From contig JBLWGC010000173.1 in NCBI GenBank assembly GCA_048772705.1, positions 62,001 through 126,000 of the forward strand: 64,000 bases of DNA, given 5' to 3'. This DNA is from Leidyana gryllorum EB-2025a (Eukaryota > Protista > Apicomplexa). Position 1 is the first letter of the stretch. Every line of letters begins with the position of its first letter. Positions 1 to 64,000 of this stretch are shown piece after piece. The translations under genes were made by a program, and so were the position numbers. The notes beneath the pieces were generated by a model. It was given only the letters and a program-made list of their open reading frames with translations. It was not told the DNA's origin and did not search any database.

Positions 1-333
1 TTACGCACCGTCTGAGATGCGATGAAACTACCTGCAGGCGGTGAAAGTTTGACGATGAGACAGGTGTGTGTGCGTGTGTGTGGACTGACCTTGAGAGGCA
101 CGGGAGTCACAGGCGACCATGATGCCTTGAGCGAAGCGGAAGGCGAGCGTGGTCGTTCCCTTATCAAACTTGAGGAAGCGTTCGCGGTTCTGGGCCGGGA
201 CCGCATTCTTGATAAAAGACATGGGGTCGTGAGGAGCCAACATGAAGCGGAAGTCTTGTGTTCGAGAGGAGGGTGCCGCTAACTCGGTGATGCTATCCTC
301 CTCATGCTGGTCCCAGGCAGTCAGTACAGTCAT
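1..333 (-). CDS. PSMB5: Proteasome subunit beta type-5 (5' part; continues past the window edge)
   Basis: A propeptide is followed by KG|TTTLAFRFAQGIMVACDSRASQG. A GT-AG intron at 89-32 joins this to SFIASQTVR, the conserved beta5 N-terminus with the catalytic Thr1. Confidence 0.93.
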
Positions 334-451
334 TTCAAAGTGTTTGTGAAATTCGGCTCCTACAACCTCACACGTTTTTTGGAACCATGGTTAGGAAGGG
401 AAGGTAGAAAGGCGTAAAAAACGGAAATGGGTAGTGAGGGCTGGTGTGTCA

Positions 452-3400
452 ATGGGTAAGGCATGTACCAAGCACCAGCCGGCTACCTGCTGCGAACCCC
501 ACCAAGCAGCGCCGGATGGCCTGCTTCCCACACAACCTCTCGAGGTCCTCAAGATACCCAGTTCGAACTGCCTCGACGACAATGGCAAAGAACTGAGGCC
601 ACCACATTTGCTCAGGCCTGCGGTTTCCTCCCTGCCGCGTAGCTTCCAAGTGCGTCTAACCTCTATCACAATCTATCTGCGCGTAGTTCTTTGTAGTAGT
701 GCACGGCATCCGTCTCAAGCATATCAGTTATGATCCTCTCAGCCGTGATGTGTCGAGAAGGTCTGTTCTCAGAGGCCGCTCGTCTTCCAATGGATCCGGC
801 CTCCAGTACTTCTTCACCATTGACTGGGATGATGGCTTCCTCATGCGACGCACTACCGCTACGGTAAGCCCACACCTATGTGTGCTCTCACTAGATACGT
901 GTGTGATACAACAATGTTAGTGTGTGAGTCTGTCTCTGACTGCCTGTGTCTGTGAGATGAACATGCTCAATGTCGGGGGAGTCCTCACTTTTGTGGTGTG
1001 TGTGTGGGTGTGTGTGTGTGTGTGTGAGTGTGGGCAAGATCTCCTTGCACTGCTGTTGTATCCAACATGTGACTGCCACGATAATCCACGCCTCGGATCA
1101 TAGAAAGCGGAAGCCGGACAAGTATCGTTCAAGAACTCCTTCGCCTTTTTCTGGAGTGTTGATAGCTTACAGCGCCTGGCGGATTGCAAATTGAGCTTAC
1201 GACTGTACGCGTTTGAGAGTCACCGGACGCCTGAGCATCTGGGCAGAGTAAAGGTGAGCAGAGTCGCTGCTGCTGTGTCCCCACCAATAATCTTTGTCCA
1301 GCTTGACATCCTCAGTATAGCGACAGGGCCCGTCCACAACGACCTGCCAGTCATCTCGCATCGCGGCGCTCGAGGGTCGCAAGCGCAGGTTCAAGAAGTG
1401 ACGGATTACTCGGGTTTACGATCATTTGTTCGAGACGCAAGAGTACAATTCGATGTTCGAATGTCTCAGGTGTGCGAGTTGTTAGTGACCCCGGTAGAAG
1501 TAGTGGCTCATGTCGAAGCATCCCAATACAATCCTCCGCCGGTATTCAATCCCGCTGTTGTCCCGAGCTCGCCGGGTCCGCCTCCGCGCAGCAAGAGTGT
1601 AGCTGAGCTCGACCGGGTGCGAACCCCCCCCAGTCAACACCAGGAAGCCCCATCCACGCCCAAGCAGTCGGATATGCCGGTCCCCCCTGTCAACGAAACG
1701 GACGAGGACACACAGATAGAGCGTGCTGCTGCAGGTGGTCACTCCGCGGACGACGCGAAGAGGCCCATTCTGGCCAAATGGCAACTCGACTTTGTCCCCA
1801 CAGTGAGTTTGAGAGTGTGGCTTCGGCGTGTGTTAGTCTCCAATACTTCAGGGGGTGCCGAATCCGTCTTCATACGCCTCTAACTGGACTGAACTGTGAG
1901 TTTCTTCCCATATATTGTGAGTGTGTATGCCCCGATTTTGCAGCACCGCAACTCCATGTTGGTCGCTGTCTACTTCACATTCGGAATTGAATGAGACCCC
2001 CGCTTTATCCTCCACGGCGGCGGCGCTTCCTTCTCGAGAGGGATCTACAGGAGGGGTGACCGCAGGGCTCCTCTCCGGCAGCTCCCTGGGATCCAATTCG
2101 GGCTTAATGAATGCCAATGGTATCAATGTGCGGCGATCGCTCTCTCATGACGTGGCTGATATGCCGAATGTTCTCCGGGTCCGCGACGTCAAAAAACAGT
2201 CTCCCTGTCCTGAATTGGAATCTGTGTCGGAGCTGTCAGAGATGCGCACTGGACTGATGCCCTCCAACACGGCGTCATCCGGGCGCAACCGAACGGCCAA
2301 ACCCAGACTGCGACTCAGCCGTCTCGTCAAGAGCGAATTCCTCACCCCCTCCTCATTACCCGGTCACCAGATCTCGCCGCAACTCAGCTTGGATGGCGGA
2401 CCCATCCTCAAAGCGATCGATGACGTTAACACAATGGTCCCCAATTCATTAGCTTCTGAGATGCCTTCAGAGATGAGCTCACAACAACTGTATGTCAACG
2501 TGGCTGCTGCCGCCATGTCGGGCCTTCCCATGGCCCAGGTTCTGGAGCAGTCGCCTCTTCCTACCTGTCACGTGAGACTCTTTTCCTTTGATGACACCCA
2601 TCTTGGCCCCACAGTTGACAACCACTTCTGATACTTTGCGCCAGTATCACATTCATTTGCGACTCTGGGCGAGACCTCTCGGTGTGGGCCCGCCCAAGCT
2701 TTTCGGCGAAGCTTGGATACCCTTTTTCAAGGTGAGGAGTCTGGCTCTTCTTCCGATCGAATCTGCTCAGCTGTACGATGCTGACGTTGTTGACCCAGCG
2801 CATCAATACTTCTACGACGCCAACTTTTCGGAAACAATATGGCAGGATGGCCGCTCGGTCGGTCGCTTAGAAGGCCTTTTCGTCTTCCAGGTACGAGAAT
2901 GGCCAACCTCTGCCTGCTCTTCACATGATATCACCCACTATTCTTCTACAGAATAGCCCTCTCATCCGTCAAATGATGACTGGAGTCCAGACTGAGATAG
3001 GATTCAGCAGGATCGCCATGCCCATTCTGGGTAAGTGCTGTGTGTGAGAGTGTGTGTGTCCCATCCTGAGTGTTGATGATTTCTGTTTGGCCACAGGCGA
3101 GCTCACAGAATACGAATCTGTGCGCAGACACCTACCTCGTGAACTTCTGCAGCTCAGCAAACACCAAGAAAAGCTGACGGACAGCTTATTTATCCAGTCG
3201 GCCATGAAGGGAAGTCAGCTCGCGCGGAAGTCAATTGCCCACCTCAAATCACCTTCGGCTTTATACGAAGAGGTTGACCTGCAAAAGATCTGCGAATCGG
3301 TTCTCAAACTCCTGAGCGGTGGAGATCCTCTCAACACGAAAACAGCTTTCGTGTACCGAGATCTCTCAGGGCTGGTTACGGGCCAGCGAGTTCTTCTGGA

Positions 3401-6400
3401 GCTGGCCAAACATCTTCTCGACTCCATAGACTCTGTTCCGGTGAGTAAAACGCAACGCTCACTCAATCGCTGACCACAGTGGCATGTCCGGGGCATCTAC
3501 TGTTCTATATTGTCGGCGATCATGCGTCGAGGTGAACTCGACATGGGGAATTTGTTGCCACGGATCCCGGAATGCGGTGAGACTCTTGTTGCGCGACCAG
3601 CAGTGGGCAAAGGTTCCCAATCTCAACAGCGGAACGATTCCCAGACATTGAGCTGCGAACGCTGACTCGACTGGCGAGGCGATCAGAGCGGGAAATCACA
3701 GCTCAGACACGATCTCAGTGAGCAGACTTTCAGTGATCGGCAACCACTTCGACTTTCACAGCGTCCAAACTGGGAATGGTGTGGATGAGGAATTTCCGAG
3801 TCCCACATCAGTGAAGAGTCCTATGAAGAGACTGAATGTGTTCGCAAAACTTCGCAGTCGACCAACTCGTGTGCGTTTGCGCATTAGTCGCCCCAGTTTG
3901 ACTAAAGAATTGAGTCGAGAAATGTCACACCTGCCGTTGAGTTCGTTATCTTCTCGGAGCACCGACACCCAAGACTTAGACGGGCTTGCCGAAGAAGCAT
4001 CTGTTACTTCCACTCCCGTTCAGAGAGCAGGAAGCAATTCGATGATAAGTCGTGAAGGTTCGCCAGAGGAAGGCTTGTCTTGGAAAGCTTCGCCCTATCT
4101 GGATGAAACGGTTTCTCTAAGCCCTGAAGAAGTTCAGGATCTCATAATCTACCATAAACGCATGAAGGTGAGTCCGATCATGAACTGACACACACACTTC
4201 CTCCCCCCGGCGTGCGTGTCTCTGTGCTTGTGACCAACAGCGTGTTGTAGGTTGCCAAGTTATATATTGTCACGTTGCTGCGACTTCAACACTATAGTCT
4301 CGGCCGCATATGCAGTGAGGCGCTGTTCGAGTCGCAGCGCCGACATGTTTGTCTATTTCTAGCACTACTGTTCATAAGGTTGCCCAACGTAAGACCTTGT
4401 TGTACTGGCAGTCAGTATATGGACGGACACCCATTGCAGTTCCGCGACCAGTTTCTTAGTCATGTACTAACCGCCGAAGAACGGGCAGCTATCGTACCAG
4501 GATGGCGTGAGCACGAATTCGCTCTCACTCACCAAAGCTTGGATGAACATGATCGCTGGTCTAAAAGAGCGTTTCCCGGCTTGTATGAGCTGCAGATCGC
4601 ATTCGACTGGGGGCCACTTCATTTGGCAGTGCAGGTGAGTTTCGTTTCATCCTTGACGAGTCGTATTGATGTAATTGTCAGGAGTACTTTGGAAGTGCAC
4701 CCAAGTACCACTTGGACGAAGCGCAGATTAGTTCCGTGGAGGGCTGGGAAACCAAGTTGTGTAGACCACGAGGGATTCTGTTCTTCAGTTTCTTGGAGAA
4801 CTGGGCTCGAGTCATCTGGCATACCGTTCAAAGTCAACGGAGAGCCCCTGGAGACACTAGCAGATCCTCCTCGACCACCAGCTCTACGGTAGTCTCAATT
4901 CGGTGGGATCTTTTGCCTGGTTACGCAACTCTACTGAAAGCTTTCCTAATTGAAATGCGCACGCGACCGGTTACGAAGGTGAGTTGAATCCGCCAAAAGC
5001 TTCGTCGTCCCAACCCTTCCTTCTCCTCACACTCAGTACCCTGACGCACTGTTGAACTGCTCTGGAGCTCTTCTGGCTAACGATAAGCTCCTGTCGGTCT
5101 TCTTCCGTATCGTATTGTCGCGCACTTCGGTCTTCTCGCGTGACCAGGTTTTTGCCGTGTTTAACTATCTAGATTTCTGGCTTGAAGTGAGCTCTCCTGA
5201 ATTCGGGAATGCTAAGGACTCTTCTCTTTCTTTCATTCACCTCAGGTACTCTCTGTAATGGGTCGCTCAATCGGCCCAACTTTCGACTATCGATTCCTAG
5301 GCAAAGCAATCGACACTGTTCTAACCTCTGATCTTGCATTACAAACATCCAAGGCTATGTGGTTCATCTATAAACGATTGGATCAAGTGGCATCTGGCAG
5401 ACTGCTACCAAGTCTCATCGATGTCCTCGTATACAGACGATTCCATGAGTGAGTTTTATTGAACCATGTCTGGCCAACTGAGCAGATCAATCAATCGATT
5501 TATTTATTCTCATTCACACTTCCCTGTTGCAGTCTCTTCCTCAATTGGTCTTGGTTGGTTCGTAAGTGCTTCTATGCAATCATATTGTACAGAGTCTGTG
5601 GTAAGTCTTCCTCCCTCCCAACCCGCAAAACTGCTCTCCTTTTTATCCGACAGAGGCCGCCCGGCGCATAGTTTCTCAACATGGCTGCGACAACCGCTCT
5701 TGCGATCGACCTAAACAGACCGTCTCAACCGAAGATCGTTTGGTGAGCTCCAGGAGGCGTACCCCCTATTGATACCAACCTTTCCGCTACACAGTATTGT
5801 TGGGCCTACATCTTGCTGGTTCGCAATCTGAAAGAACTCAATTTGCCTCCCGTCTTCCCGGCCAAATTCTCCGAATACCACATACGCCATATTCTCCATG
5901 TCTCTGAGGATCCTCTCGCTTCTCCATGCATTGACAACCCTGGCACCCCTTCCTTCCTCATCTGGGGCATCCCGCGAGTCCTCCCAGCTACCTCTGGCAG
6001 AAACACGCCCGAGCCACAAACCACAAACGCCGAAGCTTCTCCAGCCCCCAAAGTACGCACCCCTAAAGCAACAGCTCAGCCGTCCATCAACGTCGACACA
6101 CGCGTCACCTTCGTCAATCAAAACTCTAGTGGTTCTCGTGCCCCTCCCGATACATCCACCGCACCCAGAAGCGCGTGGACCTACCGACAGGGACTCAGAC
6201 GCCTAAGACGTCGACGCAGCATTCGTGAACGCGAAAGGTCCGGTGATGAAGAGTCGTTGTACCTCAGCGTCCATTCTACAAACACGGAACGGACGCCACA
6301 TGCTAGAGAACAAGATTTTCTATCCCCGGATGATGACCGGCCTGACAGTGCAATGACACTTTACAGCGATCCCACCCTCTTCCTTCCTCCTGCGGTACAT

Positions 6401-6663
6401 ATGGAGAAACGCCACAAACCGTATATCAAGGCTGCTACACGAGAGTTCGAGCGGGTAAGTCTTTGTGCTAAGAACCGCCCTTGATTTTCATCTGTAAAGG
6501 AATTGAGCTCTTACAAGATATGGGTCATTTCAAGGAGTCATGAGGTACGCAACGTCAAAAATCACTGTCTTCATAATCTATTCTTTCTCACTAGGTTCCG
6601 CCAATGCACATCCCTGCCTCGCCACTGGACACAAATGTAGATGTACCTCTTGATGATGACTAG
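452..6663 (+). CDS. Large multi-exon C2-domain / DUF1765-type protein
   Basis: The spliced model starts MGKACT. C2-like segments: FAFFWSVD..LSLRLYAFE..LGRVKLDILSIATGPVHND and HLRLWARP..LFGEAWIPF. The C-terminal LFLNWSWLVRKCFYAIILYR resembles DUF1765. The model has many GT-AG introns and ends VPLDDD-TAG. Confidence 0.65.
992..1032. repeat. Imperfect (TG)n microsatellite in the long intron 863-1102
   Basis: tgtggtgtgtgtgtgggtgtgtgtgtgtgtgtgtgagtgtg seen directly. Confidence 0.9.
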
Positions 6664-6668
6664 GATCT

Positions 6669-7037
6669 TCAGCCGAGCTGCTGAGTAGGGAAAAGGGGTC
6701 TTCGCACCACCGTTCGCAGCGCATCCGCTGCTCCAAGCATACCAGCTCCCAAATAGGTGTTACCAACGTGTCCTTTGAGAGTTTCAGCTGCTTTGGTCAA
6801 GCCTTCGAGGTTGCTTTGTACCACACGGTTGTTCAGAGCTCTTCGTGCCTCCCAATTGCCAAGAAGATGACCCGCTGACTTGCCTGCAAGACGGTGGGTC
6901 GCATCAGCCAGTTGATATGGTACAGAGTGATGAGGTTCGTGACCGGTCAGAGTGGAGTACACACGGTCTGCCGCTTCCATGATGCTTCCAGCTGCGACAT
7001 ATCCTAATAGAATAAATAGTGAAATATACCAGGGCAT
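6669..7037 (-). CDS. Small secreted hypothetical protein (122 aa, intronless)
   Basis: Starts at ATG 7037 with a signal-peptide-like MPWYISLFILLGYVAA. The body is Ala/Gly/His-rich. The stop lies 5 nt from the stop of the convergent gene. Confidence 0.7.
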   Translation of the reverse strand: MPWYISLFILLGYVAAGSIMEAADRVYSTLTGHEPHHSVPYQLADATHRLAGKSAGHLLGNWEARRALNNRVVQSNLEGLTKAAETLKGHVGNTYLGAGMLGAADALRTVVRRPLFPTQQLG

Positions 7038-7060
7038 GGCCGCGCGTCTCGGGAGAAGCA

Positions 7061-7070
7061 CACACGTGTG
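7061..7070. promoter_or_regulatory. CACACGTGTG palindrome, candidate cis-element
   Basis: Perfect 10-bp palindrome 24 nt upstream of the secreted-protein ATG at 7037. It recurs at 10961 and 34953. Confidence 0.5.
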
Positions 7071-7174
7071 GTCACATATCAGAAGAGCCTAAGTTAGCGA
7101 AGTGTTCAATATGTCCGAAAAGCCAGTTAGGCTACCACTGCCCTATTGAAAAGCTTTTTCGACTCCATCTTTCG

Positions 7175-9515
7175 ATGTCTGGGGGGGATGCAACACCTGC
7201 CGGCCTCCATGTAATCTTTGGTAGCCGCACACGGCGTGGCTTGAACCACGCGAATGAGGACAGGCATGCTGTGGCCGTATGGAAAGACTGGCACACGGAC
7301 GCCCACATACGACAGTCAGAGGACCCCGAAGCCGAGTTACCAGAAGAAGAAATCCCGCAGCCGCAAGTCATAGCTCCATTGTGCGTTGGAAGTGCCAGAA
7401 AAGATACCACGGTGTCTGGCTCGGGAGCTACTGGGACAGTTCAGGACCCCTTCAATCCCAAAACATGGGAAGGCTCCGGAACGCCGCGGGGTGACCAACA
7501 TAGAAGTGACGAGCAACCGGCTTATCTGTGGACAGTTTGCGATGGACATGATGGTCCAGAAGCCGCAAACTATGTATGCAAGAAGGTCGGCGACTCCTTT
7601 TCTCGGATATGGCACTCCCCCACCTCGGGCAACTTGCCTCCCAACCTACTTCAAGGTCGTAAGGTAGGGCCCGGCGAGGAGGGGGAAATATATGCACGCG
7701 GCTATGCGTTGTCGAACGCACTAGCCCGGACTTTCGAGTCTCTGGATGCGTCTTTTAGAAGCGTGGTTACGGATTCTCGGAATCAGTTGGAAGGCTGTAC
7801 AGCCGGGTCGGTGAGTGCCCAGCTTCTCCAATGTAAGATTTATGTCTTGCCAGTGTGTCACTTCAATCTTTCTAACCGGGAACTTGATGTGCTGCGCGGG
7901 TCTAGGAGGTGAGTGATTCTCTAGAAGCTTGCTTCACCGGTTCGCAGATTGTAAAGCTGCAATTCTCACTTTGGAGGAGGCAGACCCTCCGCTCCCAGGA
8001 AAGGTTGGCGAAGGGGATGATAGCCGCTCCAGTTCGAAGGCGACTCAACAATTCCAAGTGACTTGGTTCTCCAAAGAACACAGGTCATCTTCACCAAAGG
8101 AAAAGGCTAGAATACGATCTCGCGGAGGTGAGGAACTCGCTTCGGTTCGCCAAATACTCAATCGTTAGGTTGGTTCCGTCATGGGCGTGTGGGCGGAGTT
8201 CTCGAACCAACGCGAAGTAAGCACGGATGATTGTGCCGCTGACTGATTTCCGATTTCCAATCCGTAGCTATCGGCGATTTTGACGTGAAGTCATCTCAAC
8301 CACCTGGGGTGGTCATAGCCACACCTGAAGTGCGTACGTTTTCAGTCACCAAGCCCGCTCTCGTGCTGGTGGCATCAGATGGTGAGACAGACAATGCACT
8401 GCTTGGGCATGGTGCCGTTTAATCACAGGTGTCTGGGATGTGATGGATGCTTCTCAATTGCTGCGTACCCTCAAGAAACGCCGACGTTTATGGTATGTTG
8501 CTGTACACTCACACTGTTCGACAACGAGTTTCAGGCGTGGTATACTCTCTTGGCTGGGAGCACCCATCCCTGAGCGCCGTTCTTTTGTTAACTTCGGCTT
8601 CAGACGCCGTGCTAAGTCCAAAGAAGGTCTCGAATCAATGCTGCAAATGCCCACAGGGGGTGACTTGTGCGCCATGGCAGATACTCTTGTAACACGAGTG
8701 AGTTGCGAATTGCAAATGTGGGAGTATTGAGTTCTTTACTTGTGCAGGCTCACGACTTGGGCTCGGATGACGATTGCACTTGTGTCTGCATATATCTTCG
8801 CCCAGCTGCGGTCACCCGACCTGTCGACTCTTCCCTAAAGCGAGGAGTCGATGCGACGCCTGAAGACATGGACTTAACCAATACTGGAGAAGCCGATCAA
8901 GATTACAATGTTGGGCCCTCTAATGTCCCCGACGATGAAGATGACGACGATGAAGATGATGTTGAGGAGGACCTTGACGAAGACGATGAGGAAAACGACA
9001 AGGAACCCCCCTATAGTCCCAGCGCGGACAGCTACAGCGAGTATGAAAAATGGCGCAACCCGTCATTGGCGGACGACGAGGAAGTCGGAGGGGAGAACGA
9101 GGAGGATGTCGAGGCGCAACAAGCTGGTCTTCGTGATGATGACGGGGCGGTTGGTTGGGACCTCTCCACAGCCACTTTCCCTGTCTCTCTGGTGGCCACG
9201 AGTCAAGGAATGGAAACTTTGTTCCCATCATCAACAGTGGATGTTCAGGATGCACCAGAGGTTATCGAGAAGGCCCGAAAGCGTCGTGAAGAGCGTCGAG
9301 CAGCACGAGAACGCAGGAAGAAGAGCCTCGAGGACAGAGCATTGCTTGCTAGACAACAAGCGGCCGCTGAGACTCTAAGCGCTGACCACCCTCACCAACA
9401 CTACGCCTCCCCACCTCCATTGCCTACTCCGCCGCCTCCACCCGCTGAGCAGGGCGGTGACTATCAATATAGCGGTACAGACGAGAATCCGCCGAAGCAC
9501 ACCGATCACGCATGA
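7175..9515 (+). CDS. Protein phosphatase 2C (PPM family) with acidic C-terminal tail
   Basis: Motifs found across canonical introns: NEDR, VCDGHDG, GLGDC, GRVGGVLEPTRTIGDFDVK, LVASDGVWD and GSDDDCT. Confidence 0.92.
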
Positions 9516-9528
9516 CAAGAAGTACGCA

Positions 9529-10948
9529 TCATGAAGGAGGCTGCATACTCAGTACGGGATTTCCTGAGATCCGGATAGTATTGAGAAGAACAAGAAGAAC
9601 GACTCACCGTCAGCACCCCGTGTTACCCATACATCAACAGATGAATTGTTTCTTTTCTTGGCCGATGCGCGCGATTGCTCATTTCCCGAGAGGTCTTTCT
9701 GCTTCTTTGTCGCCATCGAGGCAGCGCCATCTTCACTTCCTATCTCATCAGTTGTTGTTTCATCCAAATTTGATTGCTCTTTTGCTGCATCATCATTGCC
9801 CGTCTCTGCTTCTGATTCTGCTGCCGTGGTCTCCTCGTCTTCAGTGACCTCGCTGGCTTCTCCGCCCCCATCAGTGTCTATGCTGGTCTCCGCGTCTTGC
9901 AGAATAACAGATTGTGCCGTCGGCAGACGACTGTATAATTTATGATGGAGGCAGAACCTGAGCAACTCTGAATTCCCGAACACTTAGGGCTGTCTCACCA
10001 GGACTCTATCAATGCTACCATCCAGCTGTCTCTATCCTCTGTAGTCAGTGCACACAAGGGCTGTTCAGCGCCAAGGAAGGTGAATTGAAAGCCTAAGTTG
10101 TAGACTCTGAAGTGGGCGGGTCTGGCGCGCCAAAAGCTTACATGTCGGGGCGTACTGAACCGGGTACAGAGGAAGTTCTATAGCTGCCACTGGCCATGTG
10201 TTCACAGGTTCCTGAACTCTCGATTCTGATACTGATCCTGATCCTTGAGCTCACTTTGTCTGAAACGATTTGCAGCGTTCCGTTGATCAGTTGTCCTTCG
10301 ATTTCTGGATTGTCGAAGTTAGCAGATAGGACATCATCCACAAGCGGAACATAGTAGAGAGGTCCAATCTACATACAGTGGTTTGTGCAGCCCTGCAGCC
10401 AACGACTCACCTTCTTGTACTCCTCACATCGACCCTCACCAGGCACTCCTAGCAAGCGCAACTGGATCAATCGATCTATCGTTGTCAATGTGCCTTCAGT
10501 CGTGGAGTCTAAAGCACTCACTGTTGAGGGTTCGAACTTCGTGATCATAGACCAATCCCCGCATTCTGTTGGCACAAGCTGCCTTCTTGGAAACTTCCCA
10601 TGGTTGATCAATTCCTTCAACAACTTCACAATCTTTCATTTGTTGCAGCATCTCGATGGGAATTTGCTGTTCAGCCCCGACTGAGAGGAAGTAGAATGGA
10701 CCTTTCGTTATCAACACACCTGAACTAAGGAGAAGTTTCCGAGCGTTCCGTCTGCTGCGTCGTAATTGCGATCCTATGTCTTCTTCTAGGATATGTAAGG
10801 CCGAGTTTCCTGATTCAGCTTCGTCCACGGGGTCTGCTCCCTCTTGTGCGGCTGTCAATTCCTCGTAAGGCGACATGCGGTGTTTCTCATTTTCACTTTG
10901 AAGCATCAGACACCAAGTGATCTCCAAAAAGAAGACACTCCACAACAT
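9529..10948 (-). CDS. Secreted Cys-containing PH-domain protein (crystalloid PH-like), paralogue 1
   Basis: Signal-like N-terminus MLWSVFFLEITWC. The spliced core reads CEEYKKIGPL..IELPLYPVQYAPTCFQFTFLGAEQPLCALTTEDRDSWMVALIESWFCLHHK and is followed by an acidic tail. The 3' end is ambiguous (9529 or 9506). Confidence 0.65.
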
Positions 10949-10960
10949 TGGGCTCAATCG

Positions 10961-10970
10961 CACACGTGTG
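10961..10970. promoter_or_regulatory. CACACGTGTG palindrome centred in the ~33-nt bidirectional gap between the two PH genes
   Basis: Lies 12 nt from ATG 10948 (-) and 11 nt from ATG 10982 (+). Confidence 0.55.
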
Positions 10971-10981
10971 TGCTGGCATGA

Positions 10982-12175
10982 ATGTGGTGGACCGGCAGGT
11001 ACTGCCTGGCAGGAATAGCCATACAACGGTATGTCTCTGGCCTGCAGCATGAAAGAGCCACAGTATTGGACACAGTGGGTATGTGTGCGCTGGAGAATGA
11101 CATTGTTATTATCGGTTGATAGGTCTCGAGGGAAACTGGTTCGAGGCTCCCTATCGAGAAGATGTGGCAGTTGATCACGGTCCGCTGGGAGGATTAGGGC
11201 ACCGGCTCAACAAAGGATTACCCGCACTTGCTCCTCAGTGTGAGGTTGGTCACGAAGGGCAGCTGCTGTGGCTTAAAAACCCCGACGACCTCATGGACCG
11301 ACCGCTCGTCAATCTCACTTTGGATGCTTTTCACGTCACCATGCTCGCGGAAGGTACATAGTTCACCGGTTGATGTATTACTTCGTCTACAGATTCTCAT
11401 CGAGAGGAGCACAAGTTGTGGCAGCTTCTGATGTAAGTGTTCTACCTTGTGGGCCCATGCGACCGCTTGTACAGGCCTATCCACACTCCACAGAGCCTGC
11501 AAAGATGTAAGACAAGATACAGTGACCTTATACCCGAGCTTCAGGCTTTGAGCTGCGTTTTGCCGAGCCACGGAAGCTGCTATTATGCGGCGCCACTCTA
11601 CAAGATAGAGCGTGAGATGAGTACTTCTAGATTTCAGTTGTTTGCACACCAGGGACTGGATTATGGCATTAAACAAAGCTGTGAGCACATTTCCGAGCAC
11701 ATTAGGTATATTAGAATATTCAGATATACTGCTTGAACAGCGGCCGGCACGAAACCGTATTAAATCTTGCAGAAGGTTCGGAGGTTTCCCTTCCTAAATA
11801 CTCTACGAAGGAGAACAGGTCAGTCTATAACGAAACTAGTTGGGCAACGATAGCTTGCAGATGGAGTGACTCCGTTGCCGAGCAAGAGGAGGAAGCTCGA
11901 CAGAAGGCAGAAGAAGAAGCCGAGGAGATGGCTAAGCTTGAAATAAATCAAGCGGATGAGGAGGAAGAGAAAGAAGGTGGTGTGGCTAACGCCCAGCATA
12001 AAGACCACAGCGAAGATCTTGTTGCCGAGGCGGGCAGCGACCATCACGAAATCAAGATTGAAGGGCTTGAGAAGGGTGAGTCTCAGAAGATTGGTGTCAG
12101 TAGAATTCCTCCGCAGAATCACCGCTCATCATTATTGATGGCGAGAAGGTCATACATGACCATACGATTATTTGA
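10982..12175 (+). CDS. Secreted Cys-containing PH-domain protein (crystalloid PH-like), paralogue 2
   Basis: MWWTGRYCLAGIAIQRYVSG|LQ is a weak signal peptide; an alternative start at ATG 10978 needs an intron. The spliced core reads CEVGHEGQL..LLMPIHTPQSLQRCFELRFAEPRKLLLCGATLQDRADWIMALNKAIYCLNSG and is followed by a Glu-rich tail. Ends at TGA 12175. Confidence 0.65.
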
Positions 12176-12179
12176 CCCA

Positions 12180-15100
12180 TCATTGCACTTTTGACGCTGG
12201 CGATTTAGCCCAGCTGATAGCTGGGACAGCCAAGGACATTTTGTCAGACGTTGGGCAGAAGTCATAGTAGCATAGTGTTCTGAAGAAAGGATCAGGACCT
12301 CTACCAGTGCATTATGTCTCACCCATCCGTGTCCACTGTTACTGCTCTCCAATCCATATAACACCAAATATCAAAGCGTCGTTTCAAGCTGAAAACGGTT
12401 CTGCGAATGAAGCTGATGCATGACAGCAGATCATCAGCGTAGTATGCTTACCGTCCCAAGGGCGCATTTTCATCAACTGTAACATCCGTATCATGTGGGT
12501 CTTGCTTCAGGATTGGTTTCTGACCCAAAGTAACTATCCATGTGTATCAGTTTAGCTCACCAGTAGGTTTCCTGGGCCTGTCAAGACCCGCCAATTAGAT
12601 CGGCAAAGACTCCACTCGAGATCCGCACCGATCTGGGTGACACTGCCCCATACGGCTAGATATGAAGCGTCAATGACATCGCACAAGTAGATGTGAGGTG
12701 GGACCAAACAGTCTGCCACCCACTCCAGGACTCTCATCTCCGGTTTGAGTTCGGCTTGCGCTGAGCGACAAGAGCTGGGAGTGAGGGAAGACATCCACTC
12801 CTCAAAGTTGTCGAGGGCTGCAAGGTTCATCTGCCGCTGCAAGACCGCCTGCGGGGTTGGCGGGGGCGGAACTGCTGCTACGGTGCCTAGAGGCTTTTCA
12901 CCGCTGTGGGGGAGAGATGAATAATGTGAGTCTGAGGGTCACCACCCACCAGGCGTTGAGGAACGCTTGTGCTGATTCGATTGATGGTCTTGATTTCAAA
13001 ACCGTTGCAGATTCGCTGTGCGGTATATACTCATGGCGCATGATGGGGCTTGATGTGTCCATGGGATGGAGGATAAGGTCATCGTGGACCGAAGGCTGAT
13101 TGAAACGCCAGAAGCGGAGAATTGCATGGCCAAGAAGGGGTGTAGGTGTGCCTTCCTGACGGAGTCGTGGTTGGTTTGGCGGACTATTCTCGTCTTCATA
13201 AATGCTGATGACGAAGAGAGTAGTCGAGCTGAGCAACAATCTCGAGGTATGTGGGTCACCAACCCGCACGACTGCGAGCTGCGCGAAATCGCGGGAAGAG
13301 TCGAATAAGCGGACGGTTCCACTGGTATCCTGATGGACCGAATAGGACACTTTGTGTGCTGATCGTTGATGCTCACCAGACTAACGAGGAAGAAGTGTTT
13401 GGGATCGCTGAGGTTCGGCGTCTGTTTGACCCGCCACACACAAGGACAAACGAGCATCCGATTGGACCCCTTGGCTAAGGAGAGGGGCAAATTCGACAAA
13501 CGTTCCCACTCGGCCGCCACATCGGGGCTGGTGCAGTGCAGAATTCTGGGCTTTGAGGTCCCTTCTTGAAGCCATATTCTCGGGGAGCGGCCTCTGTACC
13601 AGATGACGAGATACTTGGACACCCGATTACAGCTCATCGATTGGGGTCTTCCGTTCGCGCAATTGTAGCATTCCTAAACAGAGTCTTGGGGCAGTGTTGA
13701 AGTGGCACACACACCTGTTTGGGATCGTCTTTGCGAACGCATTGGTAGCCTGCCCATAGGAAATCCAGTTGAGGCTTTCGCAGGTTGCCTTCAAAATCCC
13801 CTGTGAGGAGATCGGCGAGCCAAACATCTGCTCGTCGGTTAGGTGAGTTGGCATCTGGCTGGCCAGTGTTCTGTGGTGGGAATCCAAGAGCATTGGCTAC
13901 CGCTTCAGCATGATCTTGCTGAGGCACCATGGTCAATGAGCCGTGTGCTCTAAGTGTGGACGTTCAACGACTCACCATCCGTACTGCGTGTCGTCTACGC
14001 CTTTCTTCTGTGAGCGTATCAATAAGGTCCACTCTCTGACCGACCAACTCCAGCTCGAGAGGGTTGGGAGCGACGATCATCTCGAGAGCGAGGGTCGTCG
14101 TATCCCAGAGATGTATGTGATCGTTCCAGAGTAGAGCTACTCTCTGATTGCGTATGGAAACCTCAAGGGCGGGATCTGACCCGCGGGGCCAACGCGTGGA
14201 CCCGCTTTGGTCAGTGAGATGTTTGATAAATTTCCCGGATTGTGCGCAGAAGACAAGTAGTTGATGATCAGCAAAGAGGAAGACGTGTTGAAGGGTGAGA
14301 ACGATGACTGAGTCGGTTACAGAGGTGGTTCCCACGCCGTGGGTGATGAGATCATGTTCCCACATGACTTTAGCTGATTTGGTAAGATCCGGGTTGGTGT
14401 CTATCTTGACGCCGATTAAGGTTCGATCGGCTAGCCAGACTAAGATGTCTCCCAAAATACTGAGACAGATAGCCCCTTCCATCTCTGCTCGGGCTACGGG
14501 AGAGAGAGGTGAGGCCTCTTGGAGCGGGAAGGTGTTGCTTACGATTAGCGGGAGGATGTCTGGGAGCGAGAATGTAGGGAAATTTACTGACGACGGGGGT
14601 TCCAGACCCCAGATTCTTGAGGAAGATGGCTACTTTGTCATAAGTGATTTTCCACACAGCGTGGGATCGGAGTGAGTTTGGTTGCGCACCATCATTATTC
14701 GCGTGATCGATACATTGCACATAGGTTTCATAGACAAATCCAAAGCTCTTGAGAACCAACTCCTTCCATATTGGATGATGGCAGACGAGATGATATAGAA
14801 ATCTTGAGGCAGAGGCGAAGCGAACGAGCTCATCAGGAAAGAGGTAGAAACAAACAAGGAATACAACCTCAGGTGGAAGTAGGGAAAGGCTTCCGATATT
14901 ACATACGGAGTCCCGAGCCGGGAAGATGTCCTCTCGACAAGTTGTTGGGGTAGGAGAGTTGGTGGTCAAACAGCAGCTGAGAGGACTGGAAGGATCATCC
15001 AGGAACTCGACAAGAGCGTCCTTGATTCTTGATGGCGAGTGAGCACAAACCGGAGTGCTGATGAGAGCCGGGATTGTGACACATTGGTCTGTTTGGTGGC

Positions 15101-15236
15101 GAGGAGACTTCCTTTCATCACAGTCCGCTGGAGCTGCTAGGATTTGAACCTCGAGAGCCGACGCCGCTCTCTGTCTGCAGCGTTTGTCATTGGTTGTTGA
15201 GGATGCGGTGGGAGATTCCTCGGCTGCGGTGGACAT
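12180..15236 (-). CDS. F-box protein with divergent beta-propeller-like C-terminus
   Basis: F-box motif LSLLPPEVVFLVCFYLFPDELVRFASASRFLYHLVCHHPIWK. Downstream exons join in frame through GT-AG introns and carry WD-like strands (IHLWD, GTVRLFD, VTVDTDGTLCYYDF). Confidence 0.75.
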
Positions 15237-15294
15237 TGAAGCCGTTTTTTAGTTGGTCACTCTTAGTAGCGAAGGGACTATCTGTCGAAGGAGC

Positions 15295-16295
15295 TCAGTG
15301 AGCACTGAATAATCCTCCTATACAACAAAGTCGCTCATTGAACAGAGAAGATGTCTACTCAAGCACTCACCCATGTGTTGATTACCAGTATGTTACAGGG
15401 ATCCCAGCCTTCACTGTCTTCCAACCGCTGCATCTCCAAAGGATCATTAGCCTCACGTTCCGAATAGCATGAGTCGTCCTCCGAAGTCTGCGGTTGGCAC
15501 AACATGAGGAGGCCGATTTTAGATCGTGGAATCCTGCAGAAACGCGTGTGCGATCAGGCGTTTCGTCAGTCACGCTTACCCGATACCGATGAGATTATTA
15601 ATAATGGTTTCACGTTCCTTTGTCTTGCAGTTCGGTGATGTAAAAACCACTCGAGGTCCCTCGACAAATCCAACAGAGTATTTAAACTGCTGTATCAAGG
15701 AAAGGGCAGCAAACATTGAGTCTGCCTTTGAGTACTTGGTGTATTCAACCAATAGTTGAGCTAATCGTAAGCGCCCCACATTACGTCGTCCCATGAGCAC
15801 TAGAAAGTGAGATCGCAATATAAATTCAAGTAGGTACGGCCTCGTATAACTAAGAATTCGTGACGATACAGTCCCCGGACTCGCCAAACCGAACTTGGAT
15901 ATAGGCGACCAGGAAGAAGCGTCACCGGTATTCTCCTCCATTGCACTTTCATTTTCGTGCGCCTTTGTTACGATGTGAGGCTTATTCGTCTTCCTGCTAG
16001 GTCCTCCGGCGTGCTTTACACCCAGTGGAGGCAGTGGCATGCCCCCTATCTTTCGACGCACGGCGCCTTGACTGCATCGTCGTGGAGGATCCGGATTCGA
16101 GCTACGGCGTCGCAATGCTAAAGGCCCTTTACCAAGTAGAGGAGCTACTAGAGGGGGTTGGGTGTGCGTTGTCACGATCTCATGTGGCTCCCACAAATCC
16201 TCCTTCATCACCTTGGGCAACATTTCTTCATCTCGCACCACTGTGCCCCAGCCGTCACTTTCACTACCCGAGGAGGCGTCCTTGTCGATCATCAT
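15295..16295 (-). CDS. Hypothetical protein with a degenerate P-loop-kinase-like segment
   Basis: A long first exon plus two short introns. Contains FLVLMGRRNVGRLRLAQLL and VVFTSPNCKTKERETII. The 3' exon is uncertain. Confidence 0.55.
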
Positions 16296-16359
16296 TGAAT
16301 AAATCCTGTGTTCGCTGTACAGATGCCAAGTAGCCTAGTCGGTTTTTTTGGGAAGCTCC

Positions 16360-18309
16360 ATGTTGGTATCCGTACCACCCGACTTCAATAACGAGTTATA
16401 CGTCAACCTCTGCCTTGAGAGGAACGATTGCCCCATCAAAGCTGCCCACATCTGCTTTTCAGATTCTTATCGTCCCTATCGCGAAGCTGCCGGGTTGCCA
16501 CCTCTGCCCCCCCGTGAGAAAGCTGAAGATGAAGAACGAAGTCGAGGTCAGAACAAGAAACGAAAGCTAAATGCGGCATTGGCGTCGCGCTCTAAGCAAC
16601 AAGCTATATGCCCCGCATTGGCGGCGACTGGAAAGTGCATCGGAGGCGATCGATGCAAACGTTTGCACACACTTGAAAGTAGATTGAAAGAACTGAAGGC
16701 CGCAGTCGAAAATCACGTAAGGCTGGCTGACAGCAGTGTTAAGCTTATTGTTTGTGCCTTCAGGAACCTCCCAGCGTTGTTCAATGCGCATTCGGTGAGG
16801 TTTGCCCGATATGGGATGCCAAAGGTCTTTGCCCGAGTGGGGTGAATTGCTGCTTCAATGCGCTGAAACATTTGGATCAGGAGGGTAGAAATATCACTAA
16901 AGATGGTCAACTGGTCACGTCTGAACTTGTCGACGAGGCAGCCAGCGATGTGACAAATCACCCGCGACAGATTCTGGCAACGATAAAAAAAGTCGCTGCC
17001 AATAGACCCAAAAGGGGCGACTGGAAGAAGTCTGCGGGAGTTAAGAGTGGCTATTCCAGTGACAATCTGCTTGCGGATGACGTGGACAAGGAGAATGTTG
17101 CCACTGGCTCTGAGCCCGTGGGGCCTGTGGTGGATGATCGGGACATACGATGCTCGGTGGAGGAGAAGCGGGCGAAGCTGAAGGGATTGTTGGCGGGCAA
17201 AACGATTCTGGCCCCTCTGACGACAGTTGGCAACCTCCCCTTCCGGCGACTGTGCTTGAAACAAGGTGTTGATGTGACCATGTCTGAGATGGTACTGACC
17301 ACAGCCTTCTTGCAAGGGAAACAAAGTGACATTGCTCTGGCCAAGAGACACAAGGACGAGAAGATATTCGGTCTCCAATTGGCAGGAGGGTATCCTGACA
17401 CAATGATTCAGTAAGTTTTGAGCCTACGTGAGGTTATTAATTGACCCTTGTCATCGCAGAGCCGCTCAGGTTGTGGAGGAGTGTATCGACTGTGACTGGG
17501 TGGACATCAACATGGGTTGTCCCTTGGATGGGTTACACAACAAGGGGGCTGGATGTATGTTGATGACTCATGAAGGTCGTCTACAGCCTATGATCGAGGG
17601 GATGACGAGTGTTCTGAGTCAGAAGCCGCTGAGTGTGAAGTGTCGTATGGGGTATACCTCGAAGACCGACGGTGTGATTCATGAGTTACTGCCGAAAATG
17701 ACAGAGTGGGGGGCCAGCGGATACACACTTCACGGACGGACAGCAAAGATGCGATACCTAAAGACTGCGAATTGGGATTACATTGGCGAATGTCGACAGG
17801 TGGTTCCGAGAGACATTGCTTTTGTGGGCAATGGAGATCTGTTTGACCCGAAAGGCATTGCTCGCGTGTGGGAAGAAAGTTCAGTGGATGCTGTGATGGT
17901 GGGCCGAGGAGCTTTGATAAAGCCGTGGCTCTTCCAGGAGATCAAGAAGGGAGAGTTGATGGATGTGAGTGCCACGGAACGATGGGAAATGCTGAAAGAC
18001 TTTTGTCGATTTGGCATGGAGCATTGGGGCTGCGACGCCAAAGGTATCGAAACGACTCGACGGTTTCTGTTGGAGCATTTGTCATTCACCTGTCGCTACG
18101 TTCCAGTTGGATTGTTGGAGCGTTTGCCGCAGATGCTGAATTGGAGGCCGCCTCCGTTTGTGGGGAGGAACGATTTGGAAACACTGTTGGGACAGGGTGA
18201 CGTCCAAAGCTGGGTGACAATTAGCGAGCGACTTTTGGGAAGTGTGCCGGAAGGGTTCACTTTCCTTCCGAAACACAAGAGTAATTCATATCCGTCAAAT
18301 GACGCATGA
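16360..18309 (+). CDS. DUS3: tRNA-dihydrouridine(47) synthase DUS3 with N-terminal CCCH zinc fingers
   Basis: Motifs LAPLTTVGNLPFRRLC, FGLQLAG, DINMGCP, TLHGRT, GRGALIKPWLFQEIK and FLPKHKSNSY; two introns. Confidence 0.96.
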
Positions 18310-18472
18310 TTGAAATCGAGAGTTCGCGCTTTCTGCGTATGAAGGGGGAAACTTTATACAGCTCCCTGTCTTGTTATGGGCTTAACGGAATTACACCAGA
18401 TAAATCATTCACCAATCAATCAATCAGTCGCTTAGTGGATCATTCGAGCTATCTCTTATTAACATTGAAACT

Positions 18473-19630
18473 TCACTGTTTACGGCAAACGTTACTCCAG
18501 AAAGTGGCAACGCAGGTGGTCAGATCACAGATACTGAGTGCCCGACACCAAGCATTCGGTGTTACTTCGCCAGCGAATATCACCTCACAGTTATCACGGC
18601 AGAAGTCATCGAAGCCACCAAACGAAGTTAACGCTGACCGACATTCAGCTACTGTACCCACAATGGGACCACCAGGGACACAAGTGGCCGATGCGGGTTG
18701 AGTAGTGGTAGTCATTTCACCACCCGCTCCAGCCGACCTGGTCGTGGTGGTTGTCGTTGTGGTAGTGGTCGTAGTCGTAGAAGCTGGTTTCGCTGTACTC
18801 GCGCCCGGTGCCGCAGTGGGAAGCACAGTGTTCACATCTTCGGAGGTAGTGGTGTGTGAGTACTTGGAAACTACCGTTCCTGGAGTCCCCGCGTGAATTG
18901 CCACATCAGCACAGTTGGTGAAGCGCTCGCCACCGCACGAAGCGTTGGGGCAGTCGGTTCCACAGGATGCGAGGTGTGATGTGGCGATTTTACAGCCACT
19001 GACTCCGTTGAGGGTGAAGGTAAAGCCCGAAATACGCGAATCGAGGGTACCAGTAGAGCTATAGGGTGAGGGACTGCAGGAGTTTCCGGTCTCCCAGCGG
19101 TATCGAAGCACAGCATGAGACGACACAGCATCTGCCGGGATGAGGAAACGAGCAGTCATCGGGTTGGCCTCGGTCGCTTTGGTCACACAGCTGTTGTCCG
19201 GGAGGAAGTAGAGATACGGCACCTCGGGCAAGTATGGCGAGTAGAGAGTGTCTGTAGGATCGCGATTCAAACGCACGAAGCAGTCCTCAGTCAGTGTAGA
19301 GCCCGGGTTCGTGCAGAGCTCCATAACGAACACTCCCAGGTGCCCGACAGTGAACCACAAACTGACTTCCACCACCCCATCGGCGATGAGGACGGGGCGT
19401 TGGAGCTGGAAGTACGATCCGTAGGTAACGCTGGGCTCAGTGGTCGTCGTCCACTGACTGTTCTTCCCATCTCCACACACACCAGCGCCGTTGGCGCAGT
19501 GCGGGCAGTAGTGGGTGTAAAGCACATTTCGCGGGGTCGGGAATTGCATACCTCCGTGAGCCTCCACATTCTCCAATTCAAAGAGACTGGACTGGAGGAG
19601 ACCGAAGAGAAAGACATTGGCAAACTTCAT
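18473..19630 (-). CDS. Secreted lytic polysaccharide monooxygenase (AA15-like), Thr-rich linker and 8-Cys C-terminal module
   Basis: The signal peptide ends VEA, leaving His1 (HGGMQFPTPRN). Further motifs: YCPHC, CGD, TVGHLG, ELC, HAVLRYRWETGNSC and ERFTNCADVAI. Intronless. Confidence 0.88.
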   Translation of the reverse strand: MKFANVFLFGLLQSSLFELENVEAHGGMQFPTPRNVLYTHYCPHCANGAGVCGDGKNSQWTTTTEPSVTYGSYFQLQRPVLIADGVVEVSLWFTVGHLGVFVMELCTNPGSTLTEDCFVRLNRDPTDTLYSPYLPEVPYLYFLPDNSCVTKATEANPMTARFLIPADAVSSHAVLRYRWETGNSCSPSPYSSTGTLDSRISGFTFTLNGVSGCKIATSHLASCGTDCPNASCGGERFTNCADVAIHAGTPGTVVSKYSHTTTSEDVNTVLPTAAPGASTAKPASTTTTTTTTTTTTTRSAGAGGEMTTTTQPASATCVPGGPIVGTVAECRSALTSFGGFDDFCRDNCEVIFAGEVTPNAWCRALSICDLTTCVATFWSNVCRKQ

Positions 19631-19714
19631 TGTACTTCAAATGCTTCTAGAAGTGATTACCAGAGAGAGAGAAGGGGAGAAGACGAGTGCGATCTACTTT
19701 TGAACTGAACAGCC

Positions 19715-19721
19715 TATATAT
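19715..19721 (-). promoter_or_regulatory. TATA-like element upstream of the LPMO gene
   Basis: ATATATAGG on the minus strand about 85 nt upstream of the ATG, in one of the larger intergenic gaps (180 nt). Confidence 0.35.
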
Positions 19722-19810
19722 CGGAGACGCCGTCTCCTCTTCTTGATGCGACTCTCTTGACGTCTCCTCAAGTTTCCCCGAACCGTTCGCTCGTTCCCAT
19801 AAACAACATA

Positions 19811-20956
19811 TCACTTCTTCTTCTTCCCTTTCTTTCCCCCTTTGTTCGCGGAATCTCTCTCTATCGAGCAGTGCTCTTCTATAATTTCTCGAGTTATTGA
19901 GTTGATGTGACGGAATCTATCCGGACCTGCGGAAGGGTAAAAGAGAGGGGAAGTGTCGAAAAGAGACTCTTTGGCTTTGGATTAATTACCTAATTTGATT
20001 CCACCGTACCACCGAGTCACCACAACGCACACATCCACCACCCCCAGAGTGTCAATCAGCCATTGCATATTAGAACCTGCGCCCGTCTCGCCATCTGAAT
20101 CGTGGTCCTGATGGATTAGATAAGTGTTCTCATCAGTGGGATCCATCTGAACATTGATTTTGGGCATCTGACGAGTAAAGTACGGCACGATGAGGGGGAA
20201 GGGGAAGAAGCCTCACAATACCTTCAGTCGGTACGCAACCATATTGTGCGCCGCCCGAGCGATTTTGTTATATGACAGGAGAGTACTGACAACACTTCTG
20301 ACATCCGCTAGCGACCGAACCACCGCAAAGTGCCCCTGAAACACACTCTTGCGATCAACCAGACATCGTCCATGGTGTATTTGAATCCGTCCGTCATGAG
20401 TCATCGTAGAGCTGTGCTCGCGAATGTGGTCGTCCGACGGGCCGGTTGCCGCGAGGGAGGCGTCGTTGGGTGATGTGGGCGACTTGGGAGAGTTTGCTGC
20501 ATTTTGTGCGGAGGCAAAGTCATCGGTGACTTTATCCTTTGCGGAAAGCCGCGTGACCAGTTGGCTGATCTCCTGCTGGAGCTTTTCCACACTGATGTTT
20601 TCGAGAATGTAGAGTATGCAATCGGACATGGCTTCTGTTCCAGCGCTCCAAGATGTCTCGACCGCCAGCCGACCGAGGAGCTCCTGCTCTGTGGATGCCA
20701 GCCACCAGGCCAGCACCTCTATGTGAGGCGGGTCAGTGTCTGGGTAGCCTTTAGGAATGAAAAATGAGACTTGGAATGTCCGCTTCAATGTGCCATCGCG
20801 CTCCAACAGCTCCAATTCTTTGCCCGTTAAGGACAGGTTGAGTGGTTCCAAGCCACTCACATGCACAACTCCGGAGCTCAGGTCGAGTTTGAGAGCTTCT
20901 TCCCCATAAATGGCCCCTATGACTTCCAGTTCATCTCGAAGTCTCTGATTAACCAT
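19811..20956 (-). CDS. IMPACT: IMPACT/YIH1 family protein (RWD + UPF0029 domains)
   Basis: RWD motifs ELEVIGAIYG and IPKGYPDTDPP. UPF0029 motifs DRKSVFQGH, AAHNMVAYR, DGETGAG and VVVTRWYGGIKLGPDRFRHI. Two introns. Confidence 0.95.
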
Positions 20957-20967
20957 TTTTTAGCGCA

Positions 20968-21708
20968 ATGAAGGCCCAAGTGAATCTCCCTCATGGAGCT
21001 GAAATACTACTCCCAATCGGGATTACATCCGAGGAGTTCCAGGTCGTTCTCAATTTCCTATCACAATCTGTGGCTTTACAAGTCGAGCATAAACTTCTTA
21101 GACCGCCTGCACCCGTCGGCGAATCGAGTGTCCACACTAAAGGTCGCCACTACTCGCCAACTATAATACATCGGACATCTAATGGTAATGCCTACGGTAA
21201 GACGGCGGGTCCCACCCGCACCCCCAGTCCACAAGACAAACATTCCGTCTATGGTGCCCCTGCGCGATCGCAGCACTCTCCACCCTCAGGACCATCTCGT
21301 GGTGGAGATAGATTTCAACGACCCATGCGAGACAGGCCTCCGACTGGTACTTTCAATCGTCGCTGTTTCGACTGTCAAGAAACTGGTCATGTCTCCTCCC
21401 AGTGCCCCCGGCGTAGGATGCATATCGAATCTGATCATAAGAGGTTCCGGCCCTACAACTCTGGCGGATCCTCTCCACCGCGAGCCCAAGGACCCAAAAG
21501 TGCATTTGGGAGTGGTTTCCGGCTAGAAGAAGACCCACCATCGCCAGTGAACGAAAAAACGGCACCATCAGCCCCTGAAGAACCCGCTGCCACAGCCCAG
21601 ACAAGAGACGGATCAGCTGCCGAAGAGATAGACCTCATGTTTCCATGTGCCCGAATAAAGCTTGAGGAAGCCGTCATCAATATCGACGAGGACGACGATA
21701 AGAACTAG
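20968..21708 (+). CDS. CCHC zinc-knuckle protein, mostly disordered
   Basis: Intronless 246-aa ORF with CFDCQETGHVSSQC (CX2CX4HX4C). Confidence 0.8.
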   Translation: MKAQVNLPHGAEILLPIGITSEEFQVVLNFLSQSVALQVEHKLLRPPAPVGESSVHTKGRHYSPTIIHRTSNGNAYGKTAGPTRTPSPQDKHSVYGAPARSQHSPPSGPSRGGDRFQRPMRDRPPTGTFNRRCFDCQETGHVSSQCPRRRMHIESDHKRFRPYNSGGSSPPRAQGPKSAFGSGFRLEEDPPSPVNEKTAPSAPEEPAATAQTRDGSAAEEIDLMFPCARIKLEEAVINIDEDDDKN

Positions 21709-21716
21709 TAATCCCG

Positions 21717-23525
21717 TCACTTCGCACGCTTCTCGGCCCTGCTGCTGTTAAACAACAGCCCAATGCATTCCATCTTGGTTTGCATAGAGCCCTCCCAACA
21801 TTCGGGATACTCCGCCTCTGGCATCGGCCAGTGAGCTTCGGCCAACAGAACCCGCGACATCTGTTTCCGGACTTCGGTGCAAAATCCCGCTGTTCGTTGA
21901 CCAGCGTCTCCTGTCCAGGGTGCTGGAGGCAAACACTCTCGAAGCCAGTACACGTCCAGCGTAGTGGGGCGCACCTGGGCAGCAGAATACAATCGATAAA
22001 CACACGTGTGCACTTTGGTCATAACTTACATTGGCCAACATCAGAGGAAGGGTCCAGATAAGCGGCATTATGTCGTAAGACAAACTGAACTGGGGGCATC
22101 GATATATCAGGACTGCAGTGGCGGATGGGAAATAACGATCTTTAGGCGGGTCAATGAAGCTCACCGACGGGCGAAACTGGACGCAACCCAATGAAGGCCC
22201 CTCTTTTGAGAGGTATTATGTGCTTGCCGCAACTTGTGGTGCCTGCCGGGGTGGAGAATAAGTGTCACAGAGTCATTCTTTGGAGCTTTCGCTTTACCTT
22301 CTGGGAAGACGAAAAGTGGTGGGGTTTGGCGGGTGAATCTGGAGGCCGGTTCGAGTCTGTCTTGATCGGCGAAGGTCTTTTCGTAGGCGATGAACTTCTT
22401 GAGTTCTTCTGATACTTTGGCAGTTCCAGTCCCACTAAGATACTCCTCGACTGACAACTTCCAGATCTCATCTTGTCGAGCCCCCAAGACTCTTATGGTA
22501 CGTTCTCTGCAGCAGCGTCTCTGGTGAGTGCGCGTTCAGCAGGACGCCCTTACCTATCTTCTTTGGACTGGCGATTCAAGAATACGCAATTGAGTGAGCG
22601 GGCACAGGGGCCGATCAAGGGGTGATCAAACAAAGAACTCTGGAAGGGAATTTGATGTTTCACTAGGGTCTGTGTGATTACCTTTGCAAGGAAAGAAGGA
22701 TACAACTTGGTTATAAAGAATAGAGTGTCCACAATGGAGATGTGATTACTGACAAATGTCTTGGTGCTGTACTGCTTCTTTCTATCCTCATCAGCCAAGG
22801 GCTCTAGCAGGAGTGCATCCTTGTCGTTTGCATCAAAGTCAAAGTTGGTGTTGAGAACCTTCCATTCTCGGACCGTCCAGACCCCTAAACATCGATATGA
22901 GATGTGACTGGTGCAGACTTGCTTACCCAAGAACCATGATTCTAACCAGCAGTGCAGCACTACCAACACCCGAAGAGTTTTCCTGGAGAGAAAGAAGAAG
23001 TTAGTGAGAAGTCCAGTTTAGCGCCGTCGATCTTACATGAACCATTGTTGACGTTTCTGATCGCGCATGACTCGGGCGGAGGCATTGCGATGCATAACCT
23101 CATCAAAATCTCGTAGGGTGACATCGAGGGTACATTTCCCGGCGAATATCTCTGTACATAATCAGCTTCTCAGCAGGCAGAGTGCGAGTCAACCGGCACT
23201 TACGGAGAACTATCACATTGGATACTGCCACGGCGAAAAGTAGCGGGAGTCGGAGGGGATACTGATGATCCAAGTTCAACGATTTCGAGTTGGTGCTGCG
23301 AGTGAGACTTACGACTGTTAAGCCTCCGAAGCAGAGCCAAATGAAGTCCGAGTCCGTAAGGTCGAAGTCCAGCCGGTCATTGGCTTTATACTTGTCTCGT
23401 TGTTCCGCGGTGAGTTCGTTTCTGAATTTACGCCGTACGGATAGGAAGGTCCGCAGGCCGATGAAGAACCACAGAACCGCAGCCAGGTAGTAGATGGCTA
23501 GCAGCCGGGCCAGGAGCTGCATCAT
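21717..23525 (-). CDS. Lysophospholipid acyltransferase (LPLAT/LPCAT-like, PlsC domain)
   Basis: N-terminal TM helices, FVSNHISIVD (HxxxxD) and LFVFPEGTT after splicing; multiple short introns. Confidence 0.9.
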
Positions 23526-23531
23526 TTTTTT

Positions 23532-26500
23532 CTACGTGTTAGCATTCATGTAAAACATCCCAATAAGGTGCTTCGGACAAGCTGACAAAGCGAAAAGCCT
23601 GTCTCCAGGCTTCAGAGGCATTGTGGGTGGTGGACAACTGATGATGAGTTCGTCGGCTTCATTTCCTCGCAGATGATCAATTGGATTGGCTGCAATAATA
23701 GGGCATGGTCTCGATGTGTGGTGTGTGTAATACTCACCATTAATGGATTGCACTCGTATCTGACGCCAGACAGCGAATATTAGTTTCAATTCTACCTTCA
23801 TTAAATAGGCGTACACATCCCGAAAGAGCGTCCCCTCTCGGTCGAATAGCTTGGGAATATTTATCAGTGACAATGGTGACTGCACACGATACCGGGCCAT
23901 CTCGGGGTGCTGGTCCCGAGAGTCAACCAGCTCTGCCAATGGACTGAACGCGCCCTGCACAAACAACAACACTGTATATCCGAAAAGGGGATCGAAAAGG
24001 CAACACTTACGTCCACAAAGTGCTCTATGAGAGTCGAATCAATCGCATATCGACTTATTGGTAATCCATAACCAATCAATGGATATGCCATTTCTCGAAG
24101 CCACAGCCGCCCAGCTCGATACTCGGATTGCACAGCGTAATGAGAAAAGTCCATAGGATTCGCACCAACACTATACTTCCCTCCCATCTGATCTTTGGAC
24201 ACCTCACGTCCACCCTCAGCTGCCCACTCTGCATTGTCAGGTTGATCCTGGATCGCCATGTGGGTCATCAAAGTACTCCTTCTCAGTCCGTCATGCCTTC
24301 CAACGTTCCGGAAAGCACTCAACAAGAACACATCACGAGCACTGTTCAAGAACTCAATGTTCTCTCTCTGTTGGAGAAGGCAATGAAGAGTGTGTGGCTT
24401 GAGTTCTGCTGTTGTCTCACCTCTTGGAGCTCCGTGATTATCAGAGGCACACGGAATGACTGGTGATATTGAGTCGCAACACTGCGTCTGAGATTCTTGA
24501 CCCCACTGGGACGATACCCAGATCCAGCTGGGCCTCGAGGGGACAATGCTGCCGCCAAAGCAGCCAAGTCAGCGCTAGCTGTCTCGTTGGACATCAGAGT
24601 CGCTTGATCGATCGCTTGACGAACATTCTCGACTTCAATATTCGAAAGATACTCATTCACTCGCGAATAGAGGGCGAACAGTTGTTGTCTGACCAGTATA
24701 ACGTGATTATCCCGAGGAGCTGTGGACCCGGAGTAGCCGTTCTCGAGCCCCTCAAACGCGTGATGACACGATAGGATAACTATACTGTCAGCCAAGAGTG
24801 CCCCAGCATTCTTGAGATCATCAATACTCAATGGTGATCCATGCAGCCATACACAAGTTTCCGCGTATGGCTCCAGCTCATGTGCCCACCGCCCGAATGC
24901 TGGAGCGTCATTCGCCGCTAAAATGAGGACATTAGCCGGCCTCGAAGCCGCAATGGCCGCCAAGAAAACTGGTAAGTCACCGGGCCAACCGCAAACCAGA
25001 ATCAATGGTTTCAAATCCGATCCCACACTGCTGTCACTGTCCGAGCGACTGCCCAAGTCGAAGGCTTCAACAGCCGAATTCACCTCTCGGATCACGGCGT
25101 CATCTTTAGTCGCCAATACCGTAGAAGATGTTTTCCGACTGATATCGGCGGTTTGGTGCTGCACAAAGAACTCAACAATGGTAGCGATTTCGGGAAACGA
25201 ACAAACTCACCGTGGCTGCCTCTCTCGAGGGTGCGCTGGAACTCGACGATGATATACTCGACCTCGCGCTGTCTTTACTCTCGTGTCTGGTGCTGTGTCC
25301 GTATGCAACTTGCACAGCGCGGCGGGCGCTTTCGGCATGTTCAGTGGTTTGGTGGAGAGACTCAATAAATTGAGAGAAGGCGTGGCGCAGATCGTCTGGG
25401 CTTCTGAGATTACGAGCGTGAAACTTGGCCTCGGTGTCAGCCATGGTACCAGTGATATTGAAAGTGGCCGATCTGATTATTTTCTGTACAGCTGAGAGAG
25501 AGTTGGATAAGACGACTCCAGCCAGAGGGATTGTACCCTTTCTTCTCATCTCGGCTCCAATATTGTATCCAACTGGGTTCATATAGAACTTTTTGTCTAT
25601 CGATACCAACCCAATCAGGAATAACTCATATCGCCGATAGATCATTCTCGCCGCCAGTGTGAAATCCACTCCCTGCATACTCTCCGGGAACTCTAATCGA
25701 TACACCTGGAACTGGAGACCTCGGAAGAAGTAATAAAAGTTTAACTCATCTTGCATCTCCCGTTGCTCTTCGAGGGTGTGATCGAGTTCGGTCACCGAGG
25801 GCGGGGCGGTCTGACGATTGTCCCGAGGTGTGGGTGAAAGTGGATCCGCCGGAGGCGTCTGATTGTTTCTCTTACGCCACTTCCGGAGGTGAGCTCGAAT
25901 GGTCGACTCCCCCACGGCGTCGGATCCCGCAGATGAAGAAGGCACTCGCTGGCGAGCAGCGGGGTGGCCTCGAGACATCCGAGAACCCATGTCCGAAGGC
26001 GCGGCCTGGATCATACTTCCCGCTGGGCGCGGAGAAGCGCGACCGACCACTCTGGAGCCGCCTGCACGAAGGTCTCTTTGGTGTTCATAGTTACGAAGGG
26101 CGATTATGTGTGCGTCTCGATCCATGCGATCTGTGACCGGCACTTTAGTTGGGGTCTGACTGGCCATAGCCGCGTCAGGCGACAGGAATCTTTGAGTGCG
26201 AGGGCCACCTGGCGGTGAAGGGACTCCTGGGGTCTCCCAATTGCTTTGAGAATGGGGAGGCGGGGTGGTAAGGGAAGACTCGGGAGCTCCCATGTCTTCG
26301 TCTTCGCTCTGCGCTGTACTTCGGAACACATTTGAGGGGAATTTCGGCATTTTGAACGTGGCATAATTGAGTCGTTTGCGCAGACGAGCTCCAGCAGCTT
26401 TCTGTTTGGCCTCTCTTCTACGGCGGATTATATCGAAAAACTTGACAAATAGGGTATCATCGCTGGGGGCGTGGAAGAGGTTGAAGATGAGTGGGAGGAA

Positions 26501-29132
26501 ACCAGGACAACCGTTGGCACTCTTGGCGAGGCATTTGAGCTTCAGATGCTCGAAGCTCACTATGTGGTAAGCGCCGATCTCGTGTGTCAGTTCACTGTAA
26601 CTTCCATGGGCCAATTGGACCGAGATCGGAACATTTGGCCAACACCACGGCTGTGCTTTTGTGACCTTCAAGAAGACACGTTGGTCTTCATCAATCAACC
26701 TTTGAGTAGACTCGGAGTTGGAAAAACCCCCTCCGCCATGACAGCGGCAGGAAGCAAAGGGAGAAGAGCCACCTTTCGGATCGGCCATGATGATAACACA
26801 TCTTGCCAAGCCACAGTAAAGCTGCAGCTCTTCACTTCGTGGACATTGCTGACTGACACATATTGATGTCGTCTTGCTTCGCGTTGCGTCTTGGACCAAA
26901 GACTTGAAGGATTCTGCCACAAAGGGTGTCACTACTAATATATGCCGAATACTCCCTGGCAACGTTCCATTCACGTTGTGGATGAGAATGGCTAATTGGC
27001 GTGGTCGGATCTTCCCGTAGATAAAGATAAAGTCGCTGTCCAACGATGGCATGCGTCCAACGACCACTGGCGGGGTGTGGAAAGCAGTAAGGAGACGTTG
27101 CACGTGGTAAGGGAAAAGAATAAAGCCTCCGAGGATCGCAGCGCTTGTAATATACCTCGCCAGCCGCGTTTCCGGGGAGTAGTCGCCGTAACCCACTGTA
27201 GTCAGCGTGACAACTGAGTAATATATGTAGTCCAGAATTGAGGTAAATCCGATGTCCGGCTGCGGAGCCTCCACCACGTACATGAAGCACGCGAACGTTA
27301 GGATAAACACCGCCGTGTCCACCAGCAATCCTATAATTATCAGCTTCACGGAGCCAACAAAGGAGAAAGCATTGCCAATCAATGACTCCAAACGGAACAA
27401 GCGGAATAATCGAAGAGGCCCAAACTGAAAAAGATAACGATGAGTGCGAGTGCGAGATCAGATCAGAGATGGACACGGAAACACACAAACACCCAAACAT
27501 CGAACTCAACCAACAGATCGGTCGTGAGATCGCCACTCCACCAAAATCCATCGATCTCAAAAAGAATGGTCCACTCACCGTCAAGCTGTAAGCCGGATAC
27601 GTCCGCGCACTGAGATACTGGATGGTCGCTTGGCACACAGGGAGGGTCAATATGTCAATGAAGGTCGGAAACGAGAGGAAGAAGCGCCCCTTCTGAGGCG
27701 CGGTCATGAGGGAGAGGACGAAGTCAAGTGTTAATTGGATTTGGAAGATTGTCTCTAATTCGTAGAAGAACCTGGGCAAGGTGGACAAATCCCAGGGACC
27801 GCGGTAGGATGGCCTTGTCATACTCTCCAATCCCCAGATCAGCAAGGAGGACCAAACCAGATTGCGACACACGATACTGATACTGAATGGACCTGATTCC
27901 ACAAATTCTTGACCTTTCCGTCGGACTCTCTCATGGAAACTCAGCAGCCTCTCCATCATACTGATCTTCATGTACTCGTTCTTCATATCGGCATCTCGCA
28001 ACGCTTGCCAATCACTTTCACTGAACATCCGCCCTGCGTCTGCCACACCCATAACCCCTCCACTGCGTCCACCCCCACGCTTCCCCCCTCCTCCTGGGTG
28101 CTCTTCTTTAATACCAGGCAAACGCGTGGACCGCCGCAGACGCGCCTCCAATAGAGGATTGTGATGCGGCAGCCCTGGTGATAAAGCCAGCACATCCGGC
28201 TGACTAATCGCGTGCAAAACATGATGGAAGTCCCCCTCCGAATTTGGCTGGAAACTCGTTCGCCTCGTCAGGCCGCGTCGAGCTGTTGTAGAATTTAAGG
28301 CGGGCTGGAGATCGTTCATGTGCGCCAGCTCGTCCGTCGTGGTATGTCGTCGCTCATCAGTCAGCGGAGGTTGCCGTCCCTGACTGCTCCAGACGAGCAG
28401 CGGGAGACCCCCAGTCATCTTACGACTGACGGGCGTCCGCACTCCCCCTAAGGGGGACGTCCGTCTTCTCATAGGGGGGAGTCCAGATCGCGCCCAACCC
28501 GCTTCGCTCTCTGGTCTCTTCCGTTGAGTGTTCGCGTCCGTGACAGGAAGCGCAAACTGATGTTCCAGTTGTCGGCGCCCACGTCTTGACAGGAATACCC
28601 AATATCTACCAGCCGCAGCCAGCGGTGCAACAATCAGCCATACTGCTAAAGTTGTCACCAGATATAGACCGATCCCCAGCATCATGTATCGGAAGGTATG
28701 AGACTCATTCCACCGGCTGACTTGGTAACAGGAGAGGATCATATAGGCAGACCAGACCAAACATAAGGTTGGCACGATGGCCTTCTGCAAGAAGCGACCG
28801 ATAGTAGCAGGATGCCACTTGGACCTCGATTGGCCGAGCTTTGGGCCACCCAACAAGAGTTTCGGTATCTTGAAGCCCCCCGGACGGGTGCCCGGCGCCC
28901 GTGGACTCCATGCGAATCTGAAAGCGCACGTGTGCGAAAGGATATGATTGGCTTACCCCGCAGTGAGGGTTGGTGGGTCCACTTCATTAGAATCGGCTCG
29001 GGCATCGGGGCTTAAGTGATCTCGTACTTCGTTAGCGGCCGACCCGTCATCGCTATCGGCGAAGTCTCCAGCATTGCCGGGGTGGGGCTGAAATTGCGAA
29101 TAAGCTCCACCACCTTGCAAGCCCTGCTCCAT
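23532..29132 (-). CDS. Large Slo/BK-type potassium channel
   Basis: S4-like segment FGPLRLFRLFRLE and pore YYSVVTLTTVGYGDYSP. RCK-like segments LAKSANGCPGFLPLIFNL, ILVCGWP and LHGSPLSIDDLKNAG. Long low-complexity insertions. Confidence 0.88.
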
Positions 29133-29147
29133 GTCCTGTTTTTTGGG

Positions 29148-29843
29148 TCAACCTCCATTTTGGAAGAAAGGACTATCGACTAGGGATCTTATCGCATTGG
29201 CTTTCTTTTCGCCGATGCCCAGGACATCAGTTAGATCACTCACGGGTGCCTTGGGATGGGAAATGGATCTCAAGAAATAAAGAATGCTCACCAACAAAAC
29301 TCGTCTGAGGGTTCCGAAACGTTTGAGGAGCATGATGGCATCGCTTCTGGATATGGTGGGTATGGTGGTTAGCATTTGAATGGCCCGTTCAAGGGGTGGT
29401 AGTCTGTCAAGCTTGGGTAGCAGGAAATCTGCAGCTCCTTTGTTCTGGTAAATCTTGAATGCCTCGATGATCCTTGCGCATTCCATTGAGCTCCATCCGC
29501 AAAAGAGGATGGCTTTGAACTTGAAGCAGAGTCTGGTGATGTCCATCAACCATTGATTGGCTTCTACATTGTCGACTAAGCAGACAAGTACGAGTGTATG
29601 GAATTTGTTGTAGCACTGGACCAATCTGCTGCGTAAATAGTTCTGACGATCCCTTTTGTGGTATTCGATCGATATAAACAAAGCTCCTCGGCTGGAGGTG
29701 AATCGGTAGTCGGCAATGTCGTCAGCTACAAAGCGATAAGGTACTTGTCTCAAGTATCGTATGAGAGGGTTGTCCTTCTGTCGTTCATTGATGTCTAACA
29801 AGTCTCCGCTCCCAGCTCCACTTTGGATGACTTCGGGTGACAT
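29148..29843 (-). CDS. ERCC1: DNA excision repair protein ERCC1/Rad10
   Basis: INERQKDNPLIRYL, ADY..GALFISIEYH and WSSMECARIIEAFK, plus C-terminal HhH motifs. There is a 42-nt in-frame intron at 29291-29250. Confidence 0.94.
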   Translation of the reverse strand: MSPEVIQSGAGSGDLLDINERQKDNPLIRYLRQVPYRFVADDIADYRFTSSRGALFISIEYHKRDRQNYLRSRLVQCYNKFHTLVLVCLVDNVEANQWLMDITRLCFKFKAILFCGWSSMECARIIEAFKIYQNKGAADFLLPKLDRLPPLERAIQMLTTIPTISRSDAIMLLKRFGTLRRVLLVSILYFLRSISHPKAPVSDLTDVLGIGEKKANAIRSLVDSPFFQNGG

Positions 29844-29888
29844 TCAAGATTCAGTCTTCAAAAAGGCATCTTTTGTTGTTGGTCCAGA

Positions 29889-31151
29889 ATGGCCAATCGT
29901 CCTCCACGTCGGGTGATAGCACGGGCCCGCGATGTGGAAGTTGACCCCTTTTACAATTGTTTGGAGGCGGTGCCCCGGATTCGGTTCTTCTCGGCGACGG
30001 ACAGATTGTTCAGTGATTTTGGTTTGACGCTGGCACTCTTTGACATCAATCCGTTGGAGTGCGCTGATGACAATGAGCGCAGTGCCTCGATACGGGATGG
30101 TTTGATCCAAGTTTTACGTCTTAACGATAGTTATCTATTGCCCAAAGAGGCTGCGTGTGCTGCTGACACCTCTGGCTCGTCGTTTGTACAGAAGACTATG
30201 ACGGCTGAGGCGGATGTCTATGACGTAGTAGCGGTTGACAAGAGCCAACAAGAGGCCGCGACTGACGCCAGCGAACGTTTAGAAAGAGCTGTGCGGTTTG
30301 TTGATGAGTACCGGAGTGTCATGTTATTGCTGTGTCCAGTTTTGCCCTTAAAGACGCTGCGAAGTCCCAAGGCTCGTCCCCTCATGGGCGCCGCAATAGG
30401 TTTGACGGCAACCGAGGGAGAGATCGAGATCCGATGGACATTCTCCAAGCTTCAAGCTTTGGGCTTTGAACTCAAACTGAGAGAGGCCTTCGAGGCCGTT
30501 TTCATGCATCGCATCATTGCCGAGTGTCTGTTTCTCGAGGATTTGCGTGTTGCGCGTCTGGGACGCGAGGGCTTTATACGAAGTGTGCGTGAACGTCGTT
30601 TCGTGTCCGTGGTGTGCCGCAACATGATACACTTCCCCAAGACGATGGTCGAAGTTGTTGGCAACTATGAAGGCGGCGAACGGCATTACAACTTGGGCAG
30701 TACAGAGGGTGTAGTACAGCACATTGTAACTTGTCAATGCAGATCACGCACAATCAAAATGCTTCGAGCCCACCACCAAGGGCGCAAAGATCTCGCGACG
30801 AAAGCTCAGCCGCCGGGAGGAGTGGTGAAGAATACTGTCACTGAGCGATTAGACGCTTTGCGCAGACGGAAAGAGCTCCTGCAAGAGTCCGGGAACACCG
30901 AACGTTTACGCGCGCTACTGGAGGAAGAGAAACAGCTCATCGCCGAAGCGGAGGAACTAATCAAAGAAGAGGAGGAGATGCCCGAACCTTTCGTGTGGTC
31001 ATTCTACGCCATCTCATTGGCTTCGCTTGACCGGCAGCTCCCAAAATTACTCGTGGGGGTGGACAAGCAAGTCGGTCTTATACTGCGAGAGGAGGCGGCT
31101 TGCGAGGAGCTGAAAGCTAAGCTGCGCTGTCGGGTGAAATATGCAGCATAA
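29889..31151 (+). CDS. Hypothetical 420-aa protein with C-terminal coiled coil (possible remote Med17 similarity)
   Basis: Long uninterrupted ORF filling the gap between ERCC1 and the KH gene. Any family assignment is tentative. Confidence 0.7.
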   Translation: MANRPPRRVIARARDVEVDPFYNCLEAVPRIRFFSATDRLFSDFGLTLALFDINPLECADDNERSASIRDGLIQVLRLNDSYLLPKEAACAADTSGSSFVQKTMTAEADVYDVVAVDKSQQEAATDASERLERAVRFVDEYRSVMLLLCPVLPLKTLRSPKARPLMGAAIGLTATEGEIEIRWTFSKLQALGFELKLREAFEAVFMHRIIAECLFLEDLRVARLGREGFIRSVRERRFVSVVCRNMIHFPKTMVEVVGNYEGGERHYNLGSTEGVVQHIVTCQCRSRTIKMLRAHHQGRKDLATKAQPPGGVVKNTVTERLDALRRRKELLQESGNTERLRALLEEEKQLIAEAEELIKEEEEMPEPFVWSFYAISLASLDRQLPKLLVGVDKQVGLILREEAACEELKAKLRCRVKYAA

Positions 31152-31187
31152 AAGGGTAGAGGGAAAAAAACGTTCGAAAACCTCCAT

Positions 31188-32507
31188 ATGGCTGGCTCCC
31201 ACCCAGATATCGGTGGCTTATCACGGGCACCTAGTCCGCGCGTCGAAGCCCTTTCCTCCAGCATGATGGAAGCAAAACCTGATACCGCTTGGACCAAGCT
31301 CCTCATCAATAACGGAGTCATTGGAACCCTAATCGGAAAGAATGGTAAGGCTCACACCCATCTGCCCTTTTCCACACCCCCTGTCAGGCGGGACAATCAA
31401 CGCGATTCGGACACAAACGGGCTGCAATGTCAAGGTATCCACCGCCGGTAAGTCTTGAAAGCAGCGAGGCGTCTCGCGAAACGGTGTGTGTGTAGGATGC
31501 TTCTACCCGGGAACCCTGGATCGGGTCGTCGTCCTGAGCGGACCCATGCAAGCGCTCGAACAAGCTATTGTTTTCATCTTAGTAAGCCACAAGTCTGGTT
31601 CGAGCCCTTTGGTCACACCCGCTTCCTCGTTCAGACCGCCTTAAAAGATTCACCCCAACAACACATGGCGTCCGACAGCGTAGGTTCGGGTGGAGCTATC
31701 AAGAATGGACTCGAATTCAAATTCGTTGTCCCGAACTCTACTGTGTCGCTGATCATTGGCAAGGGAGGTGGCCGCATTAACCATTTACGCGAGACTACCG
31801 GAGCGAAGATTCAGATTTCGTCGCGCGAAACCACCAGCCGAATGGAGACTGAACGACTCATCATTGTTTCTGGCGACTTCGACCATGTCCGAACAAGTGC
31901 CCTTCTCATAGCGCAAGTCATCCAGGAAGACGCCGCTTTGCGAGATTTCATGCACATCTCCTACCCACCTAGAACCGAGAGCATTCAAGTGAGCGAGCCC
32001 GCCGCGCTGCCCGGACTCTCATTCGCTTCGCAGACCTCCCCTCCTCGTGGACCCGCCTCCCCATACGCTGGATATGGACTCGCTTCTCCAGACAACGCTG
32101 GGTTCTTGGTACCACCTGCCGGCCATATGTCCACGGCGTCAGTGATGGAGATATACTCCGAAATATACCTCCAGATCCCTGACAGCTACGTGGGGTCCCT
32201 TGTGGGCCGCAATGGGCTGCACCTCACTGAAATTAGGACGACCTCTGGGGCGCGGGTATCCATAAGTCAGCGAGGCGAACTCGTACCTGGTAAGTGTGGT
32301 GACATGTGTCGTGCTCCCCGATGATGTGTGTATCCTTCCTTACTCTGACTGACTGATTCTCATTTTTGGTCCACAGGTACTCAGGACAGGCTGGTTACCG
32401 TGGCTGGCGCGATACGCAGTGTTCACGCCGCCCACATCCTCATCATGCAGCGGCTGGCGGAACTACAGGAGCAAAACCAACAACGCCCTGAATCCTTGCA
32501 ACACTGA
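31188..32507 (+). CDS. Triple KH-domain RNA-binding protein (Nova/PCBP-like)
   Basis: Three GxxG loops (LIGKNG, IIGKGG, LVGRNG), with FYPGTLDRV and VPGTQDRLVTVAG; four introns. Confidence 0.9.
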
Positions 32508-32641
32508 TCATCATCATACTTTCTCTTTACTAACACACTCACCGCCGCCTATTGACCCAACCCACAACCCGCCGCCCGCCTACCTTTTATTCATCCTGCC
32601 ACCAATGAGAGAGAGCCCAAATAAAAACTAGCCACATCCCC

Positions 32642-33599
32642 ATGGCAGCAGCAGCTAGTGTTGCTGGAGACTTCCAAAGCATTTGCTTAGTATGTCGCCT
32701 CACTTCACGAACCCTACCAGCATTTGTCTATCAAACTGGACCTTGGAAACCTAAAGCATCTCACGAAGCACAACAGCAGCGGTGCTACTGTCCGAATCCG
32801 ATCGATCTCGGAGTCCAAGCATTCACTGCTGGCGAACACGCACTGTCCTATGCCATCATAAGGCCCTCTGAAGCAGCACACCTGCTGCAGTCCAGACAGT
32901 ACCTGTCTGGAGTAGCCGAGGCCTTTGAGGCCTCTATTGACACGACAGCGCAGATCCGGACACGAATTTGCATATGGGTAAATGCCCGTCCCTATTTAGC
33001 TCAGGATGTCCCAATCTACCCTCTGGACGATGCCATAATAGCGCTCTTGGCTGACTATCAAATACAGAGTGTGGAATTGAGCCACATTGACGAAGTTGTA
33101 AGCCGTCTACACACACATTTCCGTCAATCAGTGGCAGGGTCAGTACATAACTAAAGGCTTGGCGGCGTTTCAAGATCGAAAGTGGTCCAACGCTCGCAAG
33201 CCTGGTGGAATTCTGGAAACCCTCGAAGACCCCGTCGCCGCCGTGTGGGCTGCGCAGCTGGCTACCATCAGAGGCCTTTCTACAGGAGCGGCCCAGTCCC
33301 TGGCTCTGGAGTGAGTAGAGCCGCGGCTTCTTGCAATCCTATATATCGTCGTACTGAACAGAACGCGATGTATGGGCAACCTCGTGGAAATACTCAGCAC
33401 CGACCCGCAAGCCTCACAAAAACTGGCTGCCTTGGTGGTTAGGGACTCTTCGCATACCGGACGAAACGTACTGGGCAAAGCCTTAGCCGAACGGTGAGCC
33501 TTAGGTACTCGTTGGCTGGAGAACACCCCACTTAGCGTTTGTTCAATGTACTCCCCCAATGCTCACCCCTCCAAGAATTTTTACAGCTCAGAGCAATGA
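32642..33599 (+). CDS. EME1: EME1/Mms4-like non-catalytic subunit of the MUS81 nuclease
   Basis: Introns 33098-33137, 33311-33361 and 33494-33535 give LDDAIIALLADYQIQSVELSHIDEVGQYIT..VWAAQLATIRGLSTGAAQSL..KLAALVVR..VLGKALAERVCSMY. This fits the EME1 pattern of an ERCC4-like domain followed by (HhH)2. Confidence 0.72.
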
Positions 33600-34947
33600 C
33601 TCGTCACCCCATCTTCGGAATGTCATCGAATCGTCAACCTCCCGTGATATTCGAGGACTATGATGACTCTTATATGGGAGACGGACCCCCGCAGGAGGAA
33701 GTCTACTCCAATATCTTCACCTCCCGATCGCGAAAGCCGTCAATAACAGCACACCATTCACCCACTCCAAACCCTCAGCCTCAGAGCTCACCTACTTACA
33801 CTTCACCTGAGCCAAGCCCTGAGCCATACACTTTCACTGGGTTCAAGGCTCTGCCGGCTCTAGACGATACTCCAGCGACGCCCTCACCGACCGAGGAAAC
33901 GACGCCGTCCCCTACCTTCCGAAACGAAACACCAGGGCAAAACACCTGGACACCCCAATTTGACTCAGCGTCTCCGATCGTGACCTCACCGCGCTCCGAC
34001 ACCCCCGAAGCCGAGATACCTGCGGTTGACTCCCCCAGGGAGTACGAGCCCCCAGGCTTTGAGGTTCTGCCTCCTGAATATGAGACGGAACACGATGCGA
34101 GAGAGCCGCCATGTCCTGCAGCAACCCCCTTCAAGACCATGACACCCACTCCCCTTTCATTCTCAGGCATGAACGGCTACGCCATGCGTAGAAACAATGT
34201 CAAAAGAAGCGAGACCGCCTTCGGAGCTCGCGATCGTGAGGTCTGGCAGACTGACTACATCGAAGATGAACGCAGACTTCAAGACGGTACTCACAGAATC
34301 TATAGAATAGCTCGGACGACTGGATCACGCCCCTTTACCCCTCCAAGAAGATCAACTCTTGATCTCATCTCGGCGAGCTCAGACCTCATTTGGCGATGGG
34401 CCTCTCTCATACTCAGTCTGCTGGTAAGAGGCTCTCTCCCATTCTCCCTCCCACACTACTCTTGCAGTTCGTTTGCGTTCCGGCATACCAACTTTACACA
34501 GATATACAACTCAAACTAACAGTGAGTCTTGGCTCGTTGTCACGTCATACACTCTTCCAGGCGAAGACGCATTCCAAGATTCTGCAAGTTGCGCAGTATC
34601 AACAAAGATGGGAGCTGAATCAGTAAGTCTTATCTCATCCTTGCTTACGTCTGGATGCCACCCTCAGCTGCGATAAAGGACCAGTGGACCTACTGGATAA
34701 GTGTAACGAACTTGATAGAGGTCGCAAAGCCCTCACCAGTGATGTGGGTTTCATTGAGAGTCTCTTCTCGGTCCTAGGCGGCAGTATGAATGGACTCATT
34801 GAAGAGTTCACGTGGCGTCAAGCGATCTGTTTGACCCTGGTCGCCATTGGCGCTTCCTTATGCTTCAAGATCATCAGTGACTTGTCACGAATCAGCCGGC
34901 CACCGGCTTGGATGAGCGATGGATCTCAACAACCGCTCGTTCGCTGA
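33596..34947 (+). CDS. Brr6/Brl1-like nuclear envelope protein
   Basis: A disordered S/T-P-rich N-terminus is followed by TM1, then DIQLK..YQQRWELNHC..LLDKCNEL..VGF..LGGSMNGLIEEFTWR, then TM2. Three introns. The start is either 33596 or 33620. Confidence 0.7.
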
Positions 34948-34950
34948 CAA

Positions 34951-34964
34951 CACACACGTGTGTG
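34951..34964. promoter_or_regulatory. 14-bp palindrome CACACACGTGTGTG upstream of the mucin gene
   Basis: Sits in the 53-nt gap between the Brr6-like stop and the mucin ATG at 35001. Confidence 0.5.
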
Positions 34965-35000
34965 CAGAGTAGTTCATTATGAAGGAGGTGTGAGAACACC

Positions 35001-36503
35001 ATGAAACTTGTGTGGCTATTATGGGTCTGTCTGGGGCTGATGTGTGACCCAGTCCGTGGCGAGCTCGTCGCACCCCTCGCGGCGCCCAGCGGAACCGAAG
35101 CCGCCAAAGAAGAAGCCGCTCAAGCTGAAGCAGCGAAGACTGATGCCGCGGCCGCATTGCAGAAGCAAGAAAAGGAAAAGGAGCAGATAGCGAGTCAATC
35201 GTTTCCCGCAACCACAAAGCCCATCGGCATCGATGTGTCAAAGGCCGTGTTTGAATGGCCACCCACCACCACAACTACCAAGACGCCGCTAGTGTTGCCA
35301 CGCAAGACATGGACAGAAGTGGTCTTAACCACGAATATGTTCACTGGAAGCCCTCGGACTCCCGGGACGCGAATGAATGAGTGGCCGCCTGGTGCGACTC
35401 CTGTACCTCCAGTCAAATTCAACATGAAGCAGGGCACCACAACTACGACGACTACGACGACTACGCCTAAACCAACCACTACCACCCCCACCACGACCAC
35501 TACCACCACCACAACTACAACAACTACGACAACAACAACTACAACAACTACAACAACCACCACCACTACCACCACAACCACAACGAAGGCCACCACAACT
35601 CCTAAGCCAACAACGACCACGAAGGCCACCACTACGCCGACAACCACCACGCCCACAACTACGACGACTACAACTACCACTACTACCACTCCGAGTACCA
35701 CAACTCCAACAACAACCACCACCACCACGACCACCACGCCCAGTACAACAACTACTATGCTGACGACGAATGCCACGACTACGACCACGACCCCGATGAC
35801 TACTCCGACAACTACGACAATGCCCTTGACACTCGAAACTGTGCCTACTACCACAGAGCCCCCTACAGAGCCCGTGACGATCCCTGAAGTCACCTTTCCA
35901 TTGAACACAACCACACCGCTTGTGATTCAAACCACGGAATTGAAGCTGACAACCGTCACTGTAAAGCTCCCCAAAACCCCTCCAGTGGAAGCAGACAAAG
36001 GGCTGAAGGAGCAAAAGGAGAAGAAAGAGAAGATTGCGAAAGATGAGGAGAAACATCAAAAGGCACAGAAAGCCGAGGTTCAGACAATAGTCGAAGAAGC
36101 AAAGGAAGTTCAGCGTCACCAACAGGTGGACCTCACCCCACCGACCCGCCCTCCAGAGCCTCCAATCATTGAGCAGCCCAAACCTAAAAAGGTCACCACT
36201 GTGCCACCCAAAGTGCAAGCGGTATATTTACGTGAAGCCAAAACTGTGGGGGCTGCAAATGTCAAACAAGTCAAAAGAAACGTTCGAGCCAGGCAGAGAC
36301 AAGTGAATCAAGTAGTACGAACTGCAAGACGACAAGTCGAGCATTCGCCACCAGTGAGACGACCTAAAACCATGATTTTGATAGCCGAACCAGAGTGAGT
36401 GAAGTGCGAAGAGTGATTCAGAGAAATAAGTTGCAGAGAGCCAGACATGGAAGCGGAAGAAGAAATCGTTGATGAGCTTGTGGACGCAACCTTCCCATGT
36501 TGA
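35001..36503 (+). CDS. Secreted mucin-like Thr-rich protein
   Basis: Signal peptide MKLVWLLWVCLGLMCDPVRG, a long poly-Thr tract and a charged C-terminus. A probable 42-nt intron at 36395-36436 adds an acidic tail ending FPC; the unspliced stop is at 36398. Confidence 0.85.
35437..35820 (+). repeat. Coding (ACN)n Thr-codon repeat
   Basis: Mixed ACC/ACA/ACT/ACG codons punctuated by Pro, Lys, Ala, Ser and occasional other codons. Confidence 0.9.
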
Positions 36504-36611
36504 TCTGTGAATGGGATACATCCTTTCCTTTCTTGACAGCCACGAGCTCAGCATGGTACAGTTAGCGAAACACCAATCTGTCACAGCGTACAGAGCCATC
36601 CGTCTCGTACT

Positions 36612-39600
36612 TCATGCTCTATTGATTGTGGCCACCGCATGGGCGACCTGAAGGAATTGCATCCATCCAGTCTCTGGTCCAGCACATGGAAGAAGGAAGA
36701 CCAGCTTCTGCAGCGGGCTCCCAACCTCACCGTGAACTGAGGGTGCTGATTGACGGCCTAGTGTCATGAAGCGGATGTAGTAGAGATGCGCAGTGGAACT
36801 ATCCATCGCTGGCAAGCACACAAACTCCACAGCGACGATCCGTCTCCATGGGACATGCCACTTGATACCCTTCTTGACAACAAACGCCATCTTTTGTGTG
36901 CCCATTACCAGCATTCCTGGAACTCTTTCTTTAGTCGTCGGATCCCGGCAGGCCATAGGCATAGCGAAGACGGAATTGCGGATCAAGGAGCGGCCTTTGA
37001 GTTTGGAAATGCCCAACCATCGTCCGAACATGGCCGCCGACGAAGACAGCTGTGACCAGATGCTGAACTCGTACTCGAACTGTTTCATGTAGACCAGGTC
37101 AGCCGACGCGGTCGGTCGGAAGAAGGCTCGTCTAGGACGCACCTGTGGAGATAAAGATGTCTGAGAAGATCACAGGGACTCGACGACTCACCGATTGTAG
37201 GTTTGGCACTTTAATGATGGAATGTAGCGCTCCGCTCCCAGCGAGATTGCAGCACAGGCAGCCAGCTCCCGGAACTCCACAGAGAAGTGATCCACATCCA
37301 GAAAGCGTTCCACAAGCAGTATGTTTCATGCAGGTCCCTGCTTTTGTACCACAACCAACTTGTTCGTCATCTTCAGCCTCGAAGAGATCAAATGTATTTG
37401 ACGACGATCGGCGCATGAGGGCGTTGACCTCAGAAGCTTCGCCAGCCGCGCTCTTCTGACCGATGATGCAACCCCGAATGGGTTTGATGAAGAAGTTCAT
37501 CACAGAAACTCCCAGAACAGTGGCACATGCAAAGATGCCTCGACTGAAAATAGTGATGGAGATTTAGAACTCGAGATTGCCTTACCCGCAGCCTTCAAGG
37601 GTGCTTTGTGGTTGTTCTGTTATGCCACCGCTTCGGAAGTTGGTTCTTTCTGGTGGGAACCATGAGTATCTATCACCATTCCGGGCGCCAAGCTCCATCA
37701 ATCCATACCAAGAGCCGAAGCACCGGCTCCAGCATTCCAGGGCACCAGCACAGACTCCTACGAAGCAGTGACGGATGCAGTAGCCACAGGCCATGCAAGG
37801 CTGGAGAATACGACTGCGAATTCTTCGATTCGGGTGCAGTTGTTGGAAGCGATGACGAGATCCGAAGCAGCCGACATTCAATTCCTGTTTAAAGGGGGGG
37901 GGGCAAGTTGTGAGAGAAGGAGCAGGACTGATAGTACTCACCGTTTTGGCCCTCCAAATCCCGTTGATGATGTGACGGAAGACCAGACCTGGGTTGCCGA
38001 GAAGATCGATGGCGAATAGAACTTTTCCGGTCTGTCCAACACCTTTGGTGATGTAAGGAGTGAGAATCTCAAGAGCCAGTTCGTCACTGGGCCCGGCTAA
38101 GTCTCTGTATTGCATGGCACCAAGAGAGATATTGGCATCGGAGAGCGATGCGTGCAGTTTCAGGGCAGACAGGACTGCTCGGATAACTTCAGACTGCGCT
38201 TGTTCCGATGCATCATAGACGGCTCCAGCAGTTAGATCTCCGTCAGCCGCGAGCGCAGGATCCTCATTCGCCCTGACAAATTCTCTCAGCATTCCGAGTC
38301 TATCGGTTTTGGCTTTTGCCGTAACAACGAATAGATCGGGCATACTTCCCTTGTTCTCGAAGTCGCGGAGATCGTAGACCTCGGCTGCAGTACCCGGAGT
38401 GCCGAAAGGATCGTCGTTGTCGTTCGCGTTAGTGATCATCTTTCCATTTTCGTCATATATGATTACATCAGCATTCTTCCGTTTGAGCCATCCAATTTCA
38501 GCCATGTCATCATTCGTCTCAGACTGTGTGACAGCGGGCATCTTGAGTCCTCCACTGCCGATGTTGATGTTGAGAACGAGATTGATCGTTCCGACGTCAA
38601 GCGCTGTGATGGAGACTTTGAAGAGAGCCAACTGTGTGTTGATGAGGACATCAGCGGGTCCCAAGTAAGCCTTCCATTTCTCTCCATAGACCTCGAGTTC
38701 CGACTCTTCTATGGCAGTCACGTCTCCCGTGAGCCAATCCAAGCTATAGTCTTCAAGTATAACCAGCGCTTTGTCTGCCATCATCATCATTGAGGTGATG
38801 AGTTGCAGATCGACGTTGACAGCAATTGGGGCCAACTGAACCTCACAAAGTGGTATATCCAAGAGATTGGTGGACAGAGAGGCTTTTGAGTGTGGCAGAG
38901 GCAAAGATCCTTGGAATAACACCGCTGGTGACATTTGTTTGGCAGCTTCCAATGCCTGTGCTGGCTGATCGCGGGCTAATTTCCTCCCTCTCTTGGACGG
39001 TGATTTCCCATTAGCATCTTTGTCTCCAAACTGGTGTTTGGCGGACTCCAAGAGTAACAACAGAGGTTCTTCGGTCTCGATGGCAGGTGGGAATGAGTTT
39101 TCGAGAGTCACACGTAGAGTCTCAAAGTCTGGGGGGGCCCCGAACCGAGCCAGAAGTTGTCGATCGAAGAGGTCGGGATCATTGAACACAAAGTTGGCTG
39201 GTAATTCTTCTCCGGGGAGAACCATCGTTCTCAAGTTTTCGCGTTTCTCAGCATTGAATCGGTTGACATTATCAGCGTTTCCCACATTCTGTTGTTCGAT
39301 GTTCTTGTGGAGATCGACGATCGGTCGGATGACTGTGGGATAATAAGCGCCTTTGAGTGAGTTATCTATCTGTAGCCATCCCAGCGATATGTTGAGTTTG
39401 ATAGACTCCATTCCGATCATTGAGGCAGCGATACAGATCTTGGCGGCTGCAACATAGATTAGATCTTTGAAAGCTTTGGAGTCCACCAGATCGACTCCAA
39501 GACCGGCTATCCGCAGATCAAAGCCGATATTTGAATTAGTTTCCGGAACGGTGTCGACAGTGGGATTGATAATGAAGTCTTGGGCATTCGAATTGTCACT

Positions 39601-42600
39601 GACGTGTTGCTGTGCGACAGCATTTTCATCCACCACCTCAGCCACTTGTTTGACGGGTACTTCGTAGGCATCGTCCACACTCAAATTCTTTTCAGCTTTC
39701 AGCTTTGCGTCGTCTGCGTCATCATCGGCTGTGTCGAGAGCCGCCACAGCACCCTGTTCGTTCTCTCTGAGACGTTTCTTTTCCAACATGACGTCTTTCC
39801 ATCTCCTCTTCAAGGCCTTCTCGTATCTCAGTGCAAATTCGCTCCGCACCTCGCGATTGCCAAACCGCCAAATACGGGTCATTTCGTCAACAGCAATGGG
39901 ATCGTAGCGGCAGAGAGTAACGATTTCATCCAATCGAGTCAATTTGTGTTGAGCTCTGACGTAGAGCTCGCTGACTTGGCGTCTCTTCTCGTACTCTGTG
40001 CTGACACCTCCCTGAGGTCCCGACGTTCTCCCAGCAATCGGAGATCCCACAACAGCATTCGTCTGTTGGGGTTCGTGGCCTCCGATCTGCATCGAGTTGA
40101 GTGCTTCAGTGTAATCCTCAAAAATGATCCATTTGACACCAGACAGGAAACGTAACCGTACTCGGATTGGTACGATTTTATCCTTCTTGGTGGGGATCGG
40201 TAACAATAAAAGTCTGTCGATTCGAGGTCGCCCAAGTAACTTGCGCCTCTTATCGACATCGAATTGGTTTGTCAAATCCAATAAGCGACAGCTCCCCGTC
40301 CGCTGATTTCGCCAGATACTCAGAATATCATCGCCCACATTGTCCATATGGGCCATTGCAGCCTCAATATCCTTCAAGTCAGCCGCGTTCTTTGTGCTGC
40401 CCACAATCTGCGCAAAAATGAAGTGAACATCACGAATGGGAGGATCGCAACTCACCCTCATAATGGCAGCACGGATAACTTCCCCTTGACCCTCATAGTC
40501 AGCACCGCCTTCGGCTAAGATCTGTTTCCGTCGAGCCCGAAGCACTTGTTCCCGAAGCATCTCGCCCGCTTCTTCTTTAGCTTCTTCATCTTGGGCCCGT
40601 CGACTCTTCGAAGGAGACTTGGGACTGTGTGCCATCTCGACCTCGGCAGCCTGTTCGCGGGCCGCCATCTCGCGAGCACGGGAACGAGGAACCGACGGGA
40701 TCCACAGTTCGATCTTCTTGGATCCGTTGGGTACATAAAAATTGAATGGAAGACTCATCTGAGTCAACAACGGGGTGTTGAACGTCTCATCTGTCAATAC
40801 TGTGCGCCAAAGAGTGGCAATGAATGTTACGCTGACTTGTTGAAATATATGCCTTACGATGGTCGAGAGAATCGGAATTGTCCTCAGTCGTAGAGGAAGT
40901 CTTCTGTCGGATGGCAGCGGGCTTCAAGACTTCAAAGGCTCCATCGTTCTTATGCTGTGAGACTGCGAGAGGAACACTTGCCAGATTCACAAACCGATAA
41001 TCGGGTACATCGGGATTCAGGAACCGAATCAGTCTCACACCGTTTTTAACTGTGACCGAAACTTCGGTGGAGTCAAAGTTTCCCACCGCCAATCCGTTAG
41101 ATTCTGCCGACGGATGACGTAATTGGAACACCCGCGCTGTGTTAATCTCAAACTCCGCTGACCACAGTGGAGCATCTCTGCAAGGGGGAGATGGAAGGAT
41201 ACACTCTTTGGGCGGCCGACTCACTTATTGATTTCGTTGTCTGAGCTGTTCTTCACTCCCATCTCGTTCGGTTTGACTATGACGTGATGGAACCGCTCGA
41301 CTTCCGGGATACCCGATATCTGTACTTTGATCCCACCGCCTTTGCTCTTCTTCTTCTGCGGGTGGAACTCGAGTCGGCCTCCCGGCGGCAGCGCAATGAA
41401 CGCTCCGTGGTTCACTATTTGGTCTCCGGCAAAGGTCTTCTCATAGGGGCACTCTCGCAGATACATCGGGTACGACCGGTCGTTGGCTATCAGGTAAGCG
41501 GGATAAACTTCCAAACAGGTGGTTCTCATGAAGGGCGCCGGGGCACGAGTAGCCCACAGTGACAGTGAGAGTCCAGGGGAGTTTCCAGCAGGCGGGAAGT
41601 CGAGAGGAGTCGTTGTCGACAGACTTGACACCTGAAAAAGGAACGAGAAATATTGACCGTCGAGTAGGCACAAGTGTGTGGGAGTGGGCCAAGTGTGTGG
41701 GAGTGGGCCAAGTGTGTGGGAGTGGGCTCAAGTGTGTGGGAGTGGGCCCAAGTACTTACTTTGAACGAGTTTGACGAACTGCCATCGGAGCTTCCGGCTA
41801 ATCTGCGCCATTGATTGAGAGTATCTGTGTGGACTTCTCCATAGAACCGGGCTCCCGGGACCATAGGGAAGTTCTTCTTTCTGAAGTACAGTTTGAGTTG
41901 AGTATCTTTGTGGAGGTCACAGGACACCACTGTACGTCGATGAGCTTTGAGATTGACTGAGCCGCGTCCTCGTAGCAGAAGAGGGTATGGGACTCTGTTG
42001 ATAGCCCAACAATCACTAAAGATTGTGATACTTCTCATATACGACCGCATCGGCAGCCGAACTGCGTGACGTCCTCCACCATTCTCACTTGCAGAGGCCC
42101 GACCGCTGCTGCCGACTAAGAGGAGGTTCGACGGTGCAATCTCCAAATAGACTCTGAGTTCGGTGGTCTCATCGAACATTCGAGCGTAATCGTCCATCTC
42201 GTTTTCGGCAACACTCGAGACACCGTCGTTGAACTCGCTATGTGACATTCCCGAGTTGGTGGGCTCTCTCGATACTGTTTGGCCGTCGCCTTTCTTACGT
42301 TTCTCTCGCGTCTTTCGCGCCAGAAGGATTTCCATCATCTCCGTCTCCAGCGCCTGAATGTTGGCGTTCACCGGTTGCACTGATAAGAGAGGCCCGAACG
42401 AGAACACCAAGTTGGACTCGGAGACGGGCAACAAGGCATTCTGTCCCGCCGGCACCAACACACTGCCAAACGGATCAATCTGTCGGAGGGCAGATCTCGA
42501 GAAATCCTGTTCCCTCAATGGAGAAAGGGCACTGTTCTTCAGCATTGTTTGCTCCATCGGGGCGATCGGCGTTACCCCCGGACTTCTGGCGGCAGACAAA

Positions 42601-45600
42601 AGACGGCTTTGCACCGGATTCATAGTCAAAGCACCTGCGACCTCCGGGTTAGCAGCCACCAATGCAGCAGCAGCCTCCTCCAACTTGGCCTGCGCCCGTG
42701 GCTTCATAGTGGAGATGCCAACGCTGCGAGGCAAACGATTGCAGAACTCAAAGAGGGGCGCCACATCAAACTCCCAGCATACTCCGTACCCCTCCGTGTC
42801 TCCGATGTCGGGAGACACCAACACTCCACTGACTGTGTATGTGTTCTCGGCGACCTCACGGAACGCTGAGAGCGGATTTGGGCGGGATCCGTGGCGACTG
42901 GAATTTCGTCCGCCGCCCTCTGACCTCGACGCGTGACGCTCGAGTTCAGATATCCAACTTCCGGAAGGTCCAAACGTGGTGGCACCGCCGCCTCTGCCGC
43001 CTCCGACACTCGCATTCAGGGGTCCCAGTGGTGTTCGCAAACAAAGGAGACGCGGTGGGAGGTCAATACGGCCCAATCGGCGTCGAAGGGCTGCAACGTC
43101 TCGAGACTCTCCGACCAAAGCGTGGACACTGGCCAAACTGGCATTCATACAACGAGACTGTAAGCGGGCGCGGTGATGAAATTGGTTGAAGAGACAGACT
43201 TACACTAATAATACTTCCGGTGCATTCGGGATCGAAGGCCGTGAGATAGTGAAGATCGAGAAGTTTCAATTTAGACAATAACGCGGGGACTTCGGGCTCA
43301 AACATGTGTGAGATTCCGAAACCACTGGGAGAACTGGGCGACTCGCTGTGCACAGCACTTTCGCCCTTCTCCAGAATGGCACCCGCAGTTCCGGGCATTA
43401 TGGCTCTGGCGGCACGACGGATGGCTCGGCTGTCGCAAATGGTCACTTCAGCGCTGTAAGCGAGCAGCCAATGGAGAGGGACAGTGCGGGGCCACAGAGG
43501 AGGAATAGTGGCAATTTCTGTGACAACGCCTCCCGTCTCGTGAGCGGGTTGTGTCAAAGGAGGCGTCTCGTACTCGTCTTCTCCACTGGGATTCGCTGGG
43601 AGAATCAATGTTGTAGTTCCTTCGAGCGCGGGGGTTTCGTTCAGTACTTGGCGCATAACTTTCTTCTGGTTTGGGAACCCGCCCAATACACGAGACGCCA
43701 CACCCAATCGTTCCTGTGTTCGATCCTCAGCTTCTGTCAAGTGATAAAGATTCCCGCGTTTGGTATCGGGGGCCACGACATAGTCAACCAGAGCATCAGT
43801 TCCGCTCAGGTGGTGTTGCCGCTTAATCTCTGGATCCTTTCCGCTCAGACCGATCAGTGGTGCCCGATCACTTCCGGAGCTCTTGCGCACTTTCCCGCTC
43901 CCAGTGGCCGCCATCGCAGTACTCAACTTCTGGCCAGAAGGGGGAGGCAGAGCGATCGGTGGTGGGGGTGGGGGCAGACGGAGGAAGATGGATGCGGCTT
44001 CCCGCGTGTGTAACCAGTCGTCCAATGACTGAGTCGGGAGGTCTTGGGTTAATGCCTGAGCAGCGGTCATTTGTTGCGCCAGAGTCATATGCTGAGCCGT
44101 CTGAGGTGAGGCAATGGTTCTCAGCACCAAACGCTCTCCGGGATGCATATCGGTCAGCATTGTAGGCGAACCGATAGCAGCTGAAGCGGTTCCTCCGCCG
44201 TCAGTGGTACCCGTGGGTGTGACTGACCGGGGTAACATGCGCGGTGATGGTACGGGGCTCGGCCCCTCAGTCTTCAGGAGGGAAGGCGATATGTTCACTG
44301 CCACCAAATCCTCGCGTGTCAAGTTGCGCAAAGTGTAAGGAGACGACAATGTGATTTCGTAAGTGAAGCCGCATGTGACTGAGCTACGCATACCAGCGTT
44401 GCTACCCACAAATGAATGGGATCCCGGCATTGGTCCGAGATTGCTGCTGCTCCAGGCGTAGTGTACAGCAACTTGCTCCTGTTTGGGTGTCATTCTCATC
44501 AACATTGGCACATGACGGCGTCCCTCCACCCCCTTTGCGTACGCCTTGAGGATGCGGGCGACTCCTTGACGGCCGACATTCTCCCCCCGTGAACCTCCCG
44601 GGCCACTGACCCCGGGTTCTCGGGGTACCCTTAATTTGGAGTCATGCGACCCTTTGGACCCCTGAGCCGTCCCATGACCTCTTCGACGGGGATTATTGGT
44701 GCGATTGGCATTGGGATGGCCAGCGATTATGGGTTCCACGGCAAGTCGATAGGCCTGGAGGTGGGGTCGAGGATTCGGAAGCTCAACTCTCCCGGCAGCA
44801 CGGGCGAGCAACTCTTGGTGCACGGCTCGCATCACTGACTCGCAGATCCCGAGCATCTCGTGACAGCTTCTAAAGTCAAACACATCGTTCAGAAGTCGGA
44901 TTCTAACAACAAACTCCTCTATCTCCACCTCGTCGTTCGAGGTGAGCCGCACACCCACTCCGTATGTGTCACCATTGTTCACATAGCTCCATCCTAAACC
45001 AGCGGACCCATTTGGGGTATCAATCACAGTGCCTTTGTCATTGAGTAACGACGAGGCCGAACCACCAGAGTAAGCCCCGCCCTCATCACCGCCAAAGCCG
45101 AGACGGCATATCGCGATAGGTTGGCCCAACAGATTGGTCAGCTTCAGTACCGACGTACTTTCCGACCCCTTCAAACCACCACTGCCACCAGCACCCAGCA
45201 GAGCGTCAGCCACCAAGTCCAAGACTCCACCGCCTCCACTCTTCTGCTTTTTGGAAACGAGTTCGCGTGGAAGAGCAGATGGGAATTCACTCGCACCACC
45301 ACCAGCAGACCCCATATATTCGGCTCTGGCAGCATTGTAGAAAGGAGTGCCCAGCATCTTTGTCATGGACGACAGTGTCATCTCCAATGCACTATGGACA
45401 TCGAAAGCTCCGCGAGGGCGAAGATAGAACTGAACCTGTTTGGTAGTCTCGGGCCGTATTTGAACACTCAGACATCGGTTTCTCCCAAAGAATAGTGCTC
45501 TCGCCTGATTCAGAGCCTTGTTGCCTCGAACAAAACTTGGGATTGTGGTATTCTCGATTTGGTATACGATCTTGGCCACCTGTCGCCCTCCCATAGTCTG

Positions 45601-48600
45601 AGTGCGACTCACTGTCACTGCAGCGGCTCCCTGACTGCGAGCTAACTGATAGGCTCCGTATGCAGCCGCCAATACTCTGTCGCGATAACTCCCATACGTG
45701 TTTAGTTTCAACTCATTTATGGCCTCCGGTACTCTCACAGCGACCAATTCTCGCACCAGCTGCAACAATACCTCCATCACGTGAAGACTGATGGTGAGAT
45801 TCACCCAACTGACTTCAGCCGTCACATGGGCCATACTCGTTGGCCCCTGCTGCCCACCAATGAACTGTAACATTGTCGGCTCCAACAAAAGTGTCTCAGA
45901 CTGTAGGGACGACGCCAAAGTGGGCATCTGGCTCACTTGGGTCATCGAGATGCACATTGATCCCGAAAACATTATCCACGGAATAGCCGCGTCACACCGT
46001 CGTTTGATCTCACTGATGGTCCCTCTGAACAACGAGTCCATAAAGGCGTCCTGATGCTGGTGAGTCGTGCGCGCGCCAAACATTTTGCGCCAGGCACCCT
46101 TTGCCCAGTCTTTCATCACATAATACAGCCCGTGGCGTTCCTGCTTCCTTCCTCGGTACGGGTTGCGGTCCAATGGTGAGAAGTCATAACTGACAAAACT
46201 CAACGCAATCAAGTCTGTTCCCGCCAGAATCTCCTCAAGCGGATTCAGAGCTAACCACCACGGAGCCGGGTGATTAACGCTCGAGTATGGAGTCGTCTTG
46301 AACATCAGATTCAGATTCTCAATCACTATGCTGAATAATCTCGTCCTCCCAGCCATCCCGCCGCCCAGCATACTTTCGTCGTTGAAAGCGTTACGGGCAC
46401 CGCCGACCGCTGACGAAGCCTCAGCCTCAGAGTCCCATATCTGAATGTTCACCACTTCCACTCCGACCTTCACCTCTATCCGTTGGAAAGATGTCAACAG
46501 ATTGTAATTGAACAGCGCTGGTGACAGAGTCGGAGGCACTCCCATTGTCAACAACCATTGATTGAAAGACTGAGGCTCCAAATCGGCGAAACCCGAACTG
46601 CTGGACGAGCTTTCCTCGTCTTCTTCATCACTCATCTCAGACGACCCCCCAAGACTCGTGCTGTCGTCACCCTCTCCTCCACTGGGGGCGGGAGGTTTGA
46701 CGGTCTTCTTGCCGGTAGCCGGATTCTCCTTATTATTAGCGGCCGCGGCTGCCGCCTGCTGGCCGCTCAGCGGTTCTTCCTCAGCAGCCAACTCTGCAGC
46801 CGCCGCATCCTCCACAGTTATGTTGTACTTTTTGGGCAGAGCGGCACGCTGACGCACATCCCCGAACAACACCAATCGCTCTTGACGTTCCATTTCATAA
46901 GCACCAAAGCCCCCCCCGACGGCAGACAACTTTAACAAATTCGTCAGATTGACCGGATTGACATCCATCGTGACCGGTGAGACATCAATCGATACAGAAC
47001 ACCCCTCGGGCTCCGGTGGGTCCGTCACGCCAAAGAGCCGACGCACTTCAGTAGCCTCTTGCGGACTGAACCCGTAGTATCGTTCCCAACACGCCCTCTC
47101 GGACGGTAGGGACACTCCAACACGGATATCCACATCAGTGGGCAGCAGTAAGGGGTGCATGACTCTACCGACACTAAAGTCATTGCGTGGCAGAGCATTC
47201 AGGACACTCGAAGTATCTTCCGTAAAGTTGGCCACATTAGTGCCCACCTCCCAGTGTACTCTCGGGTACCGCAATAATGTCTTGGCATAGGGCCGGACGA
47301 AATCCATGCACAGCTGTTGAGAAATGCAACGTCTCCGTCGTCAACAACACCACTCATCACTTACCGAGCCAAGATTGATCGCCACGTCCGCTTCTCCTGG
47401 GCACAGAGACCGTATCATAGGATTGGGAGCCGTAGGCGCTCTGACACATCGCTCGACCCATCTGTAAGCCTCCACGGTCCCTCGATACCGGAACAGTTTT
47501 TGGGAAGAGGACGTCTTTATGTCGTCCAAGCTGGCTCCAATATCAGATACTGAACTTATGGCATTAGTCACTTTGGGCGGGGATAAGGACTGTTGTATAC
47601 TCGAACCCGCTCCGAAATGACTCCCAACAACGGTCGGGGCCATTTCCACAAGTGCGCCGGGTGTCGCGAACTCACTGTTTTGCGATGGTGAGAGTGGTAA
47701 CACCAACATATCTTGTGAGAAGGGTTTCCGGCGTTGCAACGCATAGCCATACACTCGGACTTCGAGTCCCACTCGGAACCGCAAGGCCAAACACATTGGC
47801 AAGTTCATGCGACCCACAGTGATTCTCGATCTTCCACCACCAGGAATGTCTCTGATGGATCCAATGACGTTACGGAACTTATGAACTGCATCGTGGACCG
47901 ACTTGTGCACTTCTTTCGGGAGGGCCGCGATCGCTATTGATCTGTACAGAAACAGCAGCAGCAATATGACAACCGGTCAACACACAATAAGTCAACTTAC
48001 TTGGCCATCACCTCATCGTTGCCTCCCATAGAGCTGTCGGATTGTATCATGAAGCGACTCGTCTTGTATTGGAGTGCTCCGGATTCGACGCGGCTGACGC
48101 TTTTGTGGGCATCTCTCAGCCCGCCGCTCAGAGGTGCTCCTTTCTTGGTGACCATCAAATTATTGTCTGTGAACTTTGCTTTCTTGCTGGGCATCACTTC
48201 CGGCATTCGAATCGGTTCAACTGGAACTAAGACCTCAAAACCCGCAAGATCAACCGAGATCTCCCACTTGGGGATCAGACGTCGTTGCATCGGGTTCAGT
48301 GGATCGATCGGAGACACCAATTTGTTGATGGGATCGTTTGGATCGCCAGCCAAGAAGTCTTTGGACGTCATGTGCCTCGCAATCACTGGTTCGAAACTCG
48401 CGGGCAGTTGAGCGACGGTGGCTGGCAGAGTCGGAGTCAATGGCATCAGGATCATCATCTGAGCCACAAACGCCATCAGCTCGTCAACTACCTCCATTGC
48501 CAGAGTCAACCGCACTGGGGTCATTTCGACGTTGCATTTCATCGTCTCCATGGTGGTCAGGTTGCCACTCAGCGATACACCAATGTGCGGCAACGATCTT

Positions 48601-51600
48601 TTGTGTGTGGAAAGGATCTCGAAGCCCTGGACACAGCCCTTGTGTGTCATCAAACCACATAACTTGACTTCGTCCACCTCAGTGATAGTCCCTGGGGCCC
48701 CTATCACGCTATCAGTCCCAGGCGGCAGCACATAAAATGGGGTCGGGTCAGAATGATGAGTCTCGGCGATGTCAAAACTGAATCCGCCGGCGCTCTTCGG
48801 TGACCTTGAAGCCGATCGGTTCACACCTCTTTTGGCCGCGGCCGAAGTCCCAGACTGCAAAAAGGTCAATAGACGTTCTTCCTCAGCGCGAAGTCGATTC
48901 CTGCGCGTAGCCATAGCTCTGTTGCGATCATACCCAACGCCTTCAATCAGTGGACTGCAGTCATAGATCTGGCTAAAGTTGATTGGGCTGATGCTCATGT
49001 CCTCGTTGATCTTCAGACTTTGAATGGCCGCTTGAATGTCCATCGCGCCCTGACTACCCATCGTGACTGCGGCCTCAATACCCGCCAGGTGGATTCCAAG
49101 CAGTGGATAAGCCACCTGCATATTGTTGTAGCCAAATGCCTCGGCCGGATAATTGAAAGCGGGACCCAATAGTGTGTGCTCGGATTTGGGAGGTTTGATG
49201 CCCTGATCCAAAGTGGTGACAGACTCGTCCAAGTGGTCGCTGCATCTATCCATTCCACAGATACGAATCGATAGGATCCCGACATTGGCGTGGATCACCA
49301 TGCAGTTCCACTTTGACAACTCCCACATGACTGGAGCCCCGCTGTCACCCTTCGATCTCCAATTCGCGCTCAGCCCATCACTACCTCCACCAACGCCAAA
49401 GTCAACATGACGTGAGAGACGGGCCCATTGATCAATCGCATCTTCGATATCATTGCTGTCGACATCAATGTCATCGTCCCCAGCAACAAGATTCCTCATC
49501 AATGATCGTCGTAGCGGATCTTCCGCGTTAATTCTTGAACCCAAACGTTGGTGCGGTTCCCGGCGACGCTCATGCTGTCTGCTGACGGGACTCAAATCCG
49601 TGACGCCGCCCAAAATGGTCAAACGCGGCAATCGGTCCTCTCCATACAACTGATTGCCCAACCATTCACCTCCCAACTCATCTACTAACGCTCCGTCCTC
49701 AGCCTCCAACAGAGCGCTGAGCTCGCGAGACATCCGACCTTCACTGGTACTTGCATCTGAGGCAGGAGTCGGACGTCGGGCGCCTCCGCGGTGCTCCACA
49801 CTGCTGTCGGACGAAGACGACAAGAGGGAAGACTTCTCTTCACTCAGGCGACTGGTCATCTTTGAAGAGATCACAGACCCCTCAGGCTCGACAAATCCCT
49901 TCTCGTCATACTCGTGACCCTTCGCTTCCATGTAGGAGGCGAATCCTCCTTTCGGAGGCGGAGCCGCCGGAGGTGGCGGGGGCGGTCCCGCACCTCGAGA
50001 CGATATAGCGCCACTGGTTTGTGGGCTTCCTCCGCTTGGACCGCTTCCAGCGCCAGACTTGCCCCGCTTCATCGGGGCGGGTGGCTTGACATTGGCCACC
50101 AGCCAGTCCATCTGGGCAAAAGTATCGAACATATTGGTTGTCGCGGCGGTAAGCTGATGGGCGAAGGGGGCCATACAAATCATACACGAGTTCCCCACTG
50201 CCGACAGTAGAACAATGTCATAAGTGTTTATCTCGAGAGCCAGACGCTTCACCGTCACATCGACATGCATACTCGGCAAGAGTCTGCGGACTGGAAGATG
50301 GAACATCTCCAGAGTGATAGGTGAGAGACGTATTGGATACAGAAGGTAACTCCGATCCGTATGGGAGGCAAGACTTGGGTCAATAGCAGACACCAAATCA
50401 TCTTTGATTTGAATCATCTCTGCGAATGGAGCGATGATGCGATGTGTCGGATAAACTTGTGTGGCGTTGTTGGTACCCGTCATGTCAAGACGAGACACAC
50501 TCCGTCCCTGGGGATTCTGTATTCCTGGACTGGGAGCAAACTTGGCCGGGCCGCCTCTGGAAGGTCCACCGCCTATGGGGGCATCCAGACTAGCAGAGGC
50601 TGCCGCTGACGCTTGTTGGGCAAAACGATTGATCAAAGACTGATAGTATTTGGCCAACTTGTCGTATCCAACAGCCATTTGGTCGCCCAAGAAATACAGC
50701 TGCTTTTGTCCCACAGAGTCGACCATCAGGCCACTGAAACAACTTGACATTCTTTTAATTGCAACACCAGCGGGCAATGAGATCTCGAAGACATCTTTTT
50801 GGTTGTCCGCCTTGGTTCGCATCGCGTGATATATGCTCTTCCGTGGGCTGAGTTTCTTGGTGCGATACTCGAGTGGTGAGATCTCCGCCATTAACCCCTC
50901 GATAAACTGCTCGAATATATTTGTGTCCACCCAATATCACTTACCAAATGATCCACTCCGTCCATTATCGGGAAAGGTATAATCGCTTGAATGGGCTTAT
51001 AGGTGACAATGTCCATCGACATACTGGTGTGCGGTAGGTCACCCCAAGCACATTGAGATCCAAAGTCCCGTCCCTTCTGAACATCCACTTGTTTGCAAAT
51101 GTTGTTGAGGGTGTACAAATCGTGGACGCCTAATGTGTGGATAATGGGTACCATTCCACCCAACACCGACATCACAGTCGGAATCTGAGCGACAATTGAT
51201 ATCTGAGCCATCACTTCTGCCTTGATTTCCATATCTGCTTTGTCTGGAAGACGATACGGACGCATCAGAATGTTGGCTGAGATAGATGGGCACGTGTTTC
51301 TCAACTGATCAACCAGTGACATCGATTTATTGCCTCCTCTGTGAATCATATTCATGATCTTCTGTCTTCGATCCTCGTCAAAGTTGGTCAGCACACCCAG
51401 CACCAGATCACGCTTGCGGGCGCCGCGTGGCCGCGTATCCTCGCGGGCCTTCTTGATCATGGCCGGATCGAGGTTAAATGCCCGTGGGACGAGGAGTATC
51501 ACATGACACTGTAGAATGTCGCCTTCCGGCATGCCACTCTTTCGACTACGACGGGGCCCAGGGGATGCACCTCCATACATACCTCCAGGCCCGGGTGGCC

Positions 51601-54600
51601 CTCCGAAAGCTCCTCCGCGACGTCTCACATCATGTTCAATGAATCTAGCAATCAGATCGTTCTCTGTCAGACGCCCTTCGGCGAGCTTCTGGAGTAGCTT
51701 GGCCTTATTGGCTTTGAACAGACTGTTCTTTTTCAACAGTTCTTCATCGGTGTCTGGACTCTCCGCTGGAATTGGTCCCAGTGCCCCCGCAAAGCCTGTA
51801 ACGCTGGCTACCGTAACGGCATATACATCAATGTTCATCGCCATCTCCCCTGACACCGTCGTGCTGTCCATCGTCATCTCGAAAGACATTCCTTCCAGCA
51901 TGACGGCCAGATCCAGACCTGATCGATCGTAGTTTAGCTTCGCCTTGGGGCTGTGGGGGTCGACTGAAAAACAGTAATCAAAGCCAGTGACACCAGGGAC
52001 TACCTACCTCCCATGTCTGCAGACATCGTGGGCGACTCTCCCATGAGGATGAATAGCTGCAGATCAGTCAAGAAGACCTTGACGACTACATCAGTTGTGA
52101 AGACGAAACGCTTCAGTTTCGATTTGCACTTCTTCAAGATGTTGCTGCAAAGGTTCACATGAGAACACGCGTGTGTGTTTGATAAACTCACTTGTCCAAT
52201 TCGGCTGTAACCAATTCGTATATGTCGTCCAGCTGTGTGATAGTATCAACATCGAGGTAACCGTCCGGATGGCGAACACCAACTCCAGTTTCATGTGGAG
52301 CCAGATCATCATCTCGTTGCAGACTAGGTAATCTGCGCATACAGGGCGGATTCCAGGACGGTCCGACCTCAGCGAGTGTTGACGCACCTCCGAGGCCAAC
52401 AGCTGTTCGCCAGCGATTCAGAGTCTCCTTTCGAAGCGCTTGAACGGCACTGCTCGTGTACTTCATCTCAAAATCGTGACACCAACGCACGACAGTCTTC
52501 TGTGCATCGGTGAGATTCTGGCTCCACGGATCTTCTTCTCTTTCAGGGACCACGCCGCCCTGCATCAGGACGAGTTTGACGAGCCAAGCGTCAAGATAAA
52601 CTTGTGCTTCATCAAACGGAGGTCGGGGTTTCTCCATAGTGGCTTGTATGGCACCCGACCATGTAGGGAAGAGGTTACCATAGACCTCGACCCATGCCAA
52701 GAGTGAGTCGACTTGACTCGGGTTGACACTGAGACGAAGTTTGTCGATATCGACGTCAACTCGGCACATGGGGAGTATTTGATATGCTTTCTCGGCCTTC
52801 TCCGGTTGATCGACGACTAGTTCGATATCATCATCTTCTTGCCCTCCTCCGTATCTACTTCGCCACATACTACGGAACCCGCTTTTACCTCCTCCCACGT
52901 CACTCATGGGTGAAGGGCTTTCGTCTTCTCCGTCGTGTTCAGGAGTCAGATCGTCTCTTTGTGGACTAGACTTTCGATTGAAGGGGCTCGCATTCCTCAG
53001 AAAACTTCTCATTTGACGGAAAGGACTGCGACTTTGTTGACGAACAGAGTCTGATCCGTCGGCAGTCTCTGTTTTATTCCGGCCACGCTGAGGCAGGAAC
53101 TTAGCGGTCGCCTCATAGTAGTTGCCAGCGCGTTGATCCGGGCTGGCCGCGAGAGATGGGGTGTCAGCTACGGCGCCCGGAACGTCGGCGAGTTGGGCCG
53201 GTGCGAGAGTACGGGCGATCTGTTTGAGGACAAAGTCTCTCGTTTTGGTGGTGGTCGAGCCGAATCGCTGTTTGCTAACAACGGGTATCAGACTGAGGCT
53301 GAGCGTGACTGTAATCTCTCGAGGATTCAGTATGAAGTCATGGTATGCGTGTCCGATAGTCTGAACCAGTTGTCGCATTTCGGGCAACATACTTTCTCTT
53401 ATGCGTAGAGCTGGCAGTGGTACGGGCATATCTCCATACTGATTCTTGTAACGGGCCAAGAATCGGGATCTGGGGCTCATCCTCATGAAGGGAGGACGAG
53501 CATCTTTGTAATCTGGAAGGGACTCTGGGGGTACGGTACCCTTCTGTTTGGTGGACTCTTCGTATCTCCGGAGCAATTCGATCTGTTGAACTCTCAAAAG
53601 ATCGTCGATGGCCCGCGCTTCGACACGTCCGTCTCGCTCCTCCAACATACCCCAACGACTTTCCCCTTCGCGGACTTGTTTTTCCATTATCTCCAGTAAC
53701 GAAGCCGCGTCCTTCCAGTGATTATCGGACGGATCATAGAGCCGAACGACACAATATTTGGCAAAGAGATCTCGGAATGGAAATCTCCCGTCCATCGAGA
53801 AAGTGTGGGTGACGCGTGTGGTGGTGACGTCAGACCTCGCCTTCATACTGTTGGGTCCTCCAGGAGCCTCGGTGTCTTTCCCTCGCCGTCTGAAGCTGAA
53901 ACGCGACGGCGACGGATCTGTGGTATTCTGGGGGTCTCTGCGGGGACTGGTGAGTCCCCGATTGCCAACGGAGGTGGTGAGATCACCATCTTTACCCGAG
54001 GATGCTGTTGGAGAATTGGCTCCTCCCTCAGCACCAAAGCCGTCGCCGTTGCCATTTTTACCTCCCCCGAGACCGAACCAACGCATAACGTTCTGAACGA
54101 AGCCAGCCGGGACCTCATCTTCAACGATCTCCGCTGTACCATCATTCTTCCCGCCGTCGCGCAGTGCTGACTGGTATTTGTCCGGAGGTCCAAGACGACT
54201 CTGCATTCGATTCATCTGTCCGGGAGGTCCCTTTCCAGGGGGTCCGAGAGGTGTTGGCTGATCTTCCTCAAAGGAGAGACCATTTTCGCGATGTGAAGGG
54301 ATAGAAAGTATGTGAGGGGTTTTTGCTTGTATCAAGTCAGCTCCTTCGCTATTCTTGGGAATCGCACTCTCATTGGGGAATCTGACCTTGTCGCAGTAAA
54401 CTCCAACACCAAGAATGTTAATTTTCTTTCTAATGATGTTTGCATCAGATCCGGCGATCGAAGATATATGTTTGTACGCCAAGCCATCTTTCGCATTCTC
54501 TTCTTCTCCTGTGAGGTTCCCAACTTTGACAGATGCTATTTGTGCTCCAAGTGCGTATGCGTGAGAATTAGAACTGTACCAATCCTCGAACCGAACGTTG

Positions 54601-55150
54601 ACGTTCTTGACAGTCACTTTGGCACTCTTTCCCAGGCGTAATGCCATCCGCCAGATACACCCATCCTCGAATGCATTCAAGAAAGATGCGCCTTCGTCTG
54701 CCGCCAATAAGGTCTTCTTTCCCGATAGAAAGCCTTCCTTAAATGCAGACACACTCCAATCTTGATGCGGCTGTGTTGAAACAACTAAAACTACGTCCTC
54801 AACAACCACCTTGATGGGATTAGCAAAGAATGACCATAACGGAAGTGACACATGAATTCTCCCAATATAACTGATAACACACACATATCGATTCTCAAAC
54901 CGCTTCAACAACGGCACTCACTTGAACTGAAGCTGCAGCGGTAAGGGAACAAAGTCGAGGACTCCTTGCTTGATTTGAATGTCCTGTAATGTGAGATTGC
55001 CCGCGAGTAGACCCGACAGGTCAATCTGCTCTCCCCTGACAACACCTCTTCGTGCCACGCCCCTACATATCCCCCTTACCTAATGGGTTCGACAAAATGC
55101 TCAATGAATTTGTGGACGCTACTTAGAATCCAGTCCAGTAGCCTGGTCAT
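36612..55150 (-). CDS. VPS13: VPS13-family bridge-like lipid transfer protein (about 5,900 aa by rough estimate)
   Basis: Chorein-N: GNLTLQDIQIK..LPLQLQFKYIGRIHVSLP..PIKVVVEDV..VKNVNVRFED. VAB-like repeats: WAINRV and YRFVNL. C-terminal WLQIDN, IDLLGNP, FIKPIRG and RPRR, then a PH-like end. Confidence 0.92.
41671..41753. repeat. Intronic minisatellite, 19-20 bp unit x about 4.3 (CAAGTGTGTGGGAGTGGGC)
   Basis: Units begin at 41671, 41690, 41709 and 41729, with a partial unit at 41749, all within VPS13 intron 41759-41632. Confidence 0.92.
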
Positions 55151-55368
55151 TCCAAAAAAGCTACTTCTGCTGCTCGCAGCCAACTTGCATGCTGCTATGT
55201 TTTGTGTTCAATCGCGCCCACACTCATTCAAACACTATCAACTCCAGCTCCACCTTACTATCATCCTCACCCAACTACGCATCTAACAATCCCACCTCCG
55301 AACACCCGCCTACACTCATTCTACACTCTGAATCACTACACTCGCATGCAACCCGCTCAACGTGCAGG

Positions 55369-56543
55369 ATGCGGACTCTTACCCTCTTGTCGTCTACGCT
55401 CGGCTCTTTACTCGTTGCTGCATACCCTTTCGCTCCCATAGACTCTTCTTTCGCCACAGAACTCCTAAAAGAAGTCCAAAAAGCCACCGGAACTGAAAGC
55501 ATAGCACACATCCTCAACACAGTCCCCAACTCTTGTTTAACATACGACCAGGTTGCCGACTGCCCCCAATGGACCCCTGAGACTTGCAAACCCGACTCCA
55601 CCGGAAACACACAATGCGTCAGAGTACGAATTATCCCCCAACAAACACAGGTAAGCATTCTGTCAGCGTGCCACACTAGATGACTCCGCCTTCTAATCAA
55701 CTGCTATTTGCTATATCATCCTTTCTACCACCAGGAGAAAGACCGAATCGTCTTAAGGCCTCTCTGCGGCAATGAAGTGTCAAACTTCGCCGTCACAGCT
55801 CAGCTTGTAGGATGTCCAGCAGCCGCCGATAAGCCTCTCTCAAACTTGTACGAACAACTGTACACGCGGTACCAGACCAATTTTGAAAAGGGAGGCAAAG
55901 TAGTGGCCACCGAGAAGAACACTATGGTGGGCGGAATAGGACCCCACGAAGCTGTCACGGGCGAGCTTTACCTCAAGTCCAAGGATGTCACGTCAGTTGT
56001 CCTCATTTTTCCAGATCCGTCGAGCGGTAACACGTGTTTAGCCAGAAGTCTCTCGCCTGCTTCTGCGGAAGACGCACAGCAGGTAAATCTCCCAAAATGA
56101 TGATCTCCAGACTGAATAAATGCCGATTCAGGCGGCAGGCCTTGGGTCCAACACGAGCAGTGGTCAGGCTGATGCCGTTCAGAGCCTCAAACTCTTCTAC
56201 GTAAGTTCAATCGGTTATGGGTGCCGGGTCTTCATTCGTCAATCGATATCAGGACCACAAGAAGGGCAAAACCTGCACAATGAGCGCTTTCTTCAAACAG
56301 TTGGATTTGTTCAAGGTGAGCAGCAGATAATGCCGTACGTCACTGACATGTTGCGTTCAGAAATATGCACCAAAGCCGATTGCGGAGCGTTCGACACAAA
56401 TCGTAAGTCAGACACCGCTCCGCTAGCCAACCTCCATCCCTTTTGCCCAGGACTCCTACTGGCAAGCGATCGTCCAGAAGGCCACCGGCTCAAAGCCTGC
56501 GGCTGTCACAATGACGTGTGAGGAGGCCCTGGCATCGAAATAG
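55369..56543 (+). CDS. Secreted Cys-containing hypothetical protein
   Basis: Signal peptide MRTLTLLSSTLGSLLVAA. About five short introns join in frame, the cysteines are spaced, and the protein ends TCEEALASK-TAG. Confidence 0.7.
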
Positions 56544-56565
56544 AGGACTCATAACACGGAACATC

Positions 56566-57252
56566 TCAATTGGGGGCTATTTCTCCCAACTCCTGTTCTC
56601 CTGGCTTCGAGACTTGAGTGGCTCCGTTCGGGACAACCTCGTCAGCACGACTGAAATATGCATCTAACTCGTTATCCAATCTGTAGAAGACCACCGTGAT
56701 TGAGACACTTGAGCATCCGATGAGGTATCATACCTCTGTTTTTGTACGTCGTCGCCCATGTAAGCATCCAACTGCGCATCAAGCTCGGAAGTGGTGACAG
56801 TGCGACCTCCTCCACGGCCTCCACGACGTCCACCTCGGCCCCGCCTGTTGTTGTTATCTTGACGCTGCATCCGATTTTGTTGCTGGTTGGAAGTGCCTGG
56901 TGCTTGACGCTGTAGTCTTCGGGTATTGGCAATCCTCGGACGGTTCTGAACTGCAAGATTCGCCCGGTGTCCGGTAGGCCCAGCAGCGAGGGCGCGTCCT
57001 CGTCGACCACCCCGTCCGGCTTTATTGACAGCACCCAAGGCGTGTCTTCGAAGCTGCTCGTATTGTCGCATGAGCACCTCTTGGTTCCGTAGGACAGTGT
57101 TCAGAGTTACGTTATCTCCTCCACTTCTGCGTTTAGCCAGGTTGGGTCGCGGGCGATTATCCACCTTCCTTAAGGCTGAGCGGCGAACCATGTACGCAAA
57201 AGCTTGAAATCCTGCTCTCACCTTGAACAGTTTTCCGCGGGGCACGCGCCAT
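56566..57252 (-). CDS. CHTOP/FoP-duplication RGG protein (mRNA export-associated)
   Basis: RGG boxes followed by the duplicated motif TSELDAQLDAYM..RLDNELDAYF; two introns. Confidence 0.8.
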
Positions 57253-57331
57253 ACTCGATTATCTATCGGACCGGGGGCTGTCCAATGACTGTTTTCCACT
57301 GCCGGAAAATTCCCTGGAAAAAAATTCTGCA

Positions 57332-60300
57332 ATGCTGAAATGTAGCTCCAAGGTGCAAGCACCCCTGGTTTATCCGCCAGGCTACGAGCCGTTCAGACGT
57401 AATAATGGGAGTTTGTCGAGCCTGCAATTCTTCCCTTTGTATGGGGACCGTACGATCTGGACAGATTGCTCCCCTCCAACTTTGCCAAATCGGCCAACTC
57501 GCGATCCCTTTGACGACCCTGACATATTTGAGCGTAGTCGATCGACAATTCTGACAAGCATCAAGACCTTTTCAGAGCTGATAAGGTGGGAATGATGGCA
57601 GTGTCCTTGTGTGGATACCTCACTCTGCAGTCTGCCCACTGCACAACGTAACAAGCAAGTGTGTTTCCTCTTAAAGAAGACGGAACATACCTTGGAAGTC
57701 CATGAGGGCGACCCTGATCGGGTGCTTGATGCTGAAGCCTTGTTATTGGCTCGAACGCAGAGTGCTCCGCCCATAACGAGGGAGAGGGGTGCAAAAGGGG
57801 GCGAAGCCATACCGCTTCCGGACGGACCTCAATGGCCGAAGGGAGCTAGTGTCCAGAACAATGTCATTGACTCACTCCTGAAGGCGGCCAAACGCAAGGT
57901 TCGTCCTCGTGAGGTAAATTTCGGGCCTTTTAAGTTGATGCTGGGTGGCGATGACGAAAGCGTGTGTGTGCACACACGCGATATAATTACTCATCCGATC
58001 AATGATGCTGCCATTGAGGGTACAGTAATGGTGTCTAAATTGAACGAAATGAGCGGACGTCAACCGTCAAAGTCAGATTTGTGGGTACAGGTAATGGGTT
58101 GTCGTGGGGTTGTTTTTGTACTTATCTCTGTTTCACGGCACAGGGGACACTTACTGGCGCCTCTATGGTTGCGATTTGTCAGTCTGACGGTATGTCGGCG
58201 ACTGTGGTACCGTTGAATTCGTTGGTGGAACCGACGGATGCGAGTGCAATATTAACGAAAGGCATCGAATTGATCGAGTTTTTGGATCGTGCATGTCAGC
58301 CTGGCAAGTCATACTGGTTGTATAAGGCGCGGGAAGCAACGGTGGCGGCTTTGTTGGATGTGTCACAGTCTGCCGGGACGAGTGGGGTAGAGCCATGGTT
58401 AACGATTGGGATGAACTGTCTGAACGCGGTTGTGGAGTTGAGCACATTGATGAGGAGGTGCATATTGCTATCGAAGCGTCAGCAATTGCGAGAAGTTCAA
58501 ACCGCATTGATAAGCCGCGGGCTGACAGCTGTCAATTCAGTAGTTAGTTCTTCAACCAAGGCAAAGGATCTGAAAGTGGCTTTACTTGCTGCGCGAGTGC
58601 AGATGAAGCTGGATTACCTGTCGGAAGTTTTCGAGGGTATACCTGCTGTAACAACCATCCCACCAACTACTACTACCAGCCCACCAGTGACAAGTCGACG
58701 AAAACGCAAGGGAGACGTGGCAGGGAGCGGTGGAAGCCAGACGAGTACTGGGCCTGGCAAGACACAGAGGGGGGCGGGAGATCAAGCAATTGTGCCTACA
58801 ACAGTGACTCCGCCTATTGAGGTGCTGATAGACATAGTAGAGGAGGTGACGAAGTTGTTGGAGGGTATTGATGGGTCGGCAGATGCTTGGCATCTGTGGC
58901 GCTGTGACGCGTTATTGCGTACAGCAGAATATGTTTGTACCTTATCGGCAAGGTTACGTGCCCGTGAGGTACTTCAGTTGGCTGTGGTACGGCAGAGCGA
59001 GCATTTGGCGGAAGTGGTGGCCGACACATTGACTGTATTTTTGGGCGCCCGAGTAATGGCCTTCAATCGGGTGATGCGAATTATTTGGCAGATTGATGCG
59101 TGGACTCGTCCTTTGCTGGATAAGGCGTTGGAGGAGCGTCGTGAGGAGTTGCATTTGTTTGCTCTGTCGGTATTGACGCGCGAGTGTTTGGGTATGGGAT
59201 TGTTTCTCGCGACTATGCAGTCATTGTCGTCGTCCATGACGGCGCCTGTATCATTGGATGTGTATTTGGGGCGCGAAGGGAGAAAGGAGGGTCCGTTTGG
59301 CCGACAGGATTTCCGGAAGCTTTTGCACGAGCGGTTTCACACAGCTCCATTTGCAGAACGTCAGCGAGTGGCTTCGCTTCTTGATCACCTTCACACTGCA
59401 GAAGACGCAGTGTTCGATCCTCGGTTGGTGGAGTTGTTGAGCAGTCGAGACAGTGTTTGGGATTTGGGTGTAGCGCGAGCGGTGCCCCATTTCCTCCGAA
59501 TGTTGAGACGTCTGGATCTCCCTTGCGTCCGAGACCTGTTACACTCTCTGGGAACTATAGAGCACGAGAAAGCGATTGAGACATCGACTTCTCCTGAAGG
59601 AAGTGATTTGCAAATAGCTCGACTTATTTGCTGTTTCTATCTGTGTGCCGTGGCCAAGTCCCCACGGCTGCAACAAGACTTAGCCGCTGAGACCAACGAG
59701 GTGCTCGCCAATATACTTTTGTCTTTATCCAAGGCATTCCAGGCGAGCAGCTCCCATCACAAGCTGAATCTCAACGTCAATTCGCAAAAGGTCTCTCTCT
59801 TCTCTGACCGAAAGCATCTGGCATACATGCGAGCGCTCAAGTGTGGTGCGATAGCCAGTCAGCTCGCGCCTCTCAGATCAGCTCCCTCACTCGATAAGAT
59901 GACAGCTGAGCAAACCGCAATATCGCAACTCTGCAAAGGCCGCTCGCTATCAATCGGACCTTCAGTCCTCCCATGGCAGCCCCCGACCATCAGTAACAAT
60001 GAGATCCGTGCGGCTCTCCCCCGTCTGGTGGTCGCTCGCAGGGCATATGCCGCCTTGGCTCTCGGCGTGGACATCAATCAATATCTCCCGTATCAAAACA
60101 CTCTGATGACCGGAGAGGAAAAGCTCGTGGATGACACCACGCCGACGACCAAAGCGACGAGCACTGAACATTCATCTGAGACTGCGGCCTCAGAGAGTGA
60201 CAGCAGTAGTTCAAGCGGTATCGTGGCCGTCACTCAGCAGCGTTCAGGATTGGAGAGAACCCGAACCCATCGCGGCAGAAATTCGCCCGTCTCCTCTTCA

Positions 60301-61155
60301 TCTTCGGTCTCGACGGAAGATCCGAGCCTGGCAGTTGGACTGATAGTTGAGAAATTGTCAGCACACATCCGTGACAACAATTCCCCGTCGTCCCCGCTCA
60401 CTGCAGCCGACACTCTTCTCAGCCCTTTCTTGGCACCCGCGTTGAGAATCGCTTTTCTGAATGAGGGCAACGTGTCGCTGACGGAGGGCCTCCGCGAAGG
60501 TCCTGTCCTCAGCAACGAGCGGGATCTGAGTCGGATTGCGGTAAGCAGTTTGCGGACGGCGAAGGATCTGTTTGCCACCATCAATGAGGGCAAAGAGGCG
60601 GCTGTTTGCAATTACTACTTGGGTCGAATCTGTAGTCGAGCCTGGCAAGAAGTCCCAGTGAATTTGGAGAAGGCGTTGGGGTACCTGGAGGCTGCTACAA
60701 GAGAGTTCAATCCTCGTGAGTGCGCACAGGACTTCTGCAACAGCACCCGAGTGACGTTCCAACTCCTGGCGGCTGCAGCCGATACCGAAACTGAGGTAAT
60801 CAACGCGCTGTCGATGGGTTTGGGGATTGAGATGTTATTGACGTCTTTGAAACAAGAAGTTCATCTGAACGATGGCTGGAACTCGGACATACGGAAGCGC
60901 GCTGCTCAGTTAGCAGTGAAACTCCTGAAAATGCGTTCGAGGAAAACTACTGTGCTTAACTCATTTCGGCGTAGTAAACCCTTTCAAGGCGTCACGCAAA
61001 ACCACAGTCTTGAGGATCTCAAAGCGATTTGCAGGTTGTGGCTGAGTGTGGCTGATGAGAGTAGGCTGAAAGAGCTATGTACTGCTCTGTTGAGGAGTGG
61101 CCAAATTGCTGAGGTGATCGCAAAAGTCACCCCAAGAGACCAAAAGAAACATTAA
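57332..61155 (+). CDS. EDRF1-like protein
   Basis: TDCSPP, IKTFSEL..LP..VCFLLKKTEHTL, FGPFKLMLG, DLWVQ and LIEFLDRACQPGKSYWLYK resemble the EDRF1 N-terminal domain. The C-terminus is TPR-like (AVCNYYLG..LEKALGYLEAA). Confidence 0.65.
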
Positions 61156-62395
61156 CAGCAACTGAACAAAACATTTCTAGAACAGACCAATAAGTTCTCT
61201 CGCGCCAGCCTTGACGATAACGTAACTCTCGGAACTTCTGCTCAGCCAATGTCGCCCACAGATCCAAATGTTCATTGTTATGAGCTCGAATGGTTATCGG
61301 GTCACCCAAAGTCCTCGTTGTAGGTAACCATCCAAACCACGTCTCACGATCCACTTGGATGGGCGGCTCCGGCGCAGAAGAAGGACCACCCTTCTGATCC
61401 CCACAAGGGGGCATCAAATTCGGGGGAACATTTGTTTTAACTTGTGCTTCGGCAATTACGGTTCCAGCGGCTGCCATAGCAACCACAGCGGCGGCGTCAG
61501 CACCAATCACATCCTCACCATGATCATTGATCAATGGACAAGTCTCGTCGTTGACGCTCGCAACCGACTCTCTTGCGACTTGAGTGGCACTGAGTCGATC
61601 CTCCCAGCGCGGTACAACCTCGTCTTGTGCCTGTAAATTGGGCTTTTGCTTCAACGAGGCTGCCTCTTTGGCTTCGAATTCGGAAGATGTAGCTGACAGT
61701 CCTGCTGCCGCCGCGGCGGCTGGCACGCCTGTCTTCTGTGCCAACAGCAAAGCAACGTCAGAATGAGTAATCGGAGCGGTTACGGAGCAGTGATCTGCCA
61801 GGGTGGCTTTGAAGGTTTTGTTAGATCCCAGCGAAATTTCAGCTGCACCGCCCTCCTCAATCGCTCTCTGTATGTCGCACGATAGGTGCGCATACCGTGT
61901 ACTCCGGATCTTTCGACCGAATGACTTTAAAAACTCTACCAACATGTTGCTCCTCTCCTCCGCTTCTATGTATTCCTCCACAGCCGCCTGTCCAATGCCA
62001 TGAAGCCATTTCTTCTCAATCACGTAGGCGCCGACTTGTTGAGCCCATTCTTTGGGCGCCCCGCCATGAATGTGCTCGTTTCGCACAAACAAATATACAA
62101 ACCAGTCGCTCTCTAGATCCAACTGGGAAACTTCTGGCGATTCTCTCGCTAACGTGGCCCTTTCCTTCCGACAACTCAGGTCAAAACCGAGGAAAAAGCC
62201 ACCAATGTCTTCCGTGTTAGTCGCCTCAACTGTGCAGGTCAAACTGTGGTCACGTGTTGCCGCTACATCAGCTACACGTGCTGGGTGCCCCATCACCACG
62301 TGTAAGGTACTAGCTATGTAAGTCCCGATTTCTTCCATCGTACGTAGAAAGCTTCTCTTCTCGGCACAACTCGGGATCGTCGGCAACACGCCCAT
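61127..62395 (-). CDS. Hypothetical 422-aa protein
   Basis: Long ORF with an A7 tract just upstream of the ATG. No motif recognised. Confidence 0.7.
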   Translation of the reverse strand: MGVLPTIPSCAEKRSFLRTMEEIGTYIASTLHVVMGHPARVADVAATRDHSLTCTVEATNTEDIGGFFLGFDLSCRKERATLARESPEVSQLDLESDWFVYLFVRNEHIHGGAPKEWAQQVGAYVIEKKWLHGIGQAAVEEYIEAEERSNMLVEFLKSFGRKIRSTRYAHLSCDIQRAIEEGGAAEISLGSNKTFKATLADHCSVTAPITHSDVALLLAQKTGVPAAAAAAGLSATSSEFEAKEAASLKQKPNLQAQDEVVPRWEDRLSATQVARESVASVNDETCPLINDHGEDVIGADAAAVVAMAAAGTVIAEAQVKTNVPPNLMPPCGDQKGGPSSAPEPPIQVDRETWFGWLPTTRTLGDPITIRAHNNEHLDLWATLAEQKFRELRYRQGWRERTYWSVLEMFCSVAVNVSFGLLG

Positions 62396-62429
62396 CCAGC
62401 CTTGTTTTTTTCAGATCGCCAAATGCAAA

Positions 62430-63804
62430 TCAATGCCGAACACTCAACATCGCAGTTGTAATGAATGCTTCCAAATGGCACAGGTCTTTCACTCCTCCAA
62501 CACTCCGCGAAATCACCCACGACTACCAATCGGGTTGTACCGCACACAACACACACGTGAAGTCACTTACGTAATGCGCAGCTGCCTTGGCCACCAACCC
62601 CCGATGTCGGTCACTGGAACAACGCTGGAGCAACAGCGTCACCATGTACTGCTCACACAATTCAAACCACCCCGTGTGACGACCATTTCATCCTACTCAC
62701 CTCGAGAATAGTCTGCGCATCAACGCACGACACCATGACCTGTCCAAGCAGCTCTCTGATTTCAAGCGTTCTGAAACGAGGAAACAGCCGTTACACCCGA
62801 ATCACCTTGAACCTTCTCCCCCCAACACCGCTTCCCGTCACTCACGCGTTTGCAGCATTTGCAATGTTGACATTGATCACTTTGTCGGTGCAATCGCTCA
62901 CGTGCTGCTTCCAGATAGGCTGTATCGAAGAAACGGGAGGTCGGGAGCCTTTCTTGTTGTAAGCCATTTGACACAGAACCAAAGCAGCTCTCAGGTTACA
63001 CCTTGATGTTTGGACGATGTTTCTCAACAAGTCCCCATCAATCGAGTAGTGCTCCTTCTGGCACACATCCAAAACCACTTTCTGGACCTCAGCGGGTGAG
63101 GGAGCCGGTACCCGAATGCAGTAACAACGACTCTTCAAAGGAGCGATTATCTAGAAACGCAGCTGTGGACGGGCAGGCACGCTTCTTACACACTCACTCC
63201 TGATAGTCGTTCACAGAGCATCACGATACGTGTATTAGCAGTAAACTTCTCCAGAGTTCGGCGCAAACTCGCTTGAGCGGCCATAGTGAGGAGATGTGCT
63301 TCATGAATGACAAATACTACGCGACGACAATAAGAATGATCACAGCACCCTCGAAACTCACCCCTGTACCGCGGCGTTTCTTTCATTTGATGCTGAAACA
63401 AACAAGCAGATGGCTGCGCAGATATCTGCTTGATGACCAGCTGGATCGCCTGTTTGTCCCGTAATCCCAAGTCGCTAGCAAAGACTGTACAAGACCCATT
63501 TCACAGCTTCCCATTAGACCCTCAAGCTCTCACGGTCAGTGTGATATTGCGAGGATCGGATATTGAAAGCCGTTGATGAGTTTTCAAACTCGATCTCATC
63601 AGCTCGCGTCTTCTCCACAGAGTCCCCGAATAAACCTTTTAAGAGACATTTGATACGAGTCTCTTTCCCGGCTCCACTCGGACCATAAAGGATGAGATGG
63701 GGGATGTCCTGCTGTTTGACAAAACGTTGGAGGGTTGCAGTGATGTCAGGATGATAGGACAATTCGTCAAGCGTCTTTGGCTGATAGGAATCCAACCACA
63801 ACAT
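62430..63804 (-). CDS. RFC3: Replication factor C subunit 3 (yeast Rfc5-type)
   Basis: MLWLDSYQPKTL, IPHLILYGPSGAGK, AQASLRRTLEK, PLKSRC, NLRAAL and HLEAF; several short introns. Confidence 0.94.
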
Positions 63805-63879
63805 TTGAGATGGAGTCGTTCAATGTAAGAAAAAGGGAGCTCATAATGGAAAGTTTTGAGCAACAAGATGACACAGCCC

Positions 63880-64000
63880 CTAAGCAGATTGACCATCCTC
63901 TTGAGGAGCCTGTTTTTCACTGGTGCCTTCTGATTCCTCGCGCTTCTGGGAAGGTGAAGCCTCCTCAGTCGGTGACCCAGTCTCATCTCGGGCATCGAGG
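63880..64000 (-). CDS. 3' end of an upstream gene (acidic low-complexity tail)
   Basis: An open frame LDARDETGSPTEEASPSQKREESEGTSEKQAPQEDGQSA-TAG runs from the window edge. Confidence 0.5.
   Translation of the reverse strand, partial: LDARDETGSPTEEASPSQKREESEGTSEKQAPQEDGQSA

Follow-up and report, generated by a model that had tools for sequence, protein, structure and literature searches.

Structure of the gene pair

The window analysed in this study, a 64,000-nt stretch of genomic DNA, contains two divergent genes, designated here A (minus strand) and B (plus strand), which face each other across a gap of 33 nt (10949-10981). The features of the locus are as follows:

9529..10948, minus strand: gene A, 375 aa, probable CryPH2-type PHL protein (frame-consistent model with GT..AG introns)
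10948-10522, 10448-10411, 10368-10255, 10211-10142, 10092-9999, 9957-9608 and 9563-9529, minus strand: coding exons of gene A
10523..10948, minus strand: exon 1 of gene A (142 aa), weakly hydrophobic at its N-terminus and containing an acidic stretch and an N-terminal extension of approximately 80 aa; no relatives in the protein search described below and no Pfam match
9951..10428, minus strand: predicted PHL core of A, Cys150 to Cys250, exons 2-6 (signature, core alignment and a weak PH_6 match)
10093..10141, minus strand: predicted intron 4 of gene A, phase 1, within the codon of Cys217 (split into T and GC)
10949..10981, between the two strands: gap separating the start codons, presumably a bidirectional promoter of compact size together with the 5′ leaders
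10961..10970, within the gap: CACACGTGTG, a perfect palindrome of 10 nt in the middle of the gap; the element has copies throughout the genome
10982..12175, plus strand: gene B, 301 aa, taken as a CryPH orthologue (frame-consistent model; the C-terminal CryPH motif is obtained upon removal of the last intron)
10982-11078, 11123-11353, 11393-11432, 11475-11506, 11545-11611, 11653-11680, 11724-12075 and 12117-12175, plus strand: coding exons of gene B
11239..11732, plus strand: predicted PHL core of B, Cys72 to Cys168, exons 2-7 (signature and core alignment)
11507..11544, plus strand: predicted intron 4 of gene B, phase 1, within the homologous codon of Cys134 (split into T and GC)

Gene A comprises seven coding exons and six predicted introns (stop codon at 9529), and gene B eight coding exons and seven predicted introns (stop codon at 12175). 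Inspection of the sequence confirmed the divergent start codons given in the initial annotation, at 10948 (minus strand) and 10982 (plus strand), and its outer limits, 9529 and 12175, proved to be the stop codons that are reached once each gene has lost its last intron. All 13 predicted introns are of the GT..AG type with GTRAGY-like donors; 12 of them are 38-49 nt long and one has a length of 73 nt. The reading frame is kept at each of the 13 junctions, and retention of most of the introns would break it. The least certain intron of gene A is the last one (9607-9564). The joined models were used for the frame checks, the regular-expression test and the pairwise alignment of A with B, and the database searches were performed with single exons.

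The ATG of gene B (10982) is directly preceded by a stop codon. The frame of gene A is open further upstream (10496-11050, minus strand) to an in-frame ATG at position 11050, which lies within exon 1 of gene B; if translation started there, the hydrophobic segment described below would become internal. A similar annotation problem, concerning the internal Met44, has been reported for the CryPH homologue of Toxoplasma (PMC6291999). Since the start codons are 33 nt apart, the 5′ ends of A and B are presumably very short or overlapping. Other very short head-to-head gaps are present in the window, e.g. that between the ATGs at 20956 and 20968. At the opposite end of gene A, the stop codon of a plus-strand ORF encoding an acidic protein (8667-9515) is convergent with the stop codon of A (9531-9529) and separated from it by 13 nt, so the 3′ ends of these two genes should overlap or be minimal.

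Signature and motifs of the PHL family

Plasmodium encodes a family of four crystalloid "PH-like" (PHL) proteins, which have an ER signal peptide and, at the C-terminal helix of their PH-like domain, the signature C-x9-W-x9-C (Tremp et al. 2020, PMC7487766). The relationship to this Plasmodium family, proposed in the initial annotation, is supported by the presence of the signature in both genes and by the motif-by-motif agreement of B with the published CryPH alignment. The signature spans residues 230-250 of A (10054 to 9951, across intron 5) and residues 148-168 of B (11586 to 11732, across introns 5 and 6). It occupies the homologous place in both genes and is present only after splicing; as background, the six-frame translation of the window (128,000 residues) contains one chance match.

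Conservation of four Cys residues is seen across the orthologues of CryPH, as well as between CryPH and the product of its neighbour, CryPH-p (Jenwithisuk et al. 2018, PMC6291999), also named CryPH2. The positions of the four Cys aligned between A and B agree with the published CryPH alignment (PMC6291999, supplement), which includes sequences of Toxoplasma, Theileria, Babesia, Plasmodium and Cryptosporidium. As judged by eye from the PDF-derived alignment, B fits (i) C-[SE]-V-x3-G-x-L at the first Cys, (ii) R-C-F, (iii) R-x-x-W, (iv) A-I-[FY]-C-x-N-S, (v) L-P-K-x-S-T-K and (vi), with its C-terminus SPLIIIDGEKV, the CryPH motif S-P-x-I-x-[IV]-[DN]-G-E, which appears only upon removal of the last intron. 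The CryPH-specific motifs that follow the domain (L-P-K-x-S-T-K and the C-terminal P-x-I-x-V-[DN]-G-[DE]) are absent from A. With regard to size, B (301 aa) corresponds to PyCryPH (287 aa) and A (375 aa) to PyCryPH2 (386 aa), according to the lengths given in the P. yoelii CryPH papers.

In the exon-by-exon HMMER/Pfam analysis, whose power is limited by the fragmentation of the query, the best match was to PH_6, in the right part of the profile, its C-terminal end (exon 5 of A, E 0.21), and the highest score within the PH clan was 12.4 bits, the cut-off being 30. Nothing usable was obtained from PDB sequence searches with two single exons or from an ESM Atlas search with exon 2 of B alone, and a JGI metagenome scan with the latter exon as the query gave no relatives. 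Exon-level searches for further PHL genes in this genome, an insensitive method, matched only the query exons themselves.

Paralogy of A and B

The cores of A and B, each of about 100 aa from the first to the last conserved Cys, share 25.6% identity over 90 aligned positions. Their local alignment score is 75, compared with 25.2±4.4 for shuffled sequences (z of approximately 11), and none of 2000 shuffles reached 75. Cys residues 150, 217, 230 and 250 of A are aligned with residues 72, 134, 148 and 168 of B, respectively, which bears out the common Cys pattern noted initially. The intron reported to split the same Cys codon in both genes was also found (A, 10141-10093; B, 11507-11544): it is a phase-1 intron that divides the codon of the second aligned Cys, that of the "CF" dipeptide, into T and GC. 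The positions of two further introns are close in the alignment of A and B, and not identical.

Both proteins indeed have acidic tails, with 26 D/E versus 11 K/R in 125 aa of A and 34 versus 13 in 133 aa of B, and pairwise alignment of these tails revealed no alignable similarity. At the level of single exons, BLASTP comparison of A with B gave a weak match for the exon-5 pair (E 0.003), whereas the N-terminal exons gave none. The proposal that the genes arose by an ancient duplication is supported by the homology of the cores, which is far beyond chance. The core identity of 25.6% indicates an old split, comparable with that of PyCryPH and PyCryPH2 (CryPH-p), which are 20% identical (PMC6291999).

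The N-termini of both proteins are only moderately hydrophobic (9-residue Kyte-Doolittle maxima of 1.86 for A and 1.52 for B), and a V-S-G site is located at residue 20 of B. On this basis, "signal-like" is a fair, if provisional, description of their sequences. Exon 1 is the least conserved part of gene A: a HMMER search with it yielded no matches in 1.84 billion representative proteins, nor did it match any Pfam family. The N-terminal extension of A (approximately residues 60-142) contains two extra Cys. We considered whether it might be a half-duplicated PH core, given a "CEV..EG…W" look-alike, and rejected this idea, as the similarity to either core was not significant.

Conserved linkage and identity of the locus

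Two of the four Plasmodium PHL genes are neighbours on chromosome 7 (PMC7487766), and adjacency of the CryPH and CryPH2 genes has been reported for Plasmodium, Babesia, Theileria and Cryptosporidium (PMC6291999). The statement in the initial annotation that two Plasmodium PH genes are chromosomal neighbours agrees with the literature (PMC7487766, PMC6291999, PMC13223096), and its suggestion of very deep microsynteny gains support from the adjacency in these four other genera. The published accounts of the orientation of the pair in P. yoelii contradict each other: it was described as "tail-to-tail" in 2018 (PMC6291999) and repeatedly as head-to-head by the same laboratory in 2026 (PMC13223096). 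In the latter study a double knockout was constructed using both 3′ flanks, a design which depends on the head-to-head orientation (PMC13223096). The arrangement of A and B, on opposite strands with their start codons 33 nt apart, matches the 2026 description.

Family membership, paralogy and conserved linkage are supported by these results. On the evidence of its sequence, we regard gene B as the orthologue of CryPH. The anciently diverged paralogue, gene A, is most likely CryPH2 (CryPH-p), as indicated by its position, its size and its acidic tail. We conclude with good confidence that the locus is a gregarine CryPH/CryPH2 pair, encoding crystalloid PHL proteins and arranged head-to-head as reported for Plasmodium yoelii.

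It is conceivable, though quite unlikely, that A and B belong to the PHL family without being one-to-one orthologues of CryPH and CryPH2. In this case A would represent an inverted copy of B specific to this lineage, or the orthologue of another PHL member (of the PBANKA_0417200 or PBANKA_0902900 type), and the head-to-head arrangement would be convergent. Such an origin would account for the absence from A of the CryPH-specific motifs that B carries past the last Cys and at its C-terminus, and is compatible with the failure to find relatives of the N-terminal extension of A. It is opposed by the 25.6% identity of the cores, which places the split at a depth comparable with that of PyCryPH and PyCryPH2, by the resemblance of A to PyCryPH2 in size and in its acidic tail, and by the same neighbour relation in four other genera (PMC6291999).

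Two other explanations concern the proteins themselves. If their N-termini were not signal peptides, or if the true starts were located elsewhere (e.g. at Met25 of A), A and B would be cytosolic PH-like proteins and would not form a luminal, disulfide-bonded pair. The weak hydropathy, the presence of a Glu within the hydrophobic stretch of A and the location of the palindrome just 11-12 nt from each ATG are in line with this view. We nevertheless consider it very improbable, because all described members of the family have ER signal peptides at this position (PMC7487766, PMC6291999), the four invariant Cys suit an oxidizing compartment, and B has no other in-frame Met before its core and a stop codon directly before its ATG. 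It is scarcely credible that the gene models are artefacts, either chance open frames or decayed pseudogenes. They were predicted from the sequence, and direct exon searches gave no database relatives; against this, removal of 13 consensus introns of one size class leaves each gene with one continuous frame, and the family signature and the C-terminal motif of B emerge only after splicing.

The palindrome within the gap

The initial annotation described a palindromic promoter of about 33 nt common to both genes. A perfect palindrome does lie centrally in the gap, 12 nt from the ATG at 10948 and 11 nt from that at 10982, but it is 10 nt long, 33 nt being the length of the gap. Nor is it a promoter peculiar to this pair: four copies of CACACGTGTG are present in the window (positions 7061, 10961, 22001 and 34953), compared with 0.07 expected, and 483 in the 15.5-Mb genome, compared with 78 for a control with swapped half-sites. 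The flanks of 25 copies yielded a looser 16-nt consensus, gCR-CACACGTGTG-YGc. The open frames that hold the copies are shorter than those at random positions (median of 132 versus 228 codons; p = 1.5e-7), and the copies are slightly closer to ATGs on both sides (medians of 31 versus 42 nt; p = 0.04). In a crude test of ATG-started open frames near the motif, its sites were not separable from random ones, and a literature search for the motif returned primers alone. The number of genomic copies, their bias towards short frames and their proximity to ATGs point to a general element rather than a private switch of the pair. It is probably a promoter-proximal element and a candidate general promoter or transcription-factor site.

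We also considered CACACGTGTG as a marker of crystalloid genes. This was rejected, since the motif accompanies one of approximately ten LCCL/CPW-WPC loci, a frequency close to the average for the genome. The single case is a minus-strand CPW-WPC gene (L006:2300-2309; C104, at approximately 966241), in which the palindrome is located 10 nt upstream of the ATG, a spacing like that at the CryPH pair, and this ATG opens a hydrophobic, signal-like N-terminus.

A more far-reaching scenario can be put forward tentatively, although we think it rather unlikely. The head-to-head unit may have been kept since before the divergence of gregarines, Cryptosporidium and haematozoans through the dependence of both genes on one bidirectional control element, reduced here to a palindrome 11-12 nt from each ATG. 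The approximately 480 copies (gCR-CACACGTGTG-YGc) would then constitute the regulon of a single dimeric factor.

Crystalloid-type gene set and proposed role of the pair

Searches of the same genome revealed four LCCL matches (C21:77805-79598; C182:26247-26519; C230:45058-45264), two of which are 1.3 kb apart on C21, and 18 CPW-WPC matches at approximately six loci. None of 14 control genomes gave an LCCL or CPW-WPC match. The presence of these genes supports an origin of the genome from an apicomplexan or chromerid, as well as a gene set of the crystalloid type.

By analogy with the Plasmodium and Cryptosporidium literature, A and B would both be synthesized with N-terminal ER signal peptides. 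Each would fold into a small PH-like beta-sandwich with two disulfides among the four conserved Cys, as the literature on the family suggests. The two genes may be expressed together from the compact divergent promoter that they have in common, at the sexual or zygote stage if the timing follows that described in the literature. The proteins would then be packed, together with LCCL/LAP and CPW-WPC proteins, into a vesicular organelle of the crystalloid type, the location ascribed to their relatives, and this organelle would support the formation of sporozoites. Co-regulation, disulfides and luminal location are thus properties of A and B that we infer. In P. yoelii, loss of CryPH causes no phenotype, and loss of CryPH2 disturbs the microstructure of the crystalloid and the maturation of sporozoites (PMC6291999, among other sources). 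This difference argues against strict mutual dependence of the two proteins, and by this analogy the initial idea of a heterodimer of A and B would fit poorly.

The linkage of CryPH and CryPH2 is already known; what is new is its occurrence in a gregarine-like genome and its compaction to 33 nt. The pair extends the known microsynteny of a known family; neither the type of protein nor the mechanism is new. The CryPH papers cited here (PMC7487766, PMC6291999, PMC13223096) do not list gregarines among the lineages, and the locus places the pair in a gregarine-like lineage, in the head-to-head arrangement of Plasmodium. It lends support to an origin of the crystalloid toolkit (LAP/CCp, CPW-WPC and PHL proteins) before the main apicomplexan lineages split. 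The phase-1 intron shared by both genes in the conserved Cys codon can be looked for in other alveolates as a means of dating the duplication, and the 33-nt gap is a very small candidate promoter for studying the control of the CryPH/CryPH2 pair.

Comparison with known systems

The cores of A and B resemble the canonical cytosolic PH domain (PF00169 clan) in the prediction of beta-strands and, C-terminal to them, of a helix that carries the conserved Trp. They differ from it by the putative secretory leader, the four Cys and scores below the Pfam thresholds. In addition, A lacks basic residues after the Lys pair following Cys1, where phosphoinositide-binding PH domains carry K..K/R-x-R. The other two Plasmodium PHL proteins, PBANKA_0417200 and PBANKA_0902900, have the same signature and a signal peptide and are members of the LAP3 interactome; their genes are not linked to CryPH.

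CryPH2 (CryPH-p; PY17X_0705100/PBANKA_0704800) is the probable counterpart of A. In both cases the protein is a paralogue encoded next to CryPH (here B) in head-to-head orientation, has an identity to it of approximately 20-25% and contains the four Cys. Like CryPH2, A is longer than CryPH and has an acidic C-terminal region, whereas the N-terminal extension of A, for which no relatives were detected, sets it apart. B differs from CryPH, the crystalloid-specific PH domain protein (PY17X_0705200/PBANKA_0704900/PF3D7_0825700), by its seven short introns, by a start codon 33 nt from that of its neighbour and by one extra residue between Cys2 and Cys3. B shares with CryPH (i) a putative hydrophobic leader at the N-terminus, (ii) a variable acidic spacer, (iii) a predicted PH-like core with four Cys and C-x9-W-x9-C, (iv) L-P-K-x-S-T-K, (v) an acidic tail, (vi) the C-terminal motif and (vii) a similar overall size.
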